In this document: piece after piece, positions 1 to 56,727 of the stretch
Numbering within the stretch: position 1 is the stretch's first letter
Layout of the letters: each line of letters opens with the position of its first letter
NCBI GenBank assembly: GCA_964542445.1
Contig: CAZITY010000002.1
Location: 30,340 to 87,066, forward strand
Source: an uncultured Halobacteriales archaeon
GTDB lineage: Archaea > Halobacteriota > Halobacteria > Halobacteriales > Hikarchaeaceae
Length of the DNA stretch: 56,727 bases
Direction: 5' to 3'
Translations under genes and position numbers: made by a program
Notes under the pieces: model-generated
What the model saw: the letters and a program-made list of their open reading frames with translations, nothing else
Databases searched by the model: none
Told to the model about the DNA's origin: nothing

Positions 1-288
1 AATCCGTACTAATTGTGCGTGTTGAGTACTCCCTATTTCGAGTACGTTTTGCCGATCGATTATCCCGGCTTCTACAGCAACCTCAACTGCTTCTGTTCCA
101 ACAATATTCGCGATAGATGCCCGCGTCAAACTATTTACTACTGCCTCTTGATTTGCTTCTTCGCCACCATAGAACTCCTCGGTTACTGTTATCGAAACAT
201 CCCCATTTTCAAACGTTTCACCGAGCACATCAGTATCGCAAACTGCGACAAGTAACCCCTCTCTTGTTTGCCGTTCCCGCAGAATCAT
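1..288 (-). CDS. DUF424 family protein, 3' end runs off the window
   Basis: Not in the ORF track. Manual translation from ATG 288: MILRERQTREGLLVAVCDTDVLGETFENGDVSITVTEEFYGGEEA...ASIANIVGTEAVEVAVEAGII. The LVAVCD, FYGG and ANIVG motifs are typical of DUF424. ATGA overlap with the TPR gene stop. Confidence 0.85.
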   Translation of the reverse strand, partial: MILRERQTREGLLVAVCDTDVLGETFENGDVSITVTEEFYGGEEANQEAVVNSLTRASIANIVGTEAVEVAVEAGIIDRQNVLEIGSTQHAQLVRI

Positions 289-1016
289 TTAATTAACTGT
301 TGCTCTGATCGCTCCTGTATCTCCTCGACCTTTTCTCGGAGCGCTTCAGCTTCCTCATCCTCATTTAACGCTTCATGGGCCCGAGCTTTCTCTTCATAAA
401 CTTCGACCGATCGGTACCCTAACCTGATTGCGTTCTCTAAACTTCCAACTGCTTGAGATTCGAGTCCACGTTCGTTCAAGAAGAATCCCCTGTTATACCA
501 CGCTTCAGCGAATCGCTCGTCGATTTCAAGCGCTCGTTCCGTGTGCTCTAACGCTTCGTTATCCCTCCCGAATTCCCACAGCGCGAACGCTAAATTATTC
601 TCTGCAGTAGCGGCGTGCTCCGTTGAATCATCGATAAAGATGGCTTCCTCGAATGCTCCGATAGCCGGATCCCATTCTTCAAGTTCAGCGTGCGCACTTC
701 CCTTATTCACCCACGCTTCTTGCTCCACCAATTCATCTGTCGCAAATTGGGCAGCACGTTCGAACGTCTCAGTGGCTTCTTCGAATCGATTAATCTCCAT
801 ATACGACAATCCAACATCAATCAGCGTCTCCGTGTCCACGGCGTCACGGGGAATAATATCTTCATCAATCAAATCGGGGAGCGCGTGAGAATCAGTCGGA
901 TCAAATTGATCGGGGTCTAGATCAACAGTTAACTCGTCAGGGTCCAGTCGAAATCCCTCGTACGGATCATCAAATCCACTGCCCTCCGAGAATGCGTGAT
1001 CCTCACCATCAGTCAT
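285..1016 (-). CDS. Tetratricopeptide repeat protein
   Basis: Repeated TPR helices (AWVNKGSAH, AENNLAFALW, AWYNRGFFL) after an acidic N-terminus; ATG at 1016 (MTDGEDH). Confidence 0.85.
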   Translation of the reverse strand: MTDGEDHAFSEGSGFDDPYEGFRLDPDELTVDLDPDQFDPTDSHALPDLIDEDIIPRDAVDTETLIDVGLSYMEINRFEEATETFERAAQFATDELVEQEAWVNKGSAHAELEEWDPAIGAFEEAIFIDDSTEHAATAENNLAFALWEFGRDNEALEHTERALEIDERFAEAWYNRGFFLNERGLESQAVGSLENAIRLGYRSVEVYEEKARAHEALNEDEEAEALREKVEEIQERSEQQLIK

Positions 1017-1073
1017 TAGCACTTCTAAGGAGGGACGGGGATTAAGCGCTACGGCTCACTAAAAAACACTATC

Positions 1074-1634
1074 ATGCGGTTGTTTGTGAGTATCGATCTA
1101 TTCCCAGGGTTCACGGGAGCAGTTGAGTCAATCCAAGAGCCATTTTCGGATATCCCGAGTCTCAATCTCGTTGATCCCACACAAGCCCACCTCACGCTGA
1201 AATTCATCGGGGATACCGACCCAGACCGGGTGTCTACGATCGAATCTGCACTGTCTGACAGCATCGCTTCTACGGGGCTGTCTTCTTTCCCGATGGAAAT
1301 CAATGGCATTGGTGCCTTCCCAAGTACAGATTACATCCGCGTTGTGTGGCTCGGTGTAACGACAGGTAGTGAGGAAACAACTGCTCTTCACGAATCAATT
1401 GAAACAAGTCTCACCGCGATTGGTATTGAACCGGAATCGCACGAATTCACTCCGCATATCACGATCGCACGGATGGAGGACGCGCGGGGAAAGGAAACAG
1501 TCCAAGAGTTACTTGAAACTACGAATCCACATGTCGGCACTATGGAAGTAAACCAGGTTCGATTGACGAAAAGCGAATTAACAGAATCAGGCCCCCGGTA
1601 CTCAACTGTACGGTCGTTTCCCCTCGATGAATAG
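1074..1634 (+). CDS. thpR: RNA 2',3'-cyclic phosphodiesterase (2H family, LigT-like)
   Basis: MRLFVSID start and two HxT motifs (HLTLKF, FTPHITIAR). Confidence 0.92.
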   Translation: MRLFVSIDLFPGFTGAVESIQEPFSDIPSLNLVDPTQAHLTLKFIGDTDPDRVSTIESALSDSIASTGLSSFPMEINGIGAFPSTDYIRVVWLGVTTGSEETTALHESIETSLTAIGIEPESHEFTPHITIARMEDARGKETVQELLETTNPHVGTMEVNQVRLTKSELTESGPRYSTVRSFPLDE

Positions 1635-1636
1635 AT

Positions 1637-2485
1637 TTAAAGCCGGACTAACTTCGTAATTCGCTCCGTAATCCGTTCCTCCTTCACCGGTTCTATTGGC
1701 ACCGATAACGGGGAAATACTGACCTTTCCTTCCTTGATGGCACGACGGTCAGTCCCCGGCGGATCGGGTAACTCGTCATTCGCCATTTGTTCCCATAAGG
1801 TATTCCGCAGATAGAATTTTTGTTGCTCGATTGACGCATCCATTTCGTACACTGGCGTCGGTTCCGTCACCTCAATTGTATCTAGAGAGTCATCCGGTCC
1901 AGGGGTATTAATATTGAAATAATCAATAGAATCATACCATTCATCGATCCCAAGTTGTTGAATAAAATTAGTCGTGAACCGAGCTGTCTCTTGAAATGCG
2001 TCAATAGTGATCTCGTTTTGGTATCCAAGCGTATTCATCGAGACAGCAATGGCAGGTATCTCGAGGAAGGCGGCTTCCATCGCGGAACTTGCCGTCCCCG
2101 ACCTAGACAACACATATGTCCCTAAATTCGCTCCTGGATTGCAGCCTGACACGACGAGGTCAGGTTGCTCATCGAATGCATGTGCCCCTAGAATTACACA
2201 ATCACACGGTGTCCCATTTACAGCATACCCGATATCGGCTTCTGTATGAGGGATGTGACAGTTGAACCGCCCATTACTGAAATCAAGACCAGTTTCATTA
2301 TCATCCGTTGACTCTGCGGTCCGTCCATAGGATAACGATCGACCGACAGCGCTTTGATTCGTCGCTGGCGCCACAGTAGTCACATTCGCGATATCAGTCA
2401 ATGCGTCGTAAAGCGCCCGTATTCCGGGGGCGTTAATCCCATCATCATTGGTTAATAAGATGTTGAGTTCGTCGTTTCCAGTCAT
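1637..2485 (-). CDS. surE: 5'/3'-nucleotidase SurE
   Basis: ILLTNDDGINAPG, NQSAVG, GTPCDCV, DLVVSGCNPGANLG and SGT motifs. Confidence 0.95.
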   Translation of the reverse strand: MTGNDELNILLTNDDGINAPGIRALYDALTDIANVTTVAPATNQSAVGRSLSYGRTAESTDDNETGLDFSNGRFNCHIPHTEADIGYAVNGTPCDCVILGAHAFDEQPDLVVSGCNPGANLGTYVLSRSGTASSAMEAAFLEIPAIAVSMNTLGYQNEITIDAFQETARFTTNFIQQLGIDEWYDSIDYFNINTPGPDDSLDTIEVTEPTPVYEMDASIEQQKFYLRNTLWEQMANDELPDPPGTDRRAIKEGKVSISPLSVPIEPVKEERITERITKLVRL

Positions 2486-2509
2486 TGGTATTACGTACTA
2501 CTTCCGTGA

Positions 2510-2530
2510 TAGTCAACCCATCGTTGACTA
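2510..2530. promoter_or_regulatory. Perfect 8-bp inverted repeat TAGTCAAC-N5-GTTGACTA, candidate operator in the surE promoter
   Basis: Read directly; lies 25-45 bp upstream of the surE ATG. Confidence 0.4.
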
Positions 2531-2655
2531 CTAGCGAGGCACTCGACCCATTTATTAAGTCTTCGTTGGGATGAGTACTAGGAGCAAATATACCTCCCAA
2601 GGGCCACGGCTAAAGGACAGGGTTTTACCATTGTCCCGTACTAGTTTCTGTCATC

Positions 2656-2808
2656 ATGAGTAAGAAAACGAAAGCGAAGAAGAAGCGGCTCGCGAAGCTA
2701 GATAAGCAGAATTCACGGGTGCCCGCGTGGGTGATAATGAAGACGGATCGGGAAGTAATGCAGAACCCGAAACGCCGGAATTGGCGTCGGAGTGACACTG
2801 ACGAGTAA
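2656..2808 (+). CDS. rpl39e: 50S ribosomal protein L39e
   Basis: Not in the ORF track (50 aa): [50 protein letters not shown]; directly upstream of L31e. Confidence 0.97.
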
Positions 2809-2810
2809 GT

Positions 2811-3086
2811 ATGAGCACGAGTGATTTCGAGGAGCGCGTTATTACGGTTCCATTACGCGATGTGTCAGCTGTCCCGAAACATGAACGGGCGGATAGAGCA
2901 ATGAAAGTAATCCGCGAACATCTCGCCAGGCATTTTAGTGTTTCACCGGATGATGTCCGGTTGGATCCTTCTATTAATGAAGCGGTGTGGGAGCGCGGGA
3001 GAAAAAAACCCCCACGGAAAATCCGGATTCGGGCCGCTCGCTTCGACGAAGCTGGTGAACGCGTCGTCGAAGCCGAGCACGCCTAA
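2811..3086 (+). CDS. rpl31e: 50S ribosomal protein L31e
   Basis: ERVITVPLR...RADRAMK...VRLDPSINEAVWERG..KPP.KIRIRA. Confidence 0.97.
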   Translation: MSTSDFEERVITVPLRDVSAVPKHERADRAMKVIREHLARHFSVSPDDVRLDPSINEAVWERGRKKPPRKIRIRAARFDEAGERVVEAEHA

Positions 3087-3087
3087 C

Positions 3088-3753
3088 GTGCTTCGAACGT
3101 CTATTTTCGGGTCAACTAATATTGGGGTATTTCTAGCGGTGACTGAGGAATATGTTTTTATTCGGCCTGATGTTGAAGAAGAGTTGGCTGGGGTAATTGA
3201 AGAGGAGCTTGAGAGTGTTCTTGTAGGAAGCACTATTGGTGGGTCGACGACCGTCGGGTCGCTTTGCACTGGTAATTCGTCAGGGATCGTAACGAGCGGT
3301 CGGATTATGGCGTTTGAACAAGAATCACTCTATGAAGATACTGGATTGAGTGTCATTGAGTTGCCTGGGCGAATTAATGCGGCGGGGAATGTTATTTTAG
3401 CGAATGATACTGGCGCAGTGGTCCATCCAGAACTCAGTGATGCCGCGGTTGAGTCAATCTCAACGGGATTAGATGTGGAAGTTTCAAAGGGCACGATTGG
3501 TGGGATGGAGACCGTTGGTTCGGCGGCGGTTGCAACGAATGATGGTGTGTTATGTCATCCGAAAACTACCGAACAGGAGTTCGAGACCATTGAATCAGTG
3601 TTAGGTGTTCCAGCTGATATCGGGACGATCAATTATGGTGGGCCGCTAATTGGGGCTGGTTTGGTGGCGAATTCCCGCGGGTATATCGCGGGGGATGATA
3701 CGACTGGGCCGGAACTCGGTCGGATTGAAGAAGCACTGGCGTTACTTGAGTAA
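3088..3753 (+). CDS. eif6: Translation initiation factor 6 (aIF6)
   Basis: GTG at 3088, just after the L31e stop; GS.NIGVF, GNVILAND.GAVVHP, GTINYG..LIGAGL.AN..G and TTGPELGRIE motifs. Confidence 0.95.
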   Translation: MLRTSIFGSTNIGVFLAVTEEYVFIRPDVEEELAGVIEEELESVLVGSTIGGSTTVGSLCTGNSSGIVTSGRIMAFEQESLYEDTGLSVIELPGRINAAGNVILANDTGAVVHPELSDAAVESISTGLDVEVSKGTIGGMETVGSAAVATNDGVLCHPKTTEQEFETIESVLGVPADIGTINYGGPLIGAGLVANSRGYIAGDDTTGPELGRIEEALALLE

Positions 3754-3889
3754 TACGCCATACAAGCATCCAAGAAAATACTCTCCATATGGCTGCTGGT
3801 TGGTAGGTATATGCGTTAGAGAAGTAGGAAGATACTTCCCTCCAGATTCGTTATGGCCTGATATGATTCCGCGCTTCCGCAGTGGGTCA

Positions 3890-4000
3890 ATGACTAATCT
3901 TGTGTTCTCCAGTCGTTCTCATGGCGATAGCGGACGGGACACTTTATCGCTCGAACCAACTATCACGAATGGTGGTATCCAATCGTGGGGTGGGGTATGA
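3890..4000 (+). pseudogene. Possible degenerate remnant of ribosomal protein LX (L18ae/L20a), 36 codons
   Basis: MTNLVFSSRSHGDSGRDTLSLEPTITNGGIQSWGGV* occupies the usual LX position between eIF6 and prefoldin alpha, and its TGA overlaps the pfdA ATG. Sequence similarity to LX is weak. Confidence 0.4.
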
Positions 4001-4455
4001 GTGGGAATCAGGAACTCCAAGAATTATCGGAGCAGTTGCAAGCTGTTGAAGATCAAATCGAGGCGTTGGAGGCTCAACTGCAGCAGATGCAGTCGACCAA
4101 ACAAAATATTGATGAAGCAATTGAGGCGCTAGAAACCCTTGAGACCGGGTCGGATGTGCAAGTTCCGGTCGGAGGCGGTGCCTACGTGAAAGCCACGATA
4201 GAGGATATCGATGAAGTTATTGTGAGTATTGGTGGGGGGTATGCGTCTGAACAAAACCAATCGAAGGCTACGTCGTTGCTTGAAGATAGAAAAGAGTTGA
4301 TTGACGAACGTATTTCTGAAGTGACCTCCGCGATTTCAGACCTTGAAGAGCAAGGGGAGCAACTCGGCCAACGAGCCCAACAACGGTTACAACAACAGCA
4401 AGAGCAACAGCAACAACAGAATCAGCTCGGTCCGGGTGGCCCTGGTGGTCCGTGA
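3997..4455 (+). CDS. pfdA: Prefoldin subunit alpha
   Basis: Coiled coils flanking VQVPVGGGAYVKA...VIVSIGGGY; Gln-rich C-terminal tail. Confidence 0.95.
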   Translation: MSGNQELQELSEQLQAVEDQIEALEAQLQQMQSTKQNIDEAIEALETLETGSDVQVPVGGGAYVKATIEDIDEVIVSIGGGYASEQNQSKATSLLEDRKELIDERISEVTSAISDLEEQGEQLGQRAQQRLQQQQEQQQQQNQLGPGGPGGP

Positions 4456-4476
4456 TTTCTTACGTGAAAGGTCGCG

Positions 4477-5481
4477 ATGTTTGATGGAATCAAACAGACG
4501 ATTGGTTCCTTTCGAGATTCGGTAGAGTCGACCGATACGAGTGAGGAAGATACGGAAACCACCGACGATGACCGTGAAGAGCGTGAAAAGTCGGATGGTA
4601 TGGTTCGCCGCGCTAGATCGTTAGCTCGGGGTCAGGTCGTTATTGATGAAGATGATTTAACAGAGCCGTTAGAGCGATTACAATTGTCGTTGCTGTCGAA
4701 TGACGTTGAGATGGAGGTTGCAGAGCGTATCACAAATCGGATTAAAACAGAACTCGTCGGGGATACTCGGTCTGTGACCATGCGAACATCATCTGTTATT
4801 ACCGATGCGGTGGCTGAGGCGCTGATTGATGTTCTCGATGTTGATGGGTTCGATTTCGATGAGTTCCTTCAGTCGACCGAACCGCCTGCCGTGATTATTT
4901 TCACTGGTGTCAATGGAGTCGGGAAAACAACGACTATTGCGAAGATTGCGAAGTATCTCGAATCCGAGTCATATTCCGTGGTGCTGGCGAATGCGGATAC
5001 GTTTCGGGCTGGTGCTAACGAGCAGTTGGCGGAGCATGCGGACCGGCTTGGAGTCAAGTTTATTTCTCACGAACAGGGCGGCGATCCTGCGGCGGTAATT
5101 TATGATGCGGTTGAATTTGCGGAAGCAAATGATGTTGATGTGGTATTAGGGGATACGGCTGGTCGTTTGCATACGAATGAGGATTTAATGAATCAATTGG
5201 AGAAAATTAATCGGGTTGTCGGGCCTGATTGCACGATTTTCGTGGATGAAGCCGTTGCTGGGCAGGACGCGATAAATCGGGCGCGGGAGTTTAATTCGGC
5301 CGCGGAAATTGATGGGGCAATATTGACGAAGGCGGATGCCGATACGAGTGGTGGGGCGGCGATTTCGATCGCAGAAGTAACGGGAAAACCGATTTTGTTC
5401 TTGGGGACTGGGCAGGGGTATGATGATTTAGAGAAGTTTCATCCGGAAAGTCTCGTTTCAGAGTTAGTGAGCGACGCGTAA
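4477..5481 (+). CDS. ftsY: SRP receptor FtsY
   Basis: GVNGVGKTTTIAK, DTFRAGA, DTAGR and TKAD...GG SRP-GTPase motifs. Confidence 0.97.
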   Translation: MFDGIKQTIGSFRDSVESTDTSEEDTETTDDDREEREKSDGMVRRARSLARGQVVIDEDDLTEPLERLQLSLLSNDVEMEVAERITNRIKTELVGDTRSVTMRTSSVITDAVAEALIDVLDVDGFDFDEFLQSTEPPAVIIFTGVNGVGKTTTIAKIAKYLESESYSVVLANADTFRAGANEQLAEHADRLGVKFISHEQGGDPAAVIYDAVEFAEANDVDVVLGDTAGRLHTNEDLMNQLEKINRVVGPDCTIFVDEAVAGQDAINRAREFNSAAEIDGAILTKADADTSGGAAISIAEVTGKPILFLGTGQGYDDLEKFHPESLVSELVSDA

Positions 5482-5611
5482 CGGTGCGGGGGATAGCCGG
5501 ATTGAATTTGGGGTACCAGCAGAGCGGCGGGGTATTGCGGGTAGCAGGATACGTGATTGTTCTTCGACATTGCACGTAATAATTTATGAACAGGCGGGAG
5601 TAACCACTGGT

Positions 5612-5839
5612 ATGGACGATTACGAGGAACTCATTTCATTCCTGACGCCACGAGAAGAGAATGAAGCGATAAAATCATATCAAAACACGACAGCAATTGC
5701 GTGCCCGGCGTGCGACGAGCCGTTTGATGATTTAGTTGTGTGCAAACAAGAACTAACGAGTCTGAATTTAACCGAGCAGTTAGATTTCTGTATCGGTTTA
5801 CATGACGAATTGCCGTTAATTTTTACGCATAAGAAATAA
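5612..5839 (+). CDS. Small conserved haloarchaeal protein with CPxC motif (putative Zn-binding)
   Basis: ATG 5612: MDDYEELISFLTPRE...YQNTTAIACPACDEPFDDLVVC...FTHKK; acidic. Confidence 0.75.
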   Translation: MDDYEELISFLTPREENEAIKSYQNTTAIACPACDEPFDDLVVCKQELTSLNLTEQLDFCIGLHDELPLIFTHKK

Positions 5840-5849
5840 TCGGGGTCCG

Positions 5850-5877
5850 CGGGATTCTTGGGTGCCCCGGAATCCCG
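5850..5877. terminator. Hairpin CGGGATTC...GAATCCCG after the small CPxC gene
   Basis: 8-bp perfect stem with an inner GGG/CCC pair, starting about 10 nt after the stop at 5839. Confidence 0.4.
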
Positions 5878-5959
5878 GGTGAGAAACGATAGGTATCGGT
5901 TGACGGTGGGTTTGTGTAGTCCTAAAGTCTTTAATTCGGTTACCTCGTACGTATTCATA

Positions 5960-7339
5960 ATGGTATTAGATAATCTCGGGAGTTCCCTCAGAAACGCTCT
6001 CTCTAATCTCCGAGGGAAGTCTCGGTTAAGCGAAGAGGATGTTGACGATATTGTAAAAGAGATCCAACGGTCGTTGTTATCGGCTGATGTTGATGTGGAT
6101 CTCGTGATGGAGTTGTCGGATTCAATTCGATCCCGATCGCTTTCTGAGGAACCTCCGCCGGGAACGACGGCGCGGGATCACGTTTTACGGATCGTGTACG
6201 AGGAGTTAGTGTCGTTTGTCGGTGATTCAACCGAATTACCATTGGAACCGCAGACGATCATGCTAGCGGGGTTACAAGGGTCGGGGAAGACGACGACTGC
6301 GGCGAAGATCGCATGGTGGTTCTCAACGAAGGGATTGCGGCCAGCGGTTATTCAAACTGATACGTTTCGCCCTGGGTCGTTTGAACAGGCTCGGCAATTA
6401 GCGGAACAAGCAGACGTTGATTTCTACGGGGATCCGGATGAGGACGATCCGGTCAATATCGCGCGAGATGGACTAGAGGCGGTGAGCGAGGCTGATGTCT
6501 TGATCGTTGATACTGCTGGCCGTCACGCTCTTGAGGATGAGTTAATAGAGGAGTTAGAATCGATAGATGGCGTTGTTGATCCTGATCGGACGTTATTGGT
6601 GTTAGATGCAGCGATTGGGCAGGGAGCGAAGGAGCAAGCGAATCGGTTTCATGATGCAGTCGGGATCGATGGGGTGACAATTGCGAAGTTAGATGGGACA
6701 GCGAAGGGGGGCGGGGCATTGACGGCGATTAAGGAAACTGGTTCGTCAATTGCGTTTCTCGGTACTGGTGAATCCGTTCAGGATATCGAACGGTTTGAGC
6801 CGTCTGGATTTATTTCCCGGTTGCTTGGGATGGGGGATCTCAAGCAGTTGACGGAACGGGTCGAACGGGCAATGATGGAGACCCAAGAAGAAGACGAAGA
6901 CTGGGATCCAGAGGATATGCTTTCGGGTGAGTTTACGTTACGAGATATGCGCCAGCAGATGCAGGCGATGAATCGGATGGGCCCGTTGGATCAGGTGCTC
7001 GATATGATCCCAGGGCTGGGTGGGGGGTTAATGGATCAATTACCGGACGATGCGATGGATGTTACGCAGGACCGATTACGGGATTTTGAGGTCGTTATGG
7101 ATTCGATGACTGATGCGGAGCTTGAGGACCCAAGTATCATTGGAGCGAGTCAAATAGAACGGATATCTCGTGGAAGTGGTAAATCAGAGAGTGTAGTCCG
7201 TGAGTTACTTGATCAGTATCAGATGATGTCCCGGACGATCCAACAATTACAAGGGATGGGGGATGGTGATATGCAACGTATGATGAAGAAAATGCAGGGT
7301 GAAGGCGGGTTAGGTGGTCTCGGCGGGCCGTTCGGCTAA
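5960..7339 (+). CDS. srp54: Signal recognition particle protein Srp54
   Basis: MVLDNLG start, [26 protein letters not shown] and a Met-rich M domain. Confidence 0.97.
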
Positions 7340-7367
7340 GCACACTATACGCTGCAGGTATTTCACG

Positions 7368-8582
7368 ATGATTAGGGGGATTGAGAAGATTCGTGGTCAG
7401 TTTCGGGCGTATGATATATTGATTTTAACGTCGTTACTTTGGTTTCTTGGGCAGTTTGTCCGATATTCGTTTCCACCGTTGTTCGAAACGTTCCAAGTGA
7501 CGTATGGGGTGTCGAATACAGTGTTAGGGTTATTGTTTTCTGCGTTGTTACTTGCGTACGGCGGGATGCAGTTTCCGTCTGGGGTTGTTGCTGATCGTGT
7601 CGGGGAGGCGACCGTAATTTCTGTCGGGGCGTTGATTTTATCGGTGGCGGTCCTGTTATTGTTTTCTTGGCAGATTTTCCCGATTCTTGTCGTAGCGGTG
7701 ATATTGATTGGGATCGGGACTGGGATGCACAAGACGGTCGCTATTGCATTATTATCAATCGTGTATCCAGATCGGACCGGTCGGGCGTTAGGGGTGCTCG
7801 ATGGGATCGGTCAGTTAGGTGGCGTGGTGGCACCGGCGGTTGTTTCTGTGGTATTAGCCGTCTCAATCGGGTGGTATTCGCTGTATCTAGGCGCAGGTAT
7901 CGCTGGGGTAGTGTTTGCGGTACTGGTGTATCGTTCATCAGGGCAGGAACGTGGCAATTCTGATTCGGAGTCAGGGGATCAGGCGCAGGATTCTCCAGGC
8001 GCTAAACGATATTTACGGCCGTTCCGAAAGCCGTCGTTCGTGTTACTTGTCCTTGGGGCGATGGCGTTTACGTTCGCATGGAATGGGCTAGCGGCGTTCT
8101 TTCCGTTATTCTTAATTAGCGAACAAAATATGTCGAGTGTCACTGCCGGCCTGTTGTATAGCTTGCTGTTCATTATGAGTTTAGTTCAACCCGTCACTGG
8201 GTCGATTAGTGATCGGGTCGGGTACCTTCCGGTGATGATCGGCACGTTGATAGTGTCACTTGGTTCGGTGTTGATGCTGTTACAACCGTTATCGAGAGTG
8301 CTAATCGTAGCCGTAGTATTCATGATGGGGATTGGATTCCACGGATTCAGACCGGCGCGAGAAGCGTATCTGATGGCACTCATTCCGGCTGGTGTTTCCG
8401 GTGGAACATTAGGGATTGTTCGAACGTTAATGATGGTTGTGGGTGGTTCGGCACCAGCGGTTGTTGGGTATTTTTCTGAAGTGCAAGATTTCACCGTTGC
8501 GTTTACCGTACTTGCGTTCGACATAGCGGTCGGCATTTTGATACTAGGCGTGCTCTTTCTAGTTACGAATAGGTCGGGTTAA
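7368..8582 (+). CDS. MFS transporter
   Basis: About 12 hydrophobic segments; MFS motif A in both halves (GVVADRVG, GSISDRVG). Confidence 0.9.
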   Translation: MIRGIEKIRGQFRAYDILILTSLLWFLGQFVRYSFPPLFETFQVTYGVSNTVLGLLFSALLLAYGGMQFPSGVVADRVGEATVISVGALILSVAVLLLFSWQIFPILVVAVILIGIGTGMHKTVAIALLSIVYPDRTGRALGVLDGIGQLGGVVAPAVVSVVLAVSIGWYSLYLGAGIAGVVFAVLVYRSSGQERGNSDSESGDQAQDSPGAKRYLRPFRKPSFVLLVLGAMAFTFAWNGLAAFFPLFLISEQNMSSVTAGLLYSLLFIMSLVQPVTGSISDRVGYLPVMIGTLIVSLGSVLMLLQPLSRVLIVAVVFMMGIGFHGFRPAREAYLMALIPAGVSGGTLGIVRTLMMVVGGSAPAVVGYFSEVQDFTVAFTVLAFDIAVGILILGVLFLVTNRSG

Positions 8583-8965
8583 GAAGGAATCGAGGGGAGT
8601 TGGTCAATGAATGCATCGACGGTTGGTTCCTCTACTTCAACGGTAATGGTGATGTCACCGAGTTCATCTTCGTTCCCAACAGCGAAATTAACTGTGCCCA
8701 TCAGTGCCGCTTGTTTTTTCAACCGGAACGAAAACTCACCCGAGGTACTGTTTTCAAAGAATACGTCTTGGGCCGTTTCCATGATGTTCTGTTCGGTGAG
8801 TTTCTCTGTGAAGGTATCAATCGAATGCGTGGTTCCCGTGATCGCCTCGGGGGTTTCTGTGAGTGAGGCGTTCGGGAAGAGATTCTGAATGGCTGTCTGT
8901 ACCCGTTCGGGATCTTCTGTCGGGTTCACCGGCGCTGTTACCGTGACGGTAATACGGTAAATCAT
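8579..8965 (-). CDS. UPF0201/DUF54 putative RNA-binding protein
   Basis: V.PTEDPERV..AI.NLFP and F.LKKQAA..G.VNF...ELGDI.I.V motifs; coupled to the upstream kinase. Confidence 0.85.
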   Translation of the reverse strand: MIYRITVTVTAPVNPTEDPERVQTAIQNLFPNASLTETPEAITGTTHSIDTFTEKLTEQNIMETAQDVFFENSTSGEFSFRLKKQAALMGTVNFAVGNEDELGDITITVEVEEPTVDAFIDQLPSIPS

Positions 8966-9498
8966 GGGAGAAACTCACGGATTCGTTGTCGAAATTCCAT
9001 GAGTGAGTCGGTATTTTCTATATAGACGTCTGCGTTCTCCATCGCCTCGCCCATACCGAACCCGAGTTCACGCTCATCACGGTCCTTGAGCGATTCTCCT
9101 AGTTCGCACGTATCATCGCGTCCCCGATCCGTGATTCGTTGTTCTCGTACCGCGAAGGGAGCTTCGATACATACCAGAATGAAGTCGTCCCCGAACTCCG
9201 CTTTGAATCGATCGACCTCTGCCTCCGACCGAATCCCGTCCACCACTACTGATTCATGATCTTCAAGAGCGTCAATAATTACTGGGATCGATTCTTCAGC
9301 TATCGCACCAGGTCCACCTTCTTCTCGTAATTCTTTCGCAACCCGTCCGTGATCACTCGCCGGATCTAGACCACGATCAACACAAGCATTCCTAATTACA
9401 TCACCCATCGTAATTACGGGGACCCCTAGTTCTTCAGCGACGGTCGCTGCCTCGCTTTTCCCACTCCCCGGCAACCCGACCAATCCGATAACATGCAT
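8962..9498 (-). CDS. UPF0200 P-loop kinase (dephospho-CoA kinase/NMP kinase-like)
   Basis: GLPGSGKS P-loop, MGDVIR, VVDGIRS and RDERELGFG. Confidence 0.85.
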   Translation of the reverse strand: MHVIGLVGLPGSGKSEAATVAEELGVPVITMGDVIRNACVDRGLDPASDHGRVAKELREEGGPGAIAEESIPVIIDALEDHESVVVDGIRSEAEVDRFKAEFGDDFILVCIEAPFAVREQRITDRGRDDTCELGESLKDRDERELGFGMGEAMENADVYIENTDSLMEFRQRIREFLP

Positions 9499-9613
9499 CG
9501 TTCTCGTGGTTGTGCGTAGAACTGACCGTGATTTAAGGACTATGCACTGTGTCCGCTCGGCGAACGCAATAGACAGAGCATTTTATGACGAGTGGTCAAT
9601 TTAGACTACCCGT

Positions 9614-9720
9614 GGGCACGTAGCTCAGTCTGGACAGAGCGTCGGACTTCTAACTGTAGTCGCTCGACCCGGCTCTAGGGAGACATCCGACGGCCGCGGG
9701 TTCGAATCCCGCCGTGCCCG
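9614..9720 (+). tRNA. tRNA-Arg(UCU) with a 32-nt canonical 37/38 intron (9653-9684)
   Basis: Acceptor GGGCACG/CGTGCCC, D arm TAGCTCAGTCTGGACAGAGC, anticodon stem TCGGA/TCCGA with TCT at 9649-9651, T loop TTCGAAT. The intron forms a bulge-helix-bulge (CUUC pairing with GGAG). Confidence 0.95.
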
Positions 9721-9820
9721 GTTACTCTGACGGGTGTCCCGTACCCAGTGAGGGATACAACAATTGGTCTGGTTTCCGCAACCTATTGACTCATACCGAC
9801 TGATGAATTAGTCGTTGCCT

Positions 9821-11218
9821 ATGCGCAATTCTGATCGACATGACTGTTCCTTCTTATCCGACCTCAAGTTAGACGGCGAAGTTGGATTTTCAGACTCAAT
9901 CAGGGAACAATATAGTGCCGATGCAAGTCCACATCACGCGTCATTCCCTGATGCGGTGGTATGGCCAACAACCCAGGAAGAAACGAGCCAAGTGGTGACA
10001 GCCGCGAACGAAAGAGGTGTTCCCATTGTTCCCTGGGGTGGGGGGTCTGGGCTTGAGGGTAACGCAATCCCTTCACGAGGAGGAATAGTACTCATCACCA
10101 CGGAATTAACGGGCGTTACCGTCCACCCGGAGGATTTACGGGTTGCAGTCGGTCCTGGCGTGATTTATGACTCACTGAACGACGAGTTATCATCGTACGG
10201 TCTCTGGTTCCCACCCGGTATTTCAAGCGGGAATCTCGCCACCATTGGCGGGATGATCGCCACGAATGCAAGTGGATATAATTCGGTAAGGTACGGAGAG
10301 ACTCGTGATCACATACTTCAACTGGAAGTCGTATTACCGGACGGTCAGATCATCACGTGTGGGCGGAACGTCATCAAAACATCATCAGGCTATAGTTTGA
10401 AAGATCTCTTTATTGGCAGTGAAGGCACGCTCGGCGTGGTCACGGAGGCAACGATTGCGCTTACGGGACTCCCTGAACACAAACAGGGCGCGATTGTCCC
10501 ATTTTCTTCTACCGAAGACGCGTCCGAAGCAGTTAGTGACATAATTGGCAGCGGTCTCGTCCCGGGAGCCATCGAGTACGTGGGTGAGACCGCACTCCGA
10601 TTAATCAATTCGTACGCCGGAACGGATTTCACAGAGACCCCGACTTTGTTCATCGAACTACACGCGAGCAACTCAGGGATAACTGAAGATGTTGCTCTGA
10701 CGAAACAAATCTGTGCTGACCATGATTCCAACAATTGGGCGGCAGCCTCACCTGATGCTATGAACGAGTTGTGGGAGGCACGTGACGATGCCTACGATGC
10801 GATCCGGGCCTACCGAGCTGACTGGGAAATCGCGATGGTCGGAGATATCGTCGTCCCAATATCACTATACCCAACAATAGTGAAGCAAGTCTCGACTTTA
10901 AGTACAGAGCTAGACCTGGTCTGTCCCGCACTCGGACACGCCGGTGACGGGAATCTGCATTATGCACCGCTCGTCGATCCAACTGACGACGATATGGTAT
11001 CCCGCGCCACGCAATTAAACGAAGAAATCGTCACTACCGCCATAGAACTCGGCGGTAGCGCAACGGGCGAACACGGTATTGGGACCGGGAAGAAACGATT
11101 CATGGCCGATGAACACGGCCCAAGTCTAGATTTGATGCGTACCCTAAAGCACACGATAGATCCGAACGATATTATGAATCCAGAAAAGATCTTTCCGCCA
11201 ACTGCATCAACCGAATAA
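9821..11218 (+). CDS. FAD-linked oxidase, GlcD/D-lactate dehydrogenase family
   Basis: PWGGGSGLEG, ATIGGMIATNASG, GSEGTLG, HAGDGNLH, GEHGIG and DP..IMNP.K motifs. Confidence 0.92.
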   Translation: MRNSDRHDCSFLSDLKLDGEVGFSDSIREQYSADASPHHASFPDAVVWPTTQEETSQVVTAANERGVPIVPWGGGSGLEGNAIPSRGGIVLITTELTGVTVHPEDLRVAVGPGVIYDSLNDELSSYGLWFPPGISSGNLATIGGMIATNASGYNSVRYGETRDHILQLEVVLPDGQIITCGRNVIKTSSGYSLKDLFIGSEGTLGVVTEATIALTGLPEHKQGAIVPFSSTEDASEAVSDIIGSGLVPGAIEYVGETALRLINSYAGTDFTETPTLFIELHASNSGITEDVALTKQICADHDSNNWAAASPDAMNELWEARDDAYDAIRAYRADWEIAMVGDIVVPISLYPTIVKQVSTLSTELDLVCPALGHAGDGNLHYAPLVDPTDDDMVSRATQLNEEIVTTAIELGGSATGEHGIGTGKKRFMADEHGPSLDLMRTLKHTIDPNDIMNPEKIFPPTASTE

Positions 11219-11249
11219 CCACGATCCCCTCCCTTCTGCCTAGGATTTA

Positions 11250-12326
11250 TCAGAATTCGTCCTCGAACACAAACGCCCCATCCCGCTGGATTACCTCCCC
11301 ATCGACTTCAATAAACGAGTCTTCACTCATGTCAATGATCATATCAACATGCACTGCACTCTCGTTCACCGTGTTTTCCTCACCGACGCAATCGTCATAT
11401 GCCATTCCAACCGCCATATGCACTGTATCACCCATTTTCTCATCGAATAACATATTGTACGTGAACCGATCGATATCCCGATTCATCCCAATCCCTAACT
11501 CGCCCAAATGCCGCGCCCCCTCATCAGTATTCAATACTTCCGTTAACACCTCGTTGTTCTTCTTCGCATGATGATCAACCACAACCCCATCCTCAAATTC
11601 GAGGAAGACATCATCGATTTCGCGGCTCTGATGGTACAACGGTTTATCAAACAACACACTCCCCTCTACTGAATCAACTACCGGCGCCGTAAACACCTCG
11701 CCGCCCGGTAAATTGTGTTCCCCAAAATCATTAATCGGGTTATTCCCCTTAATCGACATCGATATATCGGTTTCTTCACTCACAATCCGCACCGTACCAG
11801 CCGGTTCCAGCAATTCCACCAATTGTTCTTGGTGCTGCCGCTGCTGATCCCAATCCAAATTGATCGCATCCCACACGAAATTCTCATACGCTTCAATACT
11901 CATCTCGGCTAATTGAGCATTCCCAGAGGACGGGTATTGCGTCAAACACCAGCGTTTCGATAATCGTTCCTCACGGATTGGTTTAATCGCCCTCGAATAC
12001 TCTGCTTCCGTCTCAGGTGGAATATCACTCCCTTCAGTAGCATTCACTTCACTCCTGACATGAATCACGGCATCAGTTTCCTCCATTAATGCCAACTCGT
12101 GCGCAGGAGTTTCGAACTCATCTCTCGCTCGCAAATACGCCCGTCGAGCTCGTTGATTCCCGGATACATACACGGGATTGGCTCCTTTGTCACCAAGATA
12201 CTCATGTAACGCTATGACTAAATCCTCAGCAACATGTGGCGCGGCAATTACGACATCATCACCCTCCGTCACCCGCGTTGAGTGATCAACGATTATTTCA
12301 GCATGTTCTCGAATACGCGGATCCAT
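11250..12326 (-). CDS. Aminopeptidase, M29 (AmpS/PepS) family
   Basis: MDPRIREHA start, NLPGGEVFTAP, GELGIG, LFDEKMG.TVHMA.G and S.VHVDM. Confidence 0.92.
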   Translation of the reverse strand: MDPRIREHAEIIVDHSTRVTEGDDVVIAAPHVAEDLVIALHEYLGDKGANPVYVSGNQRARRAYLRARDEFETPAHELALMEETDAVIHVRSEVNATEGSDIPPETEAEYSRAIKPIREERLSKRWCLTQYPSSGNAQLAEMSIEAYENFVWDAINLDWDQQRQHQEQLVELLEPAGTVRIVSEETDISMSIKGNNPINDFGEHNLPGGEVFTAPVVDSVEGSVLFDKPLYHQSREIDDVFLEFEDGVVVDHHAKKNNEVLTEVLNTDEGARHLGELGIGMNRDIDRFTYNMLFDEKMGDTVHMAVGMAYDDCVGEENTVNESAVHVDMIIDMSEDSFIEVDGEVIQRDGAFVFEDEF

Positions 12327-12446
12327 AGCCCTCTTTCCAGGGGAGAAAACCAAACTCCTTTCGATACAAATCCCACAGCGTAAGAGAAACCCCGTCCCAA
12401 AGTAACTCCATCACCAGCCTAACGCGCTCTTATTCCCGACTCGGTG

Positions 12447-12575
12447 TCATTGTTGTCCACGTTCAAATCCTTCCCGGAACCCTTGAATCGCCCGTCTCAC
12501 CATCAACAATAAAAAGAAAAAGAATACAACAAGGAGCACAATTATCCCGATAAAAATAGGATCCGAATATGACAT
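12447..12575 (-). CDS. Small single-pass membrane protein (42 aa)
   Basis: Not in the ORF track: MSYSDPIFIGIIVLLVVFFFFLLLMVRRAIQGFREGFERGQQ; one TM helix then an RR..GFREG tail. Confidence 0.7.
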   Translation of the reverse strand: MSYSDPIFIGIIVLLVVFFFFLLLMVRRAIQGFREGFERGQQ

Positions 12576-12760
12576 GCCCAATCGTGGGTGCTAAACCCAG
12601 AAAATGATTTCCTTCCCGACTACTCAATCTACACATACCAATCTCGACAATTCCAACCGTTCAACTAAAACACTGATTTTACTCTCCCTGACACTCTTTT
12701 ACCAGCCACCACAACCCCTAAATGCGGTTGACAAACCGCACCGCTCCAATCGGCCCTCCC

Positions 12761-13273
12761 CTACATAACGAATTTTCTGAACGGCTCCCCATCCAACCCA
12801 CACAACCGGCCCCGAACTTGCGACCCATGCTTTTCTATAATCCCATACGCCGCCCGAAACTGCCTTGGTACCGCATAACTCCCTGGATTAAACAACCACA
12901 CCTCATCTGTATCAATAATCTGTGGACTATGCGAATGTCCAAACACCACAACATCAGCGTCAACTTCTCGTCCTAACATCTCCAACCCAGTGTGCGAATG
13001 GTTATTCCCATGCACCATCACTAATTTCAATCCAAGTTCAGTTACCGTCACTTGTGCTGGCACCCGGTCACAGACTTCTTTACTATCATTATTCCCATGA
13101 ACCGCGGTAAATTCATGGGACAGTTCCTCGAATTCATCCAAAACAGACTCCGTTAAAAAATCACCCGTATGTAACACCATATCTGCTTGCTTAACATCGG
13201 CTAACACTTCGCCCTCGAGGTTCGCAGAGGACGTTCCATGCGTATCACCAACAACGACCAACACACTTTCCAC
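12761..13273 (-). CDS. Metallophosphoesterase, YfcE/MJ0936 family
   Basis: GDTHG, HTGD, VHGNND, HG, FGHSH and NPGS motifs. Confidence 0.92.
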   Translation of the reverse strand: MESVLVVVGDTHGTSSANLEGEVLADVKQADMVLHTGDFLTESVLDEFEELSHEFTAVHGNNDSKEVCDRVPAQVTVTELGLKLVMVHGNNHSHTGLEMLGREVDADVVVFGHSHSPQIIDTDEVWLFNPGSYAVPRQFRAAYGIIEKHGSQVRGRLCGLDGEPFRKFVM

Positions 13274-13387
13274 AATCTCTCTACCTAGTTGTTAGTCCAT
13301 CGATATCCACCCGACTTCACTCGTCTAGCCACAAACCTACTCCCTAACAACCGTTTGATTACCATCAATCGATCCCTCGACCCTCCG

Positions 13388-13894
13388 TTACACTGGCAGC
13401 GATATGGCTCGAATCTGCTCCCCGTACCTCCCATCCCATAACCAGATTTCATTCACAGTCCACGAAATCGGATCAACATCTCGCTGCAATAACGCTACCG
13501 CCGCCTCTTCCGTTCCGCCTCGAGCAATCGTAATATGCGGCACATACGACGCTCCTTCGAGTTCAGGAACCGCCCCAAATGTATCTGTCAACGCCAAATG
13601 CACTTTTTCTAACCCCGCACTTTCTACTTCCAAATACACCACCGGTGCACTCCCCGACACAGGTTCGCTGAACATCCCGATTCCAGTAACCTGCACGCCA
13701 AACGGTTGCGTCCCACGAAGCGCCATTCGTACCTCAGTTTCAACTGCATCGATACTCCCAGTCACATCCTGTTCAAACCGTTTGCACACCAAGGTATGCC
13801 AGTCGCGTACCTGGTCGAATACCATTAACTCCGGATGTAACTCCGATATCACGCGTTTTACACCACCTCCAATTGGGACATTAACACTTAGCAA
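13388..13894 (-). CDS. 2H phosphoesterase (2'-5' RNA ligase-like) family protein
   Basis: SVNVP near the start, HTLVCK (variant first motif) and YVPHITIAR. Start is uncertain; TTG at 13894 proposed. Confidence 0.8.
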   Translation of the reverse strand: MLSVNVPIGGGVKRVISELHPELMVFDQVRDWHTLVCKRFEQDVTGSIDAVETEVRMALRGTQPFGVQVTGIGMFSEPVSGSAPVVYLEVESAGLEKVHLALTDTFGAVPELEGASYVPHITIARGGTEEAAVALLQRDVDPISWTVNEIWLWDGRYGEQIRAISLPV

Positions 13895-14008
13895 TACGCT
13901 AAACCACTCTATCAAGGTGGATAACAACACCGCTTATCATCCTAAACCAACATCATATAACCCACGCCTCATCTCATCCCCACCTACTGGCTAACTCTCC
14001 TATCCTTC

Positions 14009-14024
14009 CGAAAGGATTTAATAA
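14009..14024 (+). promoter_or_regulatory. BRE/TATA promoter (CGAAAGGA-TTTAATAA) driving the arg leader
   Basis: TATA-like element 23-30 bp upstream of ATG 14047 with a purine-rich BRE, the geometry of a leaderless haloarchaeal transcript. Confidence 0.6.
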
Positions 14025-14046
14025 ACCTCACGGCAAGAACTTAGCA

Positions 14047-14136
14047 ATGAACCGGGCCATTCCGTTAGAGACATTATCATACCGTCTCACTGCGCCCGGT
14101 ATTTTTTCCCGACGAGACCGACCGGGGCTCCATTAG
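14047..14136 (+). other. Candidate arginine leader peptide (uORF, 29 aa) with alternative hairpins
   Basis: MNRAIPLETLSYRLTAPGIFSRRDRPGLH*; CGA CGA GAC CGA near the end; complementary segments described under findings. Confidence 0.5.
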
Positions 14137-14283
14137 CCCCGCCTCCACCTCTTCAACAACTACTGACACCCTCTCGTTTGATACAACCGTATTCGCAATT
14201 CCGCCCCGATAGCCATCGCCCTATAATTTCATTCATTTGATAATACCGTGAGACTTAATTACTAATCTAGTTTTGTCACTGGT

Positions 14284-15507
14284 ATGAGCCGTGTTGCACT
14301 TGCTTTCTCCGGGGGACTCGACACCACCGTCTGCGTCCCGATACTCGAAGAAGAATACGACTACGACGAAGTAATCGGCGTCACCGTCGATGTCGGCCAA
14401 CCCGAAGAAGAATTTCACGAAGCCAAAGAAACCGCAAACGCACTCGACCTCGAACACTACATCGTTGACGAACTCGACACATTCGCTAATCTCTGTCTCA
14501 CGGCCGTCCAAGCCAACGCTACCTACCAAGGCTACCCCCTCGGGACTGCCCTAGCCCGTCCCGTTATCGCCAACGCCATCATCGACATCGCCGAAGAACA
14601 CAACTGTGACGCCCTCGCCCACGGTTGTACCGGCAAAGGAAACGACCAACTCCGCTTCGAAGCTGTTTGGCGCGAAACGGATTTCGACGTTATCGCCCCA
14701 ATCCGCGAACTCGGCTTAACTAGAGAATGGGAACTCGAATTTGCAACCGAACGTAACCTCCCGGTCGAAGGCGGGAATGAAGGCGCATGGAGCATTGATA
14801 CAAACCTCTGGAGCCGCTCAATCGAAGGCGACGACCTCGAAGACCCCGCCTACATCCCGACCGATGACATCTACTCTTGGACCACCGACCCCACGAGTGA
14901 CACGACAGAACTTACGATCACGTTCGACAACGGTATTCCTACCGCCATCGACGGCGACCAACTCGACCCCGTGGCACTTATCGAATACCTAAACGAACTA
15001 GCTGGGTCCTATGGAGTCGGCCGATCAGATCTGATGGAAGACAGGATGCTCGGATTAAAAGTCCGCGAAAACTACGAACACCCAGCCGCGACAACCCTCC
15101 TCGCCGCACACGAGGCGCTCGAGGGCCTCGTCCTCACGAAAGAAGAACGGTCCTTCAAAACACACGTCGACAATACATGGGCAGAAAAAGCCTACGAAGG
15201 ACTGCTCGCTGCTCCACTCGTCTCCGCCTTAGAGGGATTTATCACCACGACCCAACATCGCGTCACCGGCACTGTCACCATCCGACTCGAAGGCGGCCAA
15301 GCACGCCCTGTCGGCCGGGACAGCGACTACGCTGTCTACTCAGAAGCAGCCGCGTCATTCAACACCGAAGACGTAATCGGCGGTATCACTCAAGCCGACG
15401 CCACCGGCGTCGCCAAATACCACGGGTTCCAAGAACGTCTCGCGAATCGCGCGATTAACACCGTTGAATCTGACCTCGAAGCGCTCACAGACGGTGGAAA
15501 CGAATAA
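14284..15507 (+). CDS. argG: Argininosuccinate synthase
   Basis: LAFSGGLDT, HGCTGKGNDQLRF, SIDTNLW.RSIE and GLK.RE.YEHP. Confidence 0.98.
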   Translation: MSRVALAFSGGLDTTVCVPILEEEYDYDEVIGVTVDVGQPEEEFHEAKETANALDLEHYIVDELDTFANLCLTAVQANATYQGYPLGTALARPVIANAIIDIAEEHNCDALAHGCTGKGNDQLRFEAVWRETDFDVIAPIRELGLTREWELEFATERNLPVEGGNEGAWSIDTNLWSRSIEGDDLEDPAYIPTDDIYSWTTDPTSDTTELTITFDNGIPTAIDGDQLDPVALIEYLNELAGSYGVGRSDLMEDRMLGLKVRENYEHPAATTLLAAHEALEGLVLTKEERSFKTHVDNTWAEKAYEGLLAAPLVSALEGFITTTQHRVTGTVTIRLEGGQARPVGRDSDYAVYSEAAASFNTEDVIGGITQADATGVAKYHGFQERLANRAINTVESDLEALTDGGNE

Positions 15508-15510
15508 CCC

Positions 15511-16962
15511 ATGACTGAGGAATCCTCGGATGTCATTCGCCGCGACAAATACGCCGCTGGGCCAGCAAGAGGATTCCTCTCATCTATCGACAGCGACAAC
15601 CGGATATTCGACGCCGATCTTGCTGTCGACAGAGCTCACGTCGTGATGTTAACAGAACAACACATCATTGACGCAGCGGATGCGACTGCTATCCTCTCCG
15701 CACTTGACACAATCGAAACAGCCGGATACGACGCACTACCGACGGGTGAAGATGTCCATGCTGCCATCGAAACAGCCGTCATCAACGAAATCGGGGAACG
15801 CGGCGGCCGGATGCACACAGCGCGGAGTAGAAACGATGAAGTCAGCGCTTGCATCCGGTATCGGTTACGGCAAGATCTCAATACGCTCCTCTCGTCGCTC
15901 ATTCAATTCCGCGAAATCTGCCTTGACAGTGCTAACGAACACATCGAAACCGCCATGCCTGGGTTCACGCATTTGCAACCAGCTCAACCAATCACCGCCG
16001 CCCACTGGTTGTTATCCTATGAACAAGCCCTCCAGCGTGACACATCCCGCCTCTTAGATACCTACGCAAGGGTCAACCAAAGCCCCTTGGGCGCAGCTGC
16101 CTTCGCCGGCACACCGTTCCCCATTGACAGAGAACGAACAGCAGAGCTTCTCGGATTCGATTCCGTGATCACAAACTCCATCGATGCGGTCACCGGTCGG
16201 GACTTCCTCCTCGAAACCGCAAACGCGATAACAATCATTGCTACCACTTTATCAGGACTTGCCGAGGACCTCATTATTTTCTCGAATAAGAATTTCGTTG
16301 AACTTGCGGATGAATTCGCATCAACTTCATCGATTATGCCCCAGAAGAAAAACCCGGACACAATGGAACTTGTCCGCGCCACTACCGGCGACGCGGTCGC
16401 CACTTACACAGGGCTCTCGACTGCATTGAAGGGACTCCCAAGAGCCTACAACCGGGATCTACAACGTGTCACAACATTCATTTGGGGTGGTGTTGACGCG
16501 GTCACTGATGCGCTCGACGTCAGTACTGGCGCTATAAGCACCCTCGAATGGAACGAGGCTGCTCTTCACGCCGCTGCCGATGATGGGTTTTCGACTGCAA
16601 CTGGCGTCGCCGATCAACTGGCTATGGCCGGTATTCCATTTCGGACTGCCCACGAAATTGTCGCTGATGTCCCCGAAAACGAACAGAATTACGCCGGCAT
16701 CGATCGGATCGTCCGAAAAAAAACCGGGCAGGCACTCGACGAGTTTGTGGATGAGGAAACCATCAATCAGGCGCTTGATCCTATGGAAAATATCGCGATG
16801 CGCGACTCGGTTGGCGGCCCTGCCGTTGGCCCGGTTTTAGAAGCGATTGAAACAGCACAAGCGACGGTGGAAACGCACCGAACCACCATTTCCGACGCTC
16901 GAGCAGAATTAGATGGTGCTTCCAATCAGTTAGAAACTGAGGTGAATGAGTATTTGACATGA
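15511..16962 (+). CDS. argH: Argininosuccinate lyase
   Basis: HTARSRND, MPGFTHLQPAQP, SSIMPQKKNPD and YNRDLQ. Confidence 0.98.
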   Translation: MTEESSDVIRRDKYAAGPARGFLSSIDSDNRIFDADLAVDRAHVVMLTEQHIIDAADATAILSALDTIETAGYDALPTGEDVHAAIETAVINEIGERGGRMHTARSRNDEVSACIRYRLRQDLNTLLSSLIQFREICLDSANEHIETAMPGFTHLQPAQPITAAHWLLSYEQALQRDTSRLLDTYARVNQSPLGAAAFAGTPFPIDRERTAELLGFDSVITNSIDAVTGRDFLLETANAITIIATTLSGLAEDLIIFSNKNFVELADEFASTSSIMPQKKNPDTMELVRATTGDAVATYTGLSTALKGLPRAYNRDLQRVTTFIWGGVDAVTDALDVSTGAISTLEWNEAALHAAADDGFSTATGVADQLAMAGIPFRTAHEIVADVPENEQNYAGIDRIVRKKTGQALDEFVDEETINQALDPMENIAMRDSVGGPAVGPVLEAIETAQATVETHRTTISDARAELDGASNQLETEVNEYLT

Positions 16963-16996
16963 TTCCTTGTCGACTCCCGCCCCCTCGACGGGGGAA
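16963..16996 (+). terminator. Hairpin immediately after argH
   Basis: TTCCTTGTCGA...TCGACGGGGGAA stem (GTCGA/TCGAC core extended by G-C and G-U pairs), followed by an AT-rich promoter region. Confidence 0.45.
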
Positions 16997-17115
16997 CTGA
17001 TACCAATTACTTCATAATGTCCAAATATCCGGCGATTAGGCCACTCTATAGTTTAATTTCACCATAAATAATTGGTAAATTTTATATTTATACGGAAATT
17101 ACTAACAGGTACACA

Positions 17116-17289
17116 ATGAGTATAACAGCCGAATGCATCGAATGCGGAGCAGAATTATCGCTCCATGACGACGTGGAAACCGGCGAAATCGTTGACTGTT
17201 CCACGTGTGGTACAGAACTCGAAGTAATCGATGACGATCCCCTAACCCTCGACAACGCTCCAGAACTTGAAGAAGACTGGGGCGAATAA
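17116..17289 (+). CDS. lysW: Amino-group carrier protein ArgW/LysW
   Basis: Not in the ORF track (57 aa): MSITAECIECGAELSLHDDVETGEIVDCSTCGTELEV...APELEEDWGE; two CxxC motifs and the signature C-terminal EDWGE. Confidence 0.97.
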   Translation: MSITAECIECGAELSLHDDVETGEIVDCSTCGTELEVIDDDPLTLDNAPELEEDWGE

Positions 17290-17338
17290 GGGTGGCAACA
17301 CGTAATAGCTTGGAGGTCCTTGACGTGAGGTATCACCT

Positions 17339-18205
17339 ATGAATGTTGGTGTGTTGTATTCCAGAATCAGGAAGGACGAAAAACTCCTTCTTGATGAACT
17401 CAGAGACCGTGGTCACGAAGTGACAAAAATCGATGTCAGACACCAACAATTTGGTCTCGATTCAGGCCCCGAAGAACTCGATGATGTTGACATTGCAATT
17501 GATCGGTGCCTCGCGACTAGCCGGAGCATTTACGTTACGCAATTCGTAGAAGCATACGGTATACCGATCGTCAACACGCCGCAAACCGCACAAGTCTGTG
17601 CAGATAAAGTTCGCTGTAGCCTTGCGCTAGCGAAATATTCCGTACCCACACCACGAACGGAAGTTGCATTCACAAAGGACAGTGCACTCGAAAGTATCGA
17701 ACGGTTCGGGTACCCCTGCGTTCTTAAACCTGTGATCGGCTCGTGGGGCCGGCTCATGGCGAAAATCGACAGCCGGAGCGCCGCTGAAGCAATCCTTGAG
17801 CATAAGGAAACTCTCGGGCATTACGAGCACAAAATCTTCTATATTCAGGAATTTGTCAACAAGCCAGGCAGGGATATTCGGGTTGTCGCTGCTGATGGCG
17901 AGCCAATCGCAGCGATGGCACGGTCATCGGATCATTGGTTGACGAACGCAGCTCGTGGTGCAACAACGACGGGATTCATCGTCAACGAGGAAGTGGACGA
18001 GCTAGTTGAACGGGCCAGCGAAGCCGTGGGTGGCGGGCTGTTAGGTGTTGACCTTATGGAAACAGATGAAGCGTACACGGTCCACGAGGTGAATCACACG
18101 GTTGAATTCAAAGCGCTCAACGACACGACGGATATTGATGTCCCTGCCCGTGTGATTGATTGGCTTGAGGACCGTGCGACTGAAACCGTGGGTGTAACTG
18201 TTTGA
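17339..18205 (+). CDS. argX: Glutamate--LysW ligase ArgX (RimK/LysX ATP-grasp family)
   Basis: KPVIGSWGRL, YIQEFV.KPGRDIR, W.TN.ARG and EVNHTVEFK; follows the carrier-protein gene. Confidence 0.93.
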   Translation: MNVGVLYSRIRKDEKLLLDELRDRGHEVTKIDVRHQQFGLDSGPEELDDVDIAIDRCLATSRSIYVTQFVEAYGIPIVNTPQTAQVCADKVRCSLALAKYSVPTPRTEVAFTKDSALESIERFGYPCVLKPVIGSWGRLMAKIDSRSAAEAILEHKETLGHYEHKIFYIQEFVNKPGRDIRVVAADGEPIAAMARSSDHWLTNAARGATTTGFIVNEEVDELVERASEAVGGGLLGVDLMETDEAYTVHEVNHTVEFKALNDTTDIDVPARVIDWLEDRATETVGVTV

Positions 18206-18228
18206 CCGTTGAAACGATTAGTAATTGA

Positions 18229-19263
18229 ATGAGTTATTCAGCATCGGTTATTGGTGCGAGTGGATTTACTGGCGGAGAACTTCTGAGGTTACTCACGGGC
18301 CACCCGGAATTCGATGTGGTACAAGCGACAAGCCGGTCCTATGAAGGCCGGAGTGTTGGGTATTCTCATCCGAACCTTCGAGAAATCGATTTGCAGTTCT
18401 CGTCCCCAACCGATCTCGATGCAGTCGATGTCATGTTTCTCGCGACCCCCCATGGCGTTTCAATGACTCGGATCGATGAGTTCCGTGAGTGTGCGGAGAC
18501 GGTTATTGATTTGAGTGCTGATTTTCGATTACGAGAAGAGGCGTTGTATGATGAGTATTATGATGGGCATACCCGACCAGAACTCCTTCGGGAAGCAGCG
18601 TATGGACTTCCAGAAGTATCTCGGGACGACATCAGAGACAGTGAGATAATAGCGTGCGGCGGATGTAATGCGACTGCAACGATTCTCGGGTTATTACCGT
18701 TATTTCGCGCTGGGATTCTGACTGATGACAGAATTGTTGTTGATGTGAAAGTTGGGTCGTCTGAGAGCGGTGCGGGCGGGGGGCAAGCGTCTCACCATGC
18801 GGAACGATCAGGGATCGTTCGTCCTTATGCTCCGACGTCCCATCGACATGAAGCAGAAATCGAACAGACGCTTGGGACGTCAGTGTCGTTTACGGTGCAT
18901 GCGGTTGATATGATTCGTGGAGCATCGGCGACGTGTCATGTGTTTCCTGAGCAATTTCCAGAGAAACGGGATGTGTGGGGGGCGTATCGTGAGCAGTATT
19001 CTGATGAACCGTTTGTTCGGTTGATTGGAGCAGGTGGGGGTGTGTATCGGTATCCGGAGCCGAAAGTTGTTGCGGGGACTAATTTGGTTGAGATTTCGTT
19101 TGAGTTTGATGAGAACAACGATCGGATTGTGGTGTTTTCCGCCATTGATAATATGATGAAAGGTTCTGCGGGCCAAGCGGTTCATGCGGCGAATGTATTG
19201 TTCGGATTGACTGAAACGATTGGGCTTGACCATTACGGGTTGCATCCAGTGGGAGCCCCGTGA
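18229..19263 (+). CDS. argC: [LysW]-glutamyl-phosphate reductase (ArgC/LysY)
   Basis: GASGFTGGEL, IDLSADFRL, GGCNAT and IDNMMKGSAGQA. Confidence 0.95.
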   Translation: MSYSASVIGASGFTGGELLRLLTGHPEFDVVQATSRSYEGRSVGYSHPNLREIDLQFSSPTDLDAVDVMFLATPHGVSMTRIDEFRECAETVIDLSADFRLREEALYDEYYDGHTRPELLREAAYGLPEVSRDDIRDSEIIACGGCNATATILGLLPLFRAGILTDDRIVVDVKVGSSESGAGGGQASHHAERSGIVRPYAPTSHRHEAEIEQTLGTSVSFTVHAVDMIRGASATCHVFPEQFPEKRDVWGAYREQYSDEPFVRLIGAGGGVYRYPEPKVVAGTNLVEISFEFDENNDRIVVFSAIDNMMKGSAGQAVHAANVLFGLTETIGLDHYGLHPVGAP

Positions 19264-19275
19264 TCTATTAGGAAT

Positions 19276-20094
19276 ATGACTGTTGTGATTAAAATCGGGG
19301 GGGCTCGGGCGGTTGACCCGGCTGGCGCGCTTGCGGATGTAGCAGCATTGCGTGAGGATGGTGTTCCTGTGGTAGTGGTTCATGGCGGTTCGACGGCGAT
19401 GGATGAAACGCTAGAGCGGTTGGGGATGTCTGCTGAGTATGTTGAAACGCCGGATGGAGTGGTTGGTCGGTTCACGGATGAGGAAACGATGGAAGTTTTC
19501 AAGATGGTGTTCGGCCAGTTAAACACGAATTTAACAATGAAGTTACAGAATCAGTCGGTGAATGCCATAGGTTTGAACGGTGTTGACGGACGGTTGTTGA
19601 GAGGTGAACGGAAGAGCGCTGTGCGGGTTGTTGAGGATGGGCGGAAAAAGATCAGGCGTGGTGACCATTCTGGGCGGATCGATGATGTGAATACGGGGTT
19701 GTTAGAACGTTTATTAACGGCCGGGTATACGCCAGTCATCGGTCCGCCGATTCTTGCTGATGATGGGGTGGCGGTGAATACGGATGCTGATCGGGCGTCG
19801 GGCGCGATTGCGGGTCGATTGAATGGTCGATTAGTGTCACTGACCGATGTCGATGGCGTGTTTGCGGATGCGGATGAACCGTCGACGTTAATATCGGAGG
19901 TCCGGTCGTCTGAAGAGTTGGATGTGTTGCAAGAGGTAGCGGAGGGGTTTATGCGGCGGAAGGTAATGGCGGCAGTTGAAGCACTCGAGTTAGGGGCGAG
20001 TAAGGTCATTATTTCGAACGCAAATGCGGACCAGCCGATTCTAGAGGCGTTAGATGGGGCGGGGACGCATATTCACCCGGAGGTACTCGTATGA
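19276..20094 (+). CDS. argB: [LysW]-glutamate kinase (ArgB/LysZ)
   Basis: VIKIGG, VVHGG, RFTD, NTDAD.A, LTDV.G and M.RK. Confidence 0.95.
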   Translation: MTVVIKIGGARAVDPAGALADVAALREDGVPVVVVHGGSTAMDETLERLGMSAEYVETPDGVVGRFTDEETMEVFKMVFGQLNTNLTMKLQNQSVNAIGLNGVDGRLLRGERKSAVRVVEDGRKKIRRGDHSGRIDDVNTGLLERLLTAGYTPVIGPPILADDGVAVNTDADRASGAIAGRLNGRLVSLTDVDGVFADADEPSTLISEVRSSEELDVLQEVAEGFMRRKVMAAVEALELGASKVIISNANADQPILEALDGAGTHIHPEVLV

Positions 20095-21233
20095 GTGGGT
20101 TTGTGTTCTCAGAAAAACCCATTCAGATTGAACGTGGGGAGGGGGTGTTCGTGTTTGATTCGTCGAATGAGAAATATCTAGATTTGGGTGCGAGTTATGC
20201 GTGTGTGCCAGTGGGGCATTCCCATCCGCGAGTGGTGTCTGAAGTGACTGATCAATTATCGGATCTTACGTATGTTCAGGGGTCGTATCCGGTGTCGTCG
20301 CGGACGGCATTGTATGAACGGCTTGGGGAGGTTGCCCCGGGTTCCATTGGGAAGGTGTGGTTATGTAATTCTGGGACGGAAGCGAATGAAGCGGCGATTA
20401 AGTTTGCTCGTCATGCGACGGGACGCACGAAAATTGTGTCGACTATGATGGGATTCCATGGGCGGACGTATGGGTCGTTGTCGGCGACGTGGAAGGACGA
20501 GTACCGCGAGGGGTATGAACCACTTGTCGATGGGTTCGAGTTTGTGCCGTATGGAGATAGTGAAGCGATAGTTGATGCTGTTGATGATGAGACCGCAGCG
20601 GTGATTGTGGAACCGATTCAGGGGGAAGGCGGGATTAATGCGCCATCAGACGAGTACCTGGCGGCGATTCGTGAGTGTACAACCGATGCGGGAGCGGCGA
20701 TGATTGTTGATGAAATCCAAACGGGTCTCGGGAGAACGGGGGAGTTTTGGGCGGTTGATCATGCTGATGTCGTTCCTGATATTGTGACGGTTGCGAAAGG
20801 GATTGCTAATGGATTACCGTTAGGGGCGACGCTGTGTCGGGATTGGATTGCTTCAGACGCTGGGAACCATGGGGGGACATTCAGTGGCGGGCCGTTAGTG
20901 AGTCGGGCGGCTCTCGCCACGTTAGACGTCATTGAATCGGAAGAACTCGTCACAAATGCACAGCAGACTGGTGCCTATCTGATCGATTCAATTAATGCAG
21001 CGGTTGGTGATTCAGTTCGCGATGTACGGGGGCTTGGATTGATGATCGGTATTCAGGTGCCCCGGGGGGCGAATTCGATGCTTCGGGAACTGGCGATATC
21101 GCATAATATCTTGGCTTTACCGGCGGGTCGGACAGTGGTCCGGTTGTTACCGCCGTTGATTCTTGATGAAACGCATGTGGATCAGTTCGTGACTGCGTTC
21201 GAAGCCGTTGTCAATGGTTCATCTGATGCATGA
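20091..21233 (+). CDS. argD: [LysW]-ornithine aminotransferase (ArgD/LysJ), class III PLP enzyme
   Basis: NSGTEANEAA, FHGRT, EPIQGEGG, DEIQTG.GRTG, AKG and HGGTF. Confidence 0.95.
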   Translation: MSGFVFSEKPIQIERGEGVFVFDSSNEKYLDLGASYACVPVGHSHPRVVSEVTDQLSDLTYVQGSYPVSSRTALYERLGEVAPGSIGKVWLCNSGTEANEAAIKFARHATGRTKIVSTMMGFHGRTYGSLSATWKDEYREGYEPLVDGFEFVPYGDSEAIVDAVDDETAAVIVEPIQGEGGINAPSDEYLAAIRECTTDAGAAMIVDEIQTGLGRTGEFWAVDHADVVPDIVTVAKGIANGLPLGATLCRDWIASDAGNHGGTFSGGPLVSRAALATLDVIESEELVTNAQQTGAYLIDSINAAVGDSVRDVRGLGLMIGIQVPRGANSMLRELAISHNILALPAGRTVVRLLPPLILDETHVDQFVTAFEAVVNGSSDA

Positions 21234-22267
21234 CTATGGATATTCGGTCTGATGCGCGCACGCTCTTGCACGATTTGGTTTCTATCGAGTCGGTGAGTGG
21301 GAACGAGGCGTCGTGCGCGGAGCGACTCGCGTCGTTCTTTGATTCGCATGATCGGTCGGTGTGGATTGATGAGGTGGGGAATGTTCGAGTGCCGGGGGAT
21401 GATTCGGTCCTATTGACGTCACATATCGATACGGTTCCTGGAGATATTCCAATTCGGATTGAAGATGGAACGCTATGGGGACGTGGGAGTGTGGATGCGA
21501 AAGGGTCGCTTGCGTCGATGGCTGTTGCGGCAGTAGAAACTGGGGTAAGTTATGTTGGTGTTGTCGGTGAGGAGCGTGGTTCGCGTGGTGCGCGGTTTCT
21601 CATGGAGGATCGAGAGGCTCCGGCGGCCGTGATCAATGGAGAACCGAGTGGGTGGGCTGCGATTACTTTTGGGTATCGCGGGCATCTCCCGGGGACATAT
21701 GTTACGACGAGTGAGTCCGGGCATAGCTCTCGACCGGAAAATAACGCGATTGAGGATGCGATTGAGTGGTGGAATCGAGTTACCCGTGAGTTTGGCGTCG
21801 ATGAATGGACGCCTGTTTTTGAACAGGTGACAACGAAACCAGTTCGGTTTTCGGGCGGACCGAGCGAGGATGGGTTGTCAGTTGAAGCTTCGATGGATGT
21901 AGAGCTACGAATCCCACCGTCGTTTACGGTGGATGAGGTACGTGAAATTGCTGATGGACAACTGGATGGAGGGACGGTTCGGTGGGGTGAGGCGATTCCA
22001 CCGGTAATGAAGAGTCCTCGGTCGTCGTTGGCTCGAAAGTTTCGTGGAGCAATCAGAGATATCGGTGGCGACCCGCGGTTGTTACGGAAGACTGGGACGA
22101 GTGACATGAATATTTTCGCTGATCGATGGTCCATCCCAATGGTGACGTATGGTCCGGGTGATTCGTCGTTAGATCATACGCCGGAAGAGCGATTGGAGTT
22201 GGATGAGTATGATCGTAGCATCCAGGTACTAGAAAATGTGTGTTCGAGGATTATTGATGAAGAATAA
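21230..22267 (+). CDS. argE: [LysW]-ornithine hydrolase (ArgE/LysK), M20 peptidase
   Basis: SHIDTVPG, GRGSVDAKG, GEE, GEPS, KTGTSDMN and YGPGDS.LDHTP. Confidence 0.93.
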   Translation: MTMDIRSDARTLLHDLVSIESVSGNEASCAERLASFFDSHDRSVWIDEVGNVRVPGDDSVLLTSHIDTVPGDIPIRIEDGTLWGRGSVDAKGSLASMAVAAVETGVSYVGVVGEERGSRGARFLMEDREAPAAVINGEPSGWAAITFGYRGHLPGTYVTTSESGHSSRPENNAIEDAIEWWNRVTREFGVDEWTPVFEQVTTKPVRFSGGPSEDGLSVEASMDVELRIPPSFTVDEVREIADGQLDGGTVRWGEAIPPVMKSPRSSLARKFRGAIRDIGGDPRLLRKTGTSDMNIFADRWSIPMVTYGPGDSSLDHTPEERLELDEYDRSIQVLENVCSRIIDEE

Positions 22268-22269
22268 CC

Positions 22270-23211
22270 ATGAGTGATCATTGCGGTGTGGGGCGGCCGA
22301 ATGATACTGCAGTGCAACATGTCTTAGAGATGAATGATTTGGTGGAGATTCTTGATGATGTGTTGGAGGATGGTTTACGATTGAAATCCGCGGTGCGGGC
22401 TGGGAATCCGGTTCGGGAGTTACCGGGGAAGACGCTCGCGATGTTTTTTGAGAAGCCGAGTACCCGGACGCGCGTGTCGTATGAGACGGGGATGACGCAA
22501 TTGGGTGGGCATGCGATTATGCTGAGTCCGGAGCACATGCAGTTGGGACGAGGGGAGCCTATTTCTGATACGTCTCGGGTGTTATCTCGGTATACCGATG
22601 GGATCATGGCGCGGGTTAATTCGCATGAAACCATAGAGGAGCTAGCTGCGTATTCTTCTGTCCCAGTGATTAATGGGTTATCTGATAAATCTCATCCATC
22701 TCAGGCTATCGCTGATTTGCTCACGATTAAGGAAGCATTCGGTGGGTTTTCCGATGTTAACGTGACGTGGATAGGGGATGGGAATAATGTGGCGGCGTCG
22801 TTTGCTATTGGGGCTTCAATCGTGGGGATAGATTTGACGGTCGCTAGTCCGCCGTCTTATCACTTAGACAAGGAAGTTTTGGCGATAGCAGCTGACTGTG
22901 GTACTCCCCCAACGGTAACCGATGACCCAACGCAGGCTGTGTTAGATGCCGATGTTGTGTATACTGACGTGTGGGTGAGTATGGGGAACGAGGAAGAACG
23001 AGAAGAACGACTTGCGGCCTTCGAGGGATACCAGGTAAATGAGTCTTTGTTATCACACGCGCCTGAGGCACTTGTGATGCACTGCTTACCAGCGCACCGA
23101 GGTGAGGAAATCACGAGTGCCGTCCTTGAAGGACAACGATCGTTAGTCTGGGAGCAGGCAGAAAATCGATTACATGCACAAAACGGATTGTTGGTGAATT
23201 TACTGTCGTAA
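22270..23211 (+). CDS. argF: Ornithine carbamoyltransferase
   Basis: FEKPSTRTR, HPSQ, YTDVWVSMG and MHCLPA.RG.E. Confidence 0.96.
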   Translation: MSDHCGVGRPNDTAVQHVLEMNDLVEILDDVLEDGLRLKSAVRAGNPVRELPGKTLAMFFEKPSTRTRVSYETGMTQLGGHAIMLSPEHMQLGRGEPISDTSRVLSRYTDGIMARVNSHETIEELAAYSSVPVINGLSDKSHPSQAIADLLTIKEAFGGFSDVNVTWIGDGNNVAASFAIGASIVGIDLTVASPPSYHLDKEVLAIAADCGTPPTVTDDPTQAVLDADVVYTDVWVSMGNEEEREERLAAFEGYQVNESLLSHAPEALVMHCLPAHRGEEITSAVLEGQRSLVWEQAENRLHAQNGLLVNLLS

Positions 23212-23312
23212 AACTTCAATAGGAGTGATTTTTCGCTTGCTCCAAGGGTTGGTTTTCGGGTGTAAACAGGGGAATCGGCTGTTTTTTGGGTCTTCCAGTC
23301 GTGTGTGTTCCT

Positions 23313-24578
23313 ATGGCGTTACGTGGTTTTTTTGACGAAACAACTGACCCCCCTTCCGTTGCAGTTGAGGGAGTATGGTTGGAGTGCATCTCGTGCGATT
23401 TCGTTACTGAACCGTTCTCGGAAGTGATTTTCCGGTGCCCGGACTGTGACAGTTTACTTGAAGTTCAGTACGAGTCGCCGATTACCCTAGAACCGAGTAC
23501 GGGTTCGGGTGTTTGGCGATACGAGCACGCGTTACCTGTTGATGGGTCGGTTTCGCTTGATGAAGGAAACACGCCGTTATATTCGGTTCCGGCAATTACC
23601 CAGTCTCTGGGAATCGCTGATTTGCATATCAAACACGAGGGGATGAACCCGACGGGGAGCTTCAAAGACCGGGGAATGACGGTTGGCGTTAGAGTAGCCG
23701 AAAAACTCGGTGTTAACCGGTTGGCGTGCGCAAGTACCGGGAATACGAGCGCTGCGTTAGCCTGTTACGGGTCTAGAGCAGGAATGGATGTGTTTGTGTT
23801 ATTACCGAGCGGGAAAGTCGCGGCTGGGAAACTTGCGCAGGCCGGGCTACATGGCGCTCGGATTTTAGAAGTCGATGGGAATTTCGATGATTGTCTCCGG
23901 CATGTTTCTGCGCTTGCTGACCGTGGCGAGGCCTATTTGTTGAATTCAGTGAACCCATTCCGATTAGAAGGACAGAAAACAATTGGATTCGAGATCCTAG
24001 AACAGTCCCTCGCGAAGACGGGTTCATACCCTGATCGGATTGTCCTTCCTGTTGGGAATGCAGGGAATACCGCTGCGTTGTATAAAGCGTTCAGAGAGCT
24101 AGTGGCGAGTGATGCGCTGACCATCGATGAAGTACCAACGTTAACGGGAGTGCAAGCTGCTGGTGCGGCACCGCTTGTCGAGGCAATAGAAACCAATGCG
24201 GACACGGTAACACCGTGGGAATCGGTTGAAACCCGTGCGACGGCAATCAGGATCGGAAATCCAGTGAACGCTCCGAAAGCCATCCCGGGGATTCGTGAAA
24301 CCGGGGGAACAGCAGTCGCCGTGAGCGACGAGGAGATAACGAAGGCCCAACGAGAGATCGCGGGGTCTGGAGTAGGCGTTGAACCGGCGAGTGCGGCGTC
24401 ACTTGCTGGGTTACGCAAACTCCTAGAGGCTGGCGAAATAGATGCTGATGAACAGGTTGTTTGTCTCACGACGGGTCATTTATTGAAAGATCCCGATGCA
24501 GCTGCGGCCGCCGGATCGACGCCGGAAGCAGTACCGAACGACCTGCATGCAATCATCGAAACCCTACAGGAAAACTGA
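23313..24578 (+). CDS. thrC: Threonine synthase
   Basis: N-terminal Zn ribbon (CISC/CPDC), NPTGSFKDRG, ASTGNTS, NSVNPFRLEGQKT and TGHLLKD. Start is uncertain. Confidence 0.95.
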   Translation: MALRGFFDETTDPPSVAVEGVWLECISCDFVTEPFSEVIFRCPDCDSLLEVQYESPITLEPSTGSGVWRYEHALPVDGSVSLDEGNTPLYSVPAITQSLGIADLHIKHEGMNPTGSFKDRGMTVGVRVAEKLGVNRLACASTGNTSAALACYGSRAGMDVFVLLPSGKVAAGKLAQAGLHGARILEVDGNFDDCLRHVSALADRGEAYLLNSVNPFRLEGQKTIGFEILEQSLAKTGSYPDRIVLPVGNAGNTAALYKAFRELVASDALTIDEVPTLTGVQAAGAAPLVEAIETNADTVTPWESVETRATAIRIGNPVNAPKAIPGIRETGGTAVAVSDEEITKAQREIAGSGVGVEPASAASLAGLRKLLEAGEIDADEQVVCLTTGHLLKDPDAAAAAGSTPEAVPNDLHAIIETLQEN

Positions 24579-24624
24579 ATTCTCCCTAACCTATTCACAG
24601 CTAACAGGTGGCTCTCCTGCCGAC

Positions 24625-26205
24625 CTAGTTATTTAACGCGATATACGTTGCTTCCATAATTCGGTCGTCCTGTTTGATGTCTTCAAGGACGTCGTCTGGA
24701 ACAGCCTCATCGAGGTCATAGACGGTTAATGCCTCACCACCGATGGTTTCTCTCGCGTTAAACATCCCCGCGATATTAATATCGGTATTACCGAGAATCG
24801 TTCCGATGAACCCAATCACGCCGGGTTCATCGCGATTCCGCGTAACGAGCATATGGCCGTGGGGAATCGCGTCAACCCGAAATCCGTTAATCCGAACGAT
24901 CCGGGGATCATCCCCTGCAAACAACGTTCCACACACACTGACCGCTGCGTCGTCATCACGGACGGTTACCGTTATAAGGCTCTGAAAGTCCTCTGTTTGT
25001 TGTGATTTAGATTCCGTGACATCAACGCCTCGTTGTTCCGCGATTTGCGCCGCGTTAACTGCGTTAACTTGCCACTCAAGCGGCTCGAACACTCCCTTTA
25101 ACGCGCTCGCGGTGACTAACTCGATATCTTCCTCTGCAATGTCACCCTCATATCGAATTTCGATTTCACCGATCCGGTCCCCAAGTAACTGCGCCGCTAC
25201 TTTCCCACTTGTCTCCGCTAAATCGATATATGGCTGGATCCGAGGAAAGGCAGTTTGATCGACTGACGGAGCGTTTAAAGCATTGACAACTGGCTCTTCG
25301 TTTAATGCTGCGATAACCTGTTCGCCAGTAACCGTAGCGACTTTTTCTTGCGCGGCTTCAGTACTTGCCCCTAGATGCGGGGTGACAATGATCTCGTTGA
25401 CGCTGAGAAGCGGGTTATCTGCACTAATTGGTTCTGAATTGAAGACATCGACGGCCGCACCGGCTAAAATCCCTTCATCAACTGCCGCTGCTAATGCAGC
25501 CTCATCAACGATGCCGCCTCGCGCACAGTTAATTAAATATGCGTCCTCTAATTGGGCGAGTTCTTCTTCTCCGATCATCCCTTCTGTTTCATCGGTCAAT
25601 GGTGTATGGATCGTCAGAAAGTCAGCACGGTCTAGACACTCTTTAAGTTCGACCAACTCCGCCCCGAGCTGAGCTGCCCGATCCGTGGTAATATAGGGAT
25701 CATATGCAATGAGTTCCATTCCGAGTCCCTCGAATCGTTTCGCTGCCTCTTGACCAACGCGCCCCAGGCCGACAATCCCGAGGGTTTTCCCTGTTAATTC
25801 CGTGCCTAGATAGTCTCCTTTTGCCCACTCACCAGCTTTCAACCGGGCATGTGCCTGGGGGATGGATCGTGCTGTTGCAAACGCCATTGCCACAGTGTGT
25901 TCGGCTGCTGCTCTCACATTTCCTTCAGGTGCATTCGCAACGATAACGCCGTGTTCTGTTGCAGCGTCAAGATCGATATTATCCACGCCGACCCCGGCTC
26001 TGGCGACGATCACGAGTTCGGTAGCCGCGTCAAAGACATCACGATTAACCTGGGTTCCCGATCGAACGACAAGCGCAGCTGCGTCCGTAATAAGCGATAA
26101 TAGTTCGTCGTGATCCGCTTCGTATGCGGTAACGACTGAATGCCCGGCATTTCGCAGTAAATCAAGACCTGCATCAGCAATTGGATCAGTGACGAGTACT
26201 TTCAT
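24625..26205 (-). CDS. serA: D-3-phosphoglycerate dehydrogenase
   Basis: MKVLVTD, RAGVGVDNID, GLGRVG, INCARGG, TPHLGAST and C-terminal ASB/ACT domains. Confidence 0.97.
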   Translation of the reverse strand: MKVLVTDPIADAGLDLLRNAGHSVVTAYEADHDELLSLITDAAALVVRSGTQVNRDVFDAATELVIVARAGVGVDNIDLDAATEHGVIVANAPEGNVRAAAEHTVAMAFATARSIPQAHARLKAGEWAKGDYLGTELTGKTLGIVGLGRVGQEAAKRFEGLGMELIAYDPYITTDRAAQLGAELVELKECLDRADFLTIHTPLTDETEGMIGEEELAQLEDAYLINCARGGIVDEAALAAAVDEGILAGAAVDVFNSEPISADNPLLSVNEIIVTPHLGASTEAAQEKVATVTGEQVIAALNEEPVVNALNAPSVDQTAFPRIQPYIDLAETSGKVAAQLLGDRIGEIEIRYEGDIAEEDIELVTASALKGVFEPLEWQVNAVNAAQIAEQRGVDVTESKSQQTEDFQSLITVTVRDDDAAVSVCGTLFAGDDPRIVRINGFRVDAIPHGHMLVTRNRDEPGVIGFIGTILGNTDINIAGMFNARETIGGEALTVYDLDEAVPDDVLEDIKQDDRIMEATYIALNN

Positions 26206-26390
26206 ATACGTTGCAAACCATGGCCGAGAAGTAATCCTTTCGTCACGACTTTCATCCCACGCATGAGGTTTCGTTGTCTTCATGCACCAAACCCATGATG
26301 ACATATTGGACGGTAGGCGGTACCAATCTCGAAGGGAATTGTTGGGAGATATCGGGGGGTTAACGTGCTAACCCTCGCTAGAATACCCTA

Positions 26391-27032
26391 ATGTTAATCG
26401 CGTTCGACTTCGACGGGACACTCTCCGACGACGAAATGATCGTCTTATTAGGAGAGCAAGCTGGGTGTGCTGACGAAATCAGTCAAATCACCGAACGTGC
26501 CATGAATGGAGAACTCAGTTACGCAGAGAGTCTCCGTAAACGCGTGAAGTTACTATCTGGATTATCAGAAGACGCCGTCACAAATGCCTTTGATCAAGTA
26601 GCCATCCGACCAGGAGGCGCTGAATTGTTACGCACATTAACTGCTCAATCCATCACAACCGCGATCCTCACTGGCGGTTTTCACGCTGGCGTAACACATG
26701 CATTAGCAGCCCAAAATACCGAAGTATCAATTATCCTCGCAAATTCGTTAGTCTCATCCGACGGGAAACTGACCGGGGACGTCACCGGTCCACTTATTGA
26801 GGGCACCAAAGATGACGCTCTTAAACAACTCGTTCAAACGCATAATATGTCCCTAGACGAGAGCATTGCAGTTGGGGATGGCGCGAATGATATCCCAATG
26901 CTCGACGTGGCCGGAACAAGCATCGGATTCGATCCTAAACCAACGGTTCAAGCCCATTGTGACTTCACTGTTCACTCGATCGAAGAGCTTTCGGATCTTC
27001 TCACTGACTTCATTGATTTCCCGTTATCATAA
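26391..27032 (+). CDS. serB: Phosphoserine phosphatase (HAD)
   Basis: FDFDGTL, ITERAMNGEL.Y.ESL..RV, TGGF and GDGAND. Confidence 0.93.
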   Translation: MLIAFDFDGTLSDDEMIVLLGEQAGCADEISQITERAMNGELSYAESLRKRVKLLSGLSEDAVTNAFDQVAIRPGGAELLRTLTAQSITTAILTGGFHAGVTHALAAQNTEVSIILANSLVSSDGKLTGDVTGPLIEGTKDDALKQLVQTHNMSLDESIAVGDGANDIPMLDVAGTSIGFDPKPTVQAHCDFTVHSIEELSDLLTDFIDFPLS

Positions 27033-27138
27033 GTTTGAATGAAGTTAACATTCCATTAACTTTCTATTTATCAGCCATTAAAAATGGGGAGTAAAATTAA
27101 TAGCCTGTTCACTCTAACGAGGAAAACACTGACTCTAA

Positions 27139-27672
27139 ATGGCGGCATTGAAGCATAGTGACGAACTCGAAGCTGTCGATATTCATGATGTCCTTAGCAA
27201 TGAGCGTCGACAGATGGTTCTGACCTTGTTACGAGAGGACGATGACGAGATGACCGCTCGCGAGTTATCAGAGCGAATCGCAGAACTAGAAACCGAAGAA
27301 ACACCAGCGCCACGTAACATCCGGCAGAGTGCGTACGTGTCTTTACATCAAACACATCTCCCGAAACTTGATGAACTTGGGATTATTGAATATGACCAAT
27401 CATCGAAATCCGTGCGGTTGCATGACCGCGCGGATGAAGTCAGCGTATACATGGAAACCGTCCCGAAATATGGGATTTCGTGGAGTGAGTACTATCTCGG
27501 GATGGCACTCGTTGGATTTCTATTAGTCTTCGCGTCCATGATTAACGTTCCATATATTTCACTTCTCAGCAGCGGCGCGTGGTCGTTGCTACTGTTTTCA
27601 ATCATTGGTGTGTCCGCGATTTACCAGACGACTCGGCAAGGAAGCTCACTAATACACCGCCTACAAACCTAA
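27139..27672 (+). CDS. Membrane-anchored winged-helix protein (haloarchaeal family)
   Basis: DVLSNERR...ARELSERIAE.E...RQSAYVSLHQTHLPKLDE.GII.YD winged helix, then two TM helices. Confidence 0.85.
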   Translation: MAALKHSDELEAVDIHDVLSNERRQMVLTLLREDDDEMTARELSERIAELETEETPAPRNIRQSAYVSLHQTHLPKLDELGIIEYDQSSKSVRLHDRADEVSVYMETVPKYGISWSEYYLGMALVGFLLVFASMINVPYISLLSSGAWSLLLFSIIGVSAIYQTTRQGSSLIHRLQT

Positions 27673-27709
27673 CAGGGCCGTCTCCAGTAATCCAGAACTA
27701 CCTCTAGAG

Positions 27710-28915
27710 TTATTCTTGGAATAAACTCGAGTGCACCGGAGCGAAGGATTCTCGTTCATCATTTACAGCCGTATCAGTGATGGCTCGTCCCGCAAGCCCG
27801 TCATCAAGAAAGTCAGATAACGGTGGCGTGACATGCTCGGTTTCGACGAGGAATGCGTCGTGACCATACCCTGACTCAATGACATGATGCGCGACCGGGA
27901 TGTCGGTTTGTCGGAACGCATCGGCTAATTCTTCGGATTGTTCGATCGTAAAATGCCAGTCGCCAGTAAAGGACATGACGAGTACTTCGCCTTCAAATGC
28001 GGCGACCGCATCTGCGTCGGAGTCGTACCCGGAAGAGAGGTCGTAATTATCCATGGCCCGCGTGAGGTATAAATACGAATTCGCGTCGAATCGTTTCACG
28101 AAGTTACCTGCGTTGTAGTCGAGGTAGGATTCGACATCTCGGTATGGGAAATAACTCCCCGCTGGATCTCTGGGAGCATAGTCATGCGGGAGATCGCGAC
28201 CGGCAGCTCGTCGGCCGAATCTGGCTGACATTGATTGTTTTGAGAGGTACATGACGTGCCCGATCATTCGTGCGAGGGCAAGCCCGTCATTGGGGGGTTC
28301 GCCGTCGTAATAATGACCGCTGTTCCAGTTTGCGTCGCTAGTAATTGCGCGGCTCGCGATGGCGTCGAGCGCTAGACATTGAGCGTCGAGGCGTGGTGCT
28401 GCGGCAATCGGGATAATTCTTCGGACGTCATCAGGGTATTGTTTCGCCCATTCGAGTACGTTCATTCCACCGACACTCCCACCCGTAACAGCGTGTAAAC
28501 GACCGACACCGAGCCAGTCTAGTACTTCCCGTTGCGCGCGAGTCCAATCACCGACGGTGACTGGTGGAAAGTCTGTGGCATATGGTTCGCCAGATTCGGG
28601 ACAAATCGATGCTGGTCCGGTTGATCCGTAGCATGATCCGGGAACGTTGACGCAAATCACGTAATATTTTGATGTGTCGATGGCCTTCCCGGGCCCAACG
28701 ATTGAATCCCACCAGGCTCGGGCTTGTCCTTGGGTATCTGTTCGCTCTCTTCCCCCGGCGACATGGGCGCTCCCAGTCAGCGCGTGACATATGAGGACGG
28801 CGTTATCACCGGTGAAATCACCGTAGGTTTCGTAGGCAAGTTCAAGTGACGGTATTGTTTCACCACAATCAAATTTGAATTCGCCGATGTCAACGGTTTC
28901 TCGTTCGATTTCCAT
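27710..28915 (-). CDS. metX: Homoserine O-acetyltransferase
   Basis: [21 protein letters not shown] nucleophile elbow, RFDANSY and GHDAFL. Confidence 0.96.
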
Positions 28916-28917
28916 AG

Positions 28918-30204
28918 TTACTCAGTGGTTGGGATTGATTCGAGTGCTTGTTCGAGATCTGCTTCAATATCGGTTACATCCTCGATGCCGATTGACAGTC
29001 TCACTAGCTCTGGTTTCACGCCGCTTGCTTCTTGTTCTTCTGGTGAAAGTTGCGCGTGGGTGGTGCTTGCTGGATGGATAATTAATGATTTGGCGTCCCC
29101 GATATTTGCGAGGAATGAGATCAACTCAACTGATTCACAGAGGTGTTTCGCTGCGTCAAAGCCACCAGTTGGGCCGAATGCGATCATGCCGCCGTAGCCG
29201 CCTGATAAATATCGATCGGCAGTTGCATGGGTGGGATGCGAAGTTAATCCAGGGTAGGATACCCAATCCACCTTCGGGTGGTCTTCGAGATATTTCGCGA
29301 TGTGGTGTGCGTTCTCGCAATGGCGTTCCATTCGTAAATGAAGCGTTTCGAGCCCTTGGATTGTTTGCCACGCGTCAAACGGTGATTGGGCATATCCGAT
29401 TGGTCGGATAGCACGGTGTCTGACGGTCTGGGCGAACGCTCGTTCATCGAATTTATCGGAAAATCGAATACCATGGAATGCTGGGTTTTCACCTGCGACT
29501 TCGTCGTATTGTTCTGTCCAATCGAACTTCCCTCCGTCAACGATAATGCCGCCGATTGTGGTTCCAGCTCCGTGTAGCCATTTGGTGGTAGATTCCCAGA
29601 TGATGTCGGCTCCATGATCAAGGGGACGACAGAGGGCCGGCGTGGCAAATGTGTTGTCGACGACGAGGGGAGTGTTGTTGTCGTGGGCGATTTCGGCGAG
29701 AGTGGAGAGATCCGGGGTGGTAAGCGCTGGATTCCCAATGGTTTCAACGTGGACGAATGCGGTGTTTTCATCGATGTGTTCTCGGTATTGGTCGTGCGCG
29801 AGGGTATCGACGAATCGTGGTTCGATACCTCGGTTAGTCGCGGTATATGAGAGGTATGTGGTCGTTCCGCCATAGATGTCTGATGCGCTCACGATGTTGT
29901 CTCCTGGGGAAGTAAGCGTACTCGTGATCGCGTCAAACGCTGCCATGCCGCTCGAAGTGGCAACCGCGTCGACACCACTTTCGAGCGAGGCGATGCGTGA
30001 TTCGAGGATTCCAACGGTTGGGTTGGATATTCGAGAATAAATGTTACCTTCTTGGTCCAAAGAATAGAGAGAGGCGGCGTGCTCGGCTGAGTCGAATTCG
30101 TATGAGGTAGTTTGATAGAGTGGTGGGGCACGGGCGCCTGTTCCGGGGTCTGGTGGTTGGCCGGAATGGACGGCGCGTGTACCGAATCCGAAACGTTCGT
30201 TCAT
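28918..30204 (-). CDS. metY: O-acetylhomoserine aminocarboxypropyltransferase
   Basis: [33 protein letters not shown] and [19 protein letters not shown]. Confidence 0.95.
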
Positions 30205-30228
30205 GTTTGACGTTTATAAATCTCTGAA

Positions 30229-30247
30229 AGGATATAACTCTTAGTTA
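30229..30247 (-). promoter_or_regulatory. metY promoter (TTATAT box) overlapped by the palindrome TAACT-N3-AGTTA
   Basis: Minus strand reads GTAACTAAGAGTTATATCC, 25-43 bp upstream of ATG 30204; palindrome at 30235-30247. Confidence 0.5.
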
Positions 30248-30343
30248 CGGCAATGTTTGCGAACACACCAATATCTCTCAATTAGTGAGCGATTCTCAAC
30301 CGATGATATCGTGAGAAAACCGCAGAAGTATTACCCGAGACCT

Positions 30344-31513
30344 TTACTCGAGTTCCGCGCGTGCCGCAGTCAATGCTGCGTCAGTATCAGGGGATTCACC
30401 AACATCTTCCAATGCGTTACCGACGGTTCTGATCCCCCGCACTATCTGGTCATCAGTAAGCCTCCCCATATTACTAATCCGGAATATCTTCCCGCCCAAG
30501 TGCGCTTGGCCGCCTGAAATACTAACGTTTCTTTTCTTCACTGCATCGAAAAACGCTCCCGGATTTGACTGGACATTCTTCGGTAATGTAACGGCCGTTA
30601 CAGTATTTGAATACGTAGCTGCTTCAGAGAGATTAGGGAACAACGATAATCCCATAGCGGTAAAGCCTTCTCGCATAGCAGCAGATTGCCGGCGGTGTCT
30701 GCTAATTCTCTCCGGCATTCCCTCGTCTCGGATTTTTTCGACTGCCACAGCCAAACCACGGAACAATGGGACGGCGCTCGTGAACGGGGTTTGGTTATCC
30801 GCTACTTTTTCAATATACCAATCGAGATCCTCATAGAAGGGGGCTTGTTCACCGTCGAATGCATCGATTGCTCGTTCGGTAGCGTACAAGGCACTAATCC
30901 CGGGCGGGGAGGCGAGTGCTTTTTGTGCATCAGTTATCGCCACGTCTATATTCCAATCCTCGATCCGGAATTCATCGCCGCCGATGCTCGTCACACCATC
31001 GATGACGAAATACGCATCAATTTCACGGACGAGTTCCCCGATTTCCTCGAGGGGATTCGATATGCCCGAGGAGGTTTCGTTGTGCACCATCGTGACAACA
31101 TCAATATCTTCAGTGAGTACTTTAGCGACATCGTCCACTTCAAAAGATTCCCCCCACTCGACTTTGTATCGTTCAACGGAACAGTATCGATCGGCGATAC
31201 GTGCAAACCGACGACCAAATTTACCGTTATTCAACGCTAAAACGGTTGAATCCTGTGAAACAAGATTCGCAATTGCTGCTTCCATCCCCATGGTCGCTGT
31301 GCCATTCAATATGATTGGTGTGCCACCCCTAGCTGTCGACTTCTCGTCTGGTGTTGATCGAGTAAATATGTAATCAAGCCCGTTTTTCGCTCGTTCGTAG
31401 ATCTGTTCGAACGAATCAGATCGGTGAGAAATCATTGGCTCCCGCATGGCAGATAATACGGATTCAGACACCGGAACCGGTCCTGGATTTAAAAGAAGAA
31501 AATCGTCTGGCAT
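30344..31513 (-). CDS. Class V PLP aminotransferase (serine-pyruvate/phosphoserine aminotransferase-like)
   Basis: LLLNPGPVP, ISHRS, NGKFGRRF, VHNETS.G, DGVTS.GG, QKAL..PPG and FRISNMG; ATG 31513. Confidence 0.9.
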   Translation of the reverse strand: MPDDFLLLNPGPVPVSESVLSAMREPMISHRSDSFEQIYERAKNGLDYIFTRSTPDEKSTARGGTPIILNGTATMGMEAAIANLVSQDSTVLALNNGKFGRRFARIADRYCSVERYKVEWGESFEVDDVAKVLTEDIDVVTMVHNETSSGISNPLEEIGELVREIDAYFVIDGVTSIGGDEFRIEDWNIDVAITDAQKALASPPGISALYATERAIDAFDGEQAPFYEDLDWYIEKVADNQTPFTSAVPLFRGLAVAVEKIRDEGMPERISRHRRQSAAMREGFTAMGLSLFPNLSEAATYSNTVTAVTLPKNVQSNPGAFFDAVKKRNVSISGGQAHLGGKIFRISNMGRLTDDQIVRGIRTVGNALEDVGESPDTDAALTAARAELE

Positions 31514-31595
31514 ATGGCGGTATTTACCTGCCGGTGAGTTAAGCCCACCGAGATAATTACACACTCCTTTAATCAACGTTGTGTAGAGATGATTA

Positions 31596-31988
31596 TCAGA
31601 TTACGCGAATATAGAGTAGGTATGTTATTCCGGTCGCAATTCCGGTGGCGAGCAAAGATATCACTCCGATTTGGATTGCTCGCATTTGATCGCGAACTCG
31701 GTCGGTTTTCCGGTTAACCCGTTCTTTATTCTCAAAGTGACGTTTGCCACTAATTCCGTGAGTGACGCAAAATCCCAGTCCAAATTGGAGTACGTTAACG
31801 ATCGTTGCGTAATAAAAAATGAATACACCAAGGATATACCAGTTGGGTAATCCCAGAATCCACACACCTGTGATATATATCGCCCCACCTATGAAACCGA
31901 TTATTGCAATGAGCAGGCGTAATTGTCGTTCCTTCCATCCGATATTGCACCGACCTGGTCTGTATTCTTCGCTGGCGCTCAGGTTCAT
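31596..31988 (-). CDS. Hypothetical membrane protein
   Basis: EYRPGRCNIG..ER N-terminus, three TM segments and a GFCV..G motif. Confidence 0.7.
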   Translation of the reverse strand: MNLSASEEYRPGRCNIGWKERQLRLLIAIIGFIGGAIYITGVWILGLPNWYILGVFIFYYATIVNVLQFGLGFCVTHGISGKRHFENKERVNRKTDRVRDQMRAIQIGVISLLATGIATGITYLLYIRVI

Positions 31989-32134
31989 AGTATATATGCA
32001 CGGAGTTGATTGAAAAAGAAGTTGGCCTAACCGTGGTCGTCAAGGCTACTCGGTTCATTATCGTATCGCTACTGGAGGTTATGAATTGGGTGTAATGTGG
32101 ATTTAATAAGTGCGGGACCAATTGACGGAGTGGA

Positions 32135-32929
32135 ATGGAGATCCCGTCATTTGGACTCGGAACGTTTCGAAACACAGATCCAGAGCAGTGTGCTGAGAGC
32201 GTCAGAACCGCACTTGATATTGGATATCGGCATATTGATACGGCCAAACGGTACGATAATGAGACGGCTGTTGGGGCGGGAATTGCTGCCTCGAATGTCG
32301 ATCGTGATGAAGTATTTTTAGCGACGAAGGTACTCCATGCTCGTGAGGCAGACTCGGCAGAACCGACGGCTGTGATGGAGTCGGCTTACGGTTGTCTCGA
32401 TCGACTCGGAGTTGACACCGTAGATCTTCTCTATATTCATTGGCCGGACGAATTTGATCTTGACGATGCTTTTGCTGCATTTTCTGATCTGTACGATGAG
32501 GGGGTGATGACAGCAGTTGGTGTGTGTAATTTCACTATTGAGTTGCTAGAGGCGGCGCAGGAGCAGTTTACGCCCATTGTTGCGAATCAAGTTGAGATGC
32601 ATCCGTTGCTGCAGCAACCCGATCTCAGAGCGTACTGTGATCGGAATGATATCACGGTCGTGGCGTACGCGCCGTTGATTCAAGGGAAAGCCGATGAAGT
32701 CCCTGAACTACGGGAGATCGCCGATAAACATGGTATTACTCCCTCCCAGGTAAGTCTCGCTTGGCTTCGTGAGAAGGGGGCTGTTCCGATTCCGAAGGCA
32801 ACGGGCGAGGGGCACCTTCGTGAAAATTGGGCCGCTCGGAATATTGCCCTTGACCAGAACGATGTGGAGAAAATAGATGCGATTGATCGGGAAGAACGAC
32901 TGGTTGACCCGTCACATGCTCCCTGGTAA
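32135..32929 (+). CDS. Aldo/keto reductase
   Basis: GLGT, GYRHIDTA..Y.NE, LLYIHWP, GVCNF, NQVEMHP and IPKA. Confidence 0.95.
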   Translation: MEIPSFGLGTFRNTDPEQCAESVRTALDIGYRHIDTAKRYDNETAVGAGIAASNVDRDEVFLATKVLHAREADSAEPTAVMESAYGCLDRLGVDTVDLLYIHWPDEFDLDDAFAAFSDLYDEGVMTAVGVCNFTIELLEAAQEQFTPIVANQVEMHPLLQQPDLRAYCDRNDITVVAYAPLIQGKADEVPELREIADKHGITPSQVSLAWLREKGAVPIPKATGEGHLRENWAARNIALDQNDVEKIDAIDREERLVDPSHAPW

Positions 32930-33051
32930 GTGGACAAAAAACGGTTAGTCCGTTTGACTGCGTATTGGTACGATTTCTGGGATGGTGACTAAGAGTGATT
33001 CTTCGGTGGGTATGGTCGTTTTTTTCTGGGTTCGGGTATTTATTCCGTAGC

Positions 33052-33891
33052 ATGGATGGGGAGTTAGAATCAAAATACCACGCTATCCGTAATGACCTTG
33101 GATCTCGCGATGGCGTTGTTGTTGCTTTTTCTGGTGGAGTTGATTCGAGCGTGGTAGCTGCAGTCGCCCACGAGCGTCTAGGGGCGGATGCAATTGCGTG
33201 TACAGCGAAAAGTGAGACACTCCCGGCGGCCGAATTGGAAGACACAAAAGATATCGCTGCCGAAATTGGGATTCATCACGAAATTATCGAGTTTTCTGAG
33301 TTACAGAATCCAGATTTTGTGGAGAACGATGATGACCGGTGTTATCATTGCCGGACAATGCGGTTGGGTGAGATTTATTCATTTGCGCGGTCGGAAGGAA
33401 TACAAACGGTGTGTGATGGGACTAACGCAAGTGATGTTAGTTCGGGGCATCGTCCGGGGTTGCGGGCGGTTGAGGAGTTAGAGGTGTTTTCTCCTTTACT
33501 TGAACATTCGGTTTCGAAGAAGGAGGTTCGAGCGTTAGCGGAGTATTATGGATTGTCGGTGGCTGATAAACCGTCGATGGCGTGTCTGTCGTCTCGTATT
33601 CCGACAGGATATCGGGTAACGGAATCGCGGTTGTCCCGGGTCGAAGCGGCGGAGCAGTTACTTCGCGACTTGGGATTTTCGCAACTTCGTGTTCGGGACC
33701 ATGATGGGTTAGCGCGGGTGGAAGTGGGGGCGGATGAATTGTCGAAAGCACTGGATATCGATTTTGCTGATGAAGTGGGATCAAAGTTGCAAGAGCTGGG
33801 GTTTGAGCATGTGACGTTGGATTTGAATGGGTATCAAATGGGGAGTGTGAGTCCTGATGAGTCGGCAGAGAACCCGGAATTAACGCATTAA
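33052..33891 (+). CDS. larE: ATP-dependent sacrificial sulfur transferase, LarE family
   Basis: AFSGGVDS PP-loop, RCYHC, DGTNASD...HRPG, KPSMACLSSRIP and DL.GY..GS. Confidence 0.9.
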   Translation: MDGELESKYHAIRNDLGSRDGVVVAFSGGVDSSVVAAVAHERLGADAIACTAKSETLPAAELEDTKDIAAEIGIHHEIIEFSELQNPDFVENDDDRCYHCRTMRLGEIYSFARSEGIQTVCDGTNASDVSSGHRPGLRAVEELEVFSPLLEHSVSKKEVRALAEYYGLSVADKPSMACLSSRIPTGYRVTESRLSRVEAAEQLLRDLGFSQLRVRDHDGLARVEVGADELSKALDIDFADEVGSKLQELGFEHVTLDLNGYQMGSVSPDESAENPELTH

Positions 33892-34030
33892 TTTGGCACG
33901 GTAATGGGCGTTTTGTTCGTTTAGGGATTGTTGGTCAGTGTAAAAACGGGAAGTGATAGTCCGGTTAGGGGAGATATCCGAGTGGAGTTAGTGACTACTC
34001 CTCTGCGTCTCTTGGAATTCGTGCTGTTAG

Positions 34031-34651
34031 TCATTCGTTTTCGGTTGGTCGGTGGTTTTCTTTCACGATCGTCACCACCGAATTTGAGACGGCTATTTCG
34101 TTAATCGTACAATTATCCTGGGAGTGATCGAGAAAAGAAGAAACAATACTCCGATCGTCTAGTTCTGCAAGAAGCAGATTGAGGGGTCCGCTGTGTGTGA
34201 CTACTAAAACGGTAGTAGTAGGATCGGTTTCTTCAATGAGTGTTTGCCATTCGGTGAGTATGCGTTGTTTGGTGTCAAGGAGGCTTTCCCCACTTTCCGG
34301 ACTGATTTCAATCGCGTCTTCTCCTGCGGTTTGAAGTGATAACCCCGGTAATTTACGGGAAAACTCGGAATACGTAAGTCCCTGTGCGATTCCAAAGTCT
34401 CGCTCCCGCCAACCTGCAGTGTAGGTAATGTCAACTGGGTTTTGCCGAGTGATTATTTCCGCGGTTTGTTTTGTTCGGGCCAGATCTGATGCGCATATTC
34501 GATCGATGTCATACTCTTGTTTGATGGCGATTCCGAGGGTTTCTGCTTGCTGTTCGCCGGTTTCAGTAAGCACCGAGGGGGCCCATCCTTGGAGTCTCCG
34601 CTCACGGTTCCAGTGTGTTTCGCCGTGTCGGACAAGGAGAACAGTTGTCAT
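34031..34651 (-). CDS. Histidine phosphatase (phosphoglycerate mutase) family protein
   Basis: LVRHGET.WN, SDL.R..QTA, E..FG, GES and VTH.G. Confidence 0.92.
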   Translation of the reverse strand: MTTVLLVRHGETHWNRERRLQGWAPSVLTETGEQQAETLGIAIKQEYDIDRICASDLARTKQTAEIITRQNPVDITYTAGWRERDFGIAQGLTYSEFSRKLPGLSLQTAGEDAIEISPESGESLLDTKQRILTEWQTLIEETDPTTTVLVVTHSGPLNLLLAELDDRSIVSSFLDHSQDNCTINEIAVSNSVVTIVKENHRPTENE

Positions 34652-34714
34652 CGGTAGGCGTCTCTAATAATCGGTCTATCAGTCGGGGAGGTAGTTTGGT
34701 GGTCCATAGGTATG

Positions 34715-35665
34715 TTACTGGTCTGTCCACTTGGTGAGGAAAATCGTCCCTTCGAACAGGACAATCATGGTTATTCCGACCATCAATGGTGCCATCCCTG
34801 TTGGGTCAGGGCTGAAGAGAAAAGCGATCCCGAGGAATCCACCCCAAAATAGGATTCGTCGTTGGATCAGCCAGGTTCGCGTAACGAGGTTCATCATGAT
34901 AGCGAGCATGATCATGAGAGGTATCTGGAAGACAATAGCAAGATAGCCCATGAGGAGGAGCATGAGATTCAATGTTTGACCGAGAGCAAACCCGATATTC
35001 GCGACATCTTGTGAATAGTAGAGGAAGTACGTGAATATGATCGGGAGAATAATGAAGTACGCAAAACTGACACCAATAAGGGCTAGAATGAGACTCGTGG
35101 GGACTGCCGCCAGGTAGTATCGCCGTTCATGGGGGTACAATCCCGGTCGCATGAACTGATATGTCTGGTACACTACCACGGGGAGTGCGATGATGAGGCC
35201 AATTAGGCTAGCCACTTTGAGTTCGGTTATTTTGAGTTCCAGAATACCATATAATCGGGGACGAGTGAGTTCGCCCTGGGGGAGGATGGAGTTCCAGAGG
35301 AAATTGATCATCTGATCAGCAACTGGGAATGTAACGAGACTCACTATTCCCGCAATTGCTATAACGATCCCTAGCCGCTTTAGCATCTCTTCTATGTGTG
35401 CTGTAAGCGGCATTTCTTCGTCTTCGGCAGGACCTGTACTTTCTAAGTTGAACGGTGATGATCGCGGAGAGCCTGGATGCCCGGAAGTAACCGCTTTTTT
35501 CGAACCGGAATCATTGGTAGACGCATCGGTCGGTGATACGTACTGTTTTGAGGGTTCAGGGAGTTTGGTTTCGAAATCGAGATCCATCTCAGTGTCCGCC
35601 TCCTCGGCGTCCTGGTTTTCATCCGGACCAGAAGGCACGTCAGAATCGTCCTCCCGTGAATCCAT
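34715..35665 (-). CDS. tatC: Twin-arginine translocase subunit TatC (single domain)
   Basis: EMPL..HIEE...RL, F..PGLY..ER, FQIP and FSPDP. Confidence 0.93.
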   Translation of the reverse strand: MDSREDDSDVPSGPDENQDAEEADTEMDLDFETKLPEPSKQYVSPTDASTNDSGSKKAVTSGHPGSPRSSPFNLESTGPAEDEEMPLTAHIEEMLKRLGIVIAIAGIVSLVTFPVADQMINFLWNSILPQGELTRPRLYGILELKITELKVASLIGLIIALPVVVYQTYQFMRPGLYPHERRYYLAAVPTSLILALIGVSFAYFIILPIIFTYFLYYSQDVANIGFALGQTLNLMLLLMGYLAIVFQIPLMIMLAIMMNLVTRTWLIQRRILFWGGFLGIAFLFSPDPTGMAPLMVGITMIVLFEGTIFLTKWTDQ

Positions 35666-35811
35666 TCACCTGTCAGTAGCAGGGAGGTATTTATAGGCCT
35701 TTTTGTGAGATGATTCCGTGGGCTAATCGCAATTCTCACTATGGATTAGTAGTGGAGCTGGAGCAGCCAAGGAAGAAGATTGATAGTTAAAAACAAGTAA
35801 GTGGTAGATGA

Positions 35812-37953
35812 ATGGCATCGCGCGACGTGTTGTCGGATGATACCCGCGGATCATTGGCGTCCGGCCGCCGATTACTGGGAGACGTATTTGTCACGGTTCG
35901 TTCGAAGCTACGTCGGTTATTCATTATATTCCTCGTTGCTTTGTTAGCAACCGTCTACGCGCTCAGGCTCTATATCTGGCCGAAACTAGAAGCCGATTTA
36001 CTCGCTCAGGGGGCTGAAATCATCGTTCTAACCCCGTTTGACGTGATTTTATTACAAGCCAAAATCGGGATTCTCATTGGGATTCTCTCAATGGTACCCC
36101 TCGTAATGTATTATGCGAGAGATCCACTCAAACGACGCGGTTGGTATCCAGAGGACGATATTCCGCGGTGGAAACTCGCGGCTATTGGGAGTATGGCGGT
36201 TGTGTTGTTCTTTGGCGGTGTGGTGTATTCATATAATATCTTTTTCCCGGTGATGTTCGCATTTCTTGCGCATCACACGGAGAGTGTTGGCTTGGTCGCG
36301 ACGTATTCGCTCGTGGATTGGACGCAGTTTATCCTCGTTTTGAGTTTATCGTTCGGGTTTGCTGCCCAGCTTCCGCTGGTGATGACTGCATTATCTTATA
36401 GCGGCATCGTTCGGTACGAAACCTTCCGGGATAAATGGAAATATGCGGTTCTCGGTATGTTCGGGTTCGGCGCGTTGTTTTCACCGCCAGATCCCTTCAC
36501 ACAGTTAATGTGGGCCGCTCCGCTGGTGGTGCTGTATGGGTTGAGTTTGTATTTTTCCCGGCTTGCAGTGGCGTTTAAACGTGGTCGGGCGACGTTGGAA
36601 ATTGTCGGTAATCTGCGGCGGAATTTCAATAAGGTACTCGGTGTGTTTGTTCTCGCTGGGGGGATTACTGGGTGGATCGCGGTGTATGGAGAGCGATTGT
36701 TCAATGAGGTAATCCGTTCATATTTCCCGAGTATTGTTCGCCCGTCCCCTATTTCATTCCCCCTAGAGGCAGTTGTTTCGACCACAAGTGGCCTCGCGGT
36801 TGTGAGTGTGATCGGTGGTGGGATTGTGGCTCTTATCGCGGTTTTGTACTATGCGTGGCCGCGTTTCGGGTCGGTCACCGCAACTGACCCAGTGACGGAT
36901 GACATCATTGATTTGTCACAGGCTGGCGTTGGTGAAATCAGAACTGCTCCGGATGAGGTCATCGCGGAGCTAGGTGATGATGAGGTTTTAGCGTTATCTC
37001 GTGAGGCAATGGATGCAGGTGAACCGGAGAAGGCCAAAGCTATTTTCGAGCGGTATGATGCCATAGAAGCCGAAGCAGAAGATGAGAGTGATGATGAGGC
37101 GACGAGTGGGGCGGTGACCCAAACGACAACTAACGTGGTGAACGCGATTTCTGAGGAAGAACGTACCGAAGACGATATCGGTGGATACTATTATGACATC
37201 TTATTTATTCTTGACACTTTGCGGTCTCGGACGTTTAGATTGTTCGCTGTATTTATTCTAGTATTGGTAGGTGTATTCTGGTTCTTGTATCAAGGCGGTC
37301 TCGGAATCATTAAATCAGATTTCCTCGCGAGACTGCCGGACGTAGTAGAGCCAGAGAATATTAACGTGATCACGCTTCATCCCGTCGAAGCCCTCGTGTT
37401 TTCAGTGAAAATTTCAACATTACTTGGGGCGATTGCGACATTCCCGGTGCTTCTCTATTACGCGTGGCCTCCACTGAAAGAACGCGGCATTGCGTCAGGC
37501 GACCGTCGTGTGTTCTTCGGTTGGACCGGCGCACTCGCAATTAGTATCCTTGGCGGTAGTTTACTCGGGTATTTATACATCGCGCCAGGGGTCATTTCGT
37601 ATCTCGTTTGGGATGCCGTAGAAGCTAACATGATTATTTCATATCGCGTCAGTAACTTCTTCTGGTTAATCTTCTTTACAACCGTAGGGATCGGTCTATG
37701 GATTAGTATCCCCGTGACTATGGTGATGTTCCATCGGGGTGGGATCCTTCATTTCGACCAAATGCGATCGAGTTGGCGCGGCGTTACCGTGGGTGTTCTC
37801 GCTGTCATGGCCATGTTCACCCCCTCAAATGTACTCTCTATGGTTCTTGTCGCGATACCTGTCATGCTCGGGTATGGACTGGGCCTCGGCATTCTATGGT
37901 TGTACACAATTGGATCCCGTCGAACCCATCGATTATTCTCACCATCGTCGTGA
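35812..37953 (+). CDS. tatC: Twin-arginine translocase TatC, double-domain (TatCt-type)
   Basis: Two TatC-like membrane domains (TPFDVI..QAK and SPPDPFTQ; LHPVEAL.F.VK and FTP) joined by an acidic linker; divergent from the other tatC. Confidence 0.9.
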   Translation: MASRDVLSDDTRGSLASGRRLLGDVFVTVRSKLRRLFIIFLVALLATVYALRLYIWPKLEADLLAQGAEIIVLTPFDVILLQAKIGILIGILSMVPLVMYYARDPLKRRGWYPEDDIPRWKLAAIGSMAVVLFFGGVVYSYNIFFPVMFAFLAHHTESVGLVATYSLVDWTQFILVLSLSFGFAAQLPLVMTALSYSGIVRYETFRDKWKYAVLGMFGFGALFSPPDPFTQLMWAAPLVVLYGLSLYFSRLAVAFKRGRATLEIVGNLRRNFNKVLGVFVLAGGITGWIAVYGERLFNEVIRSYFPSIVRPSPISFPLEAVVSTTSGLAVVSVIGGGIVALIAVLYYAWPRFGSVTATDPVTDDIIDLSQAGVGEIRTAPDEVIAELGDDEVLALSREAMDAGEPEKAKAIFERYDAIEAEAEDESDDEATSGAVTQTTTNVVNAISEEERTEDDIGGYYYDILFILDTLRSRTFRLFAVFILVLVGVFWFLYQGGLGIIKSDFLARLPDVVEPENINVITLHPVEALVFSVKISTLLGAIATFPVLLYYAWPPLKERGIASGDRRVFFGWTGALAISILGGSLLGYLYIAPGVISYLVWDAVEANMIISYRVSNFFWLIFFTTVGIGLWISIPVTMVMFHRGGILHFDQMRSSWRGVTVGVLAVMAMFTPSNVLSMVLVAIPVMLGYGLGLGILWLYTIGSRRTHRLFSPSS

Positions 37954-37976
37954 CAACCGTTACGGAAATACAGCGA

Positions 37977-38255
37977 TTAAAATGAAACGGGTTCAATTTC
38001 GTTCATCGTGGGTGGATCACGGTCAGTGTATCCTTTTCTCCCGATCGCTTGGTCACCCAGCCCAGAGTAAATCGTGAGTTGCACGTCCTTAGGAGAATTG
38101 AACGATTCCGGTTCTGACCGCTCAAGAATTTGTTTAATCGATTCTGAACCGTCTTGGAGAGCGAGTTTCTGAGAGCCAGTCCTCTCGATTAATTCTTCCG
38201 TAGTCACTGGGTAGGTAATGTCTTCAAAGAGATTCGGTGTTTGTTGGATTCGCAT
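37977..38255 (-). CDS. Conserved haloarchaeal small protein (DUF5789/DUF2795-like)
   Basis: YPVTTEELIE..G...L.L..GSE.I...L and C-terminal AIGRKGYTDRDP. Confidence 0.75.
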   Translation of the reverse strand: MRIQQTPNLFEDITYPVTTEELIERTGSQKLALQDGSESIKQILERSEPESFNSPKDVQLTIYSGLGDQAIGRKGYTDRDPPTMNEIEPVSF

Positions 38256-38540
38256 CACATATTGTCCTCAATGAAGAATAATTATAACTATTATCCATGT
38301 ACATAATCTAGTTGTTTAGTTTCCTTAAATGAGCGACAATCACTATCACGTAGATCATTACCAAACCGCATAGTTCCTCAATAACCAAGACTACCTCCGA
38401 CGGCACAACCCTACCTGATCGCAGAGTAACGGTACAAAACTGAACTCTATCGGACCATTCAGTTGTAAGAATCACGTGCCAGATCGAGAGTCCTATGACC
38501 CAGGCACCGATGTCTACCAGTACAATGATAGGGGAACCTA

Positions 38541-39239
38541 ATGAGTGATACAGCGAAAATAATCTTCACCGCTTTATTCGTCGCTGCTCTAATCTCTACG
38601 CAAATCCTCGCAATAAAACTCCTTGCGCTACCGTTACCCACGGATTTACCACTTATTGGATCCACAATCATCGTTCCAGCTGGCGTCATCGCGTACTCGA
38701 TTACGTATTTCGTTTCTGATTGCTACACCGAACTATTCGGTCGACGGGCCGCTCAGATCATGGTCAACGTCGGATTTGCCATGAACTTTGTTCTCCTCGC
38801 GTTACTGTGGATCGCGATAGCCGCTCCCGGCTCTGAGAGCGGTGTCGATGCTGCAACTTTCGCTAACGTTCTCGCCCCCGGAACAAATATTATCATCGGG
38901 AGTCTCATCGCCATATTAATCAGTCAAAACTGGGACGTAATCACCTTCAACTTCATCGGAAAACAAACGCAAGGCCGCTACTTGTGGTTACGAAACATCG
39001 GTTCCACGGCCACCAGTCAACTCATCGACACCGTGTTTTTCATTGCGCTTGCTTACGCCGCTGTTCCAGCGATAACAGGCATCGGCGAGGCACTCCCAGT
39101 CGGTATCATTATTCAATTAATCGCTGGCCAATACCTCCTTAAATTCCTCATCGCACTCTTGGACACTCCTTTTGTGTATCTCGTAATCCGATATTCAAAA
39201 AGTCACGGCATTGGGTCCCCCCACCCTACTCACGCCTAG
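38541..39239 (+). CDS. Queuosine/archaeosine precursor transporter (YhhQ/DUF165)
   Basis: SDCYTELFG, SQNWDV, WLRNIGST..SQLIDT..F and K...A.LDTP..Y. Confidence 0.9.
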   Translation: MSDTAKIIFTALFVAALISTQILAIKLLALPLPTDLPLIGSTIIVPAGVIAYSITYFVSDCYTELFGRRAAQIMVNVGFAMNFVLLALLWIAIAAPGSESGVDAATFANVLAPGTNIIIGSLIAILISQNWDVITFNFIGKQTQGRYLWLRNIGSTATSQLIDTVFFIALAYAAVPAITGIGEALPVGIIIQLIAGQYLLKFLIALLDTPFVYLVIRYSKSHGIGSPHPTHA

Positions 39240-39276
39240 CGGCGCGGCCGAACGGTTCTGAAGTACACCCACCGGA

Positions 39277-40065
39277 TCAATTGTCCACTCGTTCAGCAAA
39301 CCCATACCGCGACTTCCGATCAACTATCTCTACTTTCACCTGCTCTCCCTCTTCCACACCAGGAACAAACACAGTATACCCCTCGATTTTCGCAATCCCA
39401 TCTCCCTCCTCACCAATAGCTGTTATCGTTACCGTCTCAATATCGCCTACTTGTACCGGTGCTAGAATACGATTTTTTCCAACAACGTATACTTCAGATG
39501 ACGAATCCCTCGACGCGTCCGGTCGCATCACTCGACAGTGCTCAAAGACCCCGGATACCGCTTCTCGAAACGCCGGCAGATCAGGGCCATCGAATACCTT
39601 CACCACAAAATTACCGCCTTCCCCCACAAGAGATTCCGCCGCACCAAGCGCCTGTCGAGCTAAATGAACCGACCGGGCATGATCTACCGAATACTCACCT
39701 GTCATATCTGGCGCGAGATCAGATAACACAACATCAACCGGATACTCCCCTATCTCTTTTTCTCCCACAAGCGATTCGATCGTTTCGCGAATATCACTAT
39801 GAAGCTCATCACTCAACACATCGCCCTTGATTGTTTCCACGCCCTCTATCGATTTAATCGAACTCCGATCAACCCCAACCACCGGCCAACACTCATACTC
39901 ACGTGCAACCTGTAACCAACTACCTGGCGACGCACCAAGATCCACCACACAATCACCCGCCGAGAAAACACTCGCCTCCTCATGAATCTGAATTAACTTA
40001 TACGCCGAACGAGCACGATAACCTTCTTGCTTAGATTTATTGTAATAATGATCCTTCCTCGCCAT
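39277..40065 (-). CDS. rlmE: 23S rRNA U2552 2'-O-methyltransferase with C-terminal TRAM domain
   Basis: D.YY..SK.EGYRARSAYKL, DLGASPGSW, SDLAP, FVVKVF.G, ASR..SSE.Y and a TRAM domain (GEEGDGIAK..GY.VFVPG). Confidence 0.95.
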   Translation of the reverse strand: MARKDHYYNKSKQEGYRARSAYKLIQIHEEASVFSAGDCVVDLGASPGSWLQVAREYECWPVVGVDRSSIKSIEGVETIKGDVLSDELHSDIRETIESLVGEKEIGEYPVDVVLSDLAPDMTGEYSVDHARSVHLARQALGAAESLVGEGGNFVVKVFDGPDLPAFREAVSGVFEHCRVMRPDASRDSSSEVYVVGKNRILAPVQVGDIETVTITAIGEEGDGIAKIEGYTVFVPGVEEGEQVKVEIVDRKSRYGFAERVDN

Positions 40066-40222
40066 TTCTTACCTATCCTACCATGTAGAACCGAATACGG
40101 CTTTCGCCCATCAACCACCCCCAAGAAATAGCAACCCCCTAGACCGATTAAAAAATAAACGCTAATGATCCTCATGTGCCATGAGAGTCTTTTTAACCGG
40201 GGGTGGCATATCACGGTCTAAT

Positions 40223-40966
40223 ATGTTTAAGGCAATAGTGAGCGCTGAAGTCCTACAAGAAGCGCTCGATTCTGTGAGCGTCCTTGTCGACGAATGCAAA
40301 ATCCACCTCGACGAGGACGGCCTCGTCATCCGAGCCGTCGATCCAGCAAACGTCGGAATGGTTAACCTCGAATTATCCGCAAAATCATTCGAATCATACG
40401 AGGCCGACGGCGAACTCATTGGCATCAACCTCATCCGCATCGACGACATCGCTGGCATGGCAGAGGCAGGCCAACTCATCCAACTCGAACTCAACGAAGA
40501 AACCCGAAAACTCCATATCCAAATGGACGGCCTCGAATACACACTCGCCCTCATTGACCCAGACTCCATCAGACAAGAACCAGACTTGCCCGACCTCGAC
40601 CTCCCAGCTACAATCGTCCTAGAAGGCCGCGACATCGACCGAGCCGTCAAAGCAGCCGACATGGTATCCGACCACATCGCCCTCGGCGTAAATACCGACA
40701 AGGAAACCTTCTACGTCGACGCCGAAGGAGACACTGACGACGTTCATTTCGAACTCACCCGGGACGACCTCATTGACCTCACAATCGGCGACGCTCACTC
40801 CCTATTCTCGCTCGACTACCTCAAAGACATGAACCGCGCCATCCCAAACAACGGCGAAATCACCCTCAACCTCGGCGAAGAATTCCCCGTCCAAATACAA
40901 TATGAAATCGCAGAAGGACACGGGAACGTCGTTTTCATGCTCGCGCCGCGAATACAATCTGATTGA
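40223..40966 (+). CDS. pcn: DNA polymerase sliding clamp (PCNA)
   Basis: [30 protein letters not shown] and C-terminal LAPRI. Confidence 0.98.
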
Positions 40967-40978
40967 ATAAATTGGAAT

Positions 40979-41001
40979 TCATCATTTTTTATTCGTGATG
41001 A
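40979..41001 (+). terminator. Hairpin/T-tract after pcn
   Basis: TCATCA-TTTTTT-ATTCG-TGATGA: 6-bp inverted repeat enclosing a T6 tract. Confidence 0.4.
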
Positions 41002-41079
41002 GGCTTAGTTCCAAGAATTAGCATTTTTTGATCTAATTGGTGTAAAGTTCAAATAGCAGGACGGTACCAATCCGGCCTG

Positions 41080-41821
41080 ATGGAATGCCCGAGTTGTGGT
41101 GATGATTTCCAGAAAATTGGAATGCACTGGTGGCATGGGACATGTCCTTATCCAGAAATCGAGGCTTGGCAGCGAGAGATGTTTATCGGGGCGTTAATGG
41201 GAGGATGGATCGATTCCGGCTTCCCCTGGTAACAGCATTTTTAGGTTACCTATGATCAACCGTACGTTCCTTGAGTGGTTTGACAACGCGATGGGGATCT
41301 TCACGAACGGAGTCCATTTGAAGAAAACGGCTTCTGAGGCCGCTTACCACGCTAAATCTACTGGATTCAGTCCTACTGCGGAAAGCGAAAACTATCACGA
41401 CATCTATACACTGTGGTCGAGAACCCATCCATTCTTTAACAAACTCCGCAAATGGTACAATACGGGCAGGAAACGGTTGCCTCAAAGTCTTGAATTAACC
41501 CCAATTATCACGAAATTATGGTATGTTTCGGATGGATATCTCGATGTGTGGCGATGGGGCCGACCGAGAATTGAAATAAAAGCCCGAAGTGAGAAAAATA
41601 ACGCTCCGTTTCTTCTTTCGTTGTTTCAGGATATCGGGTTCGATCCTGTGTATAAAAGACACGAGGTTCGGTTCACGTGTGATGACACTGAGCGGGTGAT
41701 TTCGTGGATGGGTCCGTCGCCGCCTGGATTCGAGTGCAAGTGGGAGCTCGAGTCTCGCGAACGCTACCGGCGGCTAAAAGCGAAAGCGTACTCTAAACAC
41801 GCTACGCAGACGTTCGACTAG
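41080..41821 (+). pseudogene. Zn-finger plus double-motif LAGLIDADG endonuclease-like gene with a +1 frameshift near 41203
   Basis: ATG 41080 gives MECPSCGDDFQKIGMHWWHGTCPYPEI...FIGALMG and then stops at 41232. Removing one G from ATG GGA G GAT restores GALMGDGSIP...LPMINRTFLEWFD, in frame with ORF 41252-41821, which carries a second motif LTPIITKLWYVSDGYL. Confidence 0.8.
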
Positions 41822-41971
41822 CGGTCCGTAGGGATTGATCCGACGAGGTCTACGAATAGGATCCCAAAGTAGATGACGAGGACCCGTCGTGAATACTAGA
41901 CTCCCCCCGCCATATCGCCCGTCAGGCGCCCCGAATCCTACTCGACTATCACCAGTAGCGAATTTGAAAAC

Positions 41972-42565
41972 TTAGGTTTGTCGGTCGATTACGGCCTTTG
42001 CTTCTTCAGCTGCTTGCCGCCACCCATATCCTTCCTCGAAGACATGGCGTTTTTTATCGACGACATCCTCCGGTGTCGTCTCCTCGAACCCACCGCGTTC
42101 CCACGCTCCGCTTTCCCGCAACCAATCGATCACATACGCGCGCGTTTCATCCCAACTAAACCCGACCATTTCGTACCACGCAATCATGGCAAAAACAGCA
42201 TTATCATGACACCCGGGGACACTCCCCTCTTGGTAAATGGTTCGCATCGGTTCGTGCGACGGTTCTTTAACGTGTTCTTTCCGATCAGTCGGCGTCAGCA
42301 ATTCGAGAATCCCGGAATCTGACTCTCTAACTCGATGTTCCCGTTGGAGCGTGTTCAACGTTGCCGTGTACTGGGGATTCCAATTCCCGTGGACTTGTTC
42401 TCTGAGGTCTTGTTCTCCCACGGGGTGCTGTGAAACACACGCGAAGATATCGATGTACGCTTTTTCTATCGCTGATCGAGTTGCGGTAGAAAATCGACAA
42501 TCAGTACCATGGAGTGTACTTGTCGTCCGACAATCCGGGCACGGATACTCAAAATACCCCGCCAC
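41972..42565 (-). CDS. Conserved haloarchaeal protein: N-terminal Zn finger, winged-helix-like middle, helical C-terminal domain
   Basis: YPCPDC....LH..DC at the N-terminus and GSVPGCHDNAVFAMIAWYEMVG.SW.ET...VI.WL at the C-terminus; GTG start at 42565 proposed. Confidence 0.8.
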   Translation of the reverse strand: MAGYFEYPCPDCRTTSTLHGTDCRFSTATRSAIEKAYIDIFACVSQHPVGEQDLREQVHGNWNPQYTATLNTLQREHRVRESDSGILELLTPTDRKEHVKEPSHEPMRTIYQEGSVPGCHDNAVFAMIAWYEMVGFSWDETRAYVIDWLRESGAWERGGFEETTPEDVVDKKRHVFEEGYGWRQAAEEAKAVIDRQT

Positions 42566-42701
42566 AGTATCCACTAGAACCCTTTCAATAAAAACCCAAC
42601 TGATCACTCCCCCATTTCTGATCCCCGCTCAACACACTCGTTTCCCCCTTAAATAGGGTGGACCGCGGAATTTAACCAATCCGAACTCCCAGTACAACGA
42701 G

Positions 42702-43760
42702 ATGGAAGCGATCCATGCGCGATATCCATTCCTAGCCGCTTCCAGAGACGCAGCGCAAAACACCACCGTCGAAATGACGGACATCGTTACTGACCAAAAT
42801 AATCCAATAATTCGAAGAGCAGTCAACCGCATCGAATCAGCAATCGAGACAAAAACAATCGGCACTCCACACCGGAACACTCGTGTCGAATTATTATCCT
42901 ATCCATTAGCCCGCGTAATCGTCTCACTCATTAACGAACCAGGACTCACCCGTCGATACGCCAATGCTGAAGCCCACACCGCCCACGATCGGTTCGTTTC
43001 GGATTTCGACCAGACAACTCAACTTCAAAGCGTCGAATCAACCAATCTCACCCCAAACGATCTTCTCAAAGAATTTGAACTGGATGCTTCTGTAACCGCA
43101 ACAAATGATCACTATCACATAGACGCAACCGCCTATCTCCGATTAGCAAGTTCGCTCACTGAGGGTACCTGGCGACTTGTCAATCGCACACTCACTAACG
43201 GCCAAGTCCGCATCTCCGAGCACGAACTATTCGTTATACTCCGAGAAGCCGTTCGCCAACGCGTCGAAGGTGACCTCCCTCTTACAGTTCCTGACCAGAT
43301 TAACAAAGCACTCACCCCCATTACTCGGGAAATCAGAAGCCTCGTCGCCGATATTGACCTTCCCGAAAATATCGGAACGAACAACCCCGATTTCTACCCG
43401 CCCTGTATCAAAGCACTCCTCGCCGCTGTCGATGAATCAACCACAATCCCGCCCCATTCGCAATTTACTCTTGTCACATTCCTCGCAAGCACTGGAATGC
43501 ATTCTGACGACATCATTGATCGCCTCAGCGATAATCCAACGATCAACGAAGCACACCTATCGTACCAACTGAACCATCTCCGTGAAACCCAAACGAGTCA
43601 ACCAGAAACACCTCCACCATCATGCGAATCAATGGTCGCATATGGCGACTGTCAAAACAAGGATTCACTCTGTGAAACGATCGCTCACCCCCTCAACTAT
43701 TATGATTCCCGGCTCACTAATCCCGCCTCCGCTCAAGCGTCCCGGCCAGAGAGCCAGTAA
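42702..43760 (+). CDS. priL: DNA primase large subunit
   Basis: HARYPFL, ELLSYP.AR, WRLVNR.L..G.V and four Fe-S ligand cysteines (PPC, PPSC, GDC, LC) before HPLNYY. Confidence 0.93.
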   Translation: MEAIHARYPFLAASRDAAQNTTVEMTDIVTDQNNPIIRRAVNRIESAIETKTIGTPHRNTRVELLSYPLARVIVSLINEPGLTRRYANAEAHTAHDRFVSDFDQTTQLQSVESTNLTPNDLLKEFELDASVTATNDHYHIDATAYLRLASSLTEGTWRLVNRTLTNGQVRISEHELFVILREAVRQRVEGDLPLTVPDQINKALTPITREIRSLVADIDLPENIGTNNPDFYPPCIKALLAAVDESTTIPPHSQFTLVTFLASTGMHSDDIIDRLSDNPTINEAHLSYQLNHLRETQTSQPETPPPSCESMVAYGDCQNKDSLCETIAHPLNYYDSRLTNPASAQASRPESQ

Positions 43761-43939
43761 CCAATCACGGACATAATGATAATAAATAACGCGAGCGCGG
43801 CAATCACTCCAAATCCACCAGTTGTCGAAAATCCTTGATCTCCAGCTAGTATCCCAATAACAATCAGCATCGAAACGAAAATCACGACACCAATTACGGC
43901 GGCGACGGTCTGCGTAACCATTTCGCGATCAAGGACCAT
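43733..43939 (-). CDS. Small two-TM membrane protein
   Basis: MVLDREMVTQTVAAVIGVVIF...GGFGVIAALALFIIIMSVIGYWLS; overlaps the priL 3' end convergently. Confidence 0.7.
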   Translation of the reverse strand: MVLDREMVTQTVAAVIGVVIFVSMLIVIGILAGDQGFSTTGGFGVIAALALFIIIMSVIGYWLSGRDA

Positions 43940-44092
43940 GCGATTCGATTCCCTTGCCCTCCTAAAAGCCCTTCTCTTCACTGAACTCCCCTAGGATGCA
44001 TATCAAACAATACTACTCCCAATCACTCAAGTGACTCACCCCGACATCCACCAGTATTTCATACCAATCACATTCGAATGATCCGTTACCAA

Positions 44093-44590
44093 TTAGAGAT
44101 CTAAAATATCAATCGCATCGTCAACCGATACATCACCTGACTGCACCGCATCCAGTACCGACCTGATCCCAGCTTCCTCATCCTCCTCACTTACCGATTC
44201 TCCCGCCGATAACTCACTGAGTTCCAATCCATCTCGTAACGCCCGCTCTTTTTTCACCCGATAATTCCCACTCTTCGTGGTATACAAATCATTCGGATGA
44301 AAAAAATACCAATCCTCACTATCAAACCGCACTCCAATCCGAGATTTCGCCCCGAAATTACGTGAAAAATAAATCAACGACTCAACTTCTTCCCCCGTGA
44401 GATAAATATGCTCACTCCCGCTTGATTTTGCCTCGATCGCATAGAACTCTCGTCCATTCCCAGCCAACACATCGGGTAAATCCCGATCCGTCGCGCTCCC
44501 ACTCGCGGGCGCTCGTATCACTGCAAACCCAGCCGCATCGAGCAACTGGACCAGTTCCCGTTCGGTTCGACTCCCCTTTTGATTCGACAC
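44093..44590 (-). CDS. hjc: Holliday junction resolvase Hjc
   Basis: [11 protein letters not shown]...[17 protein letters not shown] and IEAKS (PD-D/ExK). Confidence 0.96.
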
Positions 44591-44704
44591 GCCTAGACAT
44601 TCCCCCTAACCCCTTTCAGTATATAAGGGTACGCACCACTCCGAGTAATCCCCAGCCAACAACTAACACGAAATTCTCCCCACTCCTACCCCCTATACCT
44701 ACCC

Positions 44705-45985
44705 CTAGGTACCATGATCCCATTCGTTTTGATATTCAACCTGTTCCTCACTCAATTCATCGATAGCAATCCCCTCAGCCCGCAATTTAATCTGCGCCAC
44801 CTCCCGGTCCAATTCATCCGGGACTTCATGCACGCCATCAGCATACAATTCCCCTGATTCCACCAACTCTCGAACCGCGACAGCCTGCATTCCAAAACTC
44901 TGATCCATCACCTCTACCGGATGCCCTAAGGCTACAGGCGCCGCAAGATTCACCAACCGGCCGTCCGCCAACACATTCAATCGTCTTCCATCAGATAACT
45001 CGTACTCAACCACCCCATCCCGAACTTCCCGCTTGGAATCTGCGAGTCGCGATAAATCATCAAGATTGACTTCCACATCAAAATGACCCGCGTTCGCAAT
45101 AATTACTCCATCCTGCATTTCCTGAAAATCAGGCGCCGTTATCACATCTCGATTTCCCGTCGTCGTCACAAACACATCACCTTCGCCCGCTGCTTCCCGC
45201 ATCGGCATAACCTCAAACCCTTCCATATGCGCTTCCAACGCCCGTCGTTCATCAACTTCCGTCACAATCACCCGGGCGTTCTGGCCCGCAGCCTTCTTCG
45301 CCACGCCTCTCCCACAATATCCATAACCAGCGACGACTATCGTCTTCCCAGCCCACGACAAATTCGTCGTTAACGCTATCACCGCCAACGACGACTCTCC
45401 CGTCCCATGAACGTTATCAAACAACCGTTTCATCGGTGTATCGTTCACCGCAAACACCGGATACCGCAACTCATCATCCGCATCCATTGATCGTAACCGA
45501 TGTACTCCCGTTGTCGTCTCTTCACACCCACCAATAATATCATCAAGTAACTCCTCATGCTCCCGGTGAATCGCGAATATCAAATCCCCACCATCATCGA
45601 CCGTAATTGTCGGATTATGATCGATTACAGCCTCAATACCTGAGTAATACTCATCCTCGGAGACCCCTCGCTTCGCATAACTCGTAACTCCCTCCACTCC
45701 ATCCAACGCCACACTCACATCATCGTGAGTGGATAACGGATTACATCCTGTAACAGCTACCGTCGCACCACCACTTGCTAATAATTTCACTAACACCGCA
45801 GTTTTCGCCTCAACATGCATCGCCATCCCAACGCGTTCCCCCGCTAATGGTTTCTCATCCCGAAACACCTCGTCTAACGCAGCAACGATCGGCATATGCG
45901 CCTCTGCCCACTCGATTTTCTCCTGCCCACTCGACAGCAACTCGGAATCAGCAGACAATTGGGATTTAATCGAGTCATAATTCAT
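44705..45985 (-). CDS. ahcY: Adenosylhomocysteinase
   Basis: MHVEAKT, CNPLST, DDGGD, EETTTG, K.LFDN.HGT, GYG.CG.G, GHF and GRLVNL. Confidence 0.97.
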   Translation of the reverse strand: MNYDSIKSQLSADSELLSSGQEKIEWAEAHMPIVAALDEVFRDEKPLAGERVGMAMHVEAKTAVLVKLLASGGATVAVTGCNPLSTHDDVSVALDGVEGVTSYAKRGVSEDEYYSGIEAVIDHNPTITVDDGGDLIFAIHREHEELLDDIIGGCEETTTGVHRLRSMDADDELRYPVFAVNDTPMKRLFDNVHGTGESSLAVIALTTNLSWAGKTIVVAGYGYCGRGVAKKAAGQNARVIVTEVDERRALEAHMEGFEVMPMREAAGEGDVFVTTTGNRDVITAPDFQEMQDGVIIANAGHFDVEVNLDDLSRLADSKREVRDGVVEYELSDGRRLNVLADGRLVNLAAPVALGHPVEVMDQSFGMQAVAVRELVESGELYADGVHEVPDELDREVAQIKLRAEGIAIDELSEEQVEYQNEWDHGT

Positions 45986-46064
45986 ACTACGAGGAATACT
46001 CCCGGCAATCAAAAACCCCAGTATTCCCACCCTCCGCTATCCATCGACGACAACACCCGAAACA

Positions 46065-47354
46065 CTAACGAGCCCGATCAACTAGCGCCTCTGCCTGCGC
46101 GACGGCCGATGCCACAACTTCCGACTCGTTCAGCGAAAGCACTTCCCGATCTCGCATCAACACAGACCCATCACAAACGGTATGACGGACATCACCGCCA
46201 TTCACTGCATACGCGATATTACTAACCAAATCATGTAACGGCATCAAATGCGGTTTCTCAACATCAACAACAATCAAATCAGCTTTCTTTCCCTCCGCAA
46301 TAACACCCGCATCAAACCCAAGCAACTGCGCCCCACATTTCGTCCCCATTTCACTCACTACCTCGGCTGAAACCGCACTCGCATCATCCGCCGCTATCTT
46401 CCCACTCATCGCTGCATCCCGAATCTCACCAAACATATCCAAATCATTATTCGACGCCGCCCCATCCGTCCCAATCCCCACCGTCACACCTGCATCCCAC
46501 AATTCCTGTACCGGTGCCAACCCACTCGCCAATTTCATATTCGACGCCGGACAGTGCACCACCGACGCCCCATTTGACGCCAGCAACTCAATTTCTTCCC
46601 GACTTAAATGCACCCCGTGCGCCACGAAATCACGCTCACGCAATATCCCCAGTTCGTCAGCATACGCCAACGGACGCATCTCGTGTTCCTCCACCACGGG
46701 CGAGACTTGATGCGCAATAGTCTCGTTCGCATGATAATGCACTGGCAACCCAGTATCCCGCGCAACACTCACAATCTCCCGCAAATCAGTATCACGAACC
46801 GTTGCCAAACTATGTGGCATCAACGCCGTATGAATCCGCCCATCACCTGACCCCGCATACGCCTTCGCGAACTCCACCCCTGTCTCCACATCCTCTTGTG
46901 CCGCCTCATCATCCTTCCCCACCGTCACAATCCCATGCCCGAGTACCGCCCGCAACCCAGCTTCCTCGACTACCTCGACAACTTCATCCATAAAAAAGTA
47001 CATATCAGCCAACGCCGTTGTCCCTGACTTAATCATCTCGAGCACCCCCAACGCAGCTCCCGCCCGGACATCCCCCGCAGTCAACTGCGCCTCAACCGGC
47101 CAGATGTCTTCTTCCAACCACGCATTCAACGGTTTATCATCCGCATACCCACGAAACAACGTCATCGCTGCATGCGTATGCGCATTCACCAACCCCGGCA
47201 TCACCAATCCACCCGCCGCATCTAACACCTCATCACCATCACCCTCCCCTACCTCCAGTATTTCCCCTGACTCCTCATCCACAAGCAGATCCGCCTCACG
47301 AACCGTCAAATCCGGTAACAACACCCGACCCCCGGTTATCCCCAACGTACCCAT
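46065..47354 (-). CDS. mtaD: 5'-methylthioadenosine/SAH (or 5'-deoxyadenosine) deaminase, amidohydrolase family
   Basis: PGLVNAHTH, H.HANE, AHGVH, HCPASNMKLASG and GTDGAASNN; adjacent to ahcY. Confidence 0.85.
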   Translation of the reverse strand: MGTLGITGGRVLLPDLTVREADLLVDEESGEILEVGEGDGDEVLDAAGGLVMPGLVNAHTHAAMTLFRGYADDKPLNAWLEEDIWPVEAQLTAGDVRAGAALGVLEMIKSGTTALADMYFFMDEVVEVVEEAGLRAVLGHGIVTVGKDDEAAQEDVETGVEFAKAYAGSGDGRIHTALMPHSLATVRDTDLREIVSVARDTGLPVHYHANETIAHQVSPVVEEHEMRPLAYADELGILRERDFVAHGVHLSREEIELLASNGASVVHCPASNMKLASGLAPVQELWDAGVTVGIGTDGAASNNDLDMFGEIRDAAMSGKIAADDASAVSAEVVSEMGTKCGAQLLGFDAGVIAEGKKADLIVVDVEKPHLMPLHDLVSNIAYAVNGGDVRHTVCDGSVLMRDREVLSLNESEVVASAVAQAEALVDRAR

Positions 47355-47436
47355 ACCTAGCCATATACACCCAACACTCTCAACCTGCCGATCAAGCTTC
47401 GAAAGACAGTTCCTTCACCCCATCGACTCTTAACTA

Positions 47437-48285
47437 ATGAGAATCGCGGTTCCGAACAAAGGCCGGCTTCACGACCCCACTCGCACACTCCTTGAACGAG
47501 CTGGGCTCCACATCGAAAATGGAGCCGAACGGAAACTCTACGCCAATACCATCGACCCAGATGTCACTATCCTCTATGTCAGAACCAACGATATCCCTCA
47601 ATACCTATCCGATGGCGCCGCCGACCTCGGCATCACTGGACTCGATCAAATCCGAGAAGCTGAAGTTCCAAACGTCGTCCCATTGCTCGATCTAGACTAC
47701 GGTCACTGCCGCCTCGTCCTCGCCGCCCCAGAAACCAGTGACATCACCACTGTGAACGATCTAACCGGAAAAACCGTCGCGACTGAATTCCCAAACATCG
47801 CCCGCGCGTACTTCGACGAACAAGGAATCACTCCCGATATCGTCGTAGTCAGCGGCGCAACAGAACTCACCCCACACGTCGACATGGCCGACGCAATCAT
47901 CGACATCACAAGTACCGGCACCACCCTGACCGTCAACCGACTCACGGTCATCGATGACGTTCTCGAAAGTTCCGTCCAATTGTTCGCTCGCGACGATATC
48001 GCTGACAACAAGAAAACCCGCCAAATCACTACCGCCCTCCAATCAGTACTAGCCGCGGAAGGCAAACGCTACCTTATGATGAATGCCCCTGCCGACAACT
48101 TAGACGCAATCAAGGACGTCCTTCCAGGGCTAGGCGGCCCCACCGTTATGGACATCGCTGGCGACAACAAAGTAGCGATTCATGTTGTTGTTGACGAACG
48201 AGATGTCTTCGAAGCCATCAATAACGTCAAAGACCACGGTGCAAGCGGCATTCTCGTTACAGAAATCGAACGAATGATCGAGTAA
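47437..48285 (+). CDS. hisG: ATP phosphoribosyltransferase (long form)
   Basis: [34 protein letters not shown] and a C-terminal regulatory domain. Confidence 0.97.
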
Positions 48286-48348
48286 CTAGCCAACCCACCC
48301 AATCAATTTACTGATTCTATCATTAACCCGTACTTCGTCCCGAAAATC

Positions 48349-48909
48349 CTAATCGAGGAGATCCAACTCTTCAAGCCGTGACACAATCCGATCAACTGCA
48401 TGTTCCGCATCAACCGGTTGCTTCCCCCCCGTAATAACTAGCTTTCCCGAACCAAACAACAACGCAACCACATTCGGATCCTCTAACCGATACACCAACC
48501 CCGGAAACTGCTCAGGTTCATACTCAATGTTCTCTAATCCTAACCCAATAGCAATCGCATTCAAATTCAACTTCCGACCCAAATCCGCTGACGTAACAAT
48601 ATTCTGAACCACAATCTCCGGATTTTCATCAACTTGAATATCCAACTCGCGCAATTTATCGAATACAATCTCAAGGCTTTCATGCACATCATCTGTGCTT
48701 TTCGCCCCCGTACACACAATTTTACCAGATCGAAAAATAAGAGCCGCTGATTTAGGGTTTTGTGTTCGATAAACCAGCCCTGGGAACTGTTCAGGATCAT
48801 AATCAGCGCCTTCTAAATCCATCGCAACGCTTTGTAAATCAAGTTCCTGGCCGATCCCCGTAGAAGCAACAACATTTTCAATATTAATAGTATCCTTGGG
48901 ATCCGTCAT
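48349..48909 (-). CDS. tbp: TATA-box-binding protein
   Basis: Two repeats of NVVAS/NIVTS...Y.PEQFPGLVYR...LIF.SGK.V.TG. Confidence 0.98.
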   Translation of the reverse strand: MTDPKDTINIENVVASTGIGQELDLQSVAMDLEGADYDPEQFPGLVYRTQNPKSAALIFRSGKIVCTGAKSTDDVHESLEIVFDKLRELDIQVDENPEIVVQNIVTSADLGRKLNLNAIAIGLGLENIEYEPEQFPGLVYRLEDPNVVALLFGSGKLVITGGKQPVDAEHAVDRIVSRLEELDLLD

Positions 48910-48914
48910 CGTTC

Positions 48915-48944
48915 GCCTTAAAAAATGTATTTAAGGCCTATAAA
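48915..48944 (-). promoter_or_regulatory. tbp promoter: TTTATA box plus the 8-bp inverted repeat GCCTTAAA-N7-TTTAAGGC
   Basis: Inverted repeat at 48915-48922 and 48930-48937; TATA (minus strand) at 48939-48944; ATG at 48909. Confidence 0.5.
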
Positions 48945-49026
48945 GATTGGTAGTACGGATTAACCCCCTAAAATCACCGCGTCGGAATCCGCTATTCCTA
49001 TTTTCTTCACTCTCTGATTACGACGT

Positions 49027-50004
49027 GTGCACGTCCTCGAACTCGGTGGTCAGGACGATACCTACGCCGCAGCTGAAGCAGCGACCGCAGCGACCGATAT
49101 CTCTGTTATCGCCCCCGGACTCGCGCTCGCCGACTCTATTTCCCCAAATCGAATCCAGGGTCTGGCGTACACCCACCGTGCAAGTGAAGTACTCGGCGTC
49201 GTTACCCCGGAATTAGCACAAATAATACAATTAGTGACCGCTAGGAATATTGATCGTACCGGATCGATGGCGGTTCGCGCAAGGAATATTCGAGGGAAGG
49301 CGTCAATAAGTACCAAGCGCATCGAACGTGAAATTGGTTCGATATTAACGAACAAAGGGTTCGCAATCGATCTTGAGAACCCCACCCATGAGCTTCGAGT
49401 TCTCATCGGAGCCGAGATCTGTGTAATTGGATGGTTTGTCACCGCCAGCATCAGAGATTTTGGTTCCAGAGTCCCGACCAAACGACCATTCTTCCAACCC
49501 GGAACACTTCACCCGCTAGAAGCGCGTTCCATCGTGAATCTTGCCCACGCTCAACCTAACCGATTGATATTCGATCCAATGTGTGGGACAGGAGGGTTTC
49601 TTATCGAAGCCGGCCTGCTTGGCGCGAAAACCATTGGAATGGATTCACAATACAAAATGGTCGCCGGAACTAAACGGAACTTGGAGCACTATCTAACAGA
49701 CACTGGCTATCTGTTCCAAGGCGACGTCTCTCAAATTCCTGTCTGCGCCTCAGTTGATGCAATAGTGGTAGACCTACCCTATGGCAGGCAGTCTAAAATA
49801 TCTGGAAAATCCACCGACAATCTCTTGCATCGCCTGCTAACCGAAAGCCGAGCCGTTACAACCAGAATGATTTTGGTGAATAACACACCGGTACAGGCCA
49901 CCGCTACCGATTATAACTGGAACGTACATCACTGTTTTTCCAGACCGGTTCACCAATCACTCACCCGGTACGTCCACGTTTTAGGGGCTCAAGGCGAGTA
50001 CTGA
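49027..50004 (+). CDS. trmG10: tRNA (guanine-10) N2-dimethyltransferase (THUMP + SAM MTase)
   Basis: THUMP-like region, RPFFQPG, DPMCGTGG, DLPYGR and VH.SLTR. Confidence 0.85.
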   Translation: MHVLELGGQDDTYAAAEAATAATDISVIAPGLALADSISPNRIQGLAYTHRASEVLGVVTPELAQIIQLVTARNIDRTGSMAVRARNIRGKASISTKRIEREIGSILTNKGFAIDLENPTHELRVLIGAEICVIGWFVTASIRDFGSRVPTKRPFFQPGTLHPLEARSIVNLAHAQPNRLIFDPMCGTGGFLIEAGLLGAKTIGMDSQYKMVAGTKRNLEHYLTDTGYLFQGDVSQIPVCASVDAIVVDLPYGRQSKISGKSTDNLLHRLLTESRAVTTRMILVNNTPVQATATDYNWNVHHCFSRPVHQSLTRYVHVLGAQGEY

Positions 50005-50571
50005 CTCACCAGCCCGAACCGTATCCCCTTCCGAAACCAAAATCTGACTCTCGGTGACCGATGAAGGTAACCTGACATCAACGCGGCTCCCGAACGCGAT
50101 GTGTCCTACTCGATCACCGCGACTAACGGTATCATCAACCGACACATAGGTAGTGATACGCCGGGCGATGCTTCCAGTTATTAACGTTAGGTCATAAGTG
50201 TCGAATCCAATAGTGACGTGCGCATTCTTCTGTGCGCCTGGGAGAAATGCGGGACGATGTCCACCTGATTCTCTCTTTATTGATTCTACTGTCCCTCCAA
50301 TCGGGGCTCGGTTTACATGAACATCGGTCACGTTCATGAAAATACTGACTTGCACTCGACCATTTTCCTCACTGACCCGTTGAACCCGACCATCAGCTGG
50401 CGCAACAATTCCATCTGTGGGGATAGCTCGATCCGGATCTCGATAAAACCACAACACGCCCCCACTCAGAACTAACAAGCCTAGGCCGAGGAATGGCGTC
50501 ACCACCAAACCCAGCAATCCGAACCCACCCACAACGAGTGCGTATTTGTACGCCCCTGGTGCGAATTGCAT
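49981..50571 (-). CDS. psd: Archaetidylserine (phosphatidylserine) decarboxylase proenzyme
   Basis: FYRDP.R, APADG, FMNVTDVHVNRAP, ARRI and the FGSRVD self-cleavage motif. Confidence 0.9.
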   Translation of the reverse strand: MQFAPGAYKYALVVGGFGLLGLVVTPFLGLGLLVLSGGVLWFYRDPDRAIPTDGIVAPADGRVQRVSEENGRVQVSIFMNVTDVHVNRAPIGGTVESIKRESGGHRPAFLPGAQKNAHVTIGFDTYDLTLITGSIARRITTYVSVDDTVSRGDRVGHIAFGSRVDVRLPSSVTESQILVSEGDTVRAGESVLALSP

Positions 50572-51623
50572 TATTGTGACCCGAGGCCAGCGAGAAAATG
50601 AGCGACATGAACCCGGTCGCTCGTTCCTTCCGTGAGCGCGAAATCAATTTCTCCTGCAAGCGTGATTATTTCCTTAATATTTGTCGGTTCATGAATGCGG
50701 ACGACTTCGAGTAACTCAAGTAATATTTCTTCGCCTGTATAACCCTCATCAATCAATAAATCATCAAGGATACTACGGGCATCTGAAAATTCGTTATCAA
50801 TAGCGTTTTGAAGCATTGCCTGTACCTCATCTCGAACACCGATGTCTTTCAACACCGTATACGCGGTTTGTTGCGTGATTTTCCCTTCAACTACCGCTAT
50901 CGTTTGCGCATTCATAATCGCGTTCCGCATATTCCCGTCAGCGTGATTAGCAACGTAATTACTCCCTGCTTCTGTATATTCGACTCCCTCCGAGTCAGCG
51001 ATCCGGGTTATTATCCGTTGAATTTCTTTCGTTGTTGGTGCACGAACTGGGACGAGAAAACATCGGGATTGAATCGCCGGTATAAGTTTCGACGGTTGGC
51101 GGGTAGTGATAATAAACTGGGTCGTTTCGTAATACCGTTCCATTATTCGCCGGAGCGCCTGTTGGAAATCCTCTCGGATCGCTTCAGCGTTGTCAAGTAG
51201 TATTGTTTTATAGGTCCCTGACTGGGGTTGGTACCCAGCCAGTTCTTTCAACACATGTGTCACCATTTCCCGCTTAGACCAATCTCGTTTGTACTGATTC
51301 TTTTTGTCTGTCGCTCGCCGATATTGTTTTGAGAATTCAGTCTGCCCTTGGAGAAAATGCGTGAATCGGGGATCGTCCCGAATTTCTTCTTTCGTCCGGT
51401 CGAAAAAATCAGCGATATTGATTTCGAGCACATCGTTGTCGGGATCCTCGTGTAGTGACTTGGCGAGTCCCTGGGCCGCGGCGGTTTTACCGGCACCAGG
51501 CGGTCCGTGAAAAATCAAGTTAATCGGGCCTTTGGACAGTTTTGCTAAATAGTGTTGTAACTCTGATTGTGGTAGGTCCTCTGTGGTTGGCGCGTATTGA
51601 TCGATCCACAAAGGAGAGGTCAT
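50571..51623 (-). CDS. Replication factor C small-subunit paralogue (RfcC-like)
   Basis: LW...YAP, GPPGAGKT, degenerate Walker B LLDNAE, QQALRR.ME, SRC motif and G.MR.AI; ATG 51623. Confidence 0.88.
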   Translation of the reverse strand: MTSPLWIDQYAPTTEDLPQSELQHYLAKLSKGPINLIFHGPPGAGKTAAAQGLAKSLHEDPDNDVLEINIADFFDRTKEEIRDDPRFTHFLQGQTEFSKQYRRATDKKNQYKRDWSKREMVTHVLKELAGYQPQSGTYKTILLDNAEAIREDFQQALRRIMERYYETTQFIITTRQPSKLIPAIQSRCFLVPVRAPTTKEIQRIITRIADSEGVEYTEAGSNYVANHADGNMRNAIMNAQTIAVVEGKITQQTAYTVLKDIGVRDEVQAMLQNAIDNEFSDARSILDDLLIDEGYTGEEILLELLEVVRIHEPTNIKEIITLAGEIDFALTEGTSDRVHVAHFLAGLGSQ

Positions 51624-51714
51624 AGACAAGCATTGACCATTGTGCGGTAAGAATCGGTCGATCGTTTCCGTATTTCGAAGCGCGTTTATGCTGATTGGCA
51701 CTTAGGTGGAGTGG

Positions 51715-52641
51715 ATGACGTTGCGGGTAACGTTCCTTGGAACGGCTGGGGCGGTCCCAACGACCCAACGGAACCCAAGTAGTATTTTTATTAATCGAGA
51801 TGGGGATAAACTGTTATTTGACGTCGGAGAAGGGACGCAGCGACAGATGATGCGGTACGGGACCGGATTTGGGATTTCTCAAATATTTATCACGCATTTA
51901 CATGGAGATCATATCTATGGATTACCTGGGTTGCTTGAGACGTTATCGTTCAATGATCGTCAAGAACCGCTCACGATCCATGTGCCTCCCCGATCCCGAT
52001 CTGATCTAGTTGCGTTAATTACCGCAAGCGGGGGCGATCTCGATTACCCGGTTCAGATTAATGAAGTAACTCCCGGAGACGTAGTTTGTCAGCGAGATGA
52101 ATATGAAATTTGTGCGTTTCGGACCGAACATCGAATTCGATCAGTGGGGTATGGGATCAGTGAATACGCACGGCGTGGTCGGTTCGATAAGGAGAAGGCG
52201 CTATCGTTAGGGGTACCGGAAGGGCCATTGTTTAGCCAGTTACATGAGGGATCGTCAGTGGAATTAGAGGATGGTACGGTAATCAAGCCGGAGCAAGTTG
52301 TTGGGCCACCGCGTCCCGGGAGGCAAGTAGTGTACACAGGGGATACTCGGCCGACTGATTCAGTGGTTGACAATTCACAGGACGCTGATTTGTTGATTCA
52401 CGACGGGACCTTTGGAGAAGACTATCGAGATAGGGCGGTGGAGACGGCGCATTCAACGGCTCGTGAAGCGGGCGAAATAGCGCGAGATGCTGGCGTTCTA
52501 AAGTTGGTATTGACGCATATTTCGTCTCGACATGCAAGTGATGCGTCTCGGCTGGCTGATGACGCCCGGGCGGCGTTTGATGGGGAGGTTGTCGTAGCGT
52601 ATGATGGGTATGAATTTTCAGTGCCGTTTAGAGAGGAGTAG
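51715..52641 (+). CDS. rnz: Ribonuclease Z
   Basis: FLGTAGAVPT..RN, DVGEGTQRQ, THLHGDH, GP exosite, YTGDT, HST and THIS.R. Confidence 0.97.
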   Translation: MTLRVTFLGTAGAVPTTQRNPSSIFINRDGDKLLFDVGEGTQRQMMRYGTGFGISQIFITHLHGDHIYGLPGLLETLSFNDRQEPLTIHVPPRSRSDLVALITASGGDLDYPVQINEVTPGDVVCQRDEYEICAFRTEHRIRSVGYGISEYARRGRFDKEKALSLGVPEGPLFSQLHEGSSVELEDGTVIKPEQVVGPPRPGRQVVYTGDTRPTDSVVDNSQDADLLIHDGTFGEDYRDRAVETAHSTAREAGEIARDAGVLKLVLTHISSRHASDASRLADDARAAFDGEVVVAYDGYEFSVPFREE

Positions 52642-52733
52642 TCGCTTGGGTTTGGGTATCTCTAGGGTGGGTTTGTGTCCGGTTGGGTGGTGTTCCCATC
52701 GGGCTTAATAACTAGCGTCACATACGTCGTTAT

Positions 52734-54707
52734 GTGAGTACTCGTACGGGCGCTCTTGATTCACTGGTTTTCGGTATTGATATTCAAAGCGGGGATATTC
52801 GAGGGGATTCTCCGTCGTTTGCGCTTGTTGAGTACACCGGTGATGCGATCGATCGGAACGTCGTTTCTCATCGGAAATTACTCCGGTTGATTGCTGAAAA
52901 AGAACCGGCTATTGTAGCAACTGACAATGTCTATGAGTTAGCGAGCGATAAGGACGCGCTTGTGCATTTATTACGGTTGTTACCGGATGTAACTCGGCTT
53001 GTGCAAGTAACGGGTGATGAACGGCCCGAGCCGTTATCGAGAGTCGCGTCGAGGCACGGGGTTCCGTATGGGAAGGATCCGATGGAAGAAGCTGAAGCGG
53101 CGGCGAAGTTAGCGGCGCGGAATGTCGGGTATCACGTGTCTGCGTTTACTGATGAGACGACGGTAAAAGTGTCTCGTGGTCGATCAACAGGGAAGGGTGG
53201 TTGGAGCGAGGATCGGTATACCCGCCGGATTCATGGGTCTGTTCGACGGCGCACGCGGGAATTAAAGTCGACGTTTTCTGAGGTGGGATTGGCGTATGAA
53301 TTGGATGTTACAGAGAAATACGGTGGATATTCGAACGCGGTCTTCACGATTGAGGCGCCCCCGCGGGACATTCCTGTGTCTTCCTCGCGGACTGGCGATG
53401 TTCGGGTGACGGTTGAGCAGGTTCGGCGTGATGGGTTGGAGTTTGAGCCGTTAGCTGAGCGCCATGATCCGATGATTGTGGGAGTGGATCCTGGTACGAC
53501 AACGGCGGTTGCGGTGGTTGATATTGATGGGAATGTCTTAGATGTGATGAGTACTCGGACGGGCGATTCTGCGAGTGTGATTGAATGGATTGTTGATCGG
53601 GGTCGGCCAGTTGTTGTGGCGGCTGATGTGACGCCGATGCCGGAGACAGTGGAGAAAATAAAACGGAGTTTTGATGCGACTGGTTGGGAGCCTGATCGGG
53701 ATTTGTTAGTCGATGAGAAGTTACACCGCACGCGATCGGTGAGGTATGATAATGATCATGAGCGGGATGCGGTCGCAGCAGCATTACACTCGTATGATTC
53801 GTTTGCGGAGCGACTCGAAGAGATAGCGCGGGAAGTTCCACCACGAGTGGATTTGGGGACCGTTATTGCACGAGTGATTGCGGATGAAGAGGCGTTGAAA
53901 TCAGTAATTCAGGAGTTGACGCCGAGTGCGAATGAGGAAGAGTCGTCGAGTGCTGAACCGGTTCAGGAGTTGTCATCGGAGCAAAAACGCATTAATGAGT
54001 TGGAGGATCGTGTAGAGCAGTTGGAGTCGTATATCGGTGATTTAACGAGTACGATTGAGGAGAAAAACGAGACGATTTCATCGTATGAAGAGAAGTTGGC
54101 TGAGCAGCGTCGGGAAGAGCGACGGGATGTTCGAGAGCGACGGGTCGTTACGCGGTTGCAGCGTGAGAATGATCGGTTGGAGGATGAGGTGGCGGCTGAA
54201 GAAAAACGGGTTGCTACGTTAGAAGAGAAGTTAGAGCGGTTGAAGGCGTTGTGGCGGTTGGATCATTCGAATTTTGCGGATATTGCCGAGGAGAAAGAAG
54301 GGTTGGTTCCGGTGAAGCCGATTGGGCAGTTTACGGTTGAATCGATTGATGCGGCCGATGAGGCCTATGGTTTGGCGGCTGGTGATGTGGTGTTTCTTCG
54401 GGATGCGACTGGTGCTGGTCGGAACGCGGCGAAGTACTTGGCGGAAGTCGATCCAAGGGTAGTGTTACGTGAGGGTGGACTGACGGATGTGTCTGATGAG
54501 GTTTTGTTTGATCATGATGTTCCGGTTGGGCCGGTGTCGGAGGTGGCGATGCAGGAAATCGATGAGTTAGCGGTAGCCCGTGAAAGTGATGTTGAGGGAG
54601 TGATTGCTGACTGGGAGTCGCGTGCAGATGAGCGGGTGCGGAGTCAGAATGCGCAGATGGTTGATCGTTTGATTTCTGAGCATCGAGCCGAGCGAAAAGA
54701 AACCTAG
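52734..54707 (+). CDS. DUF460 domain protein (RNase H-fold putative nuclease with coiled coil)
   Basis: GIDI, GKGGWS..RY.R, IVGVDPGTT.AVA, HERDA.AAA and a long coiled coil; GTG start. Confidence 0.85.
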   Translation: MSTRTGALDSLVFGIDIQSGDIRGDSPSFALVEYTGDAIDRNVVSHRKLLRLIAEKEPAIVATDNVYELASDKDALVHLLRLLPDVTRLVQVTGDERPEPLSRVASRHGVPYGKDPMEEAEAAAKLAARNVGYHVSAFTDETTVKVSRGRSTGKGGWSEDRYTRRIHGSVRRRTRELKSTFSEVGLAYELDVTEKYGGYSNAVFTIEAPPRDIPVSSSRTGDVRVTVEQVRRDGLEFEPLAERHDPMIVGVDPGTTTAVAVVDIDGNVLDVMSTRTGDSASVIEWIVDRGRPVVVAADVTPMPETVEKIKRSFDATGWEPDRDLLVDEKLHRTRSVRYDNDHERDAVAAALHSYDSFAERLEEIAREVPPRVDLGTVIARVIADEEALKSVIQELTPSANEEESSSAEPVQELSSEQKRINELEDRVEQLESYIGDLTSTIEEKNETISSYEEKLAEQRREERRDVRERRVVTRLQRENDRLEDEVAAEEKRVATLEEKLERLKALWRLDHSNFADIAEEKEGLVPVKPIGQFTVESIDAADEAYGLAAGDVVFLRDATGAGRNAAKYLAEVDPRVVLREGGLTDVSDEVLFDHDVPVGPVSEVAMQEIDELAVARESDVEGVIADWESRADERVRSQNAQMVDRLISEHRAERKET

Positions 54708-54786
54708 GGGCCGGGTGATTAGGGTATAGTTGTGTTGGTGTTCGGGAATCTGTAAGAATTAAACGGTTCACTGTTCTTTTTTCGCC

Positions 54787-55776
54787 ATGGACACGTATGA
54801 GTTGATGGTGCGGAACTCTGTCGAGGTGGTGACAGAGGAGGAAGTGCGGGCACTCGCTGATTCGCCGGCTGGGAGTCGAGTGTATGTGGGGTATGAGCCG
54901 TCCGGGGTGCTTCATTTGGGGCATATGCTTACGGCGAATAAGTTGATTGATTTACAGGAATGTGGGTTTGAGGTCGTGATTTTATTGGCGGATGTGCATG
55001 CGTATTTGAATAAGAAAGGGTCGTTCGATGACATTCAGGACACGGCGGCACAGATGCAAGAGCAATTTATTGCATACGGGTTGGATGAATCGAACACGGA
55101 TTTTGTGTATGGGTCGCGGTATCAGCTAGATGAGGATTATGTGTTGGATGTTCATTCATTGGCGTTAGAGACCACGTTGCGGCGAGCGGAACGGGCAATG
55201 GCGGAAATTCAGGGGGATGCGGTACCGAATGTGAGTCATGTCGTGTATCCGTTGATGCAAGCGTTGGATATCGAGTATTTGTCTTTGGATCTGGCGGTAG
55301 GGGGGATTGATCAGCGGAAGGTACACATGTTAGCGCGTGATAATTTGCCGGCTGTTGGTTACGAGGCGCGTCCAGCGATACACACACCGATTCTTGCGGA
55401 TCTGGAAACTGGTGTTGGGAAGATGTCGTCAAGTACGGGGGTGACGATTTCAATGGAGGATACTCGGGAAACAATTGAGGAAAAAGTGACTGGTGCGTTT
55501 TGTCCGACGACGACGGATCCAGAACCTGATGAAGAGGGGAATGAGCGGGAAAACCCGGTGTTACAGCTGTTTCAGTACCATGTGTTTCCTCGGTTTGAGA
55601 CAGTGCGGGTGGAACGGCCGGAGAAGTATGGTGGGGATGTGAGTTTCACTACGTATGATGCTTTTGAGGAAGCGGTTGAGGGTGGTGAGTTACACCCGGC
55701 GGATGCGAAAGAGGCATTGATCGAGTATCTGGATCGCTTAATTGAGCCAGGTCGACAGCAATTACGCGAGGTCTAA
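54787..55776 (+). CDS. tyrS: Tyrosine--tRNA ligase
   Basis: YVGYEPSG.LHLGH (HIGH), YPLMQALD, GGIDQRK and KMSSS. Confidence 0.97.
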   Translation: MDTYELMVRNSVEVVTEEEVRALADSPAGSRVYVGYEPSGVLHLGHMLTANKLIDLQECGFEVVILLADVHAYLNKKGSFDDIQDTAAQMQEQFIAYGLDESNTDFVYGSRYQLDEDYVLDVHSLALETTLRRAERAMAEIQGDAVPNVSHVVYPLMQALDIEYLSLDLAVGGIDQRKVHMLARDNLPAVGYEARPAIHTPILADLETGVGKMSSSTGVTISMEDTRETIEEKVTGAFCPTTTDPEPDEEGNERENPVLQLFQYHVFPRFETVRVERPEKYGGDVSFTTYDAFEEAVEGGELHPADAKEALIEYLDRLIEPGRQQLREV

Positions 55777-55879
55777 GTGGGCTGTGCTGGTGGGAATACT
55801 GTTCGTGTGTTCTGGGTGGGTTCTCACTGGGTGTGGGTAGTACTCAAGAGTTAAACCGCGGTAGAGTTAAATTGATTAT

Positions 55880-56167
55880 ATGAGTGACAATGAGGGGCAA
55901 CGAAGGGATCTTCGAATGCCCGATGAAGACGAGGTGTTTGCGGTAGTGACTGATATGCTGGGTGCTAATCGTGTTCGCGTGCGGTGCGCTGATGGGGAGG
56001 AACGCACCGCGCGGATTCCCGGTCGAATGCAAAAGCGTGTTTGGATTCGCCAGGATGATGTGGTGTTGGTTGAGCCGTGGGATTGGCAGGATGAAAAAGC
56101 CGATATTGCGTGGCGATATGACAATCAGGACGCTGATCAATTACGAGAGGAGGGCCATATCGAATGA
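55880..56167 (+). CDS. eif1a: Translation initiation factor 1A
   Basis: [36 protein letters not shown]. Confidence 0.97.
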
Positions 56168-56175
56168 GTGGATAA

Positions 56176-56727
56176 ATGACGGGTGATTTTGAGTTATTAG
56201 AGGAGACAGAAGTTGAGGGGGTGGGGGATGATTGGGAGGAAATCGATGTTTCTGATACGGATGCTGATCGGGTGGCGCGAAAACAAGATCGAGAGTTCAA
56301 TCAGTTTCGGAAGCGTCTGAAGGACGCTGATCAACTTAAAGTTGAGGGGGCCGTGTTTGATGATGCGACGCTTGCGGCGATTTATAAACTTGTGCAGGAT
56401 GGGTATATCGAGGCGTTTGGGGGGCCTATTTCGACAGGGAAGGAGGCGCATGTATATGAAGCATCGGGCGAGGATGCTGATGTGGCTGTGAAGATTTATC
56501 GTGTGAATGCGAGCGATTTTCGGCATATGCGGGATTATCTTGAGGGTGATCCTCGGTTTGAGTCCATCGGCTCTCAGAAGAAAAACGTCGTGTTGGCGTG
56601 GGTTAAAAAGGAGTATGCGAATTTACACCGGGCGCGGGAAGCGGGTGTCCGGGTACCGACACCGATCGCTGTTGAGCGGAATGTCCTTGTGATGGAATTG
56701 GTTGGGACACCGGAACAACGGGCTCGT
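56176..56727 (+). CDS. rio1: Serine/threonine kinase Rio1, partial (runs off the window)
   Basis: Not in the ORF track. Manual translation: ...VFDDATL..IYKL...GPISTGKEAHVY...VAVKIYR...YLEGDPRF...WVKKEYANL...VPTP...NVLVME; follows eIF1A. Confidence 0.95.
   Translation, partial: MTGDFELLEETEVEGVGDDWEEIDVSDTDADRVARKQDREFNQFRKRLKDADQLKVEGAVFDDATLAAIYKLVQDGYIEAFGGPISTGKEAHVYEASGEDADVAVKIYRVNASDFRHMRDYLEGDPRFESIGSQKKNVVLAWVKKEYANLHRAREAGVRVPTPIAVERNVLVMELVGTPEQRAR

Follow-up and report, generated by a model that had tools for sequence, protein, structure and literature searches.

A conserved short open reading frame ending in an arginine-codon run upstream of haloarchaeal argG, a candidate ribosome-mediated arginine sensor

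Leader-peptide attenuation, a textbook mechanism of bacteria, requires that transcription and translation be coupled; the trpL, hisL, leuL, thrL, pheL and ilv leaders are its transcription-attenuating representatives. To our knowledge, the classic bacterial set includes no arginine leader peptide, nor do we know of an established example of leader-peptide attenuation in Archaea, and none was found in the literature searched either. In fungi, the arginine attenuator peptide (AAP), encoded by the arg-2/CPA1 uORF, senses free arginine via a conserved peptide in the ribosomal exit tunnel and blocks scanning ribosomes, without any run of Arg codons. In the tna operon, the ribosome stalled on TnaC masks the entry site of a termination factor in response to a free amino acid, and a catabolic operon is turned on. 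Leaderless leader peptides, whose short ORFs are rich in the cognate residue and have their AUG at the very start of the transcript, precede amino-acid or tRNA-synthetase genes in Deinococcus deserti, where they are likewise predictions (de Groot et al., 2014; PMC4007540). The parts of that paper covered here describe the trp attenuator and mention no arginine case.

The locus analyzed here lies in a 56,727-nt stretch of DNA from an uncultured Halobacteriales archaeon (contig CAZITY010000002.1), hereafter the window, in which all features described below are on the + strand. It precedes argG (14284-15507), an ORF encoding an argininosuccinate synthase with 70-77% identity to haloarchaeal ArgG proteins among the matches listed. 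argG is the first gene of the cluster argG-argH-lysW-lysX/argX-argC-argB-argD-argE-argF, which extends to 23211; lysW and lysX have Pfam support, while the remaining gene names are putative readings of the translations. Within the 353-nt spacer before argG, a BRE/TATA promoter, P1 (CGAAAGGATTTAATAA, 14009-14024; BRE CGAAA, TATA box TTTAATAA at 14017-14024), is predicted to start transcripts at the ATG at 14047 or a few nucleotides before it. This ATG, 237 nt upstream of the argG ATG, opens a leader ORF of 29 codons plus TAG (14047-14136; MNRAIPLETLSYRLTAPGIFSRRDRPGLH), with orthologous ORFs in frame at other loci. Its five Arg codons are CGG, CGT and three CGA, the latter in the run CGA CGA GAC CGA (14110-14121), which the sequence and a codon comparison across 77 leaders mark as candidate control codons. 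All of these elements were found where the original prediction had placed them.

The same was true of hairpin H1 (14051-14100), which lies within the ORF from codon 2 and is supported by its minimum free energy (MFE) fold, its z-score and covariation. Its outer stem pairs ACCGGGC (14051-14057) with GCCCGGT (14094-14100) and its inner stem GAGAC (14068-14072) with GTCTC (14084-14088). Between H1 and the Arg run lies a T6 tract (14102-14107), also as predicted, which is the sole T5+ run of the intergenic region. A second hairpin had been proposed to close over the stop codon with six pairs (14124-14129/14135-14140); the hairpin stood, and the MFE fold gave it seven. This hairpin, H2 (14123-14141), for which there is also comparative support, pairs CGGGGCT (14123-14129) with AGCCCCG (14135-14141) around the loop CCAUU and carries the stop codon TAG (14134-14136), which spans loop and 3' arm. 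Directly 3' of H2 lies a C/U/A tract without G (14142-14164), followed by a CUCUCGU region (14172-14178) that is a weak candidate partner of the Arg run (14111-14117) in the window MFE and doubtful in class A, as defined below. By homology, the leader RNA is predicted to end within 14207-14239, a region that comprises a small hairpin, CGAT-AGCC-ATCG (14207-14218), and a T-rich tract, TATAATTTCATTCATTTG (14222-14239). Finally, argG has a TATA box of its own, P2 (TTAATTAC, 14255-14262), 22-29 nt before its ATG at 14284, i.e., at leaderless distance.

Like bacterial attenuators, this locus has a short ORF with tandem codons for an amino acid before a biosynthesis operon for that amino acid, and hairpins that overlap or abut the ORF. 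It differs from them in its archaeal host, in its leaderless start without a Shine-Dalgarno sequence, in the position of the control codons at the extreme C-terminus against a stop-codon hairpin, and in the additional promoter that the regulated gene itself possesses in half of the lineages. The leaderless start is shared with the D. deserti leader peptides, which are bacterial. With the fungal AAP the leader has in common a uORF and a ribosome-mediated arginine response of a biosynthesis gene, the latter being proposed here; unlike the AAP, however, the haloarchaeal leader conserves codons and not the peptide. As in tna, the leader stop adjoins an unstructured, G-poor tract, and U/C-rich tracts flank the candidate stall site.

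nhmmer and blastn searches matched the intergenic DNA of the window to argG upstream regions in other genera. Comparing these regions across Halobacteria, which had been suggested as a check, recovered the leader unit in 76 of the 77 haloarchaeal loci with upstream DNA, including many haloarchaeal genera, on the argG strand and 159-323 nt before the argG start. The unit consists of a BRE/TATA element, an ATG at leaderless distance, H1, the in-frame Arg run and H2, in most cases with the stop codon inside it. A homologue of the P1 BRE/TATA aligns in alignment A1, and the A/T 8-mer starts 29-38 nt before the leader ATG across the 77 leaders. A covariance model (R1) built from 75 other leaders, with the window excluded, gave a single match on the two strands of the 56.7-kb window, at 14045-14150 (+), with a score of 25.9 bits and an E value, on a rough calibration, of 0.0012. 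No second copy of the leader was found in the 1.21 Mb scanned, a total that counts the window and the loci on both strands; three long ORFs in alternative frames within genes were considered as such copies and rejected. These sequence comparisons indicate that the leader unit is real and far from chance, and that, in the window, positions 14009-14240 represent a leader unit whose conservation extends over the class Halobacteria.

The loci fall into two classes. In class A, which comprises 39 of the 77 loci (the window and 38 others), argG has its own leaderless promoter, as the TATA caveat attached to the original prediction had foreseen. In the 38 class B loci no A/T-rich promoter was seen before argG, and the leader ORF is therefore taken to be a true upstream ORF of the argG mRNA. 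The length of the ORF ranges from 20 to 57 codons, with 15 distinct values, and its ATG is in the CGA frame in 76/77 loci. ATG triplets located 30-150 nt upstream of the run numbered 107 in the CGA frame versus 6 and 9 in the other two, a count that is partly circular. A semi-independent automatic frame test, itself noisy, placed 54 of 63 ATGs in frame and made no call at 14 further loci; the no-call loci were those where a wrong A/T 8-mer had been taken, and some of the nine out-of-frame calls came from a mis-set CGAC anchor. The comparisons indicate that the reading frame of the leader ORF is under selection.

Codon choice within the run was markedly skewed. CGA accounted for 218 of 250 Arg codons (87%) in the runs of the 77 leaders, compared with 33 of 1357 in argG at the same loci. 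Of the 307 Arg codons located in the final ten codons of the leaders, 232 were CGA, as opposed to 15 of the 158 in the leader heads. Arg codons persisted where the run is interrupted by CCG, CCA, GAC or CAG, and the run ended 1-2 nt before H2 in 70/77 leaders. The use of a rare synonymous codon would recall the CUA codons of the leu leader. In the genome of the window, however, CGA is not rare (64 of 283 Arg codons), so the rare-codon argument fails here, and a constraint on the nucleotides themselves could underlie the CGA bias; nucleotide conservation was strong in the motif CGACGACGACCGGG-loop-CCC.

The peptide itself was poorly conserved, with a mean column identity of 28% and only M1 and one Arg invariant. 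The residue after the Pro changes (PG becomes PA) at precisely the point of covariation in the H2 stem. This combination of low identity and linked change argues that the constraints act on RNA structure and codons rather than on a folded peptide. In nine leaders the stop codon lies 2-11 nt beyond H2, and the tails preceding it differ, e.g., RAGRPE and PGLSLPH.

The region 14047-14145 folded at -31.6 kcal/mol with a z-score of -2.97, and 1 of 200 shuffles was as good. H1 alone reached a z-score of -3.62 in the window (0/100 shuffles as good); across the 77 leaders its median z-score was -1.73, with 30 leaders below -2. H2 was found in 77/77 leaders at -7.2 to -19.3 kcal/mol (-12.8 kcal/mol for the window, folded locally), with at least five stem variants that carry compensatory changes. 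With H1 and H2 defined by hand on a sequence-based alignment that was not fitted to structure, 74.7% of their cells were paired, compared with 69.6 ± 0.7% in shuffles (0/500 as high) and 27-52% in slid controls. On the same alignment, 69 cells were changed on both sides versus 30.6 ± 5.6 in shuffles (0/500), although the leaders are related sequences and such counts overstate independent events. RNAalifold on the plain class A MAFFT alignment recovered only three H2 pairs, and H1 was misaligned there. On the evidence of the hand-defined stems, H1 and H2 both covary.

We also examined the tracts that flank the run and H2. The 15 nt before the run were 68% pyrimidine; a TYTY/TTT-type tract was present there in 43/77 leaders and a run of T3 or longer in 11/77. 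Per kb of window DNA, T6+ runs were some 5-fold less frequent in sense coding than in intergenic DNA. The T6 tract is the window's form of this U/C-rich tract, and possibly a pause or termination-factor site. In the first 15 nt after H2 the fraction of G was 0.00-0.06 in both classes, as against 0.31 in the ORF and H2.

Pairing tests on the 77 leaders did not find a conserved antiterminator, with a partial signal confined to class B. In the window MFE, a duplex between the Arg run and 14172-14178 encloses H2 (-9.2 kcal/mol, p 0.07). Pairing of the run with downstream RNA reached p ≤ 0.05 in 0/39 class A leaders and in 13/38 class B leaders (median z -1.2), the latter being more than chance; an earlier, noisier version of this test gave 15/77 overall. 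The G-free tract paired with the terminator region at p ≤ 0.05 in 0/39 class A leaders (median z +0.52). Two alternative pairings had been proposed for the window, 14095-14100 with 14121-14126 and 14084-14088 with 14114-14118. Their bases are indeed complementary there, but the pairings are not conserved: the 3' arm of H1 paired with the run or H2 better than in shuffles in 1/77 leaders, with a p value of 0.20 for the window. Folds of 12 of the 38 class B leaders, masked to mimic a stalled or terminating ribosome, had no recognizable downstream rearrangement in common. The leader thus differs from bacterial attenuators in that no conserved 1:2/2:3/3:4 set of alternative hairpins was found, the 13/38 of class B aside.

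The leader of Haloferax volcanii corresponds to the sRNA HVO_0049s (Berkemer et al., 2020; PMC7237163) and to smORF361 (Gelsinger et al., 2020; PMC7261190), entries that occur in supplementary tables only. Located 215 nt upstream of argG (HVO_0049), it encodes MATRSTCATFAPLRAAAVRPRRRAL followed by a stop codon, with the same design of run and H2. smORF361 has an initiation-site call from harringtonine ribosome profiling (Gelsinger et al., 2020; PMC7261190), and footprints on the leader amounted to 690/178/458 rpkm; DeepRibo, on the other hand, scored the ORF low (rank 14782, score -3.9; Hadjeras et al., 2023; PMC10117724). The leader reached RNA levels of 256/308/474 rpkm, compared with 8/84/28 for the gene immediately preceding it and 82/722/598 for argG, the published data being from cells that were not starved for arginine. 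HVO_0049s is annotated at 49544-49711, with a start 5 nt before the leader ATG and a termination site at 49555; this mapped 3' end lies about 75 nt past the uORF stop, next to a T-rich tract that closely precedes the argG promoter. In the dRNA-seq data tabulated by Babski et al. (2016), no TSS appears at 4969x-4971x; a single weak TSS is given instead at 49728, 5 nt downstream of the TATA box. argG itself has a strong TSS 2 nt before its ATG, in keeping with the leaderless argG promoter of class A. That read-through exists is evident from one RNA-seq transcript, which covers leader, argG and argH. In H. volcanii the leader is thus transcribed, occupied by ribosomes and assigned an initiation site, and its RNA has a 3' end before the argG promoter. 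The searched parts of PMC7237163, PMC7261190 and PMC10117724 contained no link of the leader to arginine, argG or attenuation, and the name HVO_0049s appeared in no main text among the papers searched.

These data, together with the conservation across genera of position, frame, codon choice and structure, uphold the core of the original prediction, i.e., a leaderless short ORF with an Arg-codon cluster beside hairpins before argG. Its proposed output was not supported. H1 and the T6 tract had been read as an arginine-controlled terminator, yet both lie 5' of the Arg codons, which are still untranscribed when RNA polymerase is at the T-run, so that stalling on them cannot decide termination there. 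Moreover, T3+ runs occur at that site in only 11/77 leaders, and the H. volcanii 3' end maps well downstream of H1. T-stretches, and also hairpins, terminate transcription in H. volcanii according to the parts of Berkemer et al. (2020; PMC7237163) covered here. The hairpins before the class A T-tract were small, variable and weak (-2 to -14 kcal/mol), and the T-rich tract of the window (14222-14239) aligned together with its hairpin with this class A hairpin/T-rich block. By homology to H. volcanii, the leader RNA of the window is predicted to end at 14222-14239. An RNA end at a T-rich tract about 75-95 nt past the stop sets the leader apart from bacterial attenuators; a terminated leader RNA, which in the latter accumulates under replete conditions, would be a trait in common.

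We favor, with a probability of roughly 60%, the reading that the leader senses arginine through the ribosome and thereby controls arg gene expression in cis. P1 would start the transcript at or just before the AUG of the leader ORF. A ribosome covers some 12-15 nt 3' of its P site and the run ends 1-2 nt before H2, so a ribosome decoding the run would necessarily keep H2 melted. In archaea, one tRNA-Arg (anticodon UCG) reads CGA, and the supply of its charged form would set the dwell time on the run. When arginine is plentiful, the ORF would be finished fast, the ribosome would leave, H2 would reform and the leader RNA would end at the downstream T-rich site (about 14222-14239 in the window), before the argG promoter. 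When arginine is scarce, the ribosome would stall on the CGA run, and more transcripts would continue, or survive, into argG. Candidate steps by which dwell time might alter argG expression are a block to the formation of H2 or of a long-range helix, the masking of U/C-rich sites from the termination factor aCPSF1, and the protection of the transcript from decay. Archaeal aCPSF1 is described as binding U-tracts (PMC8716108, in part). In the part of the literature covered here, U-tracts alone mostly suffice for archaeal termination, leaving an RNA switch little to control; in class A, furthermore, a cis effect is not required, given that argG is served by a separate promoter and the leader RNA has an end of its own.

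A bolder version of this reading is one that we put forward tentatively and regard as possible rather than probable. The leader would then be the first amino-acid attenuator found in Archaea to work through the ribosome, and it would date back to the ancestor of the class Halobacteria. In this version, the CGA run would gauge arginine and the stalled ribosome, without bacterial-style toggling between terminator and antiterminator, would hold the stop-codon hairpin open and mask the flanking U/C-rich, G-free RNA from the termination or decay machinery (e.g., aCPSF1), thereby deciding whether the transcript ends before argG or runs on. If the cis-acting sensor is real, it would provide the first cis-regulatory logic for haloarchaeal arginine biosynthesis and a natural reporter of tRNA-Arg charging.

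The leader could instead be an independent small gene, i.e., a stand-alone and possibly dual-function sRNA acting in trans or in some other role, next to argG for reasons other than attenuation in cis. The original prediction had named an sRNA as a caveat, and the H. volcanii leader is indeed catalogued as a separate sRNA whose 3' end is mapped and whose RNA level is similar to that of argG. In class A, the window included, the leader also has its own promoter and T-rich end and is followed by a separate leaderless argG promoter, a strong one in H. volcanii; the pairing tests found no conserved antiterminator. On the other side, the unit lies within the argG 5' leader in the 38 loci with no visible argG promoter, it is syntenic with argG in 76/77 loci, and in H. 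volcanii there is read-through into argG. Neither a second copy nor an obvious target site was found in the DNA scanned, and conservation of frame and Arg codons is unexplained for a purely base-pairing sRNA. We therefore consider this reading unlikely.

Nascent peptides that arrest ribosomes have precedents in the fungal AAP, TnaC and SpeFL, and the leader might sense free arginine in this manner: its C-terminal ...R-R-(R)-P-G-x-stop would arrest the ribosome near the stop at high arginine, on H2 and the G-free tract, lowering argG. The Arg-rich C-terminus with a stop within a few codons is suggestive in this regard, as is a G-free tract of 15 nt, the length of mRNA covered 3' of an A site that holds the stop. 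Arrest of this kind is nonetheless improbable given that conservation is at the level of codons and not of residues only, that PG becomes PA together with the compensatory change of the hairpin, that the distance to the stop and the tails vary in nine leaders, and that the rest of the peptide is without conservation; furthermore, when a prokaryotic ribosome arrests at a leader stop, expression downstream usually increases, which is opposite to what a biosynthetic gene would require. Translation might also be incidental, with the CGACGAC...CCGGG motif and H2 serving as the site at which a protein or small ligand binds a structured RNA or DNA element. Such an element would account for the strong nucleotide conservation of the run and H2, for a CGA preference kept even where this codon is not rare, and for the covariation of both hairpins. 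It would not account for an ATG at leaderless distance that stays in the CGA frame despite indels and 15 ORF lengths, for Arg codons that persist through interruptions of the run, or for the initiation-site call and footprints in H. volcanii, and no Rfam family matched at E ≤ 10; we think it quite unlikely. That an ordinary intergenic region simply happens to hold an ORF and hairpins is scarcely credible. A 29-codon ORF with five Arg codons would by itself be unremarkable in a 353-nt spacer, and the z-score of the window-only fold is modest, but chance does not explain the recurrence of the unit in 76/77 loci, the single match of the window-free model or the covariation.

Searches of reference collections returned little. 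Rfam 15, applied to both strands of 13000-15000 at E ≤ 10, gave only a chance-level miRNA match inside argG. NCBIfam and Pfam returned no family for the leader peptides, of which 6/77 were tested in each, and a bacterial-type promoter/terminator scan, a tool that does not cover archaeal signals, gave no terminator-like site in the leader. No paper describing a haloarchaeal argG leader was found in the literature searched. In an exact look-up, 10/10 leader peptides were absent from a collection of 15 billion proteins, and the leader would add a small-ORF/sRNA family that genome annotation has missed. It was already visible, though uninterpreted, in the transcript, 3'-end and ribosome-profiling tables of H. 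volcanii, a genetically tractable model in which the long-standing question of whether archaea use the ribosome as an amino-acid sensor for gene control can be tested directly.

The spacer between argG (14284-15507, plus strand), the first gene of a cluster running via argH, lysW and lysX/argX to argF, and a divergent gene of the 2'-5' RNA ligase superfamily (Pfam PF13563; 13388-13930, minus strand) covers positions 13931-14283 of the window. All of the elements that the original prediction had assigned to an arginine attenuator in this spacer were located in the window sequence, each on the plus strand. These are a BRE/TATA (P1, 14009-24), a leader ORF of 29 codons (ATG 14047, TAG stop 14134-36), a hairpin designated H1 (14051-57/14094-14100, with an inner stem 14068-72/14084-88), a T6 tract (14102-07), an in-frame Arg-codon cluster, CGA CGA GAC CGA (14110-21; hereafter, the run), a hairpin, H2 (14123-29/14135-41), whose loop and 3' arm hold the stop codon, and a second TATA (P2, 14255-62) at leaderless distance from argG. 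For RNA 14047-14145 the predicted folding energy is -31.6 kcal/mol (z -2.97), and H1 by itself has a z of -3.62. An Rfam search of the window's leader region yielded nothing matching. The start of the divergent gene, which belongs to the 2'-5' RNA ligase/2H phosphoesterase superfamily, is ambiguous (GTG 13930 or later, in the 13388-13994 region), and on the minus strand a TATA-like ATCATATAAC, at 13952-61, has approximately the spacing of a leaderless promoter.

Using the window's ArgG as query and one genome per species, at least 80 loci from many genera were recovered at 70-77% protein identity. The 80 loci compared (identified by L numbers) belong to genera other than the window's own, and 77% was the highest identity among the matches listed for these species representatives. 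As three loci (L040, L060, L080) came without upstream DNA, 77 of the 80 were assessable. The leader unit, including the leaderless-distance ATG and Arg-codon cluster whose conservation the original prediction had proposed to check, is kept in 76 of these 77 loci, a count that draws on phylogenetically related and hence non-independent sequences; the exception is L016, where 15 nt separate argG from the end of another gene ahead of it. Together with the window, these 76 loci make up the set of 77 leaders. In these leaders the A/T 8-mer of the BRE/TATA begins 29-38 nt ahead of the leader ATG, and the general pattern of the ORF's C-terminus is ...R(P)RRPG[R/L/S]x*. By blastn and nhmmer, pieces of the window's spacer were matched upstream of argG in other genera, the best DNA matches being to the uncultured lineages L062, L064 and L034. 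A covariance model of 75 leaders, from which the window and the long L010 leader were left out, gave a single match on both strands of the 56.7-kb window, spanning 14045-14150(+) and scoring 25.9 bits (E 0.0012, roughly calibrated). Over 1.21 Mb searched with a crude motif, no second leader copy was seen.

Conservation of the leader peptide itself is poor: identity per alignment column averages 28%, and only M1 and one Arg are invariant. The reading frame, however, is preserved however much the ORF varies in length. In the stretch 30-150 nt ahead of the run, 107 ATG triplets lie in the CGA frame as against 6 and 9 in the two others, a count that is partly circular given that 77 of the 107 are the chosen starts. 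A frame-blind automatic pick of TATA plus ATG fell in frame in 54 of 63 leaders; the remaining 14 loci, for which a wrong A/T 8-mer had been selected, gave no call. Each run has 1-7 Arg codons (the median is 3), and in some runs CCG, CCA, GAC or CAG codons intervene. Of the 250 Arg codons in the runs, 218 are CGA and 27 are CGG. Over the last ten leader codons CGA accounts for 232 of 307 Arg codons, as against 33 of 1357 (2.4%) in argG of the same loci and 15 of 158 in the leader heads. The window genome (~50.6% G+C) uses CGA for 22.6% of Arg codons (64/283 in 15 genes between 8962 and 26304), yet all three Arg codons of its run are CGA; rarity therefore cannot wholly explain the bias. In 70/77 leaders, the last codon of the run ends 1-2 nt ahead of the first paired base of H2. 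On these sequence data, the leader unit is evidently read as codons. In the Natronomonas group (L007, L011, L038, L070), the run meets H2 one base sooner (CGACGGGCC versus CGACCGGGCC) and the TAG in the H2 loop is out of frame; the ORF survives this shift at the run/H2 junction, stopping at another TAG a few nt downstream with the tail RAGRPE*/RAGRPD*.

H2 was found in 77/77 leaders (-7.2 to -19.3 kcal/mol), its stem occurring in at least five versions held by compensatory change, i.e., CGGGCC/GGCCCG, CGGCCC/GGGCCG, GGGGUC/GACCCC, GGGGC/GCCCC and UGGGCC/GGCCCA. The stop codon lies within its loop or 3' arm in most leaders, and 2-11 nt past it in nine (L007, L011, L038, L070, L028, L042, L053, L059, L072). 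The change of stem from GGGCC to GGCCC coincides with a change of peptide from PG to PA, which shows that the constraint is on H2 rather than on the peptide. H1 is thermodynamically favoured in many, though not all, leaders (median z -1.73; z below -2 in 30/77; none of 100 shuffles as good in 10/77). The covarying stems proposed as a check were borne out: scored together in a MAFFT alignment built without structural fitting, H2 and the base of H1 exceeded all 500 shuffles both in standard pairs (74.7% versus 69.6 +/- 0.7; 0/500 as high) and in cells changed on both sides (69 versus 30.6 +/- 5.6; 0/500), with slid controls 27-52% paired. An independent alignment of H1 gave 64% paired versus 30-45% when slid. 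Base composition on either side is conserved as well. Pyrimidines make up 68% of the 15 nt ahead of the run, where 43/77 leaders have a TYTY/TTT motif and 11/77 have TTT, and the T6 of the window is, by its sequence, an extreme form of this tract. Past H2, the first 15 nt are nearly G-free (0.00-0.06 versus 0.31 in ORF plus H2) and the first T-stretch tends to fall 20-35 nt downstream. By eye, a (T)TTC-AAC(G) word was also seen to recur ~30-45 nt after H2 in leaders with or without a separate argG promoter (GATTTCAACGA, GCTTTCAACGA, GTTCGTTCAAC; e.g., L033, L044, L009, L013, L036 and window 14175-14190); it resembles a termination motif described in Hfx. volcanii, a T-stretch plus C.

Two layouts were distinguished. 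Class A comprises 39 leaders (the window, Haloferax, Haloplanus, Salinigranum, Natrialba and relatives, Haladaptatus and others). Here an A/T-rich promoter belonging to argG itself lies 18-38 nt ahead of the ATG. Before this promoter comes a conserved block in which a small hairpin or palindrome is followed by a T-rich tract and then by an A-rich stretch; the block may serve as leader terminator and may also be a regulator site for the argG promoter. It lies at 14207-14254 in the window and at columns ~245-300 of alignment A1; its T-rich part reads TTATTTC/TAATTTTC, and its palindromes include GGTTAGAGTGCACTCTAACC in L077, TGCCTATAGGCA in L046 and CGTCTATAGACG in L037. In class B (38 leaders: Natronomonas, Halorussus, Halovenus, Halococcus, Salarchaeum and others), no A/T-rich promoter was seen before argG, and a CA-rich leader with a further hairpin extends up to the gene, such that the ORF there is a true upstream ORF of the argG mRNA. 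Class B loci (e.g., L007 ~2920-2990, L009, L033, L072, L078) share a conserved GC hairpin of the ACCGYCCGG-loop-GGCGGT type ~25-30 nt before the argG ATG, followed by a G-poor, CA-rich stretch (CACACAACACA-ATG) without Shine-Dalgarno-like sequence.

The Hfx. volcanii orthologue, upstream of argG (HVO_0049; CHR 48274-49491, minus strand), is already present, without interpretation, in three supplementary tables. It is listed as smORF361 (MATRSTCATFAPLRAAAVRPRRRAL*) by Gelsinger 2020 (PMC7261190), whose main-text passages searched mention neither arginine nor HVO_0049, and as a low-scoring DeepRibo prediction (rank 14782) by Hadjeras 2023 (PMC10117724), with footprints of 690/178/458 rpkm. In the latter tables, the orthologue reaches RNA levels of 256/308/474 rpkm, compared with 8/84/28 for HVO_0050, the gene upstream of it, and with 82/722/598 for argG; the leader therefore has its own active promoter. 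A supplement to Berkemer 2020 (PMC7237163) places a 3' end at 49555(-), overlapping 'HVO_0049s.mature_transcript' (49544-49711), a span that starts the RNA 5 nt before the ATG and ends it next to the T-rich tract that shortly precedes the argG TATA; the name 'HVO_0049s' did not occur in the main texts of the open-access literature searched. The tables of Babski 2016 (PMC4983044) give argG a strong TSS at 49493 (2-nt leader), list a weak TSS at 49728 only and none at 4969x-4971x. In those of Laass 2019 (PMC6490895), one transcript (46768-49871) covers HVO_0050, leader, argG and argH, so some read-through exists. In Hfx. volcanii, as at the Haloferax loci, the neighbour is not an RNA ligase-superfamily gene as in the window but a gene for a 39-aa hydrophobic protein (HVO_0050), which shares the leader's strand.

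Given the fixed place before argG, the Arg-only coding constraint and the bacterial analogues, the leader unit is best read as a cis-acting arginine sensor (probability about 0.6). The ribosome footprint reaches ~12-15 nt 3' of the P site; we firmly infer that a ribosome decoding the run thus holds H2 open and that the end of H1 and the U/C-rich tract lie under its rear part. The ribosome's dwell time there would depend on the supply of charged tRNA-Arg. In the window, transcription from P1 would begin at ~14045-47 and the leader ORF would be translated; in replete arginine the RNA would end near 14222-39, and under limitation more polymerases would run on across P2 into argG. The terminator originally envisaged, H1 plus T6 under control of the Arg codons, cannot work as stated, lying 5' of those codons, and the alternative pairings proposed with it are not conserved (1/77 leaders). 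No antiterminator was found in class A by two pairing searches (0/39 and 0/39). In class B, complementarity between the run and a downstream segment exceeds chance (13/38 at p<=0.05; median z -1.2); in several cases a short U-stretch follows the segment. A hairpin-dependent attenuator is plausible for this class. Berkemer 2020 (PMC7237163) reports that, in a Hfx. reporter, 59% of transcripts were terminated by a hairpin alone and 95% by T5C. More speculatively, a stalled ribosome might protect the mRNA from decay, or might shield the U/C-rich RNA around it from aCPSF1, a protein reported to bind U-tracts (PMC8716108).

A chance origin of the leader unit is excluded by the comparison. An independent sRNA or dual-function gene would fit class A but not class B and would leave the codon constraint unexplained, and we consider it unlikely. 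Rather less probable is a nascent peptide sensing free arginine: the placement of the stop codon and the 15-nt G-free tract would suit it, whereas synonymous-codon conservation and the PG/PA covariation contradict it. We give equally little credence to an RNA bound by a protein or ligand, with translation incidental, which agrees with the nucleotide conservation but not with the frame data. Leader-peptide sensors are known from bacteria; what would be new in the haloarchaeal cis-acting sensor is that it belongs to another domain of life, starts leaderless, has its CGA run at the C-terminus directly against a stop-codon hairpin, and is frequently accompanied by a second promoter. No description of an archaeal arginine leader or attenuator was found in the open literature, although subscription papers or further supplements may hold one.

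The leaders vary considerably in size, with ORFs of 20-57 codons (15 distinct lengths) and 159-323 nt from leader ATG to argG start. The 57-codon ORF is that of Halocatena pleomorpha (L010:2714-2884), in which ~90 nt of extra hairpin-forming sequence are inserted between H1 and the run with the frame kept. The 323-nt distance, in a Halodesulfurarchaeum MAG (L068, ~2850-2985), is stretched by three tandem ~21-nt repeats (CGACCACCACACGACCACCATT-like) between leader ORF and argG.
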